From the NCBI GenBank assembly GCA_048939765.1, contig JBHLPF010000007.1:1-64000 (forward strand): a stretch of 64,000 nt of DNA, in the 5' to 3' direction. This document shows positions 1 through 64,000 of the stretch, piece after piece. The DNA comes from Promethearchaeota archaeon (GTDB lineage Archaea; Asgardarchaeota; Thorarchaeia; Thorarchaeales; Thorarchaeaceae). Made by a program: the position numbers and the translations under genes. Position 1 is the stretch's first letter. Each line of letters begins with the position of its first letter. Below the pieces are notes generated by a model. It made no database searches and had not been told where the DNA came from. It saw only the letters and a list, made by a program, of their open reading frames with translations.

Positions 1-210
1 GCCCCAGTCTACAACTGGATATCTCCCATGAAACGATACCTTCAGGAGGTCATGATTGAACCTCTTGTGGAACGCAATCTCTTCTCCTGATAGCCCCTCA
101 GGTGTCCGGTCAATCTCCGGATGATGTTTCCAGATTGAGATCGGTATGCTCTCTCCAAGGTTTCCAAGAAATGTCTGTTTAAGAAGATCGAACTTAGACA
201 TAGCTAGCAT
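1..210 (-). CDS. Uroporphyrinogen decarboxylase (URO-D)/cobalamin-independent methyltransferase-like family protein, N-terminal part (runs off the window)
   Basis: Not in ORF track. Manual translation MLAMSKFDLLKQTFLGNLGESIPISIWKHHPEIDRTPEGLSGEEIAFHKRFNHDLLKVSFHGRYPVVDWG is open to the edge, with a W.H.P..D / F..D.LK / Y.V.DWG pattern typical of URO-D-like proteins. Confidence 0.65.
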   Translation of the reverse strand, partial: MLAMSKFDLLKQTFLGNLGESIPISIWKHHPEIDRTPEGLSGEEIAFHKRFNHDLLKVSFHGRYPVVDWG

Positions 211-324
211 TTCACTAGTCTTGGGATAATGAGCGTTTCGAAGTGTCTCTAGCTTCGTTACGGCGTTTCGGAAGGGTCATTAGTTGGTCATAGTTTCACG
301 CTGTCAGTCAACGGTTGTGTTTAC

Positions 325-3216
325 ATGGGTCTGGCTGATGCAATCCGCGATTACTTTGAGAAACATCCCAAGGCCAAGAAGGCACTAGGCGTAGCCTCAG
401 CCATCGCGACTAACTTTGCACTGATAGGTTCGGGCTCAGCGGTCCTTGCAGTGGCTGCGGGTACAATCATGAAGCATCAGGAAGAAAAAGGCAAGGTAAA
501 GTCCGAAGAGCTAATGGGCTTCTTCAAGGATGCCGTGCAAGACTCAGCCGTGAGAGAAGCAATCAAGGAAGCTGTGAGAGAGGGAGGACTAGGCATTGCT
601 GCACCTGTCAACACTGCCATGAATCAGCTGAGTTCTGTCCGTCCAGATGCAGGACAATATGTAGACAACATGAAGTCAGAGCTGACTGTAATCGCACGTC
701 AGATTGGTATCATTCGTGAGCTAGTTTCATACTTCGAGATACCTGACTCAAGAAACAGGGTCAAGAACGTCTGGAGACTTCCACTCTACCTCGATGATGT
801 GTTGGTTATCGATGATTCGCTCAGAACAGCTCTAGATACCGCCATCAAGCATGTTAGGAATGGCAAAAATCTAGTGATTCTTGGAGCTCCAGGCTCTGGA
901 AAGACTACTGCAATGTATGCCATCTGGAAGGATTTGGAAGAGGAATCAGACACAGCTCTTGTCTGGGACACAAAAGATGTGGCTCGTATTCATGAGAAGG
1001 ATGGTGTCATTCTGTTCGTGGATGACATTCCAGAAACACGTGAGCTGATGAAGGCAATCATCGAAAGGGATGTGCAAGGAGTGGTCACCACTGCACGTGA
1101 ACAGGACTGGGCACGACTCCCGGTTGAGCTGCGGAAAAAGTTCACATCTGTGAGTCTTCCTATGATTCCAGATGATGCCATGCAACAGATTGCAGTAAAA
1201 CATCTGGAAAGTCAAGGTGTAGAGTATAACGAGAATGCATTGAAACAGCTGGTCGATTATGCACAGGGAAGCCCAATCTATGTGAGATACATGGCTGAGG
1301 AGATTGGATTTGAGAGCAAGACCGGGGGTATAAAGAAGCTCACAGAAACAAGGGTGAAGAAAGCACCAAAAGGAATGACCAATTACGTGGCTGGCCTCTT
1401 GGCCAGGGTGCTCTTTGAGTTGGAAGGAAATATCTACACACCGAGGAAGGGATCTCTTCCTGTAATCAAGACCCTTCTTTGCCTCGCGGACATGCCGAAT
1501 TATGAAACTCACGAAGTTCATCTCAATCAGGTGTTCTTCAAGGTCAAGGCGCCTGTGGACTCTCCAGGTCCATTCAATGCAATCAAGCAGTATCTCTCTA
1601 GAGACCCCAGATTCTTCTCCCTCAAGTTCATGCATGACACCCTCGCTGATGTGCTAAGGGGTAGGGTCGACCACCCAATCGTCGGAGACATCAGGATGCT
1701 TGCTCAGGAGATGGGCGCAAGAGGTAGACGTGATGTGGAAAGACAAGCCCTCTTTGATGGGTGGGAGCATATGAAAGCAGAATATGAGATCGACTCTGCG
1801 GCGGGTCTTGAACCTCTTCTTTCATACGGATATTTCGCAGCCAAGAACTTTGGAATTGATTACGTGGACCAGATAGCGATTGACCTTGCGAATGAACATA
1901 TCGAGAGTCCTCTTAGTCAGGGCCTTTTCGCCATCACAGGGCCTATTGAGAAGATTAAGGCGCCAGAAGAGGCTATTCCTACTAAGGAGGCGAACGCAAA
2001 GAAACCTACACCTCCGAGTAAAGACGAATTTGTACATCCCACAGATGTTCCAACAACGGAAACGATTCAGAAACAACTAGAAGACCAGGGCGTAATGTTC
2101 CCAGATTCTACATTGGAAGAGGTAAAGAAGGATCTTGCAGAGCTCGGGAATCTTAAGGAGCTTGGTGACGACTTTGGGTTTTCTATAGCTGAGCTGGTTG
2201 AAACGAAGCTTGCAGAAGCTGGTCTTGATGGAGTATCCAAGAACAGATTCGAGGCCTTGCAGGAATTGATGGAACAGGATTCAGTGAGTCCAGCAAAGCT
2301 CTCTCGGGCACTTCGCGGAGCGTCGACTAGGGCGAGAGTGCTCAGGGATGGAGGAAAAATGGGAAATCCCCAGGAAACAGGCGAGTTACTTACCAATGCT
2401 GCCGAACGTCTTGTACTTCTGGACTCAATGGTCTATGTAGAAATCCTCAATCACATAGCAGAGGGATTGTCTGCAACACTGGGGGAAAGCAACACCGCTA
2501 AGACTCTAGCGAGGGTGACTGGGGAGATTGCAGTATCACTGCTTGATGACAAGAGCAGGAAGACCATTAGCAGTGTCTTTGATTCTGGAGCGAAGAGGTC
2601 TGAGAAGATGGGCGATTATGATGCGATGAAGGAACACCTCTTCGCAAAATGGTTTCTCACTGGAATTGATCCCAAGGACTTGGATTTTGCATCCAATAAG
2701 CTAGGGAGACTGATGAAACTAGGGCGACCATTTGACGCCTTAGAATACTTAGCCAAGATCAATGCATACTTCGATGATGACCAGATAGAATACCGCATCG
2801 GCATGCTTCAGCAGGCGTTTAGAAACATCTCAAATGCAACAGTTACAGACAGAAAGGAGTTTGACCGAACCGTTACAACCTGCCATGAGAGCCTGGCATC
2901 AACTGTCCATGTGCTTGAAAGCAAAGAATTGGTGTCTAATAATGACACATTGGCGGCCCTCTGTAACACTTTGCTTGCATCTACGCTGAAATTCATGGAC
3001 AACTTTGTCAAGAAGTCTGGGAAGAGTATAGCAGCTGAAGCTGTGTATCCATTGCTACACGAAAGCATCAAACCACTAACCCTGTTGATTATTGATGTTC
3101 TAACAAAGGTGGGAAATGAGAAGGCGAAGAGAACAGCCGCGACTGAGTTAAGGAAGATCAAAGGCGAGAGTGCTCACAAAAATGACTTGCTCAGGACCAT
3201 TGGTGCCCAATGGTGA
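325..3216 (+). CDS. STAND-class (NB-ARC/NLR-like) P-loop NTPase with long alpha-helical C-terminus
   Basis: Walker A GAPGSGKTT, Walker B VILFVDD, sensor-1 VVTTAR, GxP (QGSPIYV), MHD motif (KFMHDTL), in STAND order. Confidence 0.75.
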   Translation: MGLADAIRDYFEKHPKAKKALGVASAIATNFALIGSGSAVLAVAAGTIMKHQEEKGKVKSEELMGFFKDAVQDSAVREAIKEAVREGGLGIAAPVNTAMNQLSSVRPDAGQYVDNMKSELTVIARQIGIIRELVSYFEIPDSRNRVKNVWRLPLYLDDVLVIDDSLRTALDTAIKHVRNGKNLVILGAPGSGKTTAMYAIWKDLEEESDTALVWDTKDVARIHEKDGVILFVDDIPETRELMKAIIERDVQGVVTTAREQDWARLPVELRKKFTSVSLPMIPDDAMQQIAVKHLESQGVEYNENALKQLVDYAQGSPIYVRYMAEEIGFESKTGGIKKLTETRVKKAPKGMTNYVAGLLARVLFELEGNIYTPRKGSLPVIKTLLCLADMPNYETHEVHLNQVFFKVKAPVDSPGPFNAIKQYLSRDPRFFSLKFMHDTLADVLRGRVDHPIVGDIRMLAQEMGARGRRDVERQALFDGWEHMKAEYEIDSAAGLEPLLSYGYFAAKNFGIDYVDQIAIDLANEHIESPLSQGLFAITGPIEKIKAPEEAIPTKEANAKKPTPPSKDEFVHPTDVPTTETIQKQLEDQGVMFPDSTLEEVKKDLAELGNLKELGDDFGFSIAELVETKLAEAGLDGVSKNRFEALQELMEQDSVSPAKLSRALRGASTRARVLRDGGKMGNPQETGELLTNAAERLVLLDSMVYVEILNHIAEGLSATLGESNTAKTLARVTGEIAVSLLDDKSRKTISSVFDSGAKRSEKMGDYDAMKEHLFAKWFLTGIDPKDLDFASNKLGRLMKLGRPFDALEYLAKINAYFDDDQIEYRIGMLQQAFRNISNATVTDRKEFDRTVTTCHESLASTVHVLESKELVSNNDTLAALCNTLLASTLKFMDNFVKKSGKSIAAEAVYPLLHESIKPLTLLIIDVLTKVGNEKAKRTAATELRKIKGESAHKNDLLRTIGAQW

Positions 3217-3282
3217 TACACCAGAAATAATATCAACTCAATCACCAGTCATGACACCCCACTCAATGACGGAGGAGACGGT

Positions 3283-4470
3283 TTGTCCCATTTAACAGCT
3301 GTATTCAGTCCCGAAGAACTACTCAAGATGGATGGGATTGACGAGCTGGATACAATGAGAATGGAACCGAATCCATTCTGGAACAGACCAAGGCTGGACA
3401 TAACCTGGAGCTTGCCAGTCATGTCTGGACTGATTAAGAGCCAGAGGATATCCCTGGAGCAGATGCGCCTGGCCACTCGTGAGGAGCTTGGGCTCTATCA
3501 TGATCCTTCCTACATTGAGACCCTCGAGTTGTTCGGAAACATGGGTTCTGCGTTCTCCTCTCGTTTTGGACTCGATACTGATGAGTGTCCGGTGTTCCAC
3601 CAGGTTGACAAATATGCGAGCTATCCTGTGGGCGCCACCATTGATGCAGTGATGGGCGTTGCTGATGGCAAGTTTGAAGATGCGATGTCAATCATTGGCG
3701 GGTTTCATCACGCCTATAGCTCGAATGCCGGAGGATTCTGCTATCTCAACGACACAGTGGTCGCCATAAAGAAGTTTAAGCAGAAGTATCCGACCAAGAA
3801 AGTATTGTATTTGGACACTGATGTCCATCATGGTGATGCAACCCAAGAGGCCTTCTATAGCGACCCTTCCGTACTGACAATCTCAACCCACGAATTGAGC
3901 ATGGGTTTCTATCCCGGGACAGGGAGGCCAGAAGAGGTCGGAATCGGTGAAGGGAAAGGCTACTCTGTGAATATTCCATTGCCCCCTCTCACAGACGATT
4001 TCGAGTATTGGAAAGCCTTTGAAGAACTCGTTGTGCCCATTTGGTTAGCCTACAAACCTGATCTGGTATTTTGGAATGCCGGTGCAGACGCACATATGGA
4101 TGACCCTCTCGCAGACCTGCTTCTGAATCTTGACACGTATCATCGTCTATCAAAGACCGTACGCCAATTGGCGCATCTTGGAAACAAGAAACTGGTTATT
4201 GTGGGGGGAGGAGGATATCATCCAGTGACGGCCGCACGCGTATGGGCGGTCCTTCTTGCAGACGTTGCAGACATAGCATTGCCGCCGCTTATCCCGGCAG
4301 CGTGGATAGAGCTTTGCCAAAAGCATGGCTTTGAGGTAAAACGAGGCGGTTGGACTGACCGCCCTCAGAGAATGTATGCAGAACATGAATCGAAGGTGAG
4401 GAGAGCTGTCGACGAGACCATTGACAAAGTGAAGGAGCTCATATTCCCAACTTTCGGATTGGAGAAATGA
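3283..4470 (+). CDS. acuC: Zn-dependent deacetylase, AcuC/HDAC class I-like
   Basis: GGFHHA, GFCYLND, DTDVHHGD, GADAH..DPL, GGGGY motifs. Confidence 0.85.
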   Translation: MSHLTAVFSPEELLKMDGIDELDTMRMEPNPFWNRPRLDITWSLPVMSGLIKSQRISLEQMRLATREELGLYHDPSYIETLELFGNMGSAFSSRFGLDTDECPVFHQVDKYASYPVGATIDAVMGVADGKFEDAMSIIGGFHHAYSSNAGGFCYLNDTVVAIKKFKQKYPTKKVLYLDTDVHHGDATQEAFYSDPSVLTISTHELSMGFYPGTGRPEEVGIGEGKGYSVNIPLPPLTDDFEYWKAFEELVVPIWLAYKPDLVFWNAGADAHMDDPLADLLLNLDTYHRLSKTVRQLAHLGNKKLVIVGGGGYHPVTAARVWAVLLADVADIALPPLIPAAWIELCQKHGFEVKRGGWTDRPQRMYAEHESKVRRAVDETIDKVKELIFPTFGLEK

Positions 4471-4475
4471 GTCAG

Positions 4476-5105
4476 TTATTTCTTGATACCAAGAACACAT
4501 CTATGACGCGTTTCATCAATGACAATGCTTTGGATGTCGAAGCCATCAAAGACCTTGTAGATCTCTTCTTCTGTGAAGTAGTGGTGGGGAATTCCAGCCT
4601 CTGGCCCATGATGAGGGATGTACGTTCCTGGTTCAACCTGTTCTAGTTTCCAGCCTTTGTCCCCCTCGCTCGGAACCTCTGATAGTATCGGAAATGTAAC
4701 AAAGAGAACACCACCAGACCGCAAGACACGCTCAATCTCGCCAACGGTGAGAAGAATTTCCCGCATTCGATTGTGATGGACAACCTGTGTTGATATCACT
4801 GCATCAAAGAACGAGTCCTGATATGGGAATCTCTTCTCCATTCGGTGTGTAATGATTGTAGCCTGAAGATTCTCTTCTTTGAGCCATTCATGGGCTAGGG
4901 AGAGAGCACTCTGAGAGACATCAAACCCGAAGGTCTCAAAACCTCTCTTTGAGAAATAGACTAAATGACGGCCCGAGCCACAGCCGACATCTAGAACCCT
5001 TTTCACGTGACGCTCCCGGAATACCTGCACGACTTGCTCCATGGCTTGATGGGGCTCTGTGAACACCCTTCCCTGTTCTTCGAAGATATCCTCCCACTCA
5101 GGCAT
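4476..5105 (-). CDS. Class I SAM-dependent methyltransferase
   Basis: VLDVGCGSGRH, FDAVIS, LRSGG motifs; start taken at MPEWEDIF. Confidence 0.85.
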   Translation of the reverse strand: MPEWEDIFEEQGRVFTEPHQAMEQVVQVFRERHVKRVLDVGCGSGRHLVYFSKRGFETFGFDVSQSALSLAHEWLKEENLQATIITHRMEKRFPYQDSFFDAVISTQVVHHNRMREILLTVGEIERVLRSGGVLFVTFPILSEVPSEGDKGWKLEQVEPGTYIPHHGPEAGIPHHYFTEEEIYKVFDGFDIQSIVIDETRHRCVLGIKK

Positions 5106-5181
5106 AGCCGACTGAAGGGAACCATAGGAGATAAATCTCGGGGAAACCAGATTCAACTAAACCTCCCGAGCGTACCTGATA

Positions 5182-6876
5182 ATGTCAAGACTCAGACCCA
5201 GATATCTCGTTTTGATTATGAGCATTCTAGTCATGTTTTCAGGTGTAGCACTGGCAGCCATTGTCCAAAGTGGATTTGGAACCGTCTATGTGACTGAAGT
5301 TGACTTCCAAGCCTCAGATGGTTCTTGGATCCATAGCACACTGCAACAACCAGTTTACGCTACAGATACAAATCAACTGCCTGGGGTGGTAGTGATACAC
5401 GGGGTGATTCAGTGCAAAGAATGGCTCATGGCATTTGGAATAGAGCTATCAAGACGAGGGTTTGTGGTTCTGACGATAGATGCGAATTCGCACGGCAACT
5501 CAGGACCAGGGACGGGAAGTGGAACTGCAGCATTGAACTATCTTGCAAGTCTTGACTACGTTGACAGTTCCGCGATAGGTCTAATTGGACATAGCATGGG
5601 GGGCGGAATTGCCTGGAGTGCTATTGAAGACTCATCTGTCAATGTTGATGCTCTGGTGTTGGTAGGAAGCGGGCTCAATTGGAGCGAAGTGCCCTATATC
5701 CCAAATACGCTACTAGCCATAGGAGAGTTTGATGCGCTCTCTCCGTATCCCCATAATCTAACAATGCTAGAAGGGTTCTTTGGAGTCACAGGAATTGAGG
5801 CAGGTGTCACGTACGGTAGTTTTGGCGACAATACCGCGCGCAGGATTGCCATTGCTCGAACGAACCATCTTTTCGAAACCATAGATCCCATAGTAGTGTC
5901 TGAGAGCGTTGAATGGATGAAAGAAGGACTCAAAGATGGAGTAGAGGACTCTTACTGGATTGCATCCGGGGACCAAACCTATTCCCTCTGGCTTGCTGGC
6001 GGATTCATTGGGCTGCTTGGACTAGTTCTCACTCAATTCCCTCTTCTGGCTATTCTGATTGATCTGTCACCTTTTCGCAATCTTAGAAAAACTCACTCAG
6101 CCGGACAGACAATTGGTAATCGGGCATTCTTAGGGCTGGGAGTCATATATGCAGCAATAGGACTTGGGGCATTCTACCCCTTGCTTGGCGTGGGCCTATT
6201 TCTTCCATTCCCGCAATCATATGGAACCTCTATCTCCCTATGGATTCTAGGCAGCGGCTTGCTTTCTTTTCTTATTCTGAAGCTGATAAAGCGGAAGCGC
6301 CCACAGATGACCTCTAAAATAGGACTGGCAAGCAATAATGCTCCTAGATACATAGCCATGAGCTTTCTCTTGGCAGGGATTTTGGCAGCTTGGTTGTACG
6401 CTTGGACCCTCCTTGTAGATCTGGGACTCTCCCTTGATTTCCGCTGTTTCCTTCCCGGATTCAATGATCTGACCGTAGCACGTGCAATTATGGTCCCAGT
6501 CTATATCATCCCCTTTCTTGTATACTTCTTTGCGGAAAGCAAGTGGTTGATAGGGGCAATGCGAACCGAGGCTAAAGAAACGTGGGTTGGAACGCAAATT
6601 CATTGGACGCTGAAAGCGATTCTCATCAAATGTAGTCCGTATTTCATTCTCCTAATACTACATTATGGATATGGAATGATTACGGGGTTTCCACTCCTGC
6701 CAGGTCTGTTGGGATTTGCATTCCTGTTTTTCTATGCCTTTGGCCCTTGGTTTGCTATTTCAACAATTATGATTCTCTGGGGTCATCATTTGACTGGTCA
6801 ATACTGGCTTGGGTCCATTGTGAATGCTCTACTCTTCAGTTGGGTTTTGGCATCAATGCTGCCAATTGCATTCTAA
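5182..6876 (+). CDS. Membrane-anchored alpha/beta hydrolase with multi-pass C-terminal domain
   Basis: N-terminal signal/TM, VVVIHG, GHSMGG nucleophile elbow, many C-terminal TM segments. Confidence 0.8.
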   Translation: MSRLRPRYLVLIMSILVMFSGVALAAIVQSGFGTVYVTEVDFQASDGSWIHSTLQQPVYATDTNQLPGVVVIHGVIQCKEWLMAFGIELSRRGFVVLTIDANSHGNSGPGTGSGTAALNYLASLDYVDSSAIGLIGHSMGGGIAWSAIEDSSVNVDALVLVGSGLNWSEVPYIPNTLLAIGEFDALSPYPHNLTMLEGFFGVTGIEAGVTYGSFGDNTARRIAIARTNHLFETIDPIVVSESVEWMKEGLKDGVEDSYWIASGDQTYSLWLAGGFIGLLGLVLTQFPLLAILIDLSPFRNLRKTHSAGQTIGNRAFLGLGVIYAAIGLGAFYPLLGVGLFLPFPQSYGTSISLWILGSGLLSFLILKLIKRKRPQMTSKIGLASNNAPRYIAMSFLLAGILAAWLYAWTLLVDLGLSLDFRCFLPGFNDLTVARAIMVPVYIIPFLVYFFAESKWLIGAMRTEAKETWVGTQIHWTLKAILIKCSPYFILLILHYGYGMITGFPLLPGLLGFAFLFFYAFGPWFAISTIMILWGHHLTGQYWLGSIVNALLFSWVLASMLPIAF

Positions 6877-7040
6877 CATGGAATCCGTATGAGTCATCCA
6901 AATGAAACAATGATCATTATCAGATACTATGTGGTTTCTTGAAGCACCATTTATACAAGCGTACCACCATCATTCTGCAGAGTGAACTTCTGGCTAGTAG
7001 CTCAGGTATTTGAGATTCTTCAGAAATAATACTGGTCAAT

Positions 7041-7661
7041 TCAGGCTTCATTGGACTCCTTTGGAGGCTTCTTAGGCCGACGAGTTAGCGATGACAGAAT
7101 AGTTTCCCTATCCTGCTTCCTGAGCTGTGTTCTCGCGAGCCATTGCTCGAACTCATTGGCGTTTTGAACCCCACCCTCTGTCACGGCTCTATAGATGAGG
7201 GTACTGAGACCATCCTGAAGGAGGTCACGAATATGATAATGACGCTTGATGTTGAGAATCACTTCACGCATTTCCTCATCGAGAGATTCCTCTAACTCAT
7301 CGATTATGGCAAACCCAGTAGTACTCACATCTGTCGTTAGCCAGATGTCAATACTCCAGGGTCCTGATTCACCCTGGTATTCTTCAATTCCCACTTTCAG
7401 CGAGGCTCTCTCGCGATAGTCCTTCACACTTACTTCATCAACACCATCTGCTTTGAGCAGGACAGCCATGAGGTGTTGTGCCATGTCCATTGTATCGCGG
7501 AGTAGAACTAGAACATGAATATCGATGTCCCTCTTGACGATGAGGTCTAGTGCAACACTGCCCACTATTCGAGCATAACCATAAGCATTGAGCAGACCCA
7601 TTATATCTAGGTCTTCAATGATTTGTTCGGCCTCAATGCGCAGTCTGCTCTTCTCAGTCAT
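7041..7661 (-). CDS. Pol-beta-superfamily nucleotidyltransferase-like protein
   Basis: GSVALDLIVKRDIDI (GS...DxD) plus later IDIW. Confidence 0.55.
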   Translation of the reverse strand: MTEKSRLRIEAEQIIEDLDIMGLLNAYGYARIVGSVALDLIVKRDIDIHVLVLLRDTMDMAQHLMAVLLKADGVDEVSVKDYRERASLKVGIEEYQGESGPWSIDIWLTTDVSTTGFAIIDELEESLDEEMREVILNIKRHYHIRDLLQDGLSTLIYRAVTEGGVQNANEFEQWLARTQLRKQDRETILSSLTRRPKKPPKESNEA

Positions 7662-7752
7662 GATTTCACCTGAGGTTCTTTTGACCTGTGTTAACAAGAG
7701 AGTTCAGAACATGTGGAGTATATGAGGTGATTTCATACAGACTGTTTGGGCA

Positions 7753-8592
7753 TCAAAGGCCCAGAAGACTCTCAGCAACATCCCAGAGTTTCTTTTGAAC
7801 GGACTCATCATAAGACTCCTCCGAAGAGAGCCGTTCCTGACTCTTGGCGAAGCACCGACCAGTGACACTTTCAAGCTCCGGTGATGTAGCAACATAGACA
7901 GAGGTCTCAGCACCCTTCTCTGCATTGATTTGAAAGGGACGTACCAACCTGAACATTATCTTATTGCGCAGACCGCCCATATTAGCACCAAGATTGGTGG
8001 CTACAAAACCTGGCAGGGCTACGTTCGCAGTCACTCCTGTGCCCTCCAGACGTCTTGCAAGCTCATAGGTGTACATTAGAATCATCAGCTTGGTGCTCTC
8101 GTATACACGCATTCCCTTGTAGTTGCGTTCGCTCTGAATATCGTCAAAGTCAATCTTTGCTCGAGCATGAAGACCGGACGAGAGATTGATTACTCGAGAA
8201 GGTGCACTGCATTTCAACAGCGGCAGCAGCTCTCTGGTAAGAAGAAAGGGGCCAAGATAGTTGACCGCCAATGACCGCTCAAAGCCATCCTCCGTGAGTT
8301 GGCGTTTATGACATGCAGCCCCTGCATTGTTAATCAGTACATCCAATCGATCATATTCGGTGGAGAAATCCTCCACAAACTGTCGAATGGATCTTGTGGA
8401 TGAGAGGTCGCATAGCATTAAGTCGACTGTGTCTTTTTCAGTCCGTCTGATAATCTCATCTCGTGCCTCCTCGCCTCGTTGTGGATCACGAACAGCCATC
8501 ACAACTGTGGCACCCATCCTTGTCAAAGCGAGAGCAGTTTCTTTTCCGATCCCTGAGTTGCTACCTGTTACAATGCAGACTTTGCCTATCAT
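7753..8592 (-). CDS. Short-chain dehydrogenase/reductase (retinol-dehydrogenase-like)
   Basis: TGSNSGIG, NNAG, YxxxK (YESTK). Confidence 0.9.
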   Translation of the reverse strand: MIGKVCIVTGSNSGIGKETALALTRMGATVVMAVRDPQRGEEARDEIIRRTEKDTVDLMLCDLSSTRSIRQFVEDFSTEYDRLDVLINNAGAACHKRQLTEDGFERSLAVNYLGPFLLTRELLPLLKCSAPSRVINLSSGLHARAKIDFDDIQSERNYKGMRVYESTKLMILMYTYELARRLEGTGVTANVALPGFVATNLGANMGGLRNKIMFRLVRPFQINAEKGAETSVYVATSPELESVTGRCFAKSQERLSSEESYDESVQKKLWDVAESLLGL

Positions 8593-8647
8593 GTATACCA
8601 GCCTCGGCAGGCATCATATGTGAAAGGCATGAAGTACTCAAATCTAT

Positions 8648-9100
8648 CTAATACGTGATACCATGCTCCACATAGAATTTCATTAGTGTCAATGCCTCCC
8701 CCCATCCTGCTGCACATTCAGCCAATGCGGCTCTGCTTGTTGGCGTGTCCTCATGACCGAACTCACGAAGGCGAACAACAGTTCCCTCCTCTACTGGTTC
8801 AAAGTCAATCTCGATGGTAGTTGCGAGCTTGGGATTTCCATGGTCAGGATTCCACTGGAACACGAATCGTTTGCCCCTCTCAGCCTCCAAGACTGGTCCA
8901 TCTGATTCAGTCGTGTACTTATCGGGTCCCCAATCTTTCCAGACGAATTTGATCCTCCCACCTGGACGAGCATCGACAAAGGACCCTGAAGTAAACCAAG
9001 CGTCTAGTCCTTCTCCAGTTGCTATAGCATCGTATACCTTCTCTGGACTCGCTCGAATGAGTGTGACTTGTTTAATCTCAACATCAAGTGGCTTAGTCAT
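8648..9100 (-). CDS. SRPBCC/AHSA1-like START-fold protein
   Basis: ASPEKVYDA..W, DARPGG, C-terminal GW...L helix. Confidence 0.85.
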   Translation of the reverse strand: MTKPLDVEIKQVTLIRASPEKVYDAIATGEGLDAWFTSGSFVDARPGGRIKFVWKDWGPDKYTTESDGPVLEAERGKRFVFQWNPDHGNPKLATTIEIDFEPVEEGTVVRLREFGHEDTPTSRAALAECAAGWGEALTLMKFYVEHGITY

Positions 9101-9185
9101 CGCAACAACTCCTTTAACTATTGTTAATAGTAATTAGTAATAACACTTCCTCTCTAGCTAAGCAGAATGAGGGGCTGCACGACGT

Positions 9186-9410
9186 CTAGATAGAAACACA
9201 AGTTTCTGTACGGCTGATTCCCTCAACGGTGTGGAGTGTCTGCATCAGCTTCCTGAGATCTTCAACTGAGGGAAGCTCAGCATAGGCAATCATGTCATAT
9301 GGCCCCGTGACAACATCGGCCCGCTCGATTCCTTCAATTTCAGTGATTGCTTGGCAGGCCTCCCAGATGGCGCCCGCTTCGGCCCGAATAAGAATAACTA
9401 CTGATACCAT
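9186..9410 (-). CDS. Stand-alone Lrp/AsnC ligand-binding domain protein
   Basis: VTGPYDMIA and GISRTET motifs; start MVSVVILI. Confidence 0.85.
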   Translation of the reverse strand: MVSVVILIRAEAGAIWEACQAITEIEGIERADVVTGPYDMIAYAELPSVEDLRKLMQTLHTVEGISRTETCVSI

Positions 9411-9621
9411 CCCCAGTTCACCTTGGCGAATGATAGATATGCGATATGCTATATGCTGATGATAAAAAGCCTTCCGAAAAGGTAGCGCCAAATGACAGGG
9501 AAGATGCATCATAATTCATTTCGTAGTACTTTTCAAACGCAAGTTGATGCAATTGCTACAACCAAAGGCCTCATGCTTGAGAAAAGATATTCATTTGATG
9601 GTGCGCCATGCATGAAGGAGG

Positions 9622-10083
9622 TTGAATGAATTGGTAACCGGCTATAGGATTGAGAAAACAAATCCATCGGAACTCAGTTCCATTCTAAGTCTTCTCAATG
9701 ATGTGGATCTTCCTTCTGAGGGAGTGAAAGATAACATCTCGAATTTTTTGACGCTAAGGGGCAATGATGATGACTCGAGTATCGAGCCATGGGGATGCGC
9801 AGGCTTGGAGATATATGGCAATTCGGCGCTGCTCAGGTCCGTGGCAATAGCCCCTGAATATCAGGGTAGAGGTCTAGGTACTGTCCTTACCGAGGCGGTA
9901 ATACAAGATGCTCGGGAGAGGAGAATCAAGACACTGTTTCTACTTACGGAAACCGCTGAGGACTTCTTCAGACTCTTTGGCTTCCGAGTAGTAGAGAGAG
10001 AGATTGTTCCTGAAGATGTGAAGACATCAATAGAATTCACCAAGTTATGTACGGAAACGCCCGCCATGATGTTGGAGATTTAA
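9622..10083 (+). CDS. GNAT N-acetyltransferase (ArsN2/ArgA-like)
   Basis: LLRSVAI.PEYQGRGLG, LFLLTETAEDFF, SIEF..LC. Confidence 0.85.
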   Translation: MNELVTGYRIEKTNPSELSSILSLLNDVDLPSEGVKDNISNFLTLRGNDDDSSIEPWGCAGLEIYGNSALLRSVAIAPEYQGRGLGTVLTEAVIQDARERRIKTLFLLTETAEDFFRLFGFRVVEREIVPEDVKTSIEFTKLCTETPAMMLEI

Positions 10084-10132
10084 ACAGCACGCTTATGATG
10101 GATGATGTTTCGCAATTGAATGAGGTCCAGAG

Positions 10133-11047
10133 TTGAGGCTTACAAGGGAGAATTTTACGAAGGCCAGCGAGTTTGTGCATTTGAATGCAAGACCTATCGA
10201 TCGAGCTCTATACGAGTATCGCTTTGAGGATGGTCCAATTAGCACAGTCCTAGAAGAGCTGGCAAAATATCAGAATGACGATGGAGGATTTGGCAACGCT
10301 ATCGAGCCGGATTTCAGGCTCAAGGCATCGTCACCAATGGCAACGTCAGTAGGACTCCAATATTGCACTCAGTTGGGAGTCGAGTCCGACCACCCCATCA
10401 TTGAGAAGGCAATCAGGTACTTGGTGTCAACATACGATTTTGAAAATGACTATTGGCCAGCTACATCTCCGGATGTCAATGATGAGCCTCATGCGCCATG
10501 GTGGCATGTTGTCGAGATAGCCCCTCCAAAGGAGAGTGAGTGGCCCAATCCAAGTGCTGAGTTACTGGGATATCTGCATAGGCACTCGGCTCACGTTCCA
10601 AAGGACTTGTTGAAACAGTTGAACAATCGTGCTCTAAAGAACTTGAACAGCTCGGAAACCATCGATGGCCTGTACAATCTGATGTGTTGGGATAGGGCAT
10701 ATCGACATCTCCCTGAACCCCTCAAGTCGGGTGTAGAGAGGAAACTGACTCGCACAATTCGAGCCATTACGCCGCTTACATCGGAAATATTGGGAGAAAT
10801 AAGAATCTCATGGCTTGCTCCCTCTACAGACTCACTCTTTCTAATCTACCCAGACAATCTTTACCAATTGCTCAGGGAAGAAATTCAGAGGCAGGCTCAA
10901 GATGGCGGATGGTGGCCAAACTGGAAATGGGGACAATACGAGGATGTTTGGCCTATATCTGAAAGAGAGTGGGCAGGGAAGATAACGGTGCACTGCTTGA
11001 CAGCTCTGAGAGCTTTCAATCTGAATGATAGTCTAATTGAGCCTTAG
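10133..11047 (+). CDS. Prenyltransferase/squalene-oxidase-repeat-like (alpha/alpha barrel) protein
   Basis: YQNDDGGFG and QAQDGGW QW-type motifs, PHAPWW. Confidence 0.6.
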   Translation: MRLTRENFTKASEFVHLNARPIDRALYEYRFEDGPISTVLEELAKYQNDDGGFGNAIEPDFRLKASSPMATSVGLQYCTQLGVESDHPIIEKAIRYLVSTYDFENDYWPATSPDVNDEPHAPWWHVVEIAPPKESEWPNPSAELLGYLHRHSAHVPKDLLKQLNNRALKNLNSSETIDGLYNLMCWDRAYRHLPEPLKSGVERKLTRTIRAITPLTSEILGEIRISWLAPSTDSLFLIYPDNLYQLLREEIQRQAQDGGWWPNWKWGQYEDVWPISEREWAGKITVHCLTALRAFNLNDSLIEP

Positions 11048-11052
11048 TGAAC

Positions 11053-11274
11053 CTAATAATCAGAGGAGGCCTTTGAGCCCCAGATACAAATTCCCAATAT
11101 AATCAATATAACTACAAACCATGAACCAAAAGCCACTGGTTCATAAAGTCCATAGCCAAAGTCCACAAGCAATGGAGGGAGAAGGAGCAGATCGACAAAG
11201 ATCCATACGGTGAAAATCAATACACCTGCGATTATGGATGCCAATCTTCTGGGATTGTTCAGCAGAGAACTCAT
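11053..11274 (-). CDS. Small two-TM membrane protein
   Basis: 73 aa, two hydrophobic segments, fills an intergenic gap. Confidence 0.55.
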   Translation of the reverse strand: MSSLLNNPRRLASIIAGVLIFTVWIFVDLLLLPPLLVDFGYGLYEPVAFGSWFVVILIILGICIWGSKASSDY

Positions 11275-11320
11275 CTTGAAACATCAAAACCACTGTTGAC
11301 TCCTTCTTAAGTCGTATTCT

Positions 11321-12457
11321 GTGTACATCCATCCGATGAAAGAGTATAAGGAAGCAGTCACACCAAGCCAGTTCGAGTCTACGTTGCCACAAGATGCTAT
11401 TACTCTCATCGACCAGTCTGGAAACGATAAGCATGTCGCCCCATTTATCAAGCCCAGTCTTGAAGCATTTGAGAGCCCAGAACGGATCGAGATGACATTG
11501 CAGTACCTTGAAGAAACAAAGTCGCTAGAGCATGTCAAGATGTTCAAAACTACTCAGGCAACAAAAGAGGAGGCCCTCCTCGTCCATAAACCATACCTCG
11601 TTCAGTCGATTGAGCTGATGTCAGAGCTTGGGGGCGGGGAGTTGGGTGATTCATCCTGGGCAAGTGAAGATTTGTGGTCCTCAGCTATGCATGCTTTGGG
11701 AGGTGCCCTCCTTGCAGGTGAATTGGTCGCCTCGGAAGCCTGCAGACATTCGTTTGCTCTGGTTCGACCTCCAGGACATCATGCAACGACCTCCTCATCT
11801 ATGGGTCTCTGTTTCTTCAACAATGTGGCAATTGCAGTGAGGGACATTCAGGCTGAGAATGCAATTAAGAAGGTTTCAATACTTGACATAGATGACCACT
11901 TTGGAAATGGGACTTCAGAGATTTTCTACGAAGATCCTAGTGTCCAGTTCATCAGCATTCACGAATATGACTACACAAGTTTCGGAATTGGACACTATCG
12001 AGAGATTGGACATGGCAGTGGTTCCGGGACCAACATCAATATCCCTCTGCATCGCGAGGCATCTGATTCAACCTATCGGACGGTAATCGATAGGATTGTC
12101 ACACCTGCTATAAAGAAGTTCAACCCAGATGTTGTTGCAGTTTCAGCCGGATATGATGCACATTTTGCAGACCCCATCGGGGAGATGGCCGTGGATTCCA
12201 GGACCTTCTGGTATATCTCATCCATGGTGGATCTGCTTGTTGACTCCTGTGGGATGAAAGGATCATTCTGGGTCCTAGAGGGCGGCTACAATCCATTGAC
12301 TATTGGGCCATGCGTCAAGGCTACATTGGATGGATTACAGGGGAAACCTTGCCCTGAGCTCGAGGACCAAGAGGAACGAGAGATAGAGGATGAGGTGGTG
12401 AAGCTTAACCGCAGGACCATCAATAAGATTCTGAAAACAGTTTCATCCTTCATATGA
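11321..12457 (+). CDS. Zn-dependent deacetylase, HDAC class II-like family
   Basis: ESPERI, RPPGHHA, GLCFFNN, DIDDHFGNGT, SAGYDAH, LEGGY. Confidence 0.9.
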   Translation: MYIHPMKEYKEAVTPSQFESTLPQDAITLIDQSGNDKHVAPFIKPSLEAFESPERIEMTLQYLEETKSLEHVKMFKTTQATKEEALLVHKPYLVQSIELMSELGGGELGDSSWASEDLWSSAMHALGGALLAGELVASEACRHSFALVRPPGHHATTSSSMGLCFFNNVAIAVRDIQAENAIKKVSILDIDDHFGNGTSEIFYEDPSVQFISIHEYDYTSFGIGHYREIGHGSGSGTNINIPLHREASDSTYRTVIDRIVTPAIKKFNPDVVAVSAGYDAHFADPIGEMAVDSRTFWYISSMVDLLVDSCGMKGSFWVLEGGYNPLTIGPCVKATLDGLQGKPCPELEDQEEREIEDEVVKLNRRTINKILKTVSSFI

Positions 12458-12540
12458 TATCAGACCTTTTTTTTGGAACCAATGCTTAATCCGCTAACCA
12501 TAATATAGGCAGAACATGCTGTTCTTCAGGTAGTTGAAAA

Positions 12541-14241
12541 ATGCTGCACGATGACGACTCTGATTGTTCTTGTCCTTCGCATGATATGCAAGAGGGGAGA
12601 AAGACCAGACTCTGGGCATTGGGAATTCTTGCTGTCGTGAGTGGCTTCTGGATTGCCCTGAGGTCTGGAAGCAAGCCTACGAGAATCGTATATCCCTGTC
12701 AGCAGGTAGCACTATCAAACATCCAAGTGTTCAAAGTCGCAGTTCTAGCGCTTATTCCCAGTATTGGAAGGATTCGATTTCTCTTAGGAAAGATGAAGCC
12801 AGTTGCTGTCCTAGTAGCCCTAATTGTTGGAACTGTGCTTCTCACAGGCAATTCTATTGGTCCTGGACTAGTCTTCACTGCTGCAGAGGATAACAACTAC
12901 ATCAGAGTCCCTCTGGTACTGACGAATTACACCTCTGCCGAGGCTGTTTCTGACCTCTACATAGTTCAGAACGCTACAGGAGAGAATGGAAACATGGATG
13001 CCGCCATTGGCGCATTGCTTGACATGATGGAATCAGAAGACCGTGGTTTCTACAAGTCTTCACAGACTCCTTCCGGAATGATAGAGAGTGACGATGTCAT
13101 AATTCTGAAGGTGAACAGCCAATGGGCTTCCAGAGGAGGGACCAACACCGACCTGGTCAAGAGCGTCATCACTGCCATTGGGAATCATCCCGACGGATTC
13201 ACCGGAGAGATCGTAGTCGCTGACAACGGACAAGGACTCGGAAACCTCGATTACTTTCATGCCAATTCATACTATCGTAATCAATCGGTGACCGACGTTG
13301 TGAACTCCTTCAGCGAGTTCAACGTTTCCACCTACTTGTGGGACACCCTCCGTTCCAGCACAGTCGATGAATACTCTGAGGGAAACCTCACAGATGGTTA
13401 CGTCTTGAACAGCACCTGGGACTCCAACACAGAGATTTTCACCTCATACCCCAAGTTCAGGACAATACATGGAACATACATAAGCTTCAGGAATGGCGTG
13501 TGGGACAGTGAAACGGGCTATGACTCCAACAGACTGAAGGTCATTAACATGCCTGTGTTGAAGTCTCACTTCCGATATGGTGTGACTGGCTGCGTGAAGA
13601 ACTACATGGGCCTGCCAAAGGGCCATATTGTGGGTTCAGTTGATCCCGGAATCCCACATGAGCACTTCTCTATAGCACAGGGTGGATTGGCAACTCTCAT
13701 GGTCCAAACAAGGGCGCCTGTTCTCAATATCCTGGACATGGTTTGGGTCAATGCCCATCCAATGGAGAGTTCGACCCAACGGGGACCATGGAGTGAGTAT
13801 TCGTCTGCTAGCTTCACGGACATCATAGGTGCTAGTCAGGACCCGGTAGCTCTGGACTATTGGGCATCCAAGAATGTGCTCTGTGGCACAGCTGAATATC
13901 TGAACTACACAACTTATTCATCTCTGAGTCCAGACTATGAGCCACTTAGCGACCAATACTACGGGTCTGATCCAATGGATGAGTCATTTCATAACTATCT
14001 CGAGAGATCGATGAATGTGTTAGTGAATGCGGGATATTCGGCCACAATGAATGAAACAGAGATGAATGCCTATGTGGTACAACTAGTAGGGACTGCAACT
14101 CCAGGACCCACAACTACGCCTAGGCCTACTGGATCGCCAGACGGTTGGCTTGACATCCCAATCACAATGGTATTGTTACTACCAATCGCAGCCGTGATAG
14201 TCGCAATTGCAGCTGTAATGGTCAGACGGAGAGATGCATAG
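12541..14241 (+). CDS. DUF362-domain exported protein with C-terminal membrane anchor
   Basis: KP.R..YPCQ N-terminal motif, ILKVN, INMPVLKSH..GVTGCVKNYMG, DPVALD; Pro/Thr linker, TM and RRR tail. Confidence 0.7.
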   Translation: MLHDDDSDCSCPSHDMQEGRKTRLWALGILAVVSGFWIALRSGSKPTRIVYPCQQVALSNIQVFKVAVLALIPSIGRIRFLLGKMKPVAVLVALIVGTVLLTGNSIGPGLVFTAAEDNNYIRVPLVLTNYTSAEAVSDLYIVQNATGENGNMDAAIGALLDMMESEDRGFYKSSQTPSGMIESDDVIILKVNSQWASRGGTNTDLVKSVITAIGNHPDGFTGEIVVADNGQGLGNLDYFHANSYYRNQSVTDVVNSFSEFNVSTYLWDTLRSSTVDEYSEGNLTDGYVLNSTWDSNTEIFTSYPKFRTIHGTYISFRNGVWDSETGYDSNRLKVINMPVLKSHFRYGVTGCVKNYMGLPKGHIVGSVDPGIPHEHFSIAQGGLATLMVQTRAPVLNILDMVWVNAHPMESSTQRGPWSEYSSASFTDIIGASQDPVALDYWASKNVLCGTAEYLNYTTYSSLSPDYEPLSDQYYGSDPMDESFHNYLERSMNVLVNAGYSATMNETEMNAYVVQLVGTATPGPTTTPRPTGSPDGWLDIPITMVLLLPIAAVIVAIAAVMVRRRDA

Positions 14242-14412
14242 GCCGGGAATGGTGAAACGGACTAGTTCTGTAGAATCTTCTTTCCCTTCAAAATCAGGGA
14301 CCCAACCACCATCAGGGCAATTCCATATACTAGGCCATTTGCAGCTGCATGAGTCAAGTGCAAAGAGGAATCCTGAGTAATGAATAAAACAGACACGTGA
14401 TTACTACAGCCT

Positions 14413-15243
14413 ATGAGCATTCTAATGACCACTTTGGCCCTACTTGCAATTCCAATAGGAGTCTTGCTGGGTCTTGCAGCTGGCGTAATCGGTCTTACTG
14501 CGTGGCCAATACTAGTCCCACTGCTACTCGTTTTTGGAGGATCCCCTCTCCACGAAGCCCTTCTTTCCAGTCTGCTTGTTGATTTGATGATTGCAATTGT
14601 TCTTTCAATCTTCTACATACGAAATAAGGAGGTGGAGGTTGATAGCTTGTATGGTGCGAAGCTAGGCGGTGTTGCAGGAGTTGTGGCATTAATCACTGCA
14701 ATACTGGTCTTCCACATCCTGGATCAGTATTCGGGCCTATTCGAAGGAGGGTCATCTATTGTCACTCTGGTTTTCGGTGGACTGTTCATCATACAGGCCA
14801 TTAGAATGGATGATTCTACTGGTGTACGAGATGAGAGACCAAGCCAAAGACAGCTCTCTGACAGAAAGAAAGACATCATCGCATACGGATTCTGTATCTT
14901 TCAAGGATTTCTCACAGGCCTTATTGCCATAGGAGGTGCGATGAACATTGTACTTGTTCTTATGTTCATCCTAGGATATCCTACGCTTAGGGCTGTAGGA
15001 ACTGCAATGGTAGCAACAACAGTCATGCTCTCCATGACTGTGATTGCGTTCCTCATTCTTCTTCAGTTCAGTGTGTCCACTCTGCCAATTGTTGTCTTAT
15101 ACGTCCTGATTGGAGCGATAAGCAGCTATCTGGCTGTCACCAGGATTCAAAACATCTCAGAGCGCAAGCTACGCTTCACAATTGGCATTGTCATCCTGAC
15201 TGCTGCTATCTTCGCTACCGCGCAGGTCTATTTCCTAGTATGA
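14413..15243 (+). CDS. TauE/SafE-family (sulfite exporter) membrane protein
   Basis: Two-fold TM repeat, G...GLIAIGG, LRAVGTA. Confidence 0.75.
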   Translation: MSILMTTLALLAIPIGVLLGLAAGVIGLTAWPILVPLLLVFGGSPLHEALLSSLLVDLMIAIVLSIFYIRNKEVEVDSLYGAKLGGVAGVVALITAILVFHILDQYSGLFEGGSSIVTLVFGGLFIIQAIRMDDSTGVRDERPSQRQLSDRKKDIIAYGFCIFQGFLTGLIAIGGAMNIVLVLMFILGYPTLRAVGTAMVATTVMLSMTVIAFLILLQFSVSTLPIVVLYVLIGAISSYLAVTRIQNISERKLRFTIGIVILTAAIFATAQVYFLV

Positions 15244-15417
15244 TAGATACTAGAAGAGTTGAATGCTGAACACAATCCACATCGTGAAAATGATGAATGC
15301 TCCTGCCGCCATAGTCGATTCCCGAATATCGGCAGTTTCAAGACGCAATGAGCGCACTTCTCCTTCAACTGAGGCCTCTGGACCATCAGACTACATCTGA
15401 TATATTTCGTGCAGCAA

Positions 15418-16026
15418 CTAGAGAGGACTGGGATCAACAAGAATCTCCTTCATTAGAAGATGTAGAACTGTGACCCAAGCGCTTCTCACTTTCGATATCT
15501 CACTTCCAAGACTTATGGAGCTGTATAATCCATCCCGAATAGATAGGATTCCTCTGGCTAACGATTCGGAGTCAATACTATCCTTGACTGTCCCATCTTT
15601 CTTAAAGCCTTCAATAACACCAGAGAGATCCTTCACCCAAGATTCGTAGCTCTCCTTGACCCATTTTAGGACCTGATTGTTGACTGCTGCCTCGCGAAGC
15701 AAGTCCAAATTAAGAACAAGAGTGCCCAAACGCATTGACAGCATCTTGTCAAAGAATCTCTCAGTCGCAATCTCAGCTATGCCCCCTGTAGCGAAGAATC
15801 TCCCGACTTCTTCTCCTCGACTGCTTGTATGGGCTTCCAGCACTGAGAGGAGGAGGTCTTGTTTGCTATCAAAATACTGGTAGATGGCCCCTTTGCTTAC
15901 ACTCATGCTCTCAGCGATGTCGATCATCTTTGTCTTGTAATATCCCTTCTCCGAAAAGAGCTCCGCAGCATGCATCATTATTCTCTTCTTTGCCTTCTCC
16001 TTGTACTCGGGCACAACTTTAGGCAT
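15418..16026 (-). CDS. TetR/AcrR family transcriptional regulator
   Basis: FSEKGY...IAESMSVSKGAIYQYFDSK HTH. Confidence 0.9.
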   Translation of the reverse strand: MPKVVPEYKEKAKKRIMMHAAELFSEKGYYKTKMIDIAESMSVSKGAIYQYFDSKQDLLLSVLEAHTSSRGEEVGRFFATGGIAEIATERFFDKMLSMRLGTLVLNLDLLREAAVNNQVLKWVKESYESWVKDLSGVIEGFKKDGTVKDSIDSESLARGILSIRDGLYSSISLGSEISKVRSAWVTVLHLLMKEILVDPSPL

Positions 16027-16062
16027 GGCTGTTCACAAGATTCTCTGGACAACCTCATATAT

Positions 16063-16100
16063 AAAATGACTCATAGGAATTAAAAATGACCAATGGGTAT
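16063..16100. promoter_or_regulatory. Tandem imperfect operator-like sites between divergent tetR and ICMT-family genes
   Basis: AAAATGACTCATAGGAAT (16063-80) and AAAATGACCAATGGGTAT (16083-100), 20-nt period. Confidence 0.5.
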
Positions 16101-16143
16101 GTTTTTATCATGAAGCTGTCATAAATTCTTGAGGTAGACCTCC

Positions 16144-16734
16144 ATGGAAGAAGAGCTCATGTTCAAGATCCTCTTTGTTTTGATTTATGCCGCCTTCGCA
16201 GGAGTCAGGATATATTATAGAAGCCAGAATCTTGGTAGGACCGTTGAGAAAGAGTACAGGCAGATAACGAAGCCCTTTGTTGTCCTAAGCATTGCGATTC
16301 TGGGATACTTTGCATCAATTCTTCTATGGATTCTCTTTCCAGATACCATCCTTGTCTTTCAGTTGGCTCTGCCAGTCCTAATCCGTTGGGCCGCAGCTGG
16401 ACTGGCAATGATTGCTGTGGCGTTCCTTTTCTGGATTCACCGTACCTTGGGGAAGCAGTACTCCGCAAGGTTGGAGATACAAGAACAGCATCAGCTAATA
16501 ACAGCAGGACCCTACAGCAGAATTCGTCATCCAATGTATACAATATTCATCCTCTTCTCTCTATCAGTTTCATTAATCTCTGCAAACCTGTTGCTCATCT
16601 TGTTTGCCATCTTATTGTCGATTCCATTCCACTGGATAACAAGAATTGAGGAAACATTGCTTACTGACCAGTTTGGGGATGAATACCTAGAATATATGAA
16701 ACGGACAGGCAGGTTTCTACCTCATCTAGGCTAA
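16144..16734 (+). CDS. Isoprenylcysteine carboxyl methyltransferase family membrane protein
   Basis: LITAGPYSRIRHPMY, EE..L...FG.EY..Y...T.RF.P. Confidence 0.9.
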   Translation: MEEELMFKILFVLIYAAFAGVRIYYRSQNLGRTVEKEYRQITKPFVVLSIAILGYFASILLWILFPDTILVFQLALPVLIRWAAAGLAMIAVAFLFWIHRTLGKQYSARLEIQEQHQLITAGPYSRIRHPMYTIFILFSLSVSLISANLLLILFAILLSIPFHWITRIEETLLTDQFGDEYLEYMKRTGRFLPHLG

Positions 16735-16798
16735 AACAACTGAAAGACATTGGGAGAAGAATTAGCTCTAATGCAATCAATCTTCAAAAGAGGAGAAG

Positions 16799-16823
16799 TG
16801 AGAGGGGCATGCGCCCACTCTCA
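16799..16823 (-). terminator. Hairpin just downstream of acs
   Basis: TGAGAG-GGGC-ATGC-GCCC-A-CTCTCA stem followed by a pyrimidine-rich tract on the - strand. Confidence 0.45.
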
Positions 16824-16833
16824 TAAACTAGAA

Positions 16834-18825
16834 TTATAGCCGTTCCTTGATCAGGGTTTCAACGACTGTCGGGTCAGCCAGCGTAGTGGTGTCACCGATG
16901 TCGTCAATCCTGCCTGCTGCAATCCTCTTGAGGATTCTGCGCATGATCTTGCCGGACCGGGTCTTTGGCAATGCATCAGCAAACTGGATCTTCTCAGGAG
17001 TTGCGATTGGACCGATTTCCTGACGCACGTGGTTCCTGAGCTCTTTCTTCAAGGCGTCAGTCTTCTCAATTCCGACTTTCAGGGTGGCGAAGACATAGAT
17101 GCTCTCGCCTTTGATTTCATGCGGGAACCCAACTACAGCGCACTCTGCGACTGCAGGATGTTTGACAAGAGCGCTCTCGATCTCAGCAGTACCGAGCCTG
17201 TGGCCAGACACCTTGAGCACATCGTCGATTCGACCCATGACAAAGTAGTAGCCATCCTCGTTGAAGCGGCCTCCATCACCTGTCATGTACATTGGACGAC
17301 CAGTGTCGGGATCCTTGTACTGTACCCAGTAGGTGTTCTTGAACCGCTCATGGTCTCCGTAGACTGTCCTCATCAGACCAGGCCATGGCTCACGGATACA
17401 GATGTAGCCACCCTCGTTGGCGTTAACCGGTTGTCCACCCTCATCAACTATTACAGGTTTCACACCAAAGAATGGCTGAGTTGTGCTACCAGGAATAGTA
17501 GCAGTAGCACCAGGCAGAGGGGTGAATATCACACCACCGGTTTCAGTCTGCCAATAGGTATCTACTATTGGACACTTCTCCTTACCAATCTGTTCGTGAT
17601 ACCACATCCAAGCCTCAGGGTTGATGGGCTCACCAACTGTACCTAGCAAGTTGAGCGAGCTCAGGTTGTGCTTCTTCACTGGGTCCTCACCGAACCTCAT
17701 CAGAGCCCTGATGGCGGTGGGAGCAGTGTAGAACTGATTGACCTTCCAGCGCTCGACCTCTAGCCAGAAGCGGTCGTTGTCTGGGTACGTAGGAGTCCCT
17801 TCGAACATCATACTTGTAGCGCCTGCGGAGAGAGGCCCATAGACAATGTATGAGTGGCCTGTGATCCAACCGATGTCGGCAGTGCACCAGTAGACATCGC
17901 CAGGGTGCCAGTCGAAGATTGTCTTGAAGGTGTAGGTCGTATATGTCATGTACCCTCCAACAGTGTGTAGAACACCCTTTGGCTTACCAGTTGAACCAGA
18001 GGTGTAGAGGATGAACAGTGGATCCTCAGCGTTAAGCCACTCAGGCTCGCACTTGTCATCGACCTTTGCGTACTCCTCATGGTACCAGACGTCTCTGGAC
18101 TCGTCCCAAGGAGTGTCCTCAACGTCCATTCTCTGTACAACGAGCACTTTTTCGACAATTGAGATGTCCTCAAGTGCATTGTCGGCGTTCTTCTTCTGGG
18201 GCACAATCTTGCCGTTTCTGTAGTAAGCATCAGCTGTGATGAGGAGCTTGCTCTGACAGTCCACAATTCTGTCCTTCAGTGAGTCAGCAGTGAAACCACC
18301 GAAGACAATGCTGTGAACAGCGCCAATTCTTGCACAGGCCAACATGATGATGGCCAACTCTGGAATCATTGGCATGTAGATAGTTACCGTGTCACCTCTC
18401 TTCAGACCGAGATTCTTCAAGACATTGGCTGCCTTATTGACCTCGCTCAGAAGCTCCTTGTAGGTGTAAGTCTTGGACTCATCCAGAGGGTCACCCTGCC
18501 AGATGAGCGCTATCTGGTCACCATTGCCAGCCTCAACATGCTTGTCCAGACAGTTGTAGGCCATGTTTGTGACGCCGTCCTCAAACCAAGTGAATCGAAT
18601 GCCATCAACATCCTTCCACTCGAACCCCTTGGTAGGCGCCTTCTTCCAGTAAATCAAATCCTTAGTGATCTTGAGCCAGAACTCGTCGGGATTCTTGATA
18701 GACTCCTTCCAGATCTTCATCCTCTCCTCTTGGCTCTTGATATAGGCCTTCTCGACGAAGCTCTGTGGAGGCGGGAATCGCCGCTCCTCGTGGCTCGTGA
18801 CAGTGATTTTCTTCTCTTCGGCCAT
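16834..18825 (-). CDS. acs: Acetyl-CoA synthetase (AMP-forming)
   Basis: YTSGSTGKPKG, DTYWQTETG, SGHRLGTAEIE, PKTRSGKIMRR. Confidence 0.97.
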   Translation of the reverse strand: MAEEKKITVTSHEERRFPPPQSFVEKAYIKSQEERMKIWKESIKNPDEFWLKITKDLIYWKKAPTKGFEWKDVDGIRFTWFEDGVTNMAYNCLDKHVEAGNGDQIALIWQGDPLDESKTYTYKELLSEVNKAANVLKNLGLKRGDTVTIYMPMIPELAIIMLACARIGAVHSIVFGGFTADSLKDRIVDCQSKLLITADAYYRNGKIVPQKKNADNALEDISIVEKVLVVQRMDVEDTPWDESRDVWYHEEYAKVDDKCEPEWLNAEDPLFILYTSGSTGKPKGVLHTVGGYMTYTTYTFKTIFDWHPGDVYWCTADIGWITGHSYIVYGPLSAGATSMMFEGTPTYPDNDRFWLEVERWKVNQFYTAPTAIRALMRFGEDPVKKHNLSSLNLLGTVGEPINPEAWMWYHEQIGKEKCPIVDTYWQTETGGVIFTPLPGATATIPGSTTQPFFGVKPVIVDEGGQPVNANEGGYICIREPWPGLMRTVYGDHERFKNTYWVQYKDPDTGRPMYMTGDGGRFNEDGYYFVMGRIDDVLKVSGHRLGTAEIESALVKHPAVAECAVVGFPHEIKGESIYVFATLKVGIEKTDALKKELRNHVRQEIGPIATPEKIQFADALPKTRSGKIMRRILKRIAAGRIDDIGDTTTLADPTVVETLIKERL

Positions 18826-18854
18826 GGAATTATCACCATAAGCAACGTTGCTTT

Positions 18855-18883
18855 GGTTGTCCGCGCGAGGTCACGCCCTTAAG
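18855..18883 (-). promoter_or_regulatory. acs upstream motif shared with the OFA transporter upstream region, next to a TATA-like CTTAAG
   Basis: GGTTGTCCGCG and CGCGCGAGGTCAC here; CGCGCGAGGTTAC (20345-57) and GGTTGTCCGCG (20387-97) upstream of the transporter. Confidence 0.5.
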
Positions 18884-18966
18884 AAGATTTGCCAATAGTG
18901 CAAGTTTCTGTGGTCCTTGGAGAACGTGAACCCAATTCATAGGAGTGAGCATGGGGAGTAATACAT

Positions 18967-19011
18967 GAAAAAGAAACTGAGTGAGGCCGCGGACTGATGT
19001 CCCAGGCCTCA
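18967..19011 (-). terminator. Hairpin plus U-tract downstream of the OFA transporter
   Basis: TGAGGCC-GC-GGAC-TGAT-GTCC-CA-GGCCTCA followed by TTTCTTTTTC on the - strand. Confidence 0.5.
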
Positions 19012-19027
19012 AACGGAATTGATTGTG

Positions 19028-20305
19028 CTATTGAGCAGACTTACGCATGAACTTCAGAACAATTGTGAGAATCACAGCAATGATTGCAAGCACACCGGTG
19101 ACAACAAAGGCCATGAAATAGGAACCAGTTGCATCGACTATAGGACCAGCAACAAAAGCACCAGTGATTCCAGCAATTCCATAGGCTGTGAACACCACGC
19201 CATAATTCTTGCCAACATTCTTGGAGCCCCAGAAGTCAGCAGTTGCTGATGGAAACAGTGCGAAGTTGCCACCGAAGCAGAAACCTATGAGTGACGCAAT
19301 GAGCATGACTGCGACCCAGTCAACAGCCAAGGTTGTGATGTATGCAAATGTGAACATGCCAATGGCGAGAACCAGAAACATTGTAACCATGGTGTTCGCC
19401 CGTCCGAGTCTGTCTGAAACTGCACCCCAGACAATCCTGCCTGCTGCATTCAATAGACTCATGACACCAACAATGACGGCTGCAAATGCTGCACCACCCA
19501 TCGGATCGACCTCTACAGCTGCACTCTTCACATTCCCGAGTGTCATGAGACCCGCAGTGGCTGCAAACACGAACATGAGCCATAGTAACCAGAAGCTTGC
19601 TGTTCTAATCATCTCACCCGGCAGGATATCTAGACCCTTTCCATCTGCAGTAGTCGTGGGGGGCGTGTAACCTACAGGAAGCCAGCCGTCTGGAGGATTT
19701 GTAAGGACTTGAGCACCAAGAACCACCAGAACAAGATAGGCGACACCTAGAATTAAGAAAGGTGCCCCCACCTGCAGAGTTGTCGGAACATTGAACATGC
19801 CAAGCAAGAAATCCTCAACATAACCAAAGACAAGTGCACCGCCTCCAAAGCCAGCAACAGCAATACCGGTGATTGTGCCCTTCTTATCTGGGAACCACTT
19901 CACGAGCGCCGCAATTGGGCATACATAGGCAAATCCAATCCCAGCTCCACCGATGATTCCGTATGTGATGATTAGCCACATAGTCCCAATCATCTCGTTG
20001 CCAGCTGCTACTATATCTACCATGAAAGCCAGTATATAGCCAGCACCTAGAAGCACACCGCCTACAGTAGCAACCTTCCGTGGACCAACCCTATCCTGCC
20101 ATCTTCCAGCAAATATCATGAACAGCGCAAATGAAGCCAGACCAGCTGCAAATGGCAGCTGAGTAAAGAACGCAGACCATGTATATGCGCCGCCTCTGAG
20201 GGCTGTTTGGAAGAAGGACCAGGCGTAGATTGAACCTAGACACAATTGGACTATGATTGCACCGATAATCACGAGATTTCGGTTTCCAACCTTTTCTTCA
20301 GACAT
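19028..20305 (-). CDS. MFS transporter, oxalate/formate antiporter (OFA) family
   Basis: LCLGSIYAWS, GRWQDRVGPR, KWFPDKKG, GGNFALFP. Confidence 0.9.
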   Translation of the reverse strand: MSEEKVGNRNLVIIGAIIVQLCLGSIYAWSFFQTALRGGAYTWSAFFTQLPFAAGLASFALFMIFAGRWQDRVGPRKVATVGGVLLGAGYILAFMVDIVAAGNEMIGTMWLIITYGIIGGAGIGFAYVCPIAALVKWFPDKKGTITGIAVAGFGGGALVFGYVEDFLLGMFNVPTTLQVGAPFLILGVAYLVLVVLGAQVLTNPPDGWLPVGYTPPTTTADGKGLDILPGEMIRTASFWLLWLMFVFAATAGLMTLGNVKSAAVEVDPMGGAAFAAVIVGVMSLLNAAGRIVWGAVSDRLGRANTMVTMFLVLAIGMFTFAYITTLAVDWVAVMLIASLIGFCFGGNFALFPSATADFWGSKNVGKNYGVVFTAYGIAGITGAFVAGPIVDATGSYFMAFVVTGVLAIIAVILTIVLKFMRKSAQ

Positions 20306-20344
20306 CAGATCATTCACCTGAATAATAGTCGAGTCTTGTGCCGT

Positions 20345-20397
20345 CGCGCGAGGTTACTAACTGATAAGGGTTCTTACATGACAACAGGTTGTCCGCG
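20345..20397. promoter_or_regulatory. Shared motif and palindrome in the divergent OFA / CoA-transferase-GNAT intergenic region
   Basis: CGCGCGAGGTTAC; palindrome GACAAC-AG-GTTGTC at 20380-93. Confidence 0.45.
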
Positions 20398-20461
20398 TGT
20401 TATTTGGAAACGCCTATATGCAGTCTTAGCCGGCATCGGCCTGTTCAAAAGAGGGATTTCA

Positions 20462-22348
20462 ATGTCAGGAGTCAGATGGGACGAAAAGTACAAGGAGAGG
20501 ATAATTTCATCCAAGAGTGCCATCAAGAAGATCAAGAGGGGTGCACGCATCTTCCTAGGAACTGGGTGTGGAGTGCCATATCATTTGGTACAGGAGCTAG
20601 CGACTCATGCGGACCAGATGTCGGACAATGAGATAGTCCATCTGTTGACTCTAGGCGACACACCTTCCGCAGACCCAAAGTTCCAGGAACAATTCAGGCA
20701 CAACACCTTCTTCGTATCAGAGAACATCCGTGAAGCAGTTTCAGAGGGGCGAGCTGACTACTCACCTATAATGCTCTCTGATATTCCTCGTCTCTTTCGG
20801 ACCAAGAGAATGCCTCTCGATGTTGCATTGATTCAGATTAGCCCGCCTGATGAGCATGGGTTCAGCTCATTGGGCATCTCGGTCGACATCACAAAGTCTG
20901 CTGCAGAGAGTGCAGACCTTGTCATAGCTCAAGTCAACGACAAAATGCCCGTCACACATGGAGATTCATTCATTGACATCAAAGATATCGACTATCTGGT
21001 TCCATATAATGAGCCTCTGAGGGAGTTCATGTCGCATGAGGGGGATGAAACCATAGACCTGATTGGCTCCTATGTAGCACGACTCATCGAGAATGAGTCT
21101 ACTCTGGAGCTAGGGATAGGTGCCTTACCACAGGCCGTCTGCACTAATCTGGAGGAAACTGGTGTCAAAGACCTTGGAATCCACACCGAGATGTTCAGCG
21201 ACAGTCTAGTTCCTCTCATAGAGAGTGGAGTTGTCACGAACAAGAAGAAGAGCATTCACAGAGGACAGGTCATCGCTAGTTTTGCCATGGGAACAAAGAA
21301 ACTCTACGATTACATCGATAACAATCCAATGTTTCACTTTCATGACACAGCCTACGTCAATGACCCATATGTCATAGGTCAGAACAAAAAGATGATAGCT
21401 ATCAACTCGGCGCTTGAGATTGACCTGACAGGCCAGGTATGTGCAGACTCGATTGGTCATAAGTTCTACAGTGGGATTGGCGGTCAGGTAGATTTCATCC
21501 GTGGAGCGTCAAGGTCACCAGGTGGGAAAGCTATTATTTGTATGCAGTCTACAGCCATGGATGGTAAGGTTTCACGGATTGTGCCGCGACTAAGTGAGGG
21601 AGCAGGGGTAGTTACGACACGGGGAGATGTTGATGTCGTTATAACCGAGTTTGGCCTGGCTATATTGCACGGCAAGACCATCAGAGAACGAGTGCTATCA
21701 CTGATTGCAGTTGCACATCCGGATTTCAGAAATGAGTTGCTTGAGGCAGCAAAGAAGATGCACTATGTCTTCGAGGATCAGGTACCGTTTCAAGTGAAGG
21801 GAACTTACTTCCCAACAGAATATGAATACCAAGAATCATTCAAAGGTGTCGAGGGACCTATCAACGTCCGCTTTAGACTCACTCGGCCAGACGATTCGGA
21901 CAGGATAAAGGATCTATTCTATGGCCTCTCAGAAGAGAGCATATACTTCAGGTTCTTGACACCCCTGAGGAGTCTACCCCGACGCACCCTGCAAGACTTC
22001 TACGATGTGGATGCCGACCGTGATGTATCGATTGTGGCAGTAGTCAGTCCAGGCACTGAGGGTAAAGCAGAGAGAATCATAGGAGCAGGGAGGTATTTGC
22101 TCAATAGAAGCACCAACGAGGCTGAGTTTGCACTTCTTGTTCGAGATGAGTATCAAGGAATTGGAATTGGGAGTTTCATGCTAACTCATCTGATGAGGAT
22201 TGCTAAGAGCAAAGGCGTAGACGCCTTTGTTGCTTTCGTACACCCGAAGAATCAGCCTATGATCAGGTTTCTGCATAAGACGGGCAAGATAGTTGAAAGT
22301 CATCTGAGCATTCAGGACGACGAGTATACCTTCAAGCTCAAACTCTAA
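20462..22348 (+). CDS. Acetyl-CoA hydrolase/CoA-transferase fused to C-terminal GNAT (paralog 1)
   Basis: SLGISVD, GIHTEM, SGIGGQVDF, VTTRGDV; C-terminal YFRF...EAEFALLVRDEYQGIGIG; start MSGVRWD. Confidence 0.9.
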   Translation: MSGVRWDEKYKERIISSKSAIKKIKRGARIFLGTGCGVPYHLVQELATHADQMSDNEIVHLLTLGDTPSADPKFQEQFRHNTFFVSENIREAVSEGRADYSPIMLSDIPRLFRTKRMPLDVALIQISPPDEHGFSSLGISVDITKSAAESADLVIAQVNDKMPVTHGDSFIDIKDIDYLVPYNEPLREFMSHEGDETIDLIGSYVARLIENESTLELGIGALPQAVCTNLEETGVKDLGIHTEMFSDSLVPLIESGVVTNKKKSIHRGQVIASFAMGTKKLYDYIDNNPMFHFHDTAYVNDPYVIGQNKKMIAINSALEIDLTGQVCADSIGHKFYSGIGGQVDFIRGASRSPGGKAIICMQSTAMDGKVSRIVPRLSEGAGVVTTRGDVDVVITEFGLAILHGKTIRERVLSLIAVAHPDFRNELLEAAKKMHYVFEDQVPFQVKGTYFPTEYEYQESFKGVEGPINVRFRLTRPDDSDRIKDLFYGLSEESIYFRFLTPLRSLPRRTLQDFYDVDADRDVSIVAVVSPGTEGKAERIIGAGRYLLNRSTNEAEFALLVRDEYQGIGIGSFMLTHLMRIAKSKGVDAFVAFVHPKNQPMIRFLHKTGKIVESHLSIQDDEYTFKLKL

Positions 22349-22419
22349 TCTCCTTAGCCTGTTGGAAATCTCTATATGCCCCGTAGGACCTTGAAGCCAA
22401 CAATCCAGAGGCGAAATGC

Positions 22420-24312
22420 ATGGCTTGTGAGGAATGGACTGACAAGTATAAGGACAAGATGCTGTCAGCGGAACAAGCCATAAAGAAAATCAAGCGAGGT
22501 ACGCGTATCTTCCTTGGCACTGGCTGTGGAGTACCATTCCATCTCATGCAGGAGCTGGCAAAGAACGCAAACAAGATGGCTGATAACGAGATAATCCATA
22601 TGATTACTCTAGGTGACACGCCGTCTGCAGATCCGCATTTTCAAGAACGTTTCAGGCACAATACCTTCTTTGTTTCAGACAATATACGATCAGCGGTATA
22701 CGAGGGCAGAGCGGACTATACTCCCACCCATCTCTCAGACATCCCTAGGTTCTTTAGCTCAAAGAGGATTCCATTGGATGTCGCGCTGATTCAAGTCAGT
22801 CCTCCTGACGAACATGGGTACTGCTCTCTGGGTATCTCAGTGGACATCACAAGATCGGCTGCCGAGAATGCAGATCTGGTGATTGCTCAGGTCAATGAGA
22901 ATGTACCAGTCACCCATGGTGACTCGTTCTTTCATATTCGTGACATTGACTACCTTGTATGTCATAATGAGCCACTTAGGGAATATCAACCAGAAGAAAC
23001 AGACGAGAAGAGTGACCTCATAGGGAGCTATGTGGCAAGGCTAATCGAGAATGAGTCAACAATAGAGCTGGGGATAGGAAGGCTTCAGAGATCTGTCGTC
23101 AAACACTTGTTGGAATCCGATGTGAGGGATCTGGGGATTCATACGGAGCGATTCGGAGATTCCATCATCGATTTGATTGAAAGTGGCATTGTGACCAATA
23201 AGAGGAAGAGCATCAACAGGGGAAAAATCACTACAAGCTTTGCTATGGGCACACAGAAACTCTATGACTATGTTGACAATAATCCGATGTTTGAGTTTCG
23301 AGAGACTTCGTATGTCAATAATCCATCCATTATTGCGCAGAACCACAAGATGGTGGCAATCAACTCAGCTTTAGAAGTGGACCTAACGGGACAGGTGTGC
23401 TCTGACTCCATAGGTCACAGGTTCTACAGTGGTATAGGGGGGCAAGTGGACTTCATCAGAGGGGCATCCATGTCACCTGGTGGAAAGGCCATCATATGCA
23501 TGACATCTACTGCATTGGATGGCACTGTTTCAAGGATTGTGCCACGTCTAAGCGAGGGAGCAGGGGTGGTGACAACACGTGGTGACGTTGAGGTAGTAAT
23601 CACTGAGTATGGGCAAGCAACTCTCAGAGGAAGGACCATCCGAGAGCGTGTGTTATCACTGATTGCTATCGCGCATCCTAAGTTCCGGAACAACTTACTT
23701 GAAGCGGCGAAAGAGATGCGTTATGTATTCTCAGACCAAATCCCGTTTCAGGTAAAAGGCACATACTTCCCCCTTGAATATGAAGCACACGAGACCTTTG
23801 ATGGCCAAGAAGGCGAGATCGATGTTCGGTTCCGATTAATCAGACCTGATGACACGGACAGAATCAAGGAGTTGTTCTATGACCTGAGCGAAGAATCGAT
23901 CTTCTTCAGATTCCTTACACCTCTCGAGAGCCTCCAAAGGCAGACATTGCAAGACTTCTACAATGTAGACCAGTCAAGAGACATCAGCATTGTAGCAACA
24001 ATCTGTTGTGACGAAGAGGGCACCACCGAGAAGATAATTGGTGCAGCAAGGTATCTTCTTGACTTTCATAAGAATGAGGCTGAGTTTGCCATTCTCATCC
24101 AGGATGATTACCAAAAGAGGGGTATTGGAACGTTCCTACTTTCTCACTTGATGCGAATAGCTAAGAGCAAAGGTGTGAAGGCGTTCCTTGCTTATGTGCA
24201 TCCAAAGAATCAGCCCATGATTAGGTTTCTGCAGAAGTTCGGACTGTCAATGACACTGGAGAGTTATCCCAATATCCAAGAGAATGAATATGTCTTCAAA
24301 TTGATCCTCTAG
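22420..24312 (+). CDS. Acetyl-CoA hydrolase/CoA-transferase fused to C-terminal GNAT (paralog 2)
   Basis: Collinear and highly similar to paralog 1; GIHTER, EAEFAILIQDDYQKRGIG. Confidence 0.9.
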   Translation: MACEEWTDKYKDKMLSAEQAIKKIKRGTRIFLGTGCGVPFHLMQELAKNANKMADNEIIHMITLGDTPSADPHFQERFRHNTFFVSDNIRSAVYEGRADYTPTHLSDIPRFFSSKRIPLDVALIQVSPPDEHGYCSLGISVDITRSAAENADLVIAQVNENVPVTHGDSFFHIRDIDYLVCHNEPLREYQPEETDEKSDLIGSYVARLIENESTIELGIGRLQRSVVKHLLESDVRDLGIHTERFGDSIIDLIESGIVTNKRKSINRGKITTSFAMGTQKLYDYVDNNPMFEFRETSYVNNPSIIAQNHKMVAINSALEVDLTGQVCSDSIGHRFYSGIGGQVDFIRGASMSPGGKAIICMTSTALDGTVSRIVPRLSEGAGVVTTRGDVEVVITEYGQATLRGRTIRERVLSLIAIAHPKFRNNLLEAAKEMRYVFSDQIPFQVKGTYFPLEYEAHETFDGQEGEIDVRFRLIRPDDTDRIKELFYDLSEESIFFRFLTPLESLQRQTLQDFYNVDQSRDISIVATICCDEEGTTEKIIGAARYLLDFHKNEAEFAILIQDDYQKRGIGTFLLSHLMRIAKSKGVKAFLAYVHPKNQPMIRFLQKFGLSMTLESYPNIQENEYVFKLIL

Positions 24313-24799
24313 AGCCTCCTGAAAGATCGCTGATGGTAATTCTTGTCACTGCACCAGACTCGAGATTCGTTGGTCTGAAGCCCTTGTGAATGCTATCCAC
24401 CCAATCATCTATCACATCTCTGCTTCTAAGACCCTCCATCCTTGCGACAGGATTCCCCTTCTTGAATGCCACAAGTAGGGGCACGCCCTCAACATCGAAC
24501 TTCTCTGCAACACCTTTCACTTCATCTATGTTGATCTTCGCGAAATACACATGCGACTGGTAATCACTGGCAAGCGCATCAAGGACTGGTGTCATCTGTC
24601 TACAATATGGACAGTTGGACGTATAGAACTCAACAATTGCAGTCCTTGGCGTTCTGACCGTATTCATATAGCTACTGTCAGAGAGCTCATTCAGTGTTCC
24701 ATTGGCAAGAGTTTCTTCTGGGCTTGCGGTTATTGCATCTTCCAAGCGTCGCGCCATGCTCTTGACGCCAATCTTGCTATTCTCTCCATTCTCTGGCAT
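24296..24799 (-). CDS. Thioredoxin family protein
   Basis: VEFYTSNCPYC, cis-Pro motif GVP. Confidence 0.85.
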   Translation of the reverse strand: MPENGENSKIGVKSMARRLEDAITASPEETLANGTLNELSDSSYMNTVRTPRTAIVEFYTSNCPYCRQMTPVLDALASDYQSHVYFAKINIDEVKGVAEKFDVEGVPLLVAFKKGNPVARMEGLRSRDVIDDWVDSIHKGFRPTNLESGAVTRITISDLSGGSRGSI

Positions 24800-24944
24800 T
24801 CTAAAGCCTCTTGGATGTCGATAAGAAGTCCCAGCCTACCTTCTGCGATAATATTGAATAGTCTTTAGGCGTGGCAAATCACGTGACAGTACCTCTAGTC
24901 AATTGCAACTGTGTCAGTCCGCTTCAACAAGTCTTCTACCAGCC

Positions 24945-25280
24945 CTACACTCTCCTTATCTTCCTGAGCAGCTCCAGAGCCTTGTCATCACCGTGCCTCA
25001 CTCGATAGGCCAAGATTCCTGTTCTAACCATGGCATTTCGCTGACCCTCTGGATTGTCTGGGTCGTAGTGAGTTGCAAGGAGTTCACAGGGGAACTGTTT
25101 GCAGAGGCCGCAGTGATCAAGTTTCTTTCTCGTCCCGCACGCGAAGACTTTGCATGTGCCCCACCATGGTCTTTCGCCCGATTCACTGCACCCAACGCAT
25201 GTCGGGTCGCCCTTACTCAGATAACTGGGGCAGCCGTTGCAGAGATGCCCACATGGGTTCAGCTTCATTTTATTCGCCAA
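24945..25280 (-). CDS. DUF3795-like Cys-rich protein
   Basis: CGHLCNGC...CVGC...C...C...HCGLC..FPC. Confidence 0.75.
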   Translation of the reverse strand: MANKMKLNPCGHLCNGCPSYLSKGDPTCVGCSESGERPWWGTCKVFACGTRKKLDHCGLCKQFPCELLATHYDPDNPEGQRNAMVRTGILAYRVRHGDDKALELLRKIRRV

Positions 25281-25431
25281 TGAACTAGACCTCTTCAGGA
25301 CGGATAAAACTAATCGCCAATGTAGCCCGGGGACTCAATGACAGTGGTTGGAGCACGAAAGGAGTCTGCAAATCCTATTAAGTTCAATAATTATGGGAAT
25401 CTTGTGTTTAGGACAGAGGTGGCAATGGCAG

Positions 25432-26187
25432 TTGGATGATTCATTTGAGAAGCACATCAGCTCTGAGGGGGCAGAGCCCGTTGTAAGAGCGTGCTCTTGG
25501 TGTGGAAAACGTGAAACACGGGGTCGTTGGAGTGGAACTAGGTTCTCTTATTGCTCATTCAGATGTCTTGCTGCGGCCGAGCATCGAATTTCTCTGCTCA
25601 TCGCGATCTTGATGACACCATTCTTCCTAGCGATCCTCCTGTTCCCTCAGGTAATGTACGAGATCATCTTGGCAGGGGCAACTCCCTACGGAACAACGAG
25701 CCCTCTCGCGCCCGGTTTCGCCGTAATCATTATACTGTTAATCTCTGGACTCAGCATTGGGTCACTCTACGCAGCATATGTTGGATGGACTGTACGGCGA
25801 AGGAGTGACACAGTATTCATTGGCGATATGCCAGACACTCAACTCTACCCGAAACAAGGACAGTATGGCGACACGGGGCACCGCTGTGAATGGTGCGGAA
25901 GCACAAGAGTAAGTGCGTCGTGGAGCGGCAAGAGCGGCATCTACTGTTCCCTCAGATGCAGTGCTGCAGGAGACTATCGCAGATTCATATTACTCTCAGT
26001 TCTTGTTTTTGCAATGACGAGTATTGTTGGACTATTGGCGATCAGGACATTTACTCAGAGCCCTGGGGGACCATTGGTCTCACCCTTGGTTTTTCTATTG
26101 ATCCTACTTGGGTTGGACTTGGTGTTCGCGTATCCGGCGTATTTGGGCTGGTCGATGAACCGGACAAGGCAACGTGAGAACCTGTAG
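25432..26187 (+). CDS. Membrane protein with two tandem (CxxC...YCSxRC zinc finger + 2 TM) modules
   Basis: CSWCG...WSG...YCSFRC and CEWCG...WSG...YCSLRC, each followed by two TMs; start uncertain (TTG after GAGGTG). Confidence 0.6.
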   Translation: MDDSFEKHISSEGAEPVVRACSWCGKRETRGRWSGTRFSYCSFRCLAAAEHRISLLIAILMTPFFLAILLFPQVMYEIILAGATPYGTTSPLAPGFAVIIILLISGLSIGSLYAAYVGWTVRRRSDTVFIGDMPDTQLYPKQGQYGDTGHRCEWCGSTRVSASWSGKSGIYCSLRCSAAGDYRRFILLSVLVFAMTSIVGLLAIRTFTQSPGGPLVSPLVFLLILLGLDLVFAYPAYLGWSMNRTRQRENL

Positions 26188-26363
26188 AGAATAAGAAGGG
26201 GTAGGACCAGTTTCCCAGATAGAGATTCATCAACGGATAATGATTGATGAGTTTGCCACACTATATCCTGGGGTTTGCTGCAAGAACGAATCTGCCAGAG
26301 TCAGATGATTTCTAGGTCAACGGATGGCTGTAGCTTCCGAGTCCCTAGGAGATTAATAAGATG

Positions 26364-26441
26364 TGGTGGGCCCGGGGTGATTTGAACACCCGACATCCGC
26401 CTTATCAGAGCGGCGCAATAACCAGGCTATGCCACGGGCCC
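26364..26441 (-). tRNA. tRNA-Ile(GAT), CCA encoded
   Basis: GGGCCCG acceptor stem, CT-GAT-AA loop, GGGTG-TTCAAAT-CACCC T arm, ACCA end. Confidence 0.95.
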
Positions 26442-26620
26442 CGCGCTTTAGTCTGCACATAGGTCTGGATAAAAACGTATTGGCCGAGAACTGCCAGTAT
26501 TCGCAAGTAGCCTTTAGAAGCCGTTTCACGCCCCCTCATGGCTTCCTCCGACATGGGAACTCTGCTATCCGTAAGTATATTTACTATAGTTAACATCCAA
26601 GAGAGTTGGAGATTAGTGCT

Positions 26621-27016
26621 GTGAGTAGCATCGGTAAGAAGAAGAGTATTGGTGCCAATGATGCATTGCGATTCATTCTTGAACTTTGGGCCCTCGTTGC
26701 TTTTGGATACTGGGGTCTGAATCAAGATTTCGGCCTGTTCAATTATGCACTAATGCTAATACTTCCAATAGCCGCAGCTGCGATCTGGGGAATCTTTGCA
26801 GTTCCAAACGACCCAAGTAGATTTGGAGGCGCTCCAGTTCCCGTACCAGGAGCTGCTCGCCTATTGTTGGAATTCCTGGTCCTTGGCTCTGCATTCCTAG
26901 CGATGTATGTAGCGGAACTACTCTATCCTAGTCTGATATTTGGAGTTCTTGTCACCATTCACTACATTCTGGCTCATGAGCGAATCAGGTGGCTCCTAGG
27001 TGCAAAAGAAGCTTAG
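26621..27016 (+). CDS. YrdB/DUF2568 family membrane protein
   Basis: LRFILEL...YWG...AIWGIFAVP..RLLLE. Confidence 0.75.
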   Translation: MSSIGKKKSIGANDALRFILELWALVAFGYWGLNQDFGLFNYALMLILPIAAAAIWGIFAVPNDPSRFGGAPVPVPGAARLLLEFLVLGSAFLAMYVAELLYPSLIFGVLVTIHYILAHERIRWLLGAKEA

Positions 27017-27031
27017 ACGACCAACACAAAA

Positions 27032-27913
27032 CTAGCTAAGAGCCTCAGGGACAACCTCTCTGATTGTCTGAAGTGACTCGATGACCTCTTCAGTCGTCAG
27101 CTCGAATATGAGAGGGCCCTTGAAATCGTCTTTCCTCAGCTCATTGAGAAAGTCCCTGACAGGTAGTTCTCCTTTCCCAATGGCAAGATGATCTTCATAT
27201 TTCCCTGGAGTCTTGATATCGATGCCATCATTGAGATGCACTTCGATTATCCTATCGCGATGCTGAGTATAGAACTCGAGCACAGACTCATCCCCAGACT
27301 GCTTTGTGAGAGCATGCCCAGTGTCGAAGCAGATACCTGTGTCATATTCGTCCACAACGTCACGGGTGAACTCGAATGGAAACTCGATATTCTCGATGGC
27401 TAACTTTCGTGAATCTATCTCTGTCCTGCTGATGATTTCTTCAACACTCTTCATCGAGAAAGAAGCCATGTATCCGCAGACAAGTAACTGCATGGCTTCA
27501 GAATGGTTGTTCCTGAGAAACTCAGCAGCCAGTGACCCGGATGCATGGAGCACGTAAGCCTCGGGCTCCAGCGGCTCTGCTGTCTTGATTGAGTGGCAGA
27601 TGCTGTCGACGCCACCCGACCTGATGAAGTCATTGAAAGACGCTAGCTCGATTGACCAGAGGGGCAAATGCACTGTATAGGAATGTCCAAGTTCATCCTT
27701 TAAGTCGACAAGTTGAGAAAGCACCTTGGGTGTGATTGAACCAGGCACCATGTGCTCCATCTCAATGGTAAGCTCGATTACTTCGATGTGTTCTATCGCT
27801 ACAACTTCCCTGATAATGTCCACTAGATTGATGCGGGAGAAGTCTGGAAAGCCGTTTGCTATGATTTTCTGTACCGCTGGCAGGAACTCAATTGCGACTG
27901 CTCCAAACCGCAA
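27032..27913 (-). CDS. Xylose-isomerase-like/AP-endonuclease-2 TIM-barrel protein
   Basis: TVHLP, IEN, FDTGH, VHLND, DHL, IFE metal ligands. Confidence 0.75.
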   Translation of the reverse strand: MRFGAVAIEFLPAVQKIIANGFPDFSRINLVDIIREVVAIEHIEVIELTIEMEHMVPGSITPKVLSQLVDLKDELGHSYTVHLPLWSIELASFNDFIRSGGVDSICHSIKTAEPLEPEAYVLHASGSLAAEFLRNNHSEAMQLLVCGYMASFSMKSVEEIISRTEIDSRKLAIENIEFPFEFTRDVVDEYDTGICFDTGHALTKQSGDESVLEFYTQHRDRIIEVHLNDGIDIKTPGKYEDHLAIGKGELPVRDFLNELRKDDFKGPLIFELTTEEVIESLQTIREVVPEALS

Positions 27914-27928
27914 TTTGATGAACTCACC

Positions 27929-30103
27929 TCATCCTAATAAGAACACAAACCAAGCATTTGCGACTGCAATCAACGGGAGGAATAGAGTCGCTGTCAGAGT
28001 GATCACGACTAGTAATGTATTGATGGATGGCCCGGCTGTGTCCTTAAACGGGTCTCCAACCATATCTCCTGTGACACTAATGTCATGAACACGATGCCAT
28101 TCTTCAGTTCCTTTCTCGTATTTGGTGTAGTCAGGAGACTCAATGATTTTCTTGGTATTGTCCCAGGCTCCTCCTGCATTGTCCATCAGGAGGGCCATTA
28201 TCAGACCGGACATGACAGCACCGCCTAGGTAGCCCGCAAGTGCTTCCAGTCCAAGAAACACTCCCGACACGATGGTGACTAGTATAGCAATTAGTGTACC
28301 AGGCATTAACTCTCTAATTGCCCCTGAAGTAGCAATAGCGATGCATGCATGATAGTCAGGTCGGGAAGTGCCCTCGAGAATGCCTGGGTCTTCCTTGAAT
28401 TGCCTGCGTATCTCTGTGATCATTCGCTCAGAGTTCCGCTCCACACCAAGAATCAGTATTGCTGAGAAGGTCACTGGAACTAATGCGCCAATTAGAGCTC
28501 CGGCTAATACCACAGGTGCCGCAAGATTCACGTTTGTTAGTGCAATTACACCTGGAATCCGGAGTGTTTCAGTGGACTCAAGAAAGGCTGCAAAAAGGGC
28601 CAGCACTGACACTGCTGATGCACCAATGGCAAATCCCTTTGTGATCGCCTTTGTGGTGTTGCCACTGGCATCCAGTTTATCACATACTACAATTGCCTCT
28701 TCGGGTGCTTGAGCCTGTTCGATGACACCTCGTGCGTTATCCACAATGGGCCCATATGCATCCGAGCTCATGATCATTCCATTGGTTGACAGTAGGCCAA
28801 CGGCTGCTATCGCGACACAGTAGATTCCATTCTCCCACGTCTGTGGACCTAGGGTTGATGCCCCTGATCCAAGAAGAAATGAAGCCACCATGGCTACACC
28901 AATACCAACCACAGATGGGACCGCACTCAGCAGACCGTATGAGTAGCCTGACAGGATTAGATTCGCAGAACTCTTGTCTGCAGACTCGACCATTTTTTGC
29001 ACGGGCGTGAATCCTCCAAAACCTCGGTCGCTGGTGAACACATCACTTGTAAAGCCGATGAATACACCAGCAAAGAGACCGACGATTGCTGCCAGTGCTA
29101 TTGCGAGGTCGAGCTGTAGAAACAGTACCATGGACACCGTGAAGATAGCAAATAGAATCGTCGTGATATAGGTCCCTCGATTCAATGCGGGTCCTGGATC
29201 TTGGTCTGGCTTCGCTCTGACCAAGAAGACACCGATTACTGAGGCGATAGTCCCAAGAGCAGCAATCATGAGAGGTAGGAGCCCAAACAGCTGGACGCCA
29301 TCCAAGTGCAAGTCAATGCCAGCACCAAGGATTGAGGCCGCGAGGATAGCTGCCACATTGCTGTCATACAGGTCTGCTCCGGTTCCAGCTACGTCGCCAA
29401 CATTGTCACCGACCGCATCAGCAACAGCAGCGGGATTTCTAGGGTCATCTTCAGGAATGTGATGTTCAATCTTGCCAACAAGATCAGCCGAAAGGTCAGC
29501 AGTCTTTGTATATATGCCGCCGCCAGCTTTGGCAAACAAGGCTACTGTGCTAGCTCCAAATGAGAAACCCGTAATAATCTCCCAGAGGGCAACTGCAGGC
29601 TCCACACCAATTGCCTCAAAGACCTCCGCAGGAATGACAGTATTCCAAAGGAAATAGAGAGTCCCTAGTCCGACTAGCGCTATCCCGGCGATCATCAGCC
29701 CCATTACTGAGCCAGCTCGGAATGCCACTTTGAAGGCAGGAACAAGTCCCCCTGTTTCCGCAGCCGCGGCTGTTCGACGGTTTGCTTTGGTAGCCACGAC
29801 TATTCCAACATATCCCGCAGCCATGCTAGCCCCTGAGCCGAGGATATAAGAAATGGCGATTTGAATGCCGAAGTCTCGAAATAGAATTGCGATGAGTATC
29901 GCAAGAATCAGAGTAAAGATTGTGAGTATCTTGTATTGAACCTTGATGAAAGAGTATGCGCCTTCTTCAACTAGTGCACTGACTTCGCGCATTTTTTCGC
30001 TGCCTTGGTCTTCTTTCTTGACCTGATAGTAGATGATGAAGGCGACAAGTATTGCTAGCACACCCGATGCAATACTTGTTCCTAGGAAAAGTGGGGCCGC
30101 CAT
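27929..30103 (-). CDS. hppA: Membrane-integral pyrophosphatase, K+-independent H+-pumping type
   Basis: GGGIYTK.AD, IPEDDPRNP, DNVGD, GNTTKA (Lys marks the K+-independent clade), GDPFKDT. Confidence 0.93.
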   Translation of the reverse strand: MAAPLFLGTSIASGVLAILVAFIIYYQVKKEDQGSEKMREVSALVEEGAYSFIKVQYKILTIFTLILAILIAILFRDFGIQIAISYILGSGASMAAGYVGIVVATKANRRTAAAAETGGLVPAFKVAFRAGSVMGLMIAGIALVGLGTLYFLWNTVIPAEVFEAIGVEPAVALWEIITGFSFGASTVALFAKAGGGIYTKTADLSADLVGKIEHHIPEDDPRNPAAVADAVGDNVGDVAGTGADLYDSNVAAILAASILGAGIDLHLDGVQLFGLLPLMIAALGTIASVIGVFLVRAKPDQDPGPALNRGTYITTILFAIFTVSMVLFLQLDLAIALAAIVGLFAGVFIGFTSDVFTSDRGFGGFTPVQKMVESADKSSANLILSGYSYGLLSAVPSVVGIGVAMVASFLLGSGASTLGPQTWENGIYCVAIAAVGLLSTNGMIMSSDAYGPIVDNARGVIEQAQAPEEAIVVCDKLDASGNTTKAITKGFAIGASAVSVLALFAAFLESTETLRIPGVIALTNVNLAAPVVLAGALIGALVPVTFSAILILGVERNSERMITEIRRQFKEDPGILEGTSRPDYHACIAIATSGAIRELMPGTLIAILVTIVSGVFLGLEALAGYLGGAVMSGLIMALLMDNAGGAWDNTKKIIESPDYTKYEKGTEEWHRVHDISVTGDMVGDPFKDTAGPSINTLLVVITLTATLFLPLIAVANAWFVFLLG

Positions 30104-30180
30104 TTTGTATGCTCCATGTTTTTCGGGAGATGCCCTGTATATAGACTCTCCTCTAGTCGCAGCACAAATAGATTCAAAGA

Positions 30181-30669
30181 CTAGAGTTTTCGAAGCTGGT
30201 GGTTCTCGATAACTGGATCAAGCTCCAAAACTTCAACCTTCAGCATCTTGTCACCTTGACGTATCTGCTTGACAACATCAAAGCCCTCGACTGTCTGACC
30301 AAACACTGTGTGCTTTCCATTAAGGTGTTTGCAGTTGTTCCCATTCAGAACTATAAAGAATTGGGACCCACCCGTGTCACGTCCTGCATGTGCCATTGAA
30401 AAGGCTCCATCACTGTGTTTCTGCCTGTGTCCACTTGTTTCACAGGGGATTCTGTATCCTGGACCGCCTGAACCAGTTCCTGTTGGGTCACCGCCCTGAA
30501 TCACGAAGTCAGGTACTACACGATGAAACATGAGACCGTCATAATAGCCGCTTTGAGCTAGTGTGACGAAGTTTTTGACGGTGTTGATAGCATCATCTGA
30601 CCAAAACTCTGCGACTATGTCACCCTTGTTTGTCTGAATCTTAATTCTAGTTGCCAAAGATATCACCAT
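30181..30669 (-). CDS. Cyclophilin-type peptidyl-prolyl isomerase
   Basis: FHRVVPDFVIQGGDP, SMAHAG, GSQFF, HTVFG. Confidence 0.95.
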   Translation of the reverse strand: MVISLATRIKIQTNKGDIVAEFWSDDAINTVKNFVTLAQSGYYDGLMFHRVVPDFVIQGGDPTGTGSGGPGYRIPCETSGHRQKHSDGAFSMAHAGRDTGGSQFFIVLNGNNCKHLNGKHTVFGQTVEGFDVVKQIRQGDKMLKVEVLELDPVIENHQLRKL

Positions 30670-30795
30670 GACAATTGCTAACCAGCCGTTTTGCCAGTTG
30701 TTTTTTCACAGTATGACTCCTTCTTAGAGGTTGCGAAGCGGTCATAGGTATTATGCTCATCATTCTTAAGCACACCAAACGACTCCCTCGCGGTC

Positions 30796-32001
30796 ATGAT
30801 AATAGAGAAAGAGTACAAAGAAGGCAGAATCACCTTCGTCAGTGCAGATGTGGACTATTATAGTGAGAATAAGAAGCAGCCAACTGCTGACATGCCAGTC
30901 TTCATGAATCCACGTATGCGCCTTAATCGTGACTTCTCTGTTCTCTTTCTCGCCGCGTATCTAGATGGAAATCCAATAGAACTGATGTGTGAACCACTTG
31001 CGGGATGCGGTGTCAGAACGCTCCGTTATCTGAAAGAGTGCCAAGGGACATTTGATGCATTGATGTTTGATGCGAATCCAAATGCCATTGAAACTATCAA
31101 CAAGAACATACAGCTTCTAGGACTCTCTGAGAGGGCTATGGCAAAGCTAGGAGATGCCAAGGTCCTTCTACTGACTGAATCGAGGGAGAGGAGATTTGAC
31201 TACGTGGATGTTGATCCATTTGGAACGCCTGCTCCGTACATGAGTGCGGCAATTCAATCAATGGGTCCCAAGGGAGGGCTTCTTGCCCTCACGGCTACCG
31301 ATATGGCATCACTCTATGGTGTCTATCCTAGAGTGGCTCTCAGGAAATACGGTGGTCTCTCGACTAGGACTCCATTCTCACACGAGCTTGCTGTGAGACT
31401 CTTGATTGGACATTCTTTCAATGTCGCAGGAGCCAACGACTACTCGGTCACGCCACTTGCGGTGCTAAGTACGGATCATTATATCAGAATCTGGCTCCGA
31501 ATCAGAGCTGACAGAAACGGAGCGAATCGCAATGTAGATGACATGGGGCTAGTCATGTATTGTCCGGAGTGCATGCATTCTGAAATGATTCCATTGAGGT
31601 CTAAACAGGAGTACTGGAAAATTGAGCATCAGAAGGATGATTGTTCTGGAAGGCTTGTCACTGCCGGTCCTCTCTGGATTGGCAGTCTCTACGATACAGA
31701 CATCTTGGACGCTGCGGAACGGATTGTTCCAGAAATGGAAGATGTGTTTGAGAAACGTGTCACAAAGATGCTACGGATGATGATTGATGAGTGTGTACTG
31801 GATACTAATCCGTTTATTGACATCCACGCACTCTGTGACCTACATAACCTGGTCCCTCCGAAGCTTGCAGAAATCATCTCCGCCCTTAGAGAGGCTGGAA
31901 ATCTTGCGGAACGGACCCATTTCAGACCAACGGCGATACGAACTAACGCCGCAGTAAGAGAAGTGGCTGAGATTGTAGCCGCACTTTCAGGAGAGAAGTA
32001 G
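30796..32001 (+). CDS. trm1: tRNA (guanine26-N2)-dimethyltransferase
   Basis: VFMNP.M..NRD, DVDPFGTP, TATD, GPLWIG, RTHF. Confidence 0.93.
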   Translation: MIIEKEYKEGRITFVSADVDYYSENKKQPTADMPVFMNPRMRLNRDFSVLFLAAYLDGNPIELMCEPLAGCGVRTLRYLKECQGTFDALMFDANPNAIETINKNIQLLGLSERAMAKLGDAKVLLLTESRERRFDYVDVDPFGTPAPYMSAAIQSMGPKGGLLALTATDMASLYGVYPRVALRKYGGLSTRTPFSHELAVRLLIGHSFNVAGANDYSVTPLAVLSTDHYIRIWLRIRADRNGANRNVDDMGLVMYCPECMHSEMIPLRSKQEYWKIEHQKDDCSGRLVTAGPLWIGSLYDTDILDAAERIVPEMEDVFEKRVTKMLRMMIDECVLDTNPFIDIHALCDLHNLVPPKLAEIISALREAGNLAERTHFRPTAIRTNAAVREVAEIVAALSGEK

Positions 32002-32003
32002 AC

Positions 32004-32624
32004 ATGCCTAGACCAAAGAAATCCCGGACGAAAGAACACTACTACAAGTCGGCCAAGGCCCATGGATACAGGGCTAGGAGTGCATACAAGCTTAGACAGA
32101 TTGCACAAAAACACAAGCTGCTTGATGATGTCGATACCGTAGTCGAACTCTGTAGTAGTCCGGGCGGATGGACTCAGGTGCTTCGAGAGATGGACAGTGG
32201 TCTAGAAATTGTGGCTGTTGATCTCAATCCAATGGCTCCAATTAAAGGAGTGACATTCATTCAAGGGGACATCTTGGAACCCAAGACACTGGACCAAATC
32301 AGGGCTGCAACCCGTGGGACCATTGATCTGGTCATATCCGACTGTGCGCCAAATGTGTCTGGAAACTGGGACTTGGACGTCTTCAGACAGCTCTCATTAG
32401 CTGAACGTGCTCTAGACATTGGAATGAAGCTATTGGATTCCAAAGGAAAGGTACTCACGAAGGTCTTCCAAGGCAGTGGATTCCAAGAGTTCCTTCAGAC
32501 GACTAGGAAGAAGTACCGTTCTGTCAAACTGGTAAAACCAGCAGCATCACGCCAGAGCAGTGCCGAGATCTATCTACTTGCGTTAGGACCAATTGGAAAG
32601 CCAGAAAATGAAATCGGGCACTAG
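32004..32624 (+). CDS. rlmE: 23S rRNA 2'-O-methyltransferase RlmE/FtsJ
   Basis: YRARSAYKL, SPGGWTQ, SDCAP, KVFQG, KP.ASR..S.EIY. Confidence 0.93.
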   Translation: MPRPKKSRTKEHYYKSAKAHGYRARSAYKLRQIAQKHKLLDDVDTVVELCSSPGGWTQVLREMDSGLEIVAVDLNPMAPIKGVTFIQGDILEPKTLDQIRAATRGTIDLVISDCAPNVSGNWDLDVFRQLSLAERALDIGMKLLDSKGKVLTKVFQGSGFQEFLQTTRKKYRSVKLVKPAASRQSSAEIYLLALGPIGKPENEIGH

Positions 32625-32974
32625 TTCGCCTGTGTACTGATCATCCAATCTTCAATTTCCCTGCAGCTAACAGGCGAGTCAGGCTGTCTAACACCACATC
32701 TGCTAATCTTCAGACAATGAAAACAGGGACACCCATTCATATCGGACAGACTACCATGGTCAGCCTCATCGCTGAAGTCCGCTCTCAGCATATACTTCTC
32801 TTCCTTTTGTTCTAGTTTCTGCACTTTGATTAGCCCCTTTGTCACAAGTTGCTCGATTTTATCGGTCAATTTGGCTGGTTTCATACCAAGGCTAGACGCT
32901 AGTTCATTGACGAGAAGACCCCTCTCCCCTGCCGCATTCAGAGCGTCCAGAATTGGGTCCATTTCATCGTTCAT
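32621..32974 (-). CDS. Winged-helix + C-terminal Cys4 protein, TFE-beta / RPC34(C39)-like
   Basis: N-terminal wHTH; CPCFHC...RC...SP.SC..I.DW motif. Confidence 0.7.
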   Translation of the reverse strand: MNDEMDPILDALNAAGERGLLVNELASSLGMKPAKLTDKIEQLVTKGLIKVQKLEQKEEKYMLRADFSDEADHGSLSDMNGCPCFHCLKISRCGVRQPDSPVSCREIEDWMISTQAN

Positions 32975-33084
32975 TGAGATGACCTTTGGCTAACACATGG
33001 CAACACACGACATTCAGCACGGATTGATATTTAGATTTCGGAAGAGGCTCCACATTTTCGACAATTGATGTACAGAAGTGTACA

Positions 33085-33327
33085 TTATTTTGAACGTTTA
33101 TAGAGATATAGAATCTGACCCACAAGCTTCTCTGCACTTTTCTTGTCCAAGGGTCGAACAGCCACATATGGGGTCTTCACAGGTCCAAACACATCAACAA
33201 TAGCTCCAATCTTCTCGGCATTTTTGTTCACAACGACTGATTTGTCGCCCATAGCAGGTGTCTTGTCTGTTTTGAGGATTAGAAACCCCCGTTTGGAAAC
33301 ATGTAACACTTTTCCGAGTCGTTTCAT
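33085..33327 (-). CDS. gar1: H/ACA RNP protein Gar1
   Basis: LGKVLH, IG.IVDVFGPVKTPY. Confidence 0.9.
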   Translation of the reverse strand: MKRLGKVLHVSKRGFLILKTDKTPAMGDKSVVVNKNAEKIGAIVDVFGPVKTPYVAVRPLDKKSAEKLVGQILYLYKRSK

Positions 33328-33353
33328 CAGAATCCACCGAGTTCCCAACAGAA

Positions 33354-33716
33354 CTATCGCTTCTTGCCTTTTCGTTTCTTCTTGCTCTTTTTCTTTTCCG
33401 CATCTTTCTTCGCGGATTCACGCTGTGCAACTATGCGTCTAACGCCCTTAGCCAACATTAGCAGTAGCCGCTTCTTCTTGTGTCCTTCAGGATTCTCTAC
33501 GACCAGATAGCCGCTCGCACTGCTCCAATTCCGAGGATATCGCTTGTCTGGTTCCAACTCATACTCAAACCCTGCAGATTCTGCAGCCTTCTGAAGGATT
33601 TCAACTGTGACTTCAGGCGCACCAAGATTCTTTGACACCCTCCGTCCTTGTGCTCTACTTAAGTTGGAATCCAAGTATGCGGGCCAAACAATAACCATTC
33701 CATCGCGTTTTCTCAT
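33354..33716 (-). CDS. srp19: Signal recognition particle protein SRP19
   Basis: [21 protein letters not shown]; Lys-rich tail; start MRKRDG. Confidence 0.92.
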
Positions 33717-33852
33717 TACTGCGAGATTCTCCTTGGTTCCGTGGACAGGCGCCCCCAGGACCAGTGTTCTTTTTATCTTTCCCATTCCGCGACGGACAAA
33801 GACCTTCATAAGAACGAATAGTCTCCTCAAGAATCAAGGAGCTGTTCTGATA

Positions 33853-34329
33853 TTGGCAAGGAAGAGCAAGGACGTCTACTTCTGCGAGATTGCAGACTTG
33901 GTATCATCGAGAAGCACTTGTCTAAGAAACCAAGTAGGAGCTGTAATCGTAAAGGAAGCACAGATTCTCAGTACGGGATACAACGGTGCGCCAAAGGGAC
34001 TGAAGCATTGTGAAGAGGTAGGTTGTATGCGCGAGGAGCTTGGTGTCAAACCTGGTGAACGACACGAGCTCTGTCGTGGTCTTCATGCTGAGCAGAACGC
34101 CGTCATTCAGGCTGCCTATCATGGTGTAAGTGTGAATGGTGCTATGATATTCTGCACAACAAGACCCTGTAGTATTTGCACCAAGATCCTAATCAATGCA
34201 GGAATCAAGGAGATAGTGTACATCGAACACTATGAGGACAAGCTTGCAGCCCAGCTTATAGATGAGGCAGGGCTCAAGCTGAGACAAGTCGAGATTCCTA
34301 GAAAATATGGAAGGAACTCTTCCAAGTAG
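33853..34329 (+). CDS. dCMP deaminase family protein
   Basis: RSTC..QVGAV, TGYNG, HAEQNA, PCSIC; TTG start at LARKSKD. Confidence 0.9.
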
Positions 34330-34422
34330 GTGTAGGCGCCAACTTGGGAAAGGCACCGGTTCTCTGGAAAGCTTAAAGTACGACATCAGTTGCTCATCGG
34401 CCAATAGCTGGAGAGGCGCCTG

Positions 34423-35337
34423 ATGCGAAGTTTGCACAATCTGATCAGCATACATGACCTCGACCGGACCACGATAGACAAGATTCTCAAGACTGCTGAG
34501 GAGATGGAATCTGTTGCCGTCGAAAGGTCAAACGAATTGAGTGGCAAGATTATGGCGACTCTCTTCTTTGAACCATCGACTAGGACTCGGCTTTCATTTG
34601 AGAGTGCAATGATCAGGTTAGGCGGACGTGTTCTTGGATTTGCAGATGTGATCTCATCATCAGCTGGAGGTAAGGGGGAAACTCTTGCAGATACAATCCG
34701 TACAGTCGAAAGATATGCAGACATCATTGTGATACGACACCCCTTGGATGGCTCGGCAAGAGTCGCTGCAGAGTTTTCAAGCGTCCCTATAATCAATGCT
34801 GGCAGTGGTTCTGAAGAACATCCAACACAAGCACTCCTCGATCTCTATTCCATTAAGAAGATAAAAGGTACAATAGACGGCCTCTCAATCTCGCTCTGTG
34901 GAGATTTGAGGTACGGCAGAACTGTTCATTCTCTCGGGATGGCCCTCTCATACTACGATGTCAATGTCAAGCTGGCTGCCCCGCCCACATTGAGAATGAA
35001 GCCAGCAATCGTTGAGGAAATGAAGAAATCAGGCATCAAGGTCACTGAAGTCGAATCTGTTGAGGATGCAATTAGCGACGTGGATGTTGTTTACATGACT
35101 CGTATCCAGAAGGAACGCTTTCCTGATGTGAACGAGTATGACGAAGTTAGAGGCAAGTTCCGAATCACAGCTGATGATCTAAAGCTGATGCGTGAGGATG
35201 CTATCATCCTTCACCCCCTTCCTCGTGTTGATGAACTCTCTTCAGAGATTGACAATACACCACATGCGAAGTATTTCGATCAAGTATATAGTGGCGTGGT
35301 GACGAGGATGGCCATCTTGAAGATGATACTTGGCTAA
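34423..35337 (+). CDS. pyrB: Aspartate carbamoyltransferase catalytic subunit
   Basis: FFEPSTRT, HPTQ, RIQKER, HPLP. Confidence 0.97.
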   Translation: MRSLHNLISIHDLDRTTIDKILKTAEEMESVAVERSNELSGKIMATLFFEPSTRTRLSFESAMIRLGGRVLGFADVISSSAGGKGETLADTIRTVERYADIIVIRHPLDGSARVAAEFSSVPIINAGSGSEEHPTQALLDLYSIKKIKGTIDGLSISLCGDLRYGRTVHSLGMALSYYDVNVKLAAPPTLRMKPAIVEEMKKSGIKVTEVESVEDAISDVDVVYMTRIQKERFPDVNEYDEVRGKFRITADDLKLMREDAIILHPLPRVDELSSEIDNTPHAKYFDQVYSGVVTRMAILKMILG

Positions 35338-36074
35338 TCTGGACCTATGCTGCGGAGTTCTCGAACAAGCGTGTCAAGTGAACTAATCTTGCTGACTGCT
35401 AGAGGAATTCTCATCTGTTCTGAGAGCTCAAGCGCAAGTCTATCAACTTCATCTACGCCATGTAGGATGACTAGAGTTGGTTTGAATTCTTGGGATTTTA
35501 TTGCAATCATCGGAGCGCGTCCAGTATTTGCTTTTGTGAATATCAGACATCGTTCAGTTGTAGCGCCGAAGAGCTTCAAGAACCCTTCACTGCTAAGCTC
35601 TTTCACAGCCCGTTCGACATCAACCAAAGTGTATCCGTAGATCTCTTTGTCCAAGAGATTCGCTCCAGTCTTGACACTACACTTTAATCTCTTGCAGAAG
35701 TCGTCCATAGTCATAGGGGACATGAAATCGCTCATGGCCAAGACTATGTTCAGATCAACAAGACTCACATCCATGAGACGAACAAATGCGGCAATCACCT
35801 GACCACCATTCCGCTCGTCAAGTGATATCAGTGCCATCACAAAACGCCTTATAGTTGATGTACCTGGTGATTTCCTCCGTCCTGACTCATAGTCACTGAT
35901 AACACTCGGACTAATGCCAATGAAGTCAGCAAGCTCGATTTGAGGGAGTCGAAAGCGTTCTCTCCAGACACGCATGGTCTTCCCTGGGTAATCAGACAAT
36001 GCTATCTCGCCGGCAATACGTCGTGCAAGTCTCTCCCTGACAGACGACTGCATTGACATAGCTGAGCCTCTCAT
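35334..36074 (-). CDS. Conserved archaeal XRE-type HTH transcriptional regulator
   Basis: IAGEI, SPSVISDYESGRRKSPG, TGRAPMIAI. Confidence 0.85.
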   Translation of the reverse strand: MRGSAMSMQSSVRERLARRIAGEIALSDYPGKTMRVWRERFRLPQIELADFIGISPSVISDYESGRRKSPGTSTIRRFVMALISLDERNGGQVIAAFVRLMDVSLVDLNIVLAMSDFMSPMTMDDFCKRLKCSVKTGANLLDKEIYGYTLVDVERAVKELSSEGFLKLFGATTERCLIFTKANTGRAPMIAIKSQEFKPTLVILHGVDEVDRLALELSEQMRIPLAVSKISSLDTLVRELRSIGPD

Positions 36075-36159
36075 AGTTCAGTGATAAGGATTTCGACTAT
36101 TGCCGAAGTCACTCTTGAGATGCCAATCTAGGAGAAGACCGAATCAGGCCTTCCAGAGA

Positions 36160-36268
36160 TGGTGGGCCGGAGGAGATTCGAACTCCTGATCCCCTGGAGA
36201 CCTGCTTGCAGACCTGATGGTCACCAAGTCCCAAACCAGGAATCATAGCCAAGCTAGACCACCGACCC
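36160..36268 (-). tRNA. tRNA-Pro(TGG) with 31-nt canonical 37/38 intron (36199-36229), CCA encoded
   Basis: CCTGG-TT-TGG-G[intron]T-CCAGG; BHB: TTTG/CAGG central helix, GGA and TCT bulges, CTTG/CAAG outer helix. Confidence 0.93.
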
Positions 36269-36329
36269 TGTTGGTAGACGGAGTGTCCTTACTTACGGTT
36301 ATAAGAATAGCGGAGCCTATCTTTGAAAT

Positions 36330-38018
36330 CTACAACTCTAGGATGATTCCCTGAAGCGGTTCTAATCGAATGATGTCATCTTCAATTGGATTTGAGTCCC
36401 TCAGTACGGAGAATAGTACTTTGGGCTGCGTATGCGGTTTCTCAACTGAGATGCTCTTCTTAGACATATTCAACCAGACTTGCACTGACTGTTTGTCGAA
36501 TTCTCGCTCAAAGGCGAGAACATTCCTTCGATTGGTTCGCAATTCAATCAGATTCAGTGAGCCTGAATGAAGTGCTGGCGTGTTTCTGCGAAGATGTAAC
36601 AAGTCCCTATAGAAATGAAGCAACGAATCACTATCTGACTCTTCAATCTCTACATTGATTTCTTCAAAACCCGGTGCTATCGATAACCATGGGTCAGAGT
36701 CGTCTGGACAGAAGCCTGCATTTGGTGAGGCGTTCCATTGCATTGGGGTTCTGCATTCATCTCGGTTGAGAGTGATTCTTCCACTTCTTGTCAAAAGATT
36801 GACCAGAATCTGAGGAATCCCACTGAATTTCTTGGCGATGGGATCCTGTCCTCTCTTGAGTGGGATTTTGTAGCTCGGCATCCCAATCTCTTCACCATAG
36901 TAGATGAAAGGAACGCCTCGTACGGTCAGTTGTATCATGACGTTGAGCTTTGCAAGTGCAAAATCATTACCAAGTTTGCTGATTCTACGTGCCTGGTCAT
37001 GATTGGAGAATACCCATGTTGGCATGTATGGTTCTGGGAGGAATCGCTCATATTCTTCAATCAAGTGTCGAAGAGCTTCTGCATATGGTTTGACATTGAG
37101 TGATTGGAACTGGAAAGTCAGGTGAAGGCCATCTGTTTTAGCATCCACAATCTCACCGGAATATCTCTTCAAGACTTCAAGAGAAGATGTAATCTCTCCA
37201 ACTAGGAATCGCTCGGGGTTGGAATATTCATCCATGATGCGCCTCAATTCCTTCACGAAGGCATAGTTCTCAGGGTGGTTGATTGTATGGATGTTGTTCT
37301 GGAACATGCCCCTTGCGTCTTCATCAGAGGGGAAGAGAGAGAACGCAAATGGATTGTCCCTGAGCTGCTCATCCTCGTAGATTGTATTGATGATATCGAG
37401 GCGAAATCCATCCACTCCCTTGTCTAACCAGAATCGCATCGTATCATTCATCTCTCTCTTGATGTCAGGATTACGATAATTGAGGTCTGGTTGAAAGGGT
37501 AAGAACTGCGCCCAATACCATTGCTCGGTCAGTTCATCATAATGCCATCCTGAACCTCCTACCATAGATTTCCAGTTATTCGGAGGCTTCTTGCCGTCTG
37601 GCATTTTGCCATCACGCCATATATACCAGTCACGCTTTGGATTCTCTCGGCTTGAGCGCGATTCTAGGAACCATGGGTGCTGGTCACTTGTATGATTGAG
37701 GACCATATCAAATACGACATGCATAGCCCGATTGTGGATCTCCTGGATGAGCATGTTACAGTCCGCCATTGTGCCATACTCTGGTGCGATATCTCGGTAG
37801 TCGCTCACATCATACCCGTGGTCTGCTTGAGGACTCGTAAAGAAAGGCGAAAACCAAATGGTTTCAATTCCCAGATCCTGCAAATAGTCCAACTTTGAGA
37901 TTATCCCAGGGATGTCGCCAACCCCATTACCTGTACTGTCTTTGAAACTACGTGGATAGACCTGATACACAGTAGTCTTCTTCCACCATGGGATGAGTTT
38001 GGGATTCTTCCCTCGCAC
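36330..38018 (-). CDS. GH13 alpha-glucosidase/oligo-1,6-glucosidase
   Basis: WWK...YQVYPRSF, VLNHTS, DGFRLD, VGE, SNHD, YYGEEIG, RDECRTPMQW. Confidence 0.93.
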   Translation of the reverse strand: MRGKNPKLIPWWKKTTVYQVYPRSFKDSTGNGVGDIPGIISKLDYLQDLGIETIWFSPFFTSPQADHGYDVSDYRDIAPEYGTMADCNMLIQEIHNRAMHVVFDMVLNHTSDQHPWFLESRSSRENPKRDWYIWRDGKMPDGKKPPNNWKSMVGGSGWHYDELTEQWYWAQFLPFQPDLNYRNPDIKREMNDTMRFWLDKGVDGFRLDIINTIYEDEQLRDNPFAFSLFPSDEDARGMFQNNIHTINHPENYAFVKELRRIMDEYSNPERFLVGEITSSLEVLKRYSGEIVDAKTDGLHLTFQFQSLNVKPYAEALRHLIEEYERFLPEPYMPTWVFSNHDQARRISKLGNDFALAKLNVMIQLTVRGVPFIYYGEEIGMPSYKIPLKRGQDPIAKKFSGIPQILVNLLTRSGRITLNRDECRTPMQWNASPNAGFCPDDSDPWLSIAPGFEEINVEIEESDSDSLLHFYRDLLHLRRNTPALHSGSLNLIELRTNRRNVLAFEREFDKQSVQVWLNMSKKSISVEKPHTQPKVLFSVLRDSNPIEDDIIRLEPLQGIILEL

Positions 38019-38176
38019 TCGGGATTCCTCGTGTGTGTCAGACTATAACCCCCTCTTTTCTGTTCTTACTTCAGCCACATTGAAGTCTTGATGAAGTCCG
38101 ACATTTGGACGGGAATTTTACGTTTCAGTAATGAATAAGGTCATAAATAACTCCGCGGTAATCGATAGCGAGTAAG

Positions 38177-38422
38177 ATGAGTCTACTTGGTCCTGACGAT
38201 TTCGACCTAGATAGAAAAGGTCGCAAGAAGAAACTTGCAAAGGACCTTGCGCCTTCAATTGCGAAGGAGGTTGAAAGGTGGCTGGACAGGGAGGACGATC
38301 CTGAGGCTTTTAGGAGAGTATCAGAGTTGGTGGGTCCAGAAGAGGCCACCCGTCTGTTTGCTAGACGGCGAAAACAGACTAGAAAATCGAAACCCAAAGA
38401 CCCTCTGCTCGAAGACCAATGA
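38177..38422 (+). CDS. Small charged hypothetical protein
   Basis: 81-aa ATG ORF filling the gap, AT-rich promoter-like sequence upstream. Confidence 0.55.
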   Translation: MSLLGPDDFDLDRKGRKKKLAKDLAPSIAKEVERWLDREDDPEAFRRVSELVGPEEATRLFARRRKQTRKSKPKDPLLEDQ

Positions 38423-38432
38423 AGGGACCGCT

Positions 38433-38798
38433 TTGACAACAAATAGGCATGAGCTTGATGAAGAAACACAGCAAAGCAACTTGAGAACAGCCTTAGCATT
38501 CATTCGCACGATAGACGCGGAGAAGAGAACCCACTTAGCTGAATTGCGAACGGGAATCGGTATATTGACAATACCAATGTCGCTATTGACAATTCTGATT
38601 GCCACATCAAACTACTACTCGATCAACGAATTTCTGCCTGTCATAGCGGGGCTTGTTGTAGGTATAGTCATACTCCTCTTTATTGGGGGCTATCTTGTGG
38701 TCATCGCCCTAAGAGATATCAGAGGAGACGACCGCCTCCGGGCATCGTGCGATGACCTCTCGTACCTGGTGGCAGAGTTCAATAACGATGACGATTAG
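38433..38798 (+). CDS. Two-TM membrane protein (DUF202/YidH-like)
   Basis: AEKRTHLAELRTGI motif plus two TMs; TTG start assumed. Confidence 0.6.
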   Translation: MTTNRHELDEETQQSNLRTALAFIRTIDAEKRTHLAELRTGIGILTIPMSLLTILIATSNYYSINEFLPVIAGLVVGIVILLFIGGYLVVIALRDIRGDDRLRASCDDLSYLVAEFNNDDD

Positions 38799-38804
38799 AA
38801 GAAG

Positions 38805-38882
38805 TGGAGCCCCAGGAGGGATTTGAACCCTCGGCCTCCTCCTTACCAAGGAGGCGATCTAACCAGTCTGAGCTACTGAGGC
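38805..38882 (-). tRNA. tRNA-Thr(GGT), CCA encoded
   Basis: GCCTCAG acceptor stem, CCTCC-TT-GGT-AA-GGAGG, GAGGG-TTCAAAT-CCCTC. Confidence 0.95.
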
Positions 38883-38994
38883 ATCCGTTATGACAGGGCT
38901 CACAGAGCGATGTCATTTCGCAGTCCGCACTGAGATTGGACATAAAGCTTTCGACGTGGAGCAGGGAGAACAAATAGGTGTTTCAGAGGAATCT

Positions 38995-39891
38995 CTATTT
39001 GAACAGCTCATGAAGGTGAATCTGATGCTCTCCCAGTTTTCCACCATAATTGCCTGCAGTCATCTTTGTGATGCCAGGATATTTGCAGACCTCTTCGATA
39101 GCGACCTTAGTGGCTTTGGCAACTGCTTCTTTAGTCAGGCCGTTGATCACTATCTCCTGCGCGAACTCACTGCCCTTTGGCATCATGGTATCAGGTACTA
39201 ATGCACGCAACGTTGGACAGAATTTCTCGTTTGTCGACGCAAAAAGAACCTTGTATCGCGATGATGGTTTGGATCCTGAGCCTACCAGCCCTCCAGGGAA
39301 TGGCGTGTAGGCACCCTCAACCTTCTCTATAGCCTTGACTGCAGCTTTACCACTGTCCATGCCGCTCTTTACATCTTTGCAGGTGTAGATAATATTGCCG
39401 CCAGCAACTCCCTTCACACGGCCGAAGAGATTCTGCATGACACAGGTCCCGCTCATCCTTGGAATCAGCCATAGAACTCTTCCATCGATTGGACCCTTCT
39501 TGGTCTGATAGCCATCTCCAAACAATGATACCTTCTTCCCTATCTCATAGAGGTCCTTGGGATTAGGGGTGTCATCAAAGGCGCTCGCTGTTGGGCTTGT
39601 GAGAACGCACTGACCTAGTCTGGCTAGCAATTGCGGCTCGAGTTTCTTCTTCGAACCAACTGCAAATATCACTCTGACGCCGGGTCGACCGTCTGGAGTT
39701 TCATCGGGTCCAAGCAAGTACTCAATTCCTGCCTCTGCGGGAGCCATAATCACTGAAGTGCCAAACCCTGTTGCCTCCAAGGCAGTCGTATAGGCCCACT
39801 CTTGATCATAGGCAGTAATGATGGTCCTGTTCATATGCATACTGAATGCTTCTGCAAATGTGTCCTCGATTGGTACACCGTTGATCTCCAT
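38995..39891 (-). CDS. ftr: Formylmethanofuran--H4MPT N-formyltransferase
   Basis: MEINGV.IEDTFAEAF, TGFGTSVI, TPDGRPG, AGNYGGKLG. Confidence 0.95.
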   Translation of the reverse strand: MEINGVPIEDTFAEAFSMHMNRTIITAYDQEWAYTTALEATGFGTSVIMAPAEAGIEYLLGPDETPDGRPGVRVIFAVGSKKKLEPQLLARLGQCVLTSPTASAFDDTPNPKDLYEIGKKVSLFGDGYQTKKGPIDGRVLWLIPRMSGTCVMQNLFGRVKGVAGGNIIYTCKDVKSGMDSGKAAVKAIEKVEGAYTPFPGGLVGSGSKPSSRYKVLFASTNEKFCPTLRALVPDTMMPKGSEFAQEIVINGLTKEAVAKATKVAIEEVCKYPGITKMTAGNYGGKLGEHQIHLHELFK

Positions 39892-40028
39892 CTCGCGCAC
39901 CACTGTATTTGGTGTGAGTACGGGCAACACTTGTGCTATTTCTTTCTTACCTATTTAGGCAAGTCGGCCGTTCAGAGGTTTTAAGAGGAGGAAAGGATTC
40001 GAACATCGTCATTAGGATGGTCTGACTC

Positions 40029-40883
40029 ATGACTGTGCATCTGAAGTTGACCAAGGAACCGGACATCCCTCTAGAAGCTGACACCATAACTCCGACCCAT
40101 TTTGCAGGGAAGAGCGCTGCAGAGATAGGAAAGCTTCCAGTTCTTCAGGGAAATCAGACCTTTGAACTTGCGACCTTCTTTGATATCTCTGGAGATGCAG
40201 GTGCCACTGCCGACGAGACTGAGATTGTTGTGAGTGGCAATTTGAAAGATGTCAAGATGATAGGCAAGGGTATGAATGGGGGAAGAATCACCGTGGAAGG
40301 AGATGTTGGCATGTATCTAGGTGCTGAGATGATAGCAGGCAGAATACACGTCAAGGGCTCCGTGGGCTCATGGGCCGCTGCAGAGATGGAGGGTGGAAAC
40401 ATCCAGATAGAAGGAGATGCTGGTGATTACCTCTGTGCCGGCTATCGTGGTAGTCCAGATGGGATGAAAGGAGGCAGGGTCTATGTCGCAGGTAATGTGG
40501 GACGCGAGATGGGCGCCCATATGAGAAAGGGCTTCATCGCAGTGAAAGGCGATGTAGACACACTTGCAGGAGTCAGAATGAAAGGGGGAACAATCATAGT
40601 TGTAGGGAATATCGCAGACCGTCTTGGTGTTGAGGCCACGAAGGGTATGATATTCTGCCTAGGAAAGGTGGATTCGCTACTGCCCACCTACAAGTTCAGT
40701 GGCAGTTCTGAGAGAGAGTTCACGAACTACTACTTGAAATACCTGAAGTCGCGCAGACCAGACTTCATCAGTGAAGACCTGGACCTTGCTGAAAAATGGG
40801 CGAAGTTCATGGGCGACTTTGCAGAGGGCGATCCGAAACAGGAGATCTATCTGCGTGAAACAGCAAATCAACACTTACTCTGA
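40029..40883 (+). CDS. fwdC: Formylmethanofuran dehydrogenase subunit C
   Basis: Repeated M.GG.I.V.G beta-helix, YRG...GMKGG. Confidence 0.92.
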   Translation: MTVHLKLTKEPDIPLEADTITPTHFAGKSAAEIGKLPVLQGNQTFELATFFDISGDAGATADETEIVVSGNLKDVKMIGKGMNGGRITVEGDVGMYLGAEMIAGRIHVKGSVGSWAAAEMEGGNIQIEGDAGDYLCAGYRGSPDGMKGGRVYVAGNVGREMGAHMRKGFIAVKGDVDTLAGVRMKGGTIIVVGNIADRLGVEATKGMIFCLGKVDSLLPTYKFSGSSEREFTNYYLKYLKSRRPDFISEDLDLAEKWAKFMGDFAEGDPKQEIYLRETANQHLL

Positions 40884-40895
40884 GGAGAGAGGAGT

Positions 40896-41867
40896 ATGAA
40901 AGATCCAAGCGTTAACGAGAAGGCACTAGAGATTGTCAAGGAGATGATGGATAGAAAGGACGAACTCAATTGTACTGTGACTGAGCAGGGTAATGGAGCT
41001 ACCCTGATTGACGCGGGTATTGATGTGTCCGGGGGAATTGAGGCTGGAAGACTCGTCGGGGAAATCTGTCTCGGAGGCCTTGGAACCGTTAGGATTGCCC
41101 ACCAGCACGTTGGCGACATGACATTTCCTGCAGTGGTGGTCAGTACCGATCATCCTAGGATTGCGACCATGGGATCCCAATTTGCAGGATGGGCTGTTGA
41201 TGTCAAAGGTGACGAGGGGAAGTATTTCGCAATGGGTTCAGGTCCAGCCAGAGCGCTTGCGGTAGTCGAGAAGAAGCTCTACAAGGAGCTTGACTACAAG
41301 GACGAGGCCAAGGTCGGTGTGATTGTGATTGAAACACGAACTCCACCTCCTGAGTTTGCAACCAATTTCATTGCTGAGAAATGTGGAATCTCATCATCAG
41401 ACCTCTATTGTGTAATGACACCGACCGCTTGTGTTGCTGGTTCGGTGCAGATTTCAGCCAGGGTTGTAGAAGTGGGCGTACACAAGCTGCACGAGTTGAA
41501 GTTCGACCCAGCCAAGATTCGAGCCGGACATGGTGTTGCACCTATAGGGCCAGTAGCCAAGAACGACAATAAGGCGATGGGGGTCACAAATGACTGCATT
41601 CTATATGCTGGGCGTACGTTCTACTTCATCAGGCCAGATGAGGAGGATGCCCTTGCAGACCTGATAGAGAAGGCACCGTCTTCAGCATCTGAACAATACG
41701 GTCAGCCCTTCTTCAAGCTGTTCAAGAGTTTCGAGTTTGACTTCTATAAGGTCGATCCGCTTCTCTTCAGCCCTGCAGAAATCACCCTTAATGACATTGT
41801 CAAGGGCAAGACCTACAAAGCAGGGTACGTGAATGCAGAGGTTCTGAAACAATCATTTGGAATGTAG
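40896..41867 (+). CDS. mch: Methenyl-H4MPT cyclohydrolase
   Basis: EICLGGL, GSGPARAL, QISARVVE, NDCILY, DFYKVDP.LFSPA. Confidence 0.95.
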   Translation: MKDPSVNEKALEIVKEMMDRKDELNCTVTEQGNGATLIDAGIDVSGGIEAGRLVGEICLGGLGTVRIAHQHVGDMTFPAVVVSTDHPRIATMGSQFAGWAVDVKGDEGKYFAMGSGPARALAVVEKKLYKELDYKDEAKVGVIVIETRTPPPEFATNFIAEKCGISSSDLYCVMTPTACVAGSVQISARVVEVGVHKLHELKFDPAKIRAGHGVAPIGPVAKNDNKAMGVTNDCILYAGRTFYFIRPDEEDALADLIEKAPSSASEQYGQPFFKLFKSFEFDFYKVDPLLFSPAEITLNDIVKGKTYKAGYVNAEVLKQSFGM

Positions 41868-41939
41868 TACCGGGTACACATTTCACATGCAGCAGCAAAC
41901 AGATAGTAGGGAGCAGATTTGATGCAAGAATGAACGAGT

Positions 41940-42704
41940 ATGCCAGCTGAGAGAATTCTGGGTGCCTTAATAATCAACGTCCGCATGGAAGTTTGTCCAT
42001 ATCAAGGAGTTCCGATAACTTTGCAGACTATTCTGGATCCAACAGTAATCTCTAGTCTAACGACTGCTTTCCTATCTTTCTGCTTATCCACTTACCTCTA
42101 TTTTCTGTGGAGAAGACAAGAGAATAGGCTCTATACTGACCTTCCATTGATGTTCAGTATAATCTTCATCAGCTCAGCAGTAAGCCAAGTGCTTCAGGCC
42201 TTGCCTTTGCTGGGCGTAATCGGAGATTCTGTTGAGATGTTTCGTATACGTGCCTTTGTAGTATTGGTGATGGTGATACCTATGGTGGTCGTGCTGCTGA
42301 GCATTCTGGCCCCTAGGTGGAGAAGGCATCACAACAAGATCACCGCAGCATCTGCTATGTATTGGATTGCTGCTACATTTCTTGGCACAAGCCGAGAGCA
42401 AATCATGACGCTCGTAATTCCCTTTTTGTTGGTACTTATGGTAGGCTGGCTTGTTATGTTCACCATAACTTGGAAAACTGGTCGATTGAAAGAAGTTCGA
42501 AGCGACCTCATGGTGTTTGCAACCATTCTTTCCCTCATTAGTCAGGGTGGAAAAGTCGCTATGATGGCCATGGGGATAGGCTTTGTCGCAGACATGATTA
42601 CGGCGATAAGTGTCATTACCTATACAGTTGCTATGGTGAACCCATGGTACAAACGGCAACAACCTTCTGCTGATTCTATTGAAGTAGCAACAGCAATGTA
42701 CTAG
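41940..42704 (+). CDS. Uncharacterised ~7-TM membrane protein
   Basis: About seven hydrophobic segments; true start may be ~42021. Confidence 0.6.
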   Translation: MPAERILGALIINVRMEVCPYQGVPITLQTILDPTVISSLTTAFLSFCLSTYLYFLWRRQENRLYTDLPLMFSIIFISSAVSQVLQALPLLGVIGDSVEMFRIRAFVVLVMVIPMVVVLLSILAPRWRRHHNKITAASAMYWIAATFLGTSREQIMTLVIPFLLVLMVGWLVMFTITWKTGRLKEVRSDLMVFATILSLISQGGKVAMMAMGIGFVADMITAISVITYTVAMVNPWYKRQQPSADSIEVATAMY

Positions 42705-42825
42705 CATTCAGTGCTGCTGTGGAGGTTCCTCCAGATTTCGAGGAATCTCTTTCCCATTTTTCGGTCTTTAAATTCCAATGATAGGACACTCAACTGGTAG
42801 CGATACAACACTAGAGGTATCTCAA

Positions 42826-43761
42826 ATGACAATTACTGAAATTGCTCAGGAGACACAAGGCAAGGAACAGACTTCTGAGCACCCTCTCTCAAAGATCGGG
42901 CTTTTGCCCCTTGCTGGGCTGCTTTTCCTTGTAGCGGTAGTCTGGCGAATCGTAGACATCTTTGTCCTCGGCTTGGGGGACACCTGGATAAACATCATGC
43001 CCTCCAAGCTGTTCCCATTGCTAATTACTGCTGGAGTGTTTTGGAAATACAGAAGGACAGAGTTCAGTTCTGTTCTAGGTCTGGCAAAGGGACCCTATTT
43101 CAGAACCCAAATTGTGCTGGGAATTGGCATCTTTGCGGCATGGCACCTCATGTTGAATGTGTTTCCCAAGATCATCTATGGGGTAATGGATCCGACCTAC
43201 AATGTTTCCTTCGTGATTCTCAATGTGGATATTCTATGGTACTTGTTCCTCTTCTTCCTCACAAATGGATTCCTAGAAGAGGTCCTTTTCAGAGGCCTTC
43301 TGCAGAACTCTTTCAGAGGGAAGACATCGACCTTTGGTGCAATTTCTCTTTCCGGACTGCTGTTTGGCGTATGGCATGTGACTTGGCCAATAGTGAATGG
43401 ACTCGACAGCGGGTTCTCTGTTGGACAGGCGATCTCGCTTGTGGTATTCTCTACGATTTTCGCATTATTCTATGGCTATTACTATGAGAACTTCTCGAGT
43501 CGTCGCACTCTAGTTGGGACCATAACAGCACACACATTCATGAATTTCATCAACGAAAACTTCAAGGTAGGTTCAGACCCGCTTGTACAGGGTCCGGACT
43601 ATTTCTACGGGTCACCGATTCTACTGGGTCTGACAATAGGTATGTTCCTGCTCACTTTCATTGTGCTAACATTCGCGGCATACAAGTACCGCATCGAGGA
43701 CGTACAGAAGCACTGGCATCGGATCACAGACTGGTGGACTGGACTGAGAGCAAATGAATAA
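42826..43761 (+). CDS. CPBP (CAAX/Abi) intramembrane metalloprotease
   Basis: EEVLFRG, LFGVWH, AH..MN motifs. Confidence 0.9.
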   Translation: MTITEIAQETQGKEQTSEHPLSKIGLLPLAGLLFLVAVVWRIVDIFVLGLGDTWINIMPSKLFPLLITAGVFWKYRRTEFSSVLGLAKGPYFRTQIVLGIGIFAAWHLMLNVFPKIIYGVMDPTYNVSFVILNVDILWYLFLFFLTNGFLEEVLFRGLLQNSFRGKTSTFGAISLSGLLFGVWHVTWPIVNGLDSGFSVGQAISLVVFSTIFALFYGYYYENFSSRRTLVGTITAHTFMNFINENFKVGSDPLVQGPDYFYGSPILLGLTIGMFLLTFIVLTFAAYKYRIEDVQKHWHRITDWWTGLRANE

Positions 43762-43821
43762 GATTTGATGACCGTTTCCGTGTCCTTTATCTGTTGAAGG
43801 AAATCTGAAGCCCCGATTGGA

Positions 43822-44100
43822 ATGAGAGTCGAGATACGATTTCGAGGTCCTCTTGCATCCAAGAGGGGCATGCTTGTCTTTAATGTAGAGATAGAAGAAG
43901 GGGCCAGTCTCGAAAGGACTCTCAAGAGCCTCTTAAGCTCGGAAGAAGCAGTGGAAAGGGTCTGGGTAGATACCGAAAAAATGGACCGTGAAGCACTGAT
44001 TCTAAGAAACGAGGCTGATGTAGGCCTTATGGGCGGTCTTGCCACTGTGCTAGAAGATGGCGACAAGATTGTGATATTACCACTGGTACACGGGGGTTAA
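43822..44100 (+). CDS. MoaD/ThiS/SAMP-Urm1-like ubiquitin-fold protein
   Basis: LEDGDKIVILPLVHGG C-terminal diglycine. Confidence 0.88.
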   Translation: MRVEIRFRGPLASKRGMLVFNVEIEEGASLERTLKSLLSSEEAVERVWVDTEKMDREALILRNEADVGLMGGLATVLEDGDKIVILPLVHGG

Positions 44101-44624
44101 ACAAATCCCGCTCCAGCCCTGATCGCTTCGATATCAAGTCGTTGTGCTTTTGATTCTATGTGATCCTTCAGTGAGTTTTCAAGAGCCTTGACAGGAAAGA
44201 TTTCGGATTTTTTCACTAGAGCACCTAGCATGACCATATTTGAAACAAGACGCAACCCCATATTGTCAGCCGTCTTCATGGCGGGAATGCTGACTATCTC
44301 AAAGTCATCTCCGGCCTCTTTGGGATTGACTAGGTCCGGATCTATCAGCAGGACTCCTCCTTTCTTGGCTCCTGAGAGGTACAGCTCAAAGGCCTTCTGT
44401 GACATCAGAACACTGTAGTCTGCCTGGCGAACCTTTGGATAGCGTATTTGCTCATCACTGATGATTACTTCGCTCTTTGCTGCTGTTCCCCTAGCCTCTG
44501 AGCCATAGCTCTGCGTCTGAACGGATTCAAGACCAGCATGAACGACCGCAGCATGCCCCAGAATGACTCCAGCAAGCACAACACCCATACCACCAGTGCC
44601 AGCAATACGGAACTCTTTCCTCAC
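44097..44624 (-). CDS. korC: 2-oxoacid:ferredoxin oxidoreductase gamma subunit
   Basis: AGTGGMGV, QSYGSEARG, NMVMLGA. Confidence 0.88.
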   Translation of the reverse strand: MRKEFRIAGTGGMGVVLAGVILGHAAVVHAGLESVQTQSYGSEARGTAAKSEVIISDEQIRYPKVRQADYSVLMSQKAFELYLSGAKKGGVLLIDPDLVNPKEAGDDFEIVSIPAMKTADNMGLRLVSNMVMLGALVKKSEIFPVKALENSLKDHIESKAQRLDIEAIRAGAGFV

Positions 44625-44635
44625 CGCATCTCATC

Positions 44636-45469
44636 TCACTGACTGGTAATCTGCCTCAGAGACTCTAGAAAGGATGGTTCAGTTCGGTCGGCAAATACAC
44701 CAAGATCTATTGTGTTGTGTTTGGGGGTGCGATACTCTATTGGGTCATCCTTCTTCCGAACTGGCAATTCTTTCATCCATTTCAGCATCTCGACAGGCCC
44801 ACCAGCCTTCGTCCTCCGACCATACGCAGTAGGACATTGGCTAAGCATTTCTACAAATGTGAAACCCTTCCGTTCTAGGGCTGTTTTCATTGCTCTTGCT
44901 GCCTGAAACGGATGAGCAGTGGTCCATCTTGCAACGTAGTTGGCTCCCGCCGCAGCTACCAATCGAGCAATGTCGAACGGGCGCTCTGGGTTACCATATG
45001 GTGTTGTACTTGTTCGGTCACCAGTGAAAGTTGTAGGTCCAACCTGCCCACCAGTCATTCCATATATCCAATTGTTTGAGCAAATGACGGTCAGGTCCAT
45101 GTTGCGACGAGCAGCATGAATAAGATGGTTCCCGCCAATTGCAGCCAGGTCGCCGTCACCGCTTATCACAACGACCTCTTGCTCAGGTATCGCCAGCTTC
45201 AGACCAGTTGCAAATGCGATAGCACGGCCATGAGTTGTATGCAGAGTGTCCGCGCGGAAATGCGGAGAAACAATCCAAGCGCCACAACCAATGCCTGAAA
45301 CAAAGGCGAACTTGCTAAGGTCTTCATGGCCTAGGTCCTTGACTGCCTTAAGGAACGCTGAGCCTGTTTCCATATTCCCGCATCCAGGGCAGAATGGGTC
45401 AGGCAGGCACTCTTCACGTAGGAATTGTCGGGCGAAGTGCTTATTGGTGACGGTCAAGTTTCTCACCAA
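44636..45469 (-). CDS. korB: 2-oxoacid:ferredoxin oxidoreductase beta subunit
   Basis: FCPGCG, SGIGC, HGRA, GDGD, YGMTGGQ. Confidence 0.92.
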   Translation of the reverse strand: MVRNLTVTNKHFARQFLREECLPDPFCPGCGNMETGSAFLKAVKDLGHEDLSKFAFVSGIGCGAWIVSPHFRADTLHTTHGRAIAFATGLKLAIPEQEVVVISGDGDLAAIGGNHLIHAARRNMDLTVICSNNWIYGMTGGQVGPTTFTGDRTSTTPYGNPERPFDIARLVAAAGANYVARWTTAHPFQAARAMKTALERKGFTFVEMLSQCPTAYGRRTKAGGPVEMLKWMKELPVRKKDDPIEYRTPKHNTIDLGVFADRTEPSFLESLRQITSQ

Positions 45470-45602
45470 GTCGGATGTCGGAGTCAGAGACTAATAACAC
45501 ATTCTCTAGGGAAGCACTTTGTATTCTGTCAAAGCATCACGCTTAAAACGACATGGCAAGACGCCTTGTTTCGCAGAGATTACACTCTAAGGTGATATTA
45601 GA

Positions 45603-46031
45603 ATGTCAGATGTCGCAGCAATGCGTGCCTTTAACCGCGAGCTGGCCTCGGTTATCGGTGCGACAGTAGAAGTTGTCATCAATACTGGTGACACATATAT
45701 CGGTACTCTGAGAGGCATTGATCAGAATACTCTGAGTATAGTTCTTTCAGATGTTGAGTCAAAGAAGGGTCCAATTCCCAGAATATTCCTCTATGGCACC
45801 AGCATTGTTTCATTCTCAGTTGCAGAGAGAGAGGTCAGTCTTGAGGGCCTTGTGAAGGAGCTTGAGAAAGCATTCCCACCCGGTGGTGTGCAGTACTTCG
45901 CTGAGCAACCATTGATCCTCGTCATGAACAAGATCAGGATTACCCCTGAAGGCGTCGATGGAACGGGTCCACTCTATGAGCGTGTGGCACAGATTGCTGA
46001 TGAATGGTTCAAGGAACATGGACTAGACTAG
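45603..46031 (+). CDS. Sm/Lsm protein with C-terminal extension (SmAP3-like)
   Basis: Sm1 Y.GTL.GID..L.IVL.D; C-terminal ...NKIRIT..GV.G.GPL..RV. Confidence 0.85.
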   Translation: MSDVAAMRAFNRELASVIGATVEVVINTGDTYIGTLRGIDQNTLSIVLSDVESKKGPIPRIFLYGTSIVSFSVAEREVSLEGLVKELEKAFPPGGVQYFAEQPLILVMNKIRITPEGVDGTGPLYERVAQIADEWFKEHGLD

Positions 46032-46128
46032 TTTACAATATGTGAATACATGACATGCTGAAGAGCTTATCAGTCCATACTAGTCCAAACTAGGTTCTCT
46101 GCTGCGACTCTGGACTATTCACATTCCT

Positions 46129-47397
46129 TCATAGGATTCTTCGTAGACCAAGTTCTTTCAGGTCCTTTTGAGTTTCCTCAGGCGGCTTGCGCTGCATCAG
46201 TTTCCTTTCAAGAGGCTTTAGTCGATCCTCCCATGAAGGGCGTCCTGTGATGGGTGGCACCTTTCCGAAGTCTCGTGCTTTCTGGGAAGCTGATTTTGTA
46301 GCAGTGGCGCTCACATGCGATGCCAGTATACCGAGTTCTGAAAGACGCGCTTTTCCAAGCAACTTTGATGCAGTGGATTCCTCCTTTGACCGTGGTAGTA
46401 ACTGTGGGCTTTTTACGCCAGTAAGAATCAACATGACTCGTAGTACTCCACTCAGGCGGGGGTCGACTCGTGCCCCCCAGATTACATTCGCATCCGTGCT
46501 CATCTTCTCTGATACTAGCTCTCCAACCTTGTTTGCCTCAGCCAGGGACATATCTGGACCGCCAGTAATATGTATCAGAGCCCCAGTCGCTCCAGTCCAC
46601 TCTACTTCGAGAAGGGGACTATTCAGAGAGTTTCGTATCGCCTCATTCGCTCTGTCTGACCCAGTGGCTTCTCCAAGGCCAACAAGTGCTACGCCACCGT
46701 TACAGATTATTGAACGGACGTCTGCATAGTCGAGATTGATTAGACTGGGCATTGTGATGGTCTCGGTGATTCCTTTCACCATATTTGCAAGGACCTCGTC
46801 AGCGACTCCAAATGCTTCCTCAAGCGGCAGGTCAGGCACTAGCTCCATGAGTTTCTGATTGTCAATCACCACCGCTGTGTCAACATTCTCTTGGAGACGC
46901 GCAAGACCAGCTGTTGCTTTATCAATGCGGGTCCGTTCCAAGCTGAATGGCATTGTGATGACCCCGACAACAATGGCATCATTCTTCTTGGCAATCTCAG
47001 CAATTACAGGTGCACTTCCGGTTCCTGTGCCACCACCCATCCCTGCAGCAATGAACACAAGGTCCGCATCACGTAGAAGCTCAGTAAGCTGATGTGTAGA
47101 TTCCTCGGCAGCAGCCTGACCCACGTGGGGATATCCTCCGGCACCAAGACCACGTGTGATTCGCTCACCTATCAAGAGCTTTCGATGAGCTGTGGTCACA
47201 GCAAGGTGCTGGCGGTCTGTGTTGATGGCAACGCACTCGGCGCCTTGGACTCCGATCGTCATCAGCCGCTTCACTGTATTATTTCCTGCACCACCACAAC
47301 CAACCACTACAATCCGTGCCTGACCCATGTCACGTTGAGGAAAACCGCTCCTTTCAACGCGACTGTGTTCTCTAGCTGAATCGATCAGTGATTTCAT
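46129..47397 (-). CDS. ftsZ: Cell division GTPase FtsZ
   Basis: [35 protein letters not shown]. Confidence 0.97.
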
Positions 47398-47579
47398 TGC
47401 CCTACGACCTCGCCAGCGCTAACACTACTCTTCATGCTGCGCTCCCAAAGCTCACGCTTGAGTAGATCCCTAATTGCGATTCTTATGGCTTCAGAGCGAT
47501 TGGGATAGAGCCCACGATTCACCAATCGTTGAATGTCTTCGATTATCCTCTCGGGGAGGTGCACAGCGATGAGACGCAT
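47394..47579 (-). CDS. cdrS: Ribbon-helix-helix regulator, CdrS-like; overlaps the ftsZ start (ATGA)
   Basis: MRLIAVHLP...LV..GLYPNRSEAIR.AIRDLL, directly upstream of ftsZ. Confidence 0.8.
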   Translation of the reverse strand: MRLIAVHLPERIIEDIQRLVNRGLYPNRSEAIRIAIRDLLKRELWERSMKSSVSAGEVVGQ

Positions 47580-47706
47580 TACTAGACCTCTATAAAGAGA
47601 GTCTAATCTCGAGATATGAATGTGGATATTACTCTGGTGTTAGATTCCCGGAGCGTTGGAGGACTAAAAAGAAAGGTTGGAGAAGAGGTCTAGCCTCCTC
47701 TCAGTT

Positions 47707-48426
47707 CTACTTCTTGCGGCCTGTACGTCTGGCTGCAATGTTTCCCACCTTGCGGCCAGGAGGAGCATGTCTGCTCACGGTCGTGGGCCTACCAGGGGAC
47801 TGATGCGAACCACCACCGTGTGGGTGGCTAGCTGCATTCATGGCAGCACCACGCGTCACCGGCCACTTACGAGCTTTGCCTCGAACATGATGCCAGACAG
47901 CACCAGCCTTGAGGAACGGTCTCTCTGTCCTTCCCCCGCCGGCCACTATTCCAATGGTTGCTCTGCATCTTGGACTAAACGCCTTCTGCTTGCCGCTCGG
48001 CAGGCGTACCATAGCCTTAGACTTGTCAATCGATACGATTGTTGCAGTCAGTCCAGAGGAACGGACATATTTGCCACCGTCTCCAGGATTGCCCTCGATA
48101 TTGTAGACGGGTGTGCCTTCTGGAATGTGTTGAAGCATCATAGTGTTGCCGTTTTGCAATGCTGCATCCTCGCCACACTCAACAATCTGACCTACCTGAA
48201 CACCCTCAGGAGCTATCATATAGTGAACCCTAGATTCTCCCTCATACTTGACTTGTGCCAAAGGAGCACCCCGACCAGCCTCATGTTGTAGGTCTATGAC
48301 TTTACCGACGTAGGTCTTCTCTGGCGCCCACTTGGGGTGCCTAGCTGGTGCAATCTTCTTATGACTTGGACTCCTCCACTGAGTTGTGCCTCTTCCCTTT
48401 CGTTGCACGAGTACCCGTTTACCCAT
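47707..48426 (-). CDS. rpl2: 50S ribosomal protein L2
   Basis: QRKGRG, AMNAASHPHGGG. Confidence 0.98.
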   Translation of the reverse strand: MGKRVLVQRKGRGTTQWRSPSHKKIAPARHPKWAPEKTYVGKVIDLQHEAGRGAPLAQVKYEGESRVHYMIAPEGVQVGQIVECGEDAALQNGNTMMLQHIPEGTPVYNIEGNPGDGGKYVRSSGLTATIVSIDKSKAMVRLPSGKQKAFSPRCRATIGIVAGGGRTERPFLKAGAVWHHVRGKARKWPVTRGAAMNAASHPHGGGSHQSPGRPTTVSRHAPPGRKVGNIAARRTGRKK

Positions 48427-48438
48427 ATCATAACCTCC

Positions 48439-48699
48439 TTAGAATATCCCGAGGTTAGTTGCAACCTCTGCGGCACTGTATTCAGGTGCCAGACGCACGA
48501 ATGCCTTCTTCTTTCCATCAGGCAGTATCAACGTGTTGACGCTATCCACTACCACATCGTAGAGGGATTCCACAGCCCATCGAATGGTAGTCTTGTTGGC
48601 TCTCCGGTCAACATAGAAGGTGAGCTTGTTATGACTGTCAACAGCCTCTAGGCTTGCTTCTGTGACCACTGGTCGAATAATGACTTGATTCGGATCCAT
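48439..48699 (-). CDS. rpl23: 50S ribosomal protein L23
   Basis: PVVTE, NKLTF.V, VNTLI..GKKKAFV. Confidence 0.97.
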   Translation of the reverse strand: MDPNQVIIRPVVTEASLEAVDSHNKLTFYVDRRANKTTIRWAVESLYDVVVDSVNTLILPDGKKKAFVRLAPEYSAAEVATNLGIF

Positions 48700-48710
48700 C
48701 TCATCTCACC

Positions 48711-49499
48711 TCACAGAAACAGCGACTCCTTCTCAAGCCGCTCTATGGCGGATGTTGTCCATAGCACAAGCCGGCCTGGATGTGTCCCTGGTGCCAACAG
48801 GTCTGCGTTCAGTCCATGAACTTCAGCGATGTCTACACCTGGGAGATTCCGGGCAGCCTTGACGATTCCTTTGTCCTGTCCTACTACAATCAAGAAGGAC
48901 TTCGGGGTCTTCATCTTTCTGCCGCGCATCTTCCCCTTGCCAGCCCTGACACCACGACCATTGATGGCCCGCATCAGATCGTCTTCAAGCCCTAGTGCTG
49001 TGACTACATCACGGACCTCCTTGGTAGTCTGCAATGCTTCGAGCTTCTCACTGACTATTAGGGGCACTGAGGGCACTGAGCCAGTCTTGTGGCCTCTCTG
49101 TTCCACAATCTTCTTGCTGGCTGTGGCTGCAATAGCAGAACGAATGGCAAGACGGTTCTCCTTCTTATTGATCCTCTCGATGATGATTTTCCGGGCCTCG
49201 GGTGGATGGGCAACTCTGCCTCCAACGGTCCCAGGAGCGAAACCTGCCTTATTTGCAGCTGCAGTTCCACTGCCTTTTATACGAGGCATCCTTGATCTTC
49301 CGTGACCTGTCTGCCAGCTCTCCGCTGTATTTCGTTTTCCAGCAAACTCATCCACACCATGAGGTTGACGCCTCTTTGACTGGACCGCAAGCACAGCTCG
49401 CTTGATGATGTCGGGGCGATAGGCAGTTTCGAACTGAACAGGTAGCTTGATCGAAGGACCAGCCTTTCCTTTCAACGAATATGTCTTTACGCTAGCCAT
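48711..49499 (-). CDS. rpl4: 50S ribosomal protein L4
   Basis: AESW.TG, GGRVAHPP, RAGKGKMRGR, LAPG.HPGRL. Confidence 0.98.
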   Translation of the reverse strand: MASVKTYSLKGKAGPSIKLPVQFETAYRPDIIKRAVLAVQSKRRQPHGVDEFAGKRNTAESWQTGHGRSRMPRIKGSGTAAANKAGFAPGTVGGRVAHPPEARKIIIERINKKENRLAIRSAIAATASKKIVEQRGHKTGSVPSVPLIVSEKLEALQTTKEVRDVVTALGLEDDLMRAINGRGVRAGKGKMRGRKMKTPKSFLIVVGQDKGIVKAARNLPGVDIAEVHGLNADLLAPGTHPGRLVLWTTSAIERLEKESLFL

Positions 49500-49516
49500 T
49501 TCCTTTCAACCTCCAA

Positions 49517-50524
49517 TCATTGCTTGGATGTAGTACTGATGTAGTTCACCTGAGTCACTTGACCAAGATGCGACCTCTTGGGCCGAATTGCTATTCTGAG
49601 TCGGACTGGTCTCTTGACAGGACCTGGAACTGAGCCCCAGAGGATGACGTAGTCACCTCGTATCACGCCATAGTTTACAAAACCGCCTGAAGGGGTGATT
49701 TCCTCACCACGCTCGCCCATCTTCAGTACTTCATTGTTGAAACTGGTACGTGTATGAAATCCAGTCTGTCCAGGACGTGGAACACTGTAACGAATATTCG
49801 TAGGAGACCATGGACCTATACAACCAACACCACGCTTGGTCTTACGCGATTTGTGCTGAAGAATCCTGATTCCCCAACGACGCACTGGACCTTGGAACCC
49901 ATGTCCCTTTGTAACAGCGATTGTGTCAACCAGAGTACCTTCTCGAAGGATGTCAGCGACACGTACATCATTGCCCAACACGCCCTTTGCATACTCAAAT
50001 GCTTCCTGAACGGTGGAAGCCCCCACCTTGTATTCTGAGATATCGGGTTTCTTCTTTGATACTCCAGCAAGCCGTGGTTGGGTATGAACTAGTACGCGAA
50101 TCTCATCAAATGTATCAAGCTGTGATTCGAACTCCTTCATCTTTGCCTTATGTTTGTACTTCTTTGGCAAGGGCATTGCTTTTCGCAGATTCTCAGAGAG
50201 ATTCTCTGCCAAGACTTCCGCAATAAGTTTCCGACCATACGCTGTAGCTTTGTATCCACGGATAGAGAAAGGCCTGATTGGAGGAGTGTCGACAATCGTG
50301 ATAGGGATGACTCTCTCCTGCCCCTTAAACGGACTGTTCGGATTTTGGACTGTCATCACTGCATGAGACATTCCGGCTTTGAATCCAACGAAACCAAGCA
50401 GCCTTGCATCGGAACCATCATGCTCTGGCCAGTTCTTAATTCTGGGCAAGAATTTTGATGCCCTTCCTCGAGGAAGATAAGCGAGACTTCCTCTTCTAGG
50501 CGCATGTTTCTTTCTATGTGCCAT
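49517..50524 (-). CDS. rpl3: 50S ribosomal protein L3
   Basis: PRRGSL, GFKAGM, TKGHGFQGPV.RWG. Confidence 0.98.
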   Translation of the reverse strand: MAHRKKHAPRRGSLAYLPRGRASKFLPRIKNWPEHDGSDARLLGFVGFKAGMSHAVMTVQNPNSPFKGQERVIPITIVDTPPIRPFSIRGYKATAYGRKLIAEVLAENLSENLRKAMPLPKKYKHKAKMKEFESQLDTFDEIRVLVHTQPRLAGVSKKKPDISEYKVGASTVQEAFEYAKGVLGNDVRVADILREGTLVDTIAVTKGHGFQGPVRRWGIRILQHKSRKTKRGVGCIGPWSPTNIRYSVPRPGQTGFHTRTSFNNEVLKMGERGEEITPSGGFVNYGVIRGDYVILWGSVPGPVKRPVRLRIAIRPKRSHLGQVTQVNYISTTSKQ

Positions 50525-50668
50525 TATGTGTTCACCTGTAGTTTTGCAGCCCAGTCATCTCAATTGCGAATTGTTCAGTAGTAGTATGGTCTAACAACTG
50601 AGCTATTCGTACTACCGGCCGCGCCATCTGGTGGTCCGCTTTTTAAGTTTCCCCTCTGACTCAAATCC

Positions 50669-53035
50669 TCAAAACCGCGTCTGCTCAGTCCTGGATATAA
50701 TCTCGTCTTGGAGGGGCTTGCCAAGATTGACGAAATAGTCACTATAGCCTGCGACTCTCACGATGAGGTCACGATATTTCTCTGGATTCTGCTGAGCCTC
50801 AAGTAGTGTGTCCCTCTTGATCACATTGAACTGTATATGGTGACCTCCTAGCTTGAAGTAAGCCCTAACTAGATGGGCCAGATTAGACCTGCCTTCTTCA
50901 TCAGCTACGATGTCAGGCATAAGCTTCTGATTCAGGAGAGTTCCGCCTGTTCGTGAATGATCAATCTTTGCGACTGATTTGATCACCGCTGTTGGTCCGT
51001 TGGTATCAGCACCGTGAGAGGGTGAAACACCATCAGAGAGTGGCCGGCCAGATTTGCGCCCATTGGGAGTGGCTCCAGTGACCTGCCCGAAGTAGATATG
51101 AACAGTCGTCGGGAGAAGGTTTACACGATATTCTCCGCCTCTAGTGTTAGGCCGACCATCTAGCATATCGAAATACCCATTGAAGATTGACTGCGCAATG
51201 CTGTCAGCATAGTCATCATCGTTGCCATATGCAGGGCTTTTGTTAACAAGCATCTGACGGATGGTTTCATGGCCCTCGAAGTTGTCGTTCATTGCCTTAA
51301 GCAGGTCTGTCATTGGTAGCGCTTTCTTGTCATAGACATGATATTTCATGGCTGAGAGAGAGTCGGTCAATGTGCCCATCCCCACTCCTTGAATGTAGGT
51401 GGAGTTGTATCTTGAGCCTCCATCGTGATAGTCCCTGGCCTGTGCTATGCAGTCGTCCATCAGAAGTGACATGAATGGGGATGGCATATATTGCGCATAC
51501 AGTCGTTCGATGATGTTGTTGCCTTTGATCTTTAGGTCTACAAAGTACCTCAACTGCTTCTTGAATGCTTCAAACATCTCATCATAAGAACCAAAAGCCT
51601 CAGGATTTCCGGTCTCGAGTCCCACCAATGTTCCGGATGCGGGGTCGATTCCATTATTCAGTGTGATCTCTAAAATCTTTGGCCAATTCAAGTATCCTGT
51701 GAGGATGACGCTCTCTTTTCCGAATGCGCCTATCGTGACGCATCCACTAGGCCCACCCATTCGTGCGTCTTCAACAGATTTGCCCATCCGCAGGAATTCT
51801 TTGATTATGACGTCGGTGTTGAACATGGAAGGCTGACCAAGTCCTGTGCTCACCACATCAACAGCTCTCAGTAGAAATTCCTCAGGATTCTCCTTACTGA
51901 TTTGGATGCACACGCTTGGCATGATAAGCTGCATCTCTTCACAGACCTCAAGCAAGAGATATGAAAGGTCATTCACAGCGTCGTTGCCATCTATCGTAAG
52001 ACCGCCTGTGTTGATGAGAGTGAAGTCTTGGTAGGTGCCACTCTGTTCCTCTGTGATTTCCACTTTAGGTGGTGCAGGCTGATTGTGAAATTTAACCCAG
52101 AAACACTGCAGTAGTTCTTTCGCAAAATCCCTGGTCATAAGTCCATTATCAAGATCGTTCTTGTAGAAAGGAAATAGGTTGATGTCAAGCCGCCCGGGAT
52201 TGAATGAATCCCACACATTCAGCTCGATGATTACGCCAAGATGCACAAACCAGTATGCCTGTAACGCCTCCCAGAAGTTTCGAGGCGCATTCGCAGGAAC
52301 ATGGCTACATACTTCTGCTATCTTCTCGAGCTCTTTCTTTCTCTCAGGAATGCTCTCTGATTCTGCTAGCTCCTTGGCTTTGTCAGCATGACGTTGTGCG
52401 AACTCGATTATGGCTTCTGCGACGATACGAATTGCCGTGAGCTCTTGTTCCTTGGCATAGGCTTCTTTGTCATTGTAGAAGTCAATCTTGTCCAATTGCT
52501 CATCGATGTCCTGAATGAAGTCATTGACCCCCCTTTGGTATATCTTGTCATCGAGGATTGCATGACCAGGGGCGCGTTGTTCCATGAACTCTGTGTAGAC
52601 GCCCGCTTCGAATGCCTTCATCCACTCCTCGGACATTGCTGCAAACACGCGTTCGCGCATAGTACGCCCGCGCCAGAATGGGATAACGTCCTCGCGGTAG
52701 ACCTCCTTTGCGTCATCACTGACTATGAAGCGAGATCTGACACGGTTATTGCAGATCTCCAAGTCGGATATAGTATGACAACAGAGCTCTGGATACGTTG
52801 GAGTCGCTCTTGGACTTGGACCGCGCTCTCCAACAATGAGCTCGTCTTCGCCTATGTAGATTTCTTTGTTGAGAAGGATATATCGAAAGGCCTTGGCCCG
52901 TGCCATAGGATAAGAGAGGTTGTCAGTGCCACCACTCTGATAGAAATCAGTGACTAACTCGGCCCTTTCTGTAGAGATATATGGGCTTGTCCTGATACTC
53001 TGTTCTCTCAGGCGCCCAACTCTCTCTGTGGTCAT
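50669..53035 (-). CDS. Glycyl radical enzyme, HypD (4-hydroxyproline dehydratase)-like, atypical Cys loop
   Basis: EFMEQRAPGH, WDSFNPGR, SGTYQDF, SGCVT, LPTTVHIYFG, RVAGYS glycyl loop. Confidence 0.9.
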   Translation of the reverse strand: MTTERVGRLREQSIRTSPYISTERAELVTDFYQSGGTDNLSYPMARAKAFRYILLNKEIYIGEDELIVGERGPSPRATPTYPELCCHTISDLEICNNRVRSRFIVSDDAKEVYREDVIPFWRGRTMRERVFAAMSEEWMKAFEAGVYTEFMEQRAPGHAILDDKIYQRGVNDFIQDIDEQLDKIDFYNDKEAYAKEQELTAIRIVAEAIIEFAQRHADKAKELAESESIPERKKELEKIAEVCSHVPANAPRNFWEALQAYWFVHLGVIIELNVWDSFNPGRLDINLFPFYKNDLDNGLMTRDFAKELLQCFWVKFHNQPAPPKVEITEEQSGTYQDFTLINTGGLTIDGNDAVNDLSYLLLEVCEEMQLIMPSVCIQISKENPEEFLLRAVDVVSTGLGQPSMFNTDVIIKEFLRMGKSVEDARMGGPSGCVTIGAFGKESVILTGYLNWPKILEITLNNGIDPASGTLVGLETGNPEAFGSYDEMFEAFKKQLRYFVDLKIKGNNIIERLYAQYMPSPFMSLLMDDCIAQARDYHDGGSRYNSTYIQGVGMGTLTDSLSAMKYHVYDKKALPMTDLLKAMNDNFEGHETIRQMLVNKSPAYGNDDDYADSIAQSIFNGYFDMLDGRPNTRGGEYRVNLLPTTVHIYFGQVTGATPNGRKSGRPLSDGVSPSHGADTNGPTAVIKSVAKIDHSRTGGTLLNQKLMPDIVADEEGRSNLAHLVRAYFKLGGHHIQFNVIKRDTLLEAQQNPEKYRDLIVRVAGYSDYFVNLGKPLQDEIISRTEQTRF

Positions 53036-53111
53036 GCATTATCACCTCTTCGATCTATTGGACTGGCTTGTTCCAATAATCTTGTTTCTATAAAAACCAC
53101 GGGTATGGACA

Positions 53112-53969
53112 CTAGTCATGAAAACCAGGAAGGGCTACAATAGTTCCCACTGATTTGTTAATCAGTGCAAGACTCGCTATGATTGCCTCCTCCAAACGCA
53201 CCGTTTCAGTACCTTGTCCCAAGATAGTGTTCACCCAGAAGTCGGAGTTCTTTTTGATTGCATCCTTTTCATTCGAAAGGAGTTCGGCGACACCGTGCAT
53301 CGGACCGCCAAAGACTGCAAGGATTGATCTAGTGTTTGCCACGGTGGATGCAATCTCGTTCTCAAGTCGATCGTAAGACGGTGCGTTTCTCGAGAAGATG
53401 ATTCGAGTCATATGAGCCGAGTTGCTCAGTCTATCTGTAAGACTAGTGATTCTCTCTACCTCGAACCCCCAGTATCTCTCAATTTCAGACCGATTGATGG
53501 GCTCAATGCGTATTCTGGGCGTGGTTTCGATGATGCGAAGGAGTGTGGGCGACCTTTCACTCAGTGCTTCAGAGTGGTCAATAAGCTCACCAATACCTAT
53601 GTCCACTTTGCCGAAACGAACTTGGACTCCCCACCTAGTCATTCCTATTGACAATTCTGAGGGTTCTGAGTCTAGCGGGTGACTGCGAGTTCTCAGCGGA
53701 GGCAGAAGACCTGCGAACTTCAAGGAAGGTGTCTTGGGGAAAATACGTCTACGAAGATATTGAGGAGTATCCATGAACTCGAGTAGCCTCACCAATAGGT
53801 CGGAGTCTCTCTTTGCCTTTGAACGCAGGTTTCCGGTTTCATATACAATCACGCGTTCCACACGAAAGACCGCCATCGCTCTGGCAAGGATGCCAGATTT
53901 CACCGTCTTCTGACGCAAGTCAGAACAGTCTACCAGCGATGTGTCAGGAATTGCGACTTGAAGACCCAA
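53112..53969 (-). CDS. SPOUT-family RNA methyltransferase (DUF171)
   Basis: ARA..VFRV, TPQYLR, G.LPPLRT, VFGG, QGTETVRLEEA. Confidence 0.88.
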   Translation of the reverse strand: MGLQVAIPDTSLVDCSDLRQKTVKSGILARAMAVFRVERVIVYETGNLRSKAKRDSDLLVRLLEFMDTPQYLRRRIFPKTPSLKFAGLLPPLRTRSHPLDSEPSELSIGMTRWGVQVRFGKVDIGIGELIDHSEALSERSPTLLRIIETTPRIRIEPINRSEIERYWGFEVERITSLTDRLSNSAHMTRIIFSRNAPSYDRLENEIASTVANTRSILAVFGGPMHGVAELLSNEKDAIKKNSDFWVNTILGQGTETVRLEEAIIASLALINKSVGTIVALPGFHD

Positions 53970-53981
53970 TACTGCATCCCT

Positions 53982-54419
53982 CTAGAGGTCCAATGTGAAT
54001 CTGAGCGTGGTACGATCCGCTCCCTGTTCAATACTCATATCTGCATATGTCATGGCCTTCACTTCTGTCCGTGTATCTTGACGCTCAAGATCGATATCCT
54101 CACCCCATATTCGACCATTTAGAGCAAAGCCCTCAGTATCTCTGGAAATCTTTTGAACCTGGAACTTGGAATAGAACTGAGAGTTGATGTCGATGAGTGC
54201 TATGAGATGACCAATCCATTCCACCAGAAGCTCCTCAATATCAATCCCGTGCACCGTTACATCAATGGATTCGACAGGCTGAACTGTCGATGTATCCAAT
54301 ATCACCTCTAATGCTCCAAGTGCCGCCTCCTCAAATGCCTCTTCCAGAGTTGGAGCCCAGCACTCTACTGTGATGTCAGCTGTGTGATCATGATACTTGA
54401 AACCGCGCTCGCCTGTCAT
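53982..54419 (-). CDS. Archease (RtcB tRNA-ligase cofactor)
   Basis: DHTAD, EVKAMTY, C-terminal LDL. Confidence 0.93.
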   Translation of the reverse strand: MTGERGFKYHDHTADITVECWAPTLEEAFEEAALGALEVILDTSTVQPVESIDVTVHGIDIEELLVEWIGHLIALIDINSQFYSKFQVQKISRDTEGFALNGRIWGEDIDLERQDTRTEVKAMTYADMSIEQGADRTTLRFTLDL

Positions 54420-54481
54420 TCTTCTCCAGCGCTCACCTCTACAAGAAGCTTAAAAGGCGTTTCCAACGGTTGCAATGCTGA

Positions 54482-54597
54482 GCCGAGGTAGCCAAGCCCG
54501 GATTACGGCGCTGGTCTTGAAAACCAGTTTCTTCGGAAGCATGAGTTCAAGCAATTCCACAAAATGTGGATTGGAACAAATCTCATCCTCGGCGCCA
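54482..54597 (+). tRNA. tRNA-Ser(TGA) with 29-nt non-canonical T-loop (58/59) intron at 54551-54579, CCA encoded
   Basis: GCCGAGG/CCTCGGC acceptor stem, CTGGT-CT-TGA-AA-ACCAG, long variable arm; removing the intron restores ATGAG-TTCAAAT-CTCAT; GTTC/GAAC central helix with AAG and AAA bulges. Confidence 0.92.
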
Positions 54598-54684
54598 TTT
54601 CTTCTATGTCTGTTTAGGTTAATCTCTATGAGGGCTTATTTCAAAATTCACAAAGTCTTTCCTTTATTTTAGATTGATATATGC

Positions 54685-55245
54685 TTAGCATTCAGATGTT
54701 TTGTGTAAAAAGAACTTCTTTTCAGCTTTATAGGGAGGATAAGAGAATAATTCGATATGGGCTATCTGTACTATGAAAGGATTCGTAATCTGTAAATCAA
54801 GGTAATCTTGGGAAATCTCCACTGCCTTAGCTATTTCCTGAGTTGGGAGGTCTAATAGAAGGGTCACATGTGGACTCCACATACTATCTGGTTTTCGATC
54901 CAAATCTACTCCTTGGTCTTCTAATGTTTCCAAGCAGAGTTTTCGTAATGATTGAAGATTGCTTGAATATTGTGGATTAAGATAGAAAACATGGCTGGCA
55001 GGAAACGTAGTCAGACCGGTAAATTCCAGTGAAAAGGAGTTAGAATTAGAAATTGCAGATTCCAATGCATCATAGTATTCTTGTTTTCTTAATTCTTCAT
55101 GTTCAAGTAATGTAATGTGGGGTGGCACTCGCACATATGTTTGACCATGCAAATCTGGAGAATCATTCAGGATTTTCTGTAATTCTTTCAACTTGTTAGT
55201 TGATGCTTCATCAAAACAAGCAATTATCCCAGTCCAAAAATCCAT
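54685..55245 (-). CDS. 2H phosphoesterase (2'-5' RNA ligase/ThpR-like)
   Basis: Two HxT motifs, PHITL and PHVTL; visibly AT-rich compared with neighbours. Confidence 0.8.
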   Translation of the reverse strand: MDFWTGIIACFDEASTNKLKELQKILNDSPDLHGQTYVRVPPHITLLEHEELRKQEYYDALESAISNSNSFSLEFTGLTTFPASHVFYLNPQYSSNLQSLRKLCLETLEDQGVDLDRKPDSMWSPHVTLLLDLPTQEIAKAVEISQDYLDLQITNPFIVQIAHIELFSYPPYKAEKKFFLHKTSEC

Positions 55246-55280
55246 GGTCCTCAACTTAGATAATCCAATTCAGTTCAAAG

Positions 55281-55304
55281 AACCTTAAGGGGTGCCTTAA
55301 GGTT
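55281..55304. repeat. Perfect inverted repeat AACCTTAAGG-GGTG-CCTTAAGGTT
   Basis: 10-bp arms, 4-nt spacer, about 30 nt before the first tRNA-end repeat. Confidence 0.8.
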
Positions 55305-55335
55305 TCCGAGAATGAAGGACCAGTAGTATAAGGCA

Positions 55336-55361
55336 TTCAAATCTCACCCTCGGCGCCATTT
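55336..55361 (+). repeat. Displaced copy of tRNA-Ser 3' end (att-like), intron-less form
   Basis: TTCAAATCTCACCCTCGGCGCCATTT vs spliced tRNA TTCAAATCTCATCCTCGGCGCCATTT (25/26). Confidence 0.88.
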
Positions 55362-55412
55362 AACTCTCGAAAGCTTGATTTTGCAGAGATGCAGAGAATA
55401 GTCGGTGTTTGG

Positions 55413-56402
55413 ATGGTTGAGTGTTTTGTCACAGGGGGCACCGGATTCATTGGGAGCCACATTGTCCGTCTACTGACTGAAAGAGGCGATCACGTTAATG
55501 TGTTAGTACGCAAGACGTCGAACATGGAATTGATTGAGAATCTACCGGTTTCTAAAGCTGTGGGAGATATCACGGATATTGATAGCATGGCGAGCGGAAT
55601 ATCGGATCACACAGAATGGTTCTTCCATAATGCGGCCCGGATGTCAGAATGGGGCGGGAAGGCTAGAAACTGGCCTGTCAATGTTGAAGGGACTCGCAAC
55701 GCCTTAGAGGTGGCCCGAAGAAAGGACGTTCCACAATTCATCTATACCTCATCGACCGCCCTCTATGGGTTTCCTGGAAAGCCGATGACAGAGGACTCTC
55801 CGAGAAGGCCATACGAGTCGTACCAGCAGTCAAAGCTTGCAGCAGAGGAATTGGTATGGAAGTATTCACAGGACTACGGAATCAGGGCTACGGCAGTTAG
55901 ACCACCAACGGTAGTGGGCCATGGCGATATGTACCTAGGTCCGATACTTATCGAGGCAGTGAGATCTGGAACATATGTGCACTTGGATGGTGGGAAGAAT
56001 CGTCAGAGCATTGTGCATGGCGAAGATGTTGCACGGTGCCTAATCTTGGCTGCAGAGAACTTTGGAAAAGCCCATGGAAATGCATACAATGTCACATCCT
56101 TCATTGTTGAGATGCGGGTCTTCATAGAGGCTCTGGCTGACGAACTTGGAGTACCAAAGGACTTCCGGAGTATGCCCTACAAAGCTGCACTTGCTGTCGG
56201 AAAGGTCACATCAGGTTTGTTTCGAGCCTTTCACCGTAAGGAAAGCCCCTTCCTGACAGCTTTTCGCGTGAAGTACATGGGCAGCGACTATGTAGTTGAT
56301 GACTCAAAGGTGCGCCAAGAGTTGGGGTATAAACCACGGTGGAACCTAGAAACCACAGTTAGAGACATGGTTGAGTGGGGAGGAGAATTCAAGCCTCGAT
56401 AG
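55413..56402 (+). CDS. NAD-dependent epimerase/dehydratase (3-beta-HSD-like extended SDR)
   Basis: VTGGTGFIG, HNAA, YTSS, YQQSK. Confidence 0.88.
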   Translation: MVECFVTGGTGFIGSHIVRLLTERGDHVNVLVRKTSNMELIENLPVSKAVGDITDIDSMASGISDHTEWFFHNAARMSEWGGKARNWPVNVEGTRNALEVARRKDVPQFIYTSSTALYGFPGKPMTEDSPRRPYESYQQSKLAAEELVWKYSQDYGIRATAVRPPTVVGHGDMYLGPILIEAVRSGTYVHLDGGKNRQSIVHGEDVARCLILAAENFGKAHGNAYNVTSFIVEMRVFIEALADELGVPKDFRSMPYKAALAVGKVTSGLFRAFHRKESPFLTAFRVKYMGSDYVVDDSKVRQELGYKPRWNLETTVRDMVEWGGEFKPR

Positions 56403-56456
56403 AAACCAAGGCGCTTTTGCAGAGTCTTGTGAGTGTTAGGCTATTGCTTTCCTAGA

Positions 56457-56480
56457 TTCCTCTCTCACCCTCGGTGCCAT
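56457..56480 (+). repeat. Second, more degenerate copy of tRNA-Ser 3' end (att-like)
   Basis: TTCctcTCTCACCCTCGGtGCCAT, same register as the first copy. Confidence 0.75.
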
Positions 56481-56598
56481 CTCTTCATAAAATAAGACTC
56501 CCAAGGTGCTATGTGTAGCTGAATACGACTCATTGCGTTGAACAAAGAGCTATATAATCAATTCATCCATTGGAAGAATATTGCGTGGTGGTATTGCT

Positions 56599-56952
56599 AT
56601 GAATAGGTTTCAGCGGACGAAGGCCGTACCTGAGCACATAGGATATGCCGTGGTACCAAAGCCGCTCCTGAAACGCTTCATCTTTTTGAGGTCGATGCGT
56701 TGTGCAGTTTGCGTTGCGCTAGCATTCTTGCTGCTTCTGCCTCTTACAATATTACCCGGACTAGTGGTTTTGGTGCTTCCCGCGGAGATTACCCTGGTTG
56801 GAAGAATTCAGGATGAAGCAGAACTTGTTCTTTGGGTGCGGAGTAATATGATCACTCAGGCAGGCACTTGGGAAGATGCTGAGTTAGAAAGCGAAATGGT
56901 TCGTCTAAGGACCCATGACAGACCTCGTGCTGTACAAGACTACTCACGGTAG
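56599..56952 (+). CDS. Hypothetical membrane-associated protein
   Basis: ATG after GGTGGT, one long hydrophobic stretch. Confidence 0.5.
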   Translation: MNRFQRTKAVPEHIGYAVVPKPLLKRFIFLRSMRCAVCVALAFLLLLPLTILPGLVVLVLPAEITLVGRIQDEAELVLWVRSNMITQAGTWEDAELESEMVRLRTHDRPRAVQDYSR

Positions 56953-57021
56953 ATAACACAGTAGTTTCCTATGGCTTGGGAATCTCGCCTAGTCTGAGTA
57001 AGGTAGCAGCAATCCTTGTCA

Positions 57022-57639
57022 TTAATTGGTCAAAAATACCATTATGGCCAAGACAAAGTAGTAGACCTGATAGGAACTGACCATAAACCTCTCGATCAGA
57101 CCGAAATAGCTACTTGTGGCTGTAAATGACGAGATAATGACAAGAATCAGTGAAACTATTGCCGTAATCAGCGAAAATGTCGCAAAAGCACTCCATTCGA
57201 ATACCGATTCTAATCGGAACCACATTGCCACCATTCCTGCAGTCGCCAATATTCCTGAGATTGCAATCAGGGTGAGGTGCAGCTTTCCACGGACAGTAAC
57301 AATCTCACCACCAGCATCAAGAGGGAAGAATAGAGCGACAAGCACTCCAAGGAGCCCACTGATTATGAATAAGATAGGCCCAATTATTGAGCCTACTCCA
57401 TTATTCACTCCCCAATGAAGACCAAGGTAGAAGACGAAAAGAAGGGTGCTAGATGTAATGATGAACTTGTCAAACAGCTTCTTGTTAGGAGCATCAACTG
57501 CCATGAGTGAGCTGACATCATCTCGAACGTGACTGTAATCAGGCTGGATAATTCCTCCAATGATCCACATTAGAGTATAGATGATTGGACTCAGCATTCC
57601 GCAGATTGCTAGAATCTGAAATAGATTCATGACTATCAT
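57022..57639 (-). CDS. DUF998-family membrane protein
   Basis: PDYSH....VS.L, FP.D, GKLH, GLIER. Confidence 0.8.
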   Translation of the reverse strand: MIVMNLFQILAICGMLSPIIYTLMWIIGGIIQPDYSHVRDDVSSLMAVDAPNKKLFDKFIITSSTLLFVFYLGLHWGVNNGVGSIIGPILFIISGLLGVLVALFFPLDAGGEIVTVRGKLHLTLIAISGILATAGMVAMWFRLESVFEWSAFATFSLITAIVSLILVIISSFTATSSYFGLIERFMVSSYQVYYFVLAIMVFLTN

Positions 57640-57654
57640 TCAACCCGTGCCACA

Positions 57655-58926
57655 TTAGGCGTTTAGATTCTCAATAACAGTGGCAACGCCCTGTCCGCCA
57701 CCAACACAGGCATTGGCAACTCCATATTTCGCGTTATTCTCTTTGAGAATTCTTGCCAGAGTGCCGGTCAACCTGATCATGGTTGAACCTAGAGGATGTC
57801 CAATCGCAGTGGAACCACCCATTACATTCACCTTCTCCTCCGGAATGTTCAGTTTATCCATGCAGTTGAGTGCAACAATGCAGAAAGCCTCATTGATTTC
57901 CCAGTAGTCAATGTCCTCGACGCTTAATCCTGCATGCTTGAGGGCCTTTTTGGTGGCAGGTACAGGTCCACGACCCATCACAGTTGGATCGACTCCAGCC
58001 CATCCCATGGAAACAATCCTTGCCATTGGCTCCGCACCTCGCTTTTCAGCCTCCTTTGCCTCCATTATGACCGCGGCAGTAGCACCTGCATTGAGAGGCG
58101 AGGCATTGCCCGGTGTAATCACTCCCTCTTCAGTCCCTTCTCGCTTGATATAGCCCTCTTTTCCACCATTCTTCTCAAGGAAGAAGGGGATTGATACTCT
58201 TGGGAGAGTTGAAACCTTCTCAAGTGTTGAGGGTCGTGCACTCAGATCCCTGTCCACCAACATGGGTTCGTCAACATTGCCAGGTGTATGTCCCTCAATA
58301 GGGATAATCTCCCCCTTGAACCATCCACTCTCCTGATTCTTGACTGTTAGATTGTGACTTCTCACACCGAATTTGTCCATGTCCTCCTTGGTAAAGGTGG
58401 GAACCTCTTCCTCGTACAGCTTCTGGGCTGTCTGTAACATGTTGAACACTGTCGCGGGGTCCAGGCCGGGTCGGTAGAACTCTGAAGCCTCGTCAGCAAA
58501 AGACAGGTTAGGTTCGACTCCCTTCCCCCTCACTCGGGTCATATGCTCAAATCCCGTTGATAGCACGGTTTTGCTGTACCCGGTCATAATCTCCATGATA
58601 CCAATATGCATTCCAGAGCCTGCAGACCCACACTGACGGTCGACAAAGATAGATGGAACATCATGTGGAAATCCTGACAGGAAGGCTGGAATCTTGCCCC
58701 CATAGGTCCAGTTCTCAAGGACTCCGGCGGCCACACCAATGGTGATCTCATCGATGTCCTTCTTCTCAATTCCTTTGTTCGCCAATGAACCATCAAAGAA
58801 TTTCATCAGCAACCGTGATAGGAGCTCATCTCCCCTAATCTCACCAAAGGCGTCAGTTTCTGGCTTATTGGGACGCGATCGTGAGAATGGGGTACGCACA
58901 TAATCGACCAGCCAAACTTCTTTCAT
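57655..58926 (-). CDS. Acetyl-CoA C-acyltransferase (thiolase)
   Basis: DYVRTPF, RQCGS, EINEAF, GHPLG, ACVGGGQG. Confidence 0.95.
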   Translation of the reverse strand: MKEVWLVDYVRTPFSRSRPNKPETDAFGEIRGDELLSRLLMKFFDGSLANKGIEKKDIDEITIGVAAGVLENWTYGGKIPAFLSGFPHDVPSIFVDRQCGSAGSGMHIGIMEIMTGYSKTVLSTGFEHMTRVRGKGVEPNLSFADEASEFYRPGLDPATVFNMLQTAQKLYEEEVPTFTKEDMDKFGVRSHNLTVKNQESGWFKGEIIPIEGHTPGNVDEPMLVDRDLSARPSTLEKVSTLPRVSIPFFLEKNGGKEGYIKREGTEEGVITPGNASPLNAGATAAVIMEAKEAEKRGAEPMARIVSMGWAGVDPTVMGRGPVPATKKALKHAGLSVEDIDYWEINEAFCIVALNCMDKLNIPEEKVNVMGGSTAIGHPLGSTMIRLTGTLARILKENNAKYGVANACVGGGQGVATVIENLNA

Positions 58927-59016
58927 GGCTTCCCCAGAAGGACTTCTGAGTTTTAACTCTTCTTTCGAATGGAGCATGAAAGAGGATTTATCTCACAGGA
59001 CGCCCTCCAACAGCTC

Positions 59017-59805
59017 ATGCCCAGGGTCCTGATACATGACATTGAAACCTACTATGAAATAGCCGGCGAGGGAGAAGCAATCGTGTTTGTTCACGGCGCA
59101 GCTGGTTCTCACGACAACTGGCGCCCTCAGGTTAAGCACCTGTCCGACCGCTTCGAAGTCGTGACATACGATATAAGGGGACACGGGAAGTCAAGTGGGT
59201 CTGACAGGAAATATAGCTGTGAGCTCTTCGCAGATGATCTGAATGGGCTGATAACCGCACTCGAGTTAGAAAGACCCGTTGTCTGTGGGCTCTCTCTTGG
59301 AGGGATGATAGCCCAGCAGTACGCTGTAAGGCATCAGTCCGGTCTTGCGGGACTTGTACTGGCGGACACTGCAGTGGCCTCAGCTCTGACCCTCTCAGAC
59401 AAGCTTCAGAAATGGATGTTCCCAGTGAGCCTGGTCAAATGGTATATTCGCAGAAAGACTCCAGAAGACTATGCGAGATGGTCATTCAAGTATTTCGACA
59501 TGAAGGATGATGTGAGAGAGTATCTGATTCAGGAACAACTTCGAATGGATCAGACAGAGTTTCTCAAACTGATGGATGCCATCTATGGGTTTAAGCTGCT
59601 TGACCTTGCCAGCATCAAAGTGCCAACGCTTGTGGTACTGGGTGAGAATGAACGAAAGGCAGTCTTTCCGCATGCAGACAAGATGATAGAGCTGATTGAG
59701 GGCTCAAGGAAGGTCGTTATTCCGGATGCTGGACATGCCTCCAATCTAGAGAATCCCACCGAGTTCAATCGAGTGCTTGACGAGTTCTTGGAACACGTGT
59801 TCTAA
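59017..59805 (+). CDS. Alpha/beta fold hydrolase
   Basis: FVHG, YDIRGHG, GLSLGG, AGH. Confidence 0.9.
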   Translation: MPRVLIHDIETYYEIAGEGEAIVFVHGAAGSHDNWRPQVKHLSDRFEVVTYDIRGHGKSSGSDRKYSCELFADDLNGLITALELERPVVCGLSLGGMIAQQYAVRHQSGLAGLVLADTAVASALTLSDKLQKWMFPVSLVKWYIRRKTPEDYARWSFKYFDMKDDVREYLIQEQLRMDQTEFLKLMDAIYGFKLLDLASIKVPTLVVLGENERKAVFPHADKMIELIEGSRKVVIPDAGHASNLENPTEFNRVLDEFLEHVF

Positions 59806-61400
59806 ATCTTCTTCTCGAGATAGGGTCCTGTATCGTTGAAATCAAGGGCGCGATAATATTCCTTGACTCCAATTCCGCTGTTCACAATCAGCCTGTTGAC
59901 TTGGAAATCCTCGAGTGTGATTCGCTCTGCCTCTTTGAGCATGCGGTCTCCAAGACCCAAATGCTGCCACGCATCCGGGTTCCTCTCACCAATCTCTACA
60001 ACAGGACCATACACTCTGAGCTCTCTAATAATGGCGCAGGGGCTATGATTAATCTCGGGGCGGTGAGCCTGGTCACTGGGCATGCGGAGTCTGAGGAATC
60101 CAAAGATGATATCTTGACTTTGCTTCTCGAAGGAAAGAAAGATTTCTAGGCCATCTGCAGCCTCATAGTCACGACGCACCAGCTCAATACCTTCAAAACT
60201 CACCTTTTGTCCGGTCCGCATCTGAAAGTGACCAATCTCTCTGTATCGAATCGTTGGGTTTCTCAGACCTTTCTCACTCATTCGATGATGCACCAGCTCT
60301 CGTAGGTTTCCTTTGCTGAAACCAGCCTCTATCTGATGGAGTGGGATGTCCCTCTGCATCCTCTGGATACGAACATACTCGGGCATTTTGCTGACTGCAT
60401 TAGAGACGAGTTCCACGACTTGATCATCAGAATAGGGACTGTATATTCCCTGTTCCCACCACTCGAACAGCTTTGTATTCTTCACCACAAGCGTAGGATA
60501 GATCTTCAGCATATCTGGTTGAAACCTAGAATCAGTGAATAATGCTTCAAAGTCTTCAAGGTCAGAGTCTGAAGTATTTCCAGGTAGACCAGGCATCATA
60601 TGATAGCACACTTTCAGTCCGCTATCCCTGAGCATCTTTGTCGCTTGGATGGTCTGTTCAAGCAGATGACCTCTCTGTACCCGTTCTAGGACCTCATCCG
60701 AGAGCGTCTGAACACCGATTTCCACACGGGTAGCACCCATTTCCAGCATGCTATCGATGCTTTCAGGAATCACCCAATCCGGTCGAGTTTCGAATGTGAG
60801 ACCTACGTTGCGGACCTTAGCTGTTTCGTTCGTCTTCTGTGACTCATTCAAACTCCCTCCGACTGTCCTATTCATTGCATCGAAACAGCCCTTGACAAAA
60901 GACTCCCTGTAGTCAGGCTCCTTCGAACACCAGTCGCCACCCATGACTATTAGTTCCACCTTTTGGACCGAATGACCGATCGTATCCAACTGATTTAGCC
61001 TGCTCTCTACCTGCCTGAATGAATCAAAGTCATTTTGCAGCCCTCTCATTGTGGCAGGTTCATGACCTGTATAGCTCTGGGGAACTCCTGCATCAGGCCC
61101 ACCAGGACAATATGCGCACGCACCATGAGGACACTTATGAGGTTCTGTCATGACAGCAACAACAGCGACTCCGGAAACTGTACGAACAGGTCGTTTCTGC
61201 ATCAGAGGCTGAAGTATTTCTAGCTCTTCAGGAATTGCCGCTTGCAACACGTCTGCGTTTGATGGGACTCGGGACGCCTTATGCAGTCCACAGATCCTGC
61301 TCTTGATTTGATTTATCTCACGCCGATCAAGAGCCGTTTCTGAGCTAAGAAGGGATTCGATAATCTCTCTATACAGTGCATAGTAATCTGGGAGAGGCAT
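59802..61400 (-). CDS. elp3: Elp3 tRNA U34 carboxymethyltransferase (radical SAM + KAT)
   Basis: CPHGACAYCPGG, QSYTG.EPA, ETRPDW, RMQRDIP, REL.VYG. Confidence 0.95.
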   Translation of the reverse strand: MPLPDYYALYREIIESLLSSETALDRREINQIKSRICGLHKASRVPSNADVLQAAIPEELEILQPLMQKRPVRTVSGVAVVAVMTEPHKCPHGACAYCPGGPDAGVPQSYTGHEPATMRGLQNDFDSFRQVESRLNQLDTIGHSVQKVELIVMGGDWCSKEPDYRESFVKGCFDAMNRTVGGSLNESQKTNETAKVRNVGLTFETRPDWVIPESIDSMLEMGATRVEIGVQTLSDEVLERVQRGHLLEQTIQATKMLRDSGLKVCYHMMPGLPGNTSDSDLEDFEALFTDSRFQPDMLKIYPTLVVKNTKLFEWWEQGIYSPYSDDQVVELVSNAVSKMPEYVRIQRMQRDIPLHQIEAGFSKGNLRELVHHRMSEKGLRNPTIRYREIGHFQMRTGQKVSFEGIELVRRDYEAADGLEIFLSFEKQSQDIIFGFLRLRMPSDQAHRPEINHSPCAIIRELRVYGPVVEIGERNPDAWQHLGLGDRMLKEAERITLEDFQVNRLIVNSGIGVKEYYRALDFNDTGPYLEKKI

Positions 61401-61531
61401 TCTAAGAGGCTAGACTCCAGCGTCCGGTTAAAGGATGCGGTCTGCCAAAACTCGTTGCAGAAACCCTTCCACAAGGTAATCCTTAAAACAACAACAAGTT
61501 TTCCAGATATACAACCGGAGAGGTAAACAGA

Positions 61532-61699
61532 ATGCCTGGTTCACATGGTTCATTGACAAAGGCTGGAAAGGTCCGAGAGTCAACTCCAAAGGTCCATGGG
61601 CGTGAACGTCACACACCTATTCCTCGAGTCCGCAATAAGAGGAACTTCACGAAGCGATTTGTTAAAGGGAAGTTGGTCGGACAGGCCAAGACTAGGTAG
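61532..61699 (+). CDS. rps30e: 30S ribosomal protein S30e
   Basis: Not in ORF track; [55 protein letters not shown]. Confidence 0.95.
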
Positions 61700-61701
61700 A
61701 T

Positions 61702-62526
61702 TCAGCACTGTTTCTTCAGGCCCATCGAATCTCGATGGTATTTTCCAAACTCAGTGATGTTTGAGAGTTGGTCACCATCAAAGACTGGTCCTTCAAGGCA
61801 TACGAGATCACCTGTCGGATCAAGGGCACAAGTCCCACAGATTCCGCATCCACACTTCATGAAACGCTCTAGTGAGGCTTGAAAGGAAATTCGGTGTGTT
61901 TTGGCAATCTCATATAACCCCAGCATCATTAGTTCAGGGCCACACGTGTAGATTGTATCCGGAGTCACGGTAGCTAGAATCTCTTTGGCGGCTTGGGGTG
62001 CGAGCCCCTTGTAGCCCATTGAACCGTCATCGGTGGACGTTTCGAGTCGAAGATTCGCGGCCCTGAGAGTATCAAACTCTTCCAGATAGACTAGCTCTCC
62101 TTGTGTACGGGCGGCAATAAGCAGTGTCACCTGTACATCCTTGCTCAGTAGCTCATATGTCAATGGTCTTAGTGGAGCCATCCCAATCCCACCACCAACA
62201 ACAAGTGCATTCTTTGCATCTGTACTGAAACAAGTGCCAAATGGTCCTCGAATCCCAATCATCTGTCCAGCTTTTTGTGAAGCCAAGGCGTTAGTGGCTT
62301 CACCGATAGGTGCCACCGTCACTCCTACATCGGGAGGATCCCAGTGCGACACACTCATTGGAATCTCATCAACACCTGGGACCCAGACCATCATGAATTG
62401 GCCTGAACGGAATTGGGTGCCACTAATTGGATAGCGAAAATTGATTGTCCGAGTGGTATCGCTCTCCTCTATCACTTCAGTGACTCTGACAGATGTTGGC
62501 TGGCCCATTAGTCTATCAAGATCCAA
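61702..62526 (-). CDS. pyrK: Dihydroorotate dehydrogenase electron transfer subunit
   Basis: GQFMMVW, RGPFG, GGGIG, CGPE, CGCGICGTC, C.EGPVF. Confidence 0.93.
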   Translation of the reverse strand: MDLDRLMGQPTSVRVTEVIEESDTTRTINFRYPISGTQFRSGQFMMVWVPGVDEIPMSVSHWDPPDVGVTVAPIGEATNALASQKAGQMIGIRGPFGTCFSTDAKNALVVGGGIGMAPLRPLTYELLSKDVQVTLLIAARTQGELVYLEEFDTLRAANLRLETSTDDGSMGYKGLAPQAAKEILATVTPDTIYTCGPELMMLGLYEIAKTHRISFQASLERFMKCGCGICGTCALDPTGDLVCLEGPVFDGDQLSNITEFGKYHRDSMGLKKQC

Positions 62527-62531
62527 GAGAC

Positions 62532-63398
62532 CTACCTCCCAGCTAGACCCACTATTTCTGACACCTCTGAGAATCCCTCGTCCCGGAGGTAATTCTGAAT
62601 ACCCTCCTTGATGTGTCTAAACACATCAATTCCATCTATCATTGCCGTTCCAATTTGAATCGCGCTGGCACCGGCAAGATGCATCTCCACAGCATCCTGC
62701 CATGTGGTCACACCGCCCACACCTATGATGGGAATTGAGAGCGCATTGTGAAGATCGTATACACACCTTACAGCAATTGGAAATATGGGAGGACCGGATA
62801 GACCACCGACTCTGTTGCCCAGAACAGGACGCTTTTGATGAATGTCAATCTTCATTGCTCGAACAGTGTTGATTGCCACGATGGCATCGACCTCGGCCCG
62901 TTCTGCCGCCATTCCCACTGCGACAAAATCAGATGCATTGGGAGTGATTTTTGCGAATATCGGGCAATCGACTACTTCCTTTGCAGCCTTCACAAATTGG
63001 TATGTGAGATCGGGATCATGAGCAATCTGTGCAATCTCGGCATGAGGGCAGGACAGATTCAGCTCAATCGCCTCTGGCTTCATCTCTGCACCTTTGGATG
63101 CCACATCAGCCAACTCTTGCGGCGAGTTCCCAAAGATGCTGAGGACAACTGGGACGCCACTCTCCTTGAGTTCCGCCATCTCGTCTACAAAAGAGCCAAT
63201 GCCAGGATTCGTAAGACCCACTGCATTGATCAATCCTCCATGAGAAGTAGCAAGGATTGGTCCAGGATGGCCTTTCCTAGGCACATGACCAATTGATTTT
63301 GTCACAACAGCATCTGCTCCCGACTCATGAACGCGACGTAGAGTAGAACTGGTGACTCCCAGAATTCCTGAAGCAAGCCAATATCCTTGTATCTTCAA
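62532..63398 (-). CDS. pyrD: Dihydroorotate dehydrogenase family 1B catalytic subunit
   Basis: VTKS, NAVGL.NPG, ELNLSCPH, AINT, GGLSG. Confidence 0.93.
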   Translation of the reverse strand: MKIQGYWLASGILGVTSSTLRRVHESGADAVVTKSIGHVPRKGHPGPILATSHGGLINAVGLTNPGIGSFVDEMAELKESGVPVVLSIFGNSPQELADVASKGAEMKPEAIELNLSCPHAEIAQIAHDPDLTYQFVKAAKEVVDCPIFAKITPNASDFVAVGMAAERAEVDAIVAINTVRAMKIDIHQKRPVLGNRVGGLSGPPIFPIAVRCVYDLHNALSIPIIGVGGVTTWQDAVEMHLAGASAIQIGTAMIDGIDVFRHIKEGIQNYLRDEGFSEVSEIVGLAGR

Positions 63399-63521
63399 GA
63401 GAGCACCTGGGAGGCAGTTTGGTGACTAACTCGTAATAAGGTAGATGGCAGCTGACAAACATCGTCTAACACTAAACTTATCCGACTCATAAGCAGTGAA
63501 TCAAGCTCGGGGTAGAACAGA

Positions 63522-64000
63522 TTGGAAGCTCATCTAGTCCTCAACAGCTTTGGCCTCTTCTTGCTTGACGAAAGAGGGAGGGTCATCTCAGAACAGATCG
63601 TGTACCCCGATGTGGAAAAGATGTCTTCCGAGCTCGCAATCCTTGGAGAAGGACAGCCCACAGAAATCCTAGAGCACATGGCAAAGGGATTTGCGAATCT
63701 TGGCGTCGATACAGTTGTCGTTGAGAATAGGATGATGAGTCGGGCATTGTCTGGTTTGACGCAGGTTCCCGTAAGTGTAAACGAAACATCAGCTGTGTTC
63801 AAGACCTTCCGAGATGCTCAAGACTCATACCTATTGAAATCCGATTTTGTGACAGGAAAGGAAGATATTGCTTCATTTAGACGAGAGGTGGCTGTTCATA
63901 TCGCTCGCGCAACAATCACCGCTGCTAGTGAAGAGAAGGACCTTCTTGTGAAACATGCAATAGATGCAATCAGTGAGGTTGACAGATCCATCAACATTCT
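63522..64000 (+). CDS. nop5: C/D-box RNP protein Nop5 (Nop56/58), N-terminal part (runs off the window)
   Basis: Manual translation MEAHLVLNSFGLFLLDERG...AASEEKDLLVKHAIDAISEVDRSINI matches the Nop5 N-domain and the start of its coiled coil. Confidence 0.8.
   Translation, partial: MEAHLVLNSFGLFLLDERGRVISEQIVYPDVEKMSSELAILGEGQPTEILEHMAKGFANLGVDTVVVENRMMSRALSGLTQVPVSVNETSAVFKTFRDAQDSYLLKSDFVTGKEDIASFRREVAVHIARATITAASEEKDLLVKHAIDAISEVDRSINI

Follow-up and report, generated by a model that had tools for sequence, protein, structure and literature searches.

Layout of the tRNA-Ser(UGA)-Elp3 interval

Within the window, i.e., the whole stretch of 64,000 nucleotides that was analysed, a tRNA-Ser(UGA) gene with an encoded CCA is separated from the gene of an Elp3-type radical SAM protein by 5.2 kb of DNA, which is divided by copies of the tRNA 3' end (Table 1). 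On the other side of the tRNA gene lies an archease gene, and this pairing is kept in all relatives examined. The inserted units in the window are single genes of 0.7-1.1 kb, located on both strands and provided with their own upstream regions; inserted DNA extends as far as the Elp3 gene at 59802. The elements listed by the first-pass annotation of this DNA (tRNA-Ser, 2H gene, first repeat, SDR gene, second repeat) are all found where it had placed them.

Table 1. Features of the tRNA-Ser(UGA)-Elp3 interval, in window coordinates
Feature	Position	Strand	Remarks
Archease gene	53982..54419	-	Conserved left flank of the tRNA; PF01951 at 6e-38
tRNA-Ser(UGA) gene	54482..54597	+	Array anchor; exon 1 = 54482-54549, exon 2 = 54579-54597
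T-loop intron	54550..54578	+	29 nt, position 57/58; based on sequence and fold
Unit 1	54598..55335	-	Newest; contains 2H/LigT-type phosphoesterase gene 54685-55254
rep1	55336..55358	+	Displaced older tRNA 3' end, T54 to CCA, C65
Unit 2	55364..56456	+	SDR/epimerase gene 55389-56402 with own promoter region and 3' tail
rep2	56457..56479	+	Hybrid end; left part from N1 tail, right part from tRNA end
Unit 3	56480..56965	+	ORF123, 56581-56952; matches no known family
rep3	56966..56992 (about)	+	Decayed third tRNA-end repeat, after ORF123
Older inserted block	57022..59805	both	No recognisable repeats; DUF998, thiolase, alpha/beta hydrolase
DUF998 gene	57022-57639	-	In the older inserted block
Thiolase gene	57655-58977	-	In the older inserted block
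Alpha/beta hydrolase gene	58969-59805	+	In the older inserted block
Elp3-type radical SAM gene	59802..61400	-	Ancestral right neighbour of the tRNA

The first-pass annotation was right about the presence of a tRNA-Ser(TGA), and it had made no mention of the intron that interrupts the T-loop after TTCA. Because of this interruption the gene is missed by ARAGORN, with and without intron mode, and is not called by Rfam, which scores only the 5' part, at 21 bits. With the intron removed in silico, ARAGORN calls an 87-nt tRNA-Ser(tga) that differs from the intron-less gene of the related genome G002 by one D-loop base; the predicted splice product is thus a normal tRNA-Ser. The gene was resolved through comparison with intron-less orthologues, and inspection by eye finds a bulge-helix-bulge-like setting composed of a central helix of 3-4 bp (UUC/GAA), bulges AAG and AAA(U), and an inner hairpin. 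A further ARAGORN call, on contig C50, of a tRNA-Ser(tga) containing an intron of 985 nt is spurious, being located inside a coding region.

The match of rep1 to the spliced tRNA end extends over 22/23 positions (25/26 if the trailer is counted) and that of rep2 over 18/23; shuffles of the window yielded no match as good as either. Sequence comparison confirms the earlier observation that both repeats begin at T54 and carry C65, as opposed to T65 of the resident gene. The prefix GGCA, which precedes rep1, is common to three repeats, and rep3 keeps a piece resembling the variable arm of the G015 tRNA followed by a GGC(A)TT junction. An intact tRNA is restored on one side of the inserts and a direct repeat of its 3' part stands on the far side, the decay of rep2 and rep3 being a sign of their age. 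Split or trans-spliced tRNA halves were rejected as a source of the repeats, which have no leader and no bulge-helix-bulge partner and decay with distance.

The 2H gene of unit 1 matches PF13563 at 4e-17 and its product, which keeps both HxT motifs, would on this ground be a catalytically intact phosphoesterase. The unit has a GC content of 36% (48% for the window), and this AT-rich segment is foreign DNA that also supplied the pyrimidine-rich trailer of the resident tRNA. The gene was found in only 4/86 genomes of the family, and in G098 its place within the array is an internal one. Scanning metagenomes for the junction of tRNA end and 2H gene gave no match; a protein-based scan returned one AT-rich contig, in which 2H has a non-tRNA context. 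PADLOC matched none of the unit genes to a defence family.

Unit 2 has a different origin. Its SDR gene matches PF01370 at 1e-39, and homology to G004:C1:577848-578963 covers exactly window positions 55364-56479. This chromosomal locus, N1, is syntenic in G007 and G011 and ends in a 17-nt look-alike of the tRNA end; dS between the SDR gene and N1 is 0.84, with saturated flanks, while the unit is exactly absent from G002. The two parts of rep2 join at TCTCAC, which is common to the N1 tail and the tRNA end, and in G005 the rep2 copy leads into the sequence that lies behind the tRNA in G015 and G009. An ordinary 3' UTR was rejected as the nature of this tail repeat for the same reasons: its right part derives from the tRNA, and that post-tRNA flank comes next. 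The SDR unit was copied from N1 at the look-alike. Transfer of the gene from the array to N1 is less likely, since G007 and G011 have N1 in synteny, at 70% identity, and lack the tail there. A resident chromosomal gene can thus be watched turning into a unit by way of a chance resemblance to a tRNA end.

Variation and exchange of units among Thorarchaeota

The comparison covered 68 related Thorarchaeota loci of this tRNA. In 24 of them, distributed over 12 genera, the tRNA and Elp3 genes are adjacent, which is the ancestral layout. The remaining loci contain one-gene units between tRNA ends, and the number, content, and order of these units vary, in line with the variable cassettes that the first-pass annotation had expected in relatives. 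For example, G002, G005, G009, and G015 have ORF123; G004, G007, and G011 lack it. The DUF998, thiolase, and hydrolase genes lie between the tRNA and Elp3 in some genera only, in differing orders; NTR, thiolase, and DUF998 occur in three different orders among genomes, and order conflicts are seen in genus g5. Sequences following the repeats equal those following the tRNA in genomes that lack the respective unit, which substantiates the earlier proposal of serial integration with the newest unit nearest the tRNA. Other mini-cassettes delimited by tRNA ends, also anticipated in that note, form arrays at tRNA-Gly and tRNA-Asp of the same genome. The two observations that it had named as contrary to its proposal, repeat-free relatives with the same genes in the same order and relatives with full-size integrase-bearing islands, were not made; no relative has an integrase-bearing island at this tRNA. 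A literature search found no paper describing such Thorarchaeota tRNA-end arrays.

Synonymous divergence indicates that units are younger at their present sites than their surroundings. The dS of 2H is 0.45 between the window and the copy of genus g5, with flanks from 1.3 to saturated, and 0.09 between the window and G002, with flanks at 0.24-0.38; analogously, DUF4760 has a dS of 0.47 between genera, with flanks again from 1.3 to saturated. This disparity between units and flanks shows that species and genera have exchanged the 2H, DUF4760, and SDR units. The units thus make up a horizontally exchanged pool, with some members foreign (2H) and some copied from the chromosome (SDR).

Taken together, the junctions establish that the 3' part of the tRNA gene has received DNA more than once. 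Each time, a new tRNA 3' portion came in with its trailer and the old end, starting at about T54, was displaced downstream; the outcome is a row of one-gene units between decaying tRNA ends. The repeats could, in principle, be scars of a few ancient events, left with no dedicated machinery today, and the variation could come from ordinary homologous recombination with imported DNA, the conserved archease-tRNA and Elp3/thiolase flanks serving as arms, together with deletions between repeats. Within the window's genus, unit orders fit a single master order with differential loss; G094 seems to have gained a whole G018-type element, odd old end included, by flank recombination; and the decay of rep2 and rep3 agrees with old events. 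The order conflicts of genus g5, however, do not fit this explanation, nor does the youth of units relative to their flanks. Moreover, the breakpoint tract at positions 54-58 recurs in dozens of independent junctions, at other tRNAs as well, and a nuclease gene family, described below, is strongly enriched exactly at tRNA-end sites. We consider this explanation distinctly improbable.

Candidate engines and the T-loop intron

The first-pass annotation had proposed a tyrosine integrase as the engine, acting by a conservative crossover within the T-loop. An explanation of this kind regards the units as eroded or cis-mobilisable remnants served in trans by a tyrosine recombinase (SSV/pNOB8-type), or another site-specific one, of a virus or plasmid. 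Its classic signature is a set of direct repeats derived from a tRNA 3' end, the most recent unit lying next to the gene, and partial tRNAs with older elements pushed inward are reported in the tycheposon paper. Tyrosine recombinases were found in 11/31 family genomes, the GGCA prefix shared by three repeats could be a P-arm feature, and the use of secondary sites would agree with the pseudo-att site found where the SDR gene originated. However, neither the tyrosine recombinase family PF00589 (at E<=0.01) nor the serine recombinase family PF00239 has a match in this genome, a MAG that is 88.5% complete and from which integrase-bearing viruses or plasmids would be missing because they are not binned. 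No integrase was found at this tRNA in any of the 68 loci, the array ORFs of relatives included, and 0/10 integrase loci of the family lie near a tRNA end. The T-loop intron, furthermore, would break up the T-loop overlap region.

Structural evidence on the same question comes from G058, which shows two successive HNH-type insertions. The 3' half of its tRNA departs from that of other members of its genus, beginning at the variable arm; the difference takes in the T-stem, where two pairs are changed on both strands, and reaches far leftward of the duplicated tract. Duplication is confined to about positions 55-76, so that the replaced segment is larger than the duplicated one. Break repair accounts for this better than an integrase crossover does, and it speaks against the conservative T-loop exchange proposed earlier. 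For the tRNA of the window itself a G49-U65 hybrid would be viable, and the G49/A49 difference could be a later compensatory change. We regard a recombinase acting in trans as unlikely, though not negligible.

A true integron, with IntI, attI, and attC-bounded promoterless cassettes, has the look of a single-gene array to recommend it and nothing else. No IntI-type recombinase is encoded next to the array, in accordance with the lack of PF00589 matches in the genome; attC sites bounding promoterless co-oriented cassettes are absent, the repeats being tRNA 3' ends rather than attC hairpins; and the units, each having an upstream region of its own, occupy both strands. With its defining features missing, integron identity is already refuted and keeps hardly any probability. 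The term "integron-like", used in the first-pass annotation, holds as a functional analogy and fails as regards IntI, attC, and a common promoter.

Another candidate engine is encoded at the tRNA itself. In seven genomes belonging to three genera, the next gene behind this tRNA, in the same orientation, encodes an HNH-type protein that matches PHROG HNH profiles at 1e-12 to 1e-17. These profiles, together with look-alikes, suggest a 2xHTH-2xHNH endonuclease. The Pfam HNH match is below threshold (E 0.036), and a PDB profile search found HTH parts or proteins only; the AlphaFold2 model (mean pLDDT 55) is confident over the HTH modules only and poor over the nuclease halves. A tRNA 3' end is present in 14/20 loci of this family, as opposed to 0/10 integrase loci and a chance expectation of about 0.05 tRNA-end matches per locus. 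An empty site of the G018 element is seen in G078 and G049, and a G018-type element that is 92% identical resides in a genome of another genus, where the 5' part of the tRNA is native.

We consider there to be an even chance that the tRNA-Elp3 span is an accretion array driven by a homing nuclease. According to this model, tRNA-Ser genes that lack the intron would be cleaved within or beside the T-loop by a predicted homing endonuclease of the 2xHTH-2xHNH family. The break would be mended from an allele that carries the element, and the new tRNA end would thereby be copied with the nuclease gene, cargo, or both, as far as the old tRNA end, which acts as the right homology arm. The nuclease gene would later be lost, so that cargo alone stays, as in the window, and the repeats would serve as homology in subsequent loss and reshuffling of units. 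Counted against the model are the array of the window, which contains no nuclease gene or remnant, and the HNH-bearing tRNA alleles, which are without a T-loop intron that could account for their immunity. The only HNH-type homologue of this genome is located at tRNA-Val on another contig.

The T-loop intron lies inside the 54-58 tract, where displaced tRNA ends start. It is missing from G002 and 13 other loci of the window's genus; overall, it is present at tRNA-Ser(UGA) in 26/68 loci, with only 1/14 in the window's genus. The window intron matches that of the g5 genome G096 at 24/29 positions, and the exons from the anticodon onward equal those of the g5 genome G100. The g5-like exons and intron agree with a g5 origin of 2H, and the intron appears to have come from this genus along with the 2H unit. 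The intron may make the resident tRNA gene a poor target, shielding it from a homing nuclease that cuts the T-loop and itself travelling with the replacement end; we offer this suggestion tentatively and consider it rather doubtful. If true, it would provide a natural, testable case of an old idea, according to which tRNA introns of archaea protect genes from mobile DNA, as well as a route for intron spread via gene conversion. If the HNH enzyme is the engine, the abundant odd-position tRNA introns of these archaea would also be tied to a concrete selective agent.

Relation to known systems

An Asgard archaeon is seen here, at the resolution of single junctions, to gain and trade accessory genes without any integrase, with a tRNA gene as the landing pad and units that cross between genera. 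Features of this process recur, in other combinations, in several known systems. She et al. in 2001 reportedly described archaeal "gene capture" by SSV-type and pNOB8-type integrative elements. In these cases, as in ours, foreign genes are trapped and repeats of the 3' part of an archaeal tRNA gene flank that gene; unlike the array, they involve multi-gene elements in which an integrase or recombinase gene can be recognised, whether split or intact.

Tandem islands of the tycheposon type in Prochlorococcus occupy tRNA hot spots, have partial tRNA repeats between units, and carry cargo that varies by strain, with newcomers pushing older elements inward (bioRxiv 10.1101/2020.12.28.424599). All of these traits are found in the array; however, tycheposon-type elements encode tyrosine or serine recombinases and replication modules, whereas the array units are single genes of 0.7-1.1 kb, and no recombinase was found at the locus here or in 67 other loci. 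Integron arrays similarly consist of a row of mostly one-gene units at a recurring site, shared and reordered between genomes, but have IntI, attC, and a common promoter, none of which is present here, where unit orientation is mixed. A connection between mobile-element insertion and tRNA intron gain was drawn by Sugahara et al., and a tRNA disruption model concerns Caldiarchaeum (PMC3293823).

Free-standing homing endonucleases of T4-like phages include SegB, in a tRNA gene cluster, and MobE (PMC2988022, PMC13096335, PMC2790892); for HeimM2 of Heimdallarchaeum, Wu et al. suggested co-option of a homing endonuclease for site-specific insertion between the 16S and tRNA-Arg genes (PMC8813620). 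As is proposed for the present case, free-standing nuclease genes that neighbour conserved RNA genes are spread through break repair together with adjoining DNA, although arrays of displaced tRNA ends with cargo units are reported for none of these systems.

The homing model likens the array to the WHO homing elements at FBA1 of Torulaspora and Lachancea yeasts (Coughlan et al. 2020, PMC7282813). There, an endonuclease-linked element enters the 3' end of an essential gene and replaces this end each time, targets are allele-specific, and a downstream cluster of old ends and remnants of elements builds up. Here, too, the 3' end of the target was repeatedly replaced and old ends were stacked downstream (rep1 to rep3 of the window), and an endonuclease-type gene stands directly behind the target in seven relatives of three genera, though not in the window. 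In contrast to WHO, which is intein-like LAGLIDADG, the target is an archaeal tRNA gene and the candidate enzyme is HTH-HNH, and the array units carry unrelated cargo genes, mostly without a nuclease. If the HNH enzyme is the engine, the array would be the equivalent, in a prokaryote, of the WHO/HO system of yeasts and a gene-capture platform of a new kind.

The tRNA-Ser(UGA) gene and its displaced 3' ends

The window comes from a Thorarchaeota MAG with a size of 3.37 Mb and a completeness of 88.5%. The first-pass annotation described the region correctly: tRNA-Ser(UGA), a 2H phosphoesterase gene (2H), a displaced copy of the tRNA 3' end (rep1), an SDR/epimerase gene (SDR), and a second displaced copy (rep2) are all present. 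The 2H gene (36% GC) matches PF13563 and keeps both HxT motifs; SDR (49% GC) matches PF01370. rep1 agrees with the spliced tRNA end at 22 of 23 positions, or at 25 of 26, the figure first noted, when three trailer bases are counted; rep2 agrees at 18/23. Shuffled sequence gave no match of this quality to the tRNA end. Both copies do start at T54 and carry C65 in place of the T65 of the resident tRNA.

Features of the array in the window
Feature	Position	Strand	Remark
tRNA-Ser(UGA)	54482-54597	+	encoded CCA at 54597
T-loop insert	54550-54578		29 nt
GGCA prefix of rep1	55332-55335
rep1	55336-55358
Homology to the chromosomal SDR locus N1 of G004	55364-56479
rep2	56457-56479
Prefix of the ORF123 tRNA-end copy	~56973-56976		GGC
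Elp3 gene	59802-61400		5.2 kb from the tRNA

The T-loop of the tRNA gene is split after TTCA by an insert, which is why ARAGORN made no call on the intact gene and Rfam scored the 5' part alone, at 21 bits. The orthologue in G002, the closest relative, lacks the insert and otherwise differs by one D-loop base; after in-silico removal, ARAGORN returns an 87-nt tRNA-Ser(tga). The T-loop UUC can pair with GAA at the 3' end of the insert, with bulges AAG and AAA(U) and an inner hairpin, and from this bulge-helix-bulge-like setting the insert is read as a putative position-57/58 intron.

The tRNA-Ser(UGA) genes of many relatives carry an insert of ~33 nt, for which the canonical 37/38 site is a possible position (e.g., loci L019 of G005, L028 of G016, and L024 of G020). 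It contains the anticodon-stem 3' strand repeated, a second, different variable arm, and a piece identical to the D-arm (GCCAAGCC), and looks like the scar of a partial 3'-half replacement, kept as an intron. At L021 (G009, contig C15), a second tRNA-Ser-like 5' part with two mismatches in 21 nt lies ~180 nt upstream of tRNA-Ser(UGA), possibly a further tRNA gene, possibly a fragment.

Serial insertion and exchange of units

Genes and tRNA-end copies were mapped at 68 tRNA-Ser(UGA) loci in 67 family genomes. The tRNA is directly followed by Elp3, on the opposite strand, at 24 of these loci, representing 12 genera. In the window Elp3 is 5.2 kb away, and everything in between (2H, SDR, ORF123, DUF998, thiolase, and alpha/beta hydrolase) is therefore inserted DNA.

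Order of genes behind tRNA-Ser(UGA) in relatives (g5, another genus of the family, the unmarked genomes belonging to the window's genus; NTR, nitroreductase)
Genome	Genes after the tRNA
G002	2H, rep1, ORF123-like, DUF998
G004, G011	NTR, repeat, DUF998
G005	DUF4760, SDR, rep2, DUF6992, decayed repeat, ORF123, DUF998
G006, G012	NTR; contigs end within or just past the NTR gene
G007	DUF998
G009, G015	DUF6992, decayed repeat, ORF123-like, DUF998
G010	thiolase
G020 (g5)	NTR, thiolase, M1 peptidase, DUF998
G081 (g5)	thiolase, NTR, DUF998
G100 (g5)	NTR, DUF998, thiolase

The successive integrations proposed in the first-pass annotation are borne out by flank identities, layouts in relatives, and dS; these show serial insertion at the tRNA and exchange of units. 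Unit number and content vary among relatives, and the layout of G002 is that of the window minus exactly the SDR unit. The flank past a distal repeat is the flank found behind the tRNA in genomes without that unit. Thus, the sequence past rep2 in G005 is that behind the tRNA in G015 and G009, and the sequence past the nitroreductase repeat is that behind the tRNA of G007. Such identities are the pattern expected when an insertion at the tRNA duplicates the tRNA end. Because gene orders within g5 conflict, loss from a single fixed order cannot account for everything.

The 2H genes of the window and of G020 differ by a dS of 0.45, compared with 1.3 (thiolase), 1.7 (DUF998), 2.6 (archease), and saturation (MTase) for the flanks. 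Similarly, DUF4760 of G005 and G020 gives 0.47 (flanks 2.3 to saturated), and 2H of the window and G002 gives 0.09 (flanks 0.24-0.38). These values show that the units move horizontally. Only 4 of the 86 family genomes have 2H, a pair from each of two genera; in G098 the gene lies between two repeats, behind a newer unit. A metagenome contig of 34% GC carries 2H at 84% nucleotide identity, with no tRNA end on the contig, and an AT-rich outside source would fit. The window tRNA exons from the anticodon onward are identical to those of G100, and its T-loop intron matches that of another g5 genome, G096, at 24/29 positions. rep1 preserves an older C65, which matches the G49 seen in G005 and G015; the resident gene now has A49-U65. 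The exon and intron identities agree with a g5 origin of 2H, a later compensatory change being the alternative.

The SDR unit appears to have been captured from the chromosome. Its homology to N1, a second, chromosomal SDR locus, in the complete genome G004 begins six bases past rep1 and ends with the last base of rep2. The N1 gene has the same neighbours in G007 and G011 (~70% identity), and G008 and G012 retain an 85-bp remnant, which makes N1 an old home of SDR. The last 16 bases of the N1 tail in G004, G008, and G012 partly overlap the end of the convergent neighbour and agree with the tRNA end at 13/16 positions. rep2 is a hybrid, following the N1 tail to the shared TCTCAC, then tRNA sequence, then the old flank downstream of the tRNA. 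SDR of the window and G004 differs by a dS of 0.84, with saturated flanks. Capture was guided by this chance look-alike of the tRNA end, and the product spread afterwards.

Several further features of these loci were recorded. The units 2H, DUF6992, and ORF123 share the prefix GGCA just before the T54 start of the tRNA-end copy, in the window and at L019, L020, and L021; the prefixed repeats thus have either their origin or an element end in common. The ORF123 copy retains a stretch resembling the variable arm of the G015 tRNA but lacks the T-stem 5' strand. The 34%-GC metagenome contig (L092; Ga0209536_100056335) has 2H ~700 bp from a DUF998 gene 59% identical to that of the window; both families thus occur in the window's array and on L092, and the pairing may reflect a functional link or a common source. 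A larger insert at tRNA-Ser(UGA) in G014 (L027; C80:52500-60000), with no recognisable repeats within 6 kb, encodes a GOLD/zinc-ribbon protein, a NosD-like beta-helix protein, a DUF3800 protein, and a multi-wHTH protein of 694 aa that faintly matches Replic_Relax.

Crossover, break repair, and a candidate nuclease

The window encodes no engine, in line with the annotation of the units as integrase-less. The proposed conservative crossover within the T-loop by a tyrosine integrase is not supported. PF00589 had no match and PF00239 nothing above threshold in the 88.5% complete MAG, so that the tyrosine recombinase sought elsewhere in this genome was not found. Of 31 family genomes, 11 do have tyrosine recombinases; none of ten tyrosine recombinase loci has a tRNA end, and none lies at tRNA-Ser(UGA) across the 68 loci. 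Since PF00589 is absent from the window's MAG and from 20 of the 31 family genomes, an Xer-type dimer resolvase seems missing or unrecognisable in many Thorarchaeota.

G058, of the genus g3 of the same family, bears directly on the mechanism. Its new tRNA has the T-stem GTGTG/CACAC and a different variable arm; its genus relatives and its own displaced end, kept only from ~position 55, have ATGAG/CTCAT. Two base pairs differ in both of their bases, on either side of the duplication boundary; a conservative T-loop crossover would have produced a stem with mismatches. The pattern would follow if a break near position 54 had been repaired with leftward co-conversion. The left end of an element of the type found in G018 lies past the old end in G058, so two nuclease elements entered one after the other. 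The corresponding comparison for the window, of C65 in rep1 with A49-U65 in the resident gene, carries less weight. Displaced ends at tRNA-Ser(UGA) start at positions 54-58 in dozens of junctions.

A gene for an HNH-type protein, a candidate homing endonuclease, is the first after tRNA-Ser(UGA), on the same strand, in seven relatives: G016 of the window's genus, G018, G058, and G071 of g3, and G094, G068 (pseudogene), and G082 (fragment, contig end) of g5. The protein has two HTH modules and two Cys/His putative nuclease modules. It matches several PHROG HNH-endonuclease profiles (1e-12 to 1e-17); Pfam HNH is sub-threshold, its look-alikes in the Atlas are phage and archaeal HTH-HNH proteins, and the nuclease halves of the structure model were too poor for use. 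The family is patchy (23/61 genomes, several copies in some). Fourteen of its best 20 loci contain a tRNA gene or a tRNA 3' end, with at least seven tRNAs represented, compared with ~0.05 per locus by chance (P ~4e-14, the loci not all being independent). The site of the G018 element is empty in G078 and G049, where the tRNA is followed by the sequence found past the element's old tRNA end. The same element in G094 is 92% identical, and the 5' part of the G094 tRNA is typical of its own genus. We consider a homing nuclease the best-supported engine, with about an even chance of being correct.

The single HNH-type copy of the window's genome is a 977-aa form, with many HTH repeats and an HNH-type C-terminus, 18 nt past tRNA-Val(GAC) on contig C53 (L086; C53:1-8627). 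The next gene encodes a protein of 1014 aa that weakly matches HerA/DUF87, and a further tRNA 3' end closes the 8.6-kb contig; C53 may represent either a large nuclease element or an island of defence genes.

The T-loop intron occurs at 26 of 68 loci in eight genera and, within the window's genus, at the window's locus only (1/14). Its position falls within the breakpoint tract of displaced ends. The tRNAs beside the five intact HNH-type genes all lack it, and that beside the degenerate gene of G068 has it. These counts (five intact, one degenerate) are too small for a test. Immunity of intron-bearing genes to a T-loop-cutting nuclease is a speculative and rather doubtful reading.

Other arrays and published parallels

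Other tRNA-end-delimited arrays, which the first-pass annotation proposed to look for, do occur in this genome. On contig C36 (L064; 1-5500), tRNA-Gly(GCC) is followed by three further copies of its own 3' end, which start at the T-stem (position 49) and have a ~10 nt trailer in common; the cargo comprises a small membrane ORF, a TPR gene, and a wHTH regulator with an ABC transporter. On contig C12 (L065; 1-1550), tRNA-Asp has one further end 1.39 kb downstream, whose T54 start is preceded by GCA.

Our literature search found no description of such tRNA-end arrays in Asgard archaea. The nearest published ideas are WHO elements (PMC7282813), tycheposon islands (bioRxiv 10.1101/2020.12.28.424599), HeimM2 (PMC8813620), and a model for Caldiarchaeum in which a mobile element disrupts a tRNA (PMC3293823).
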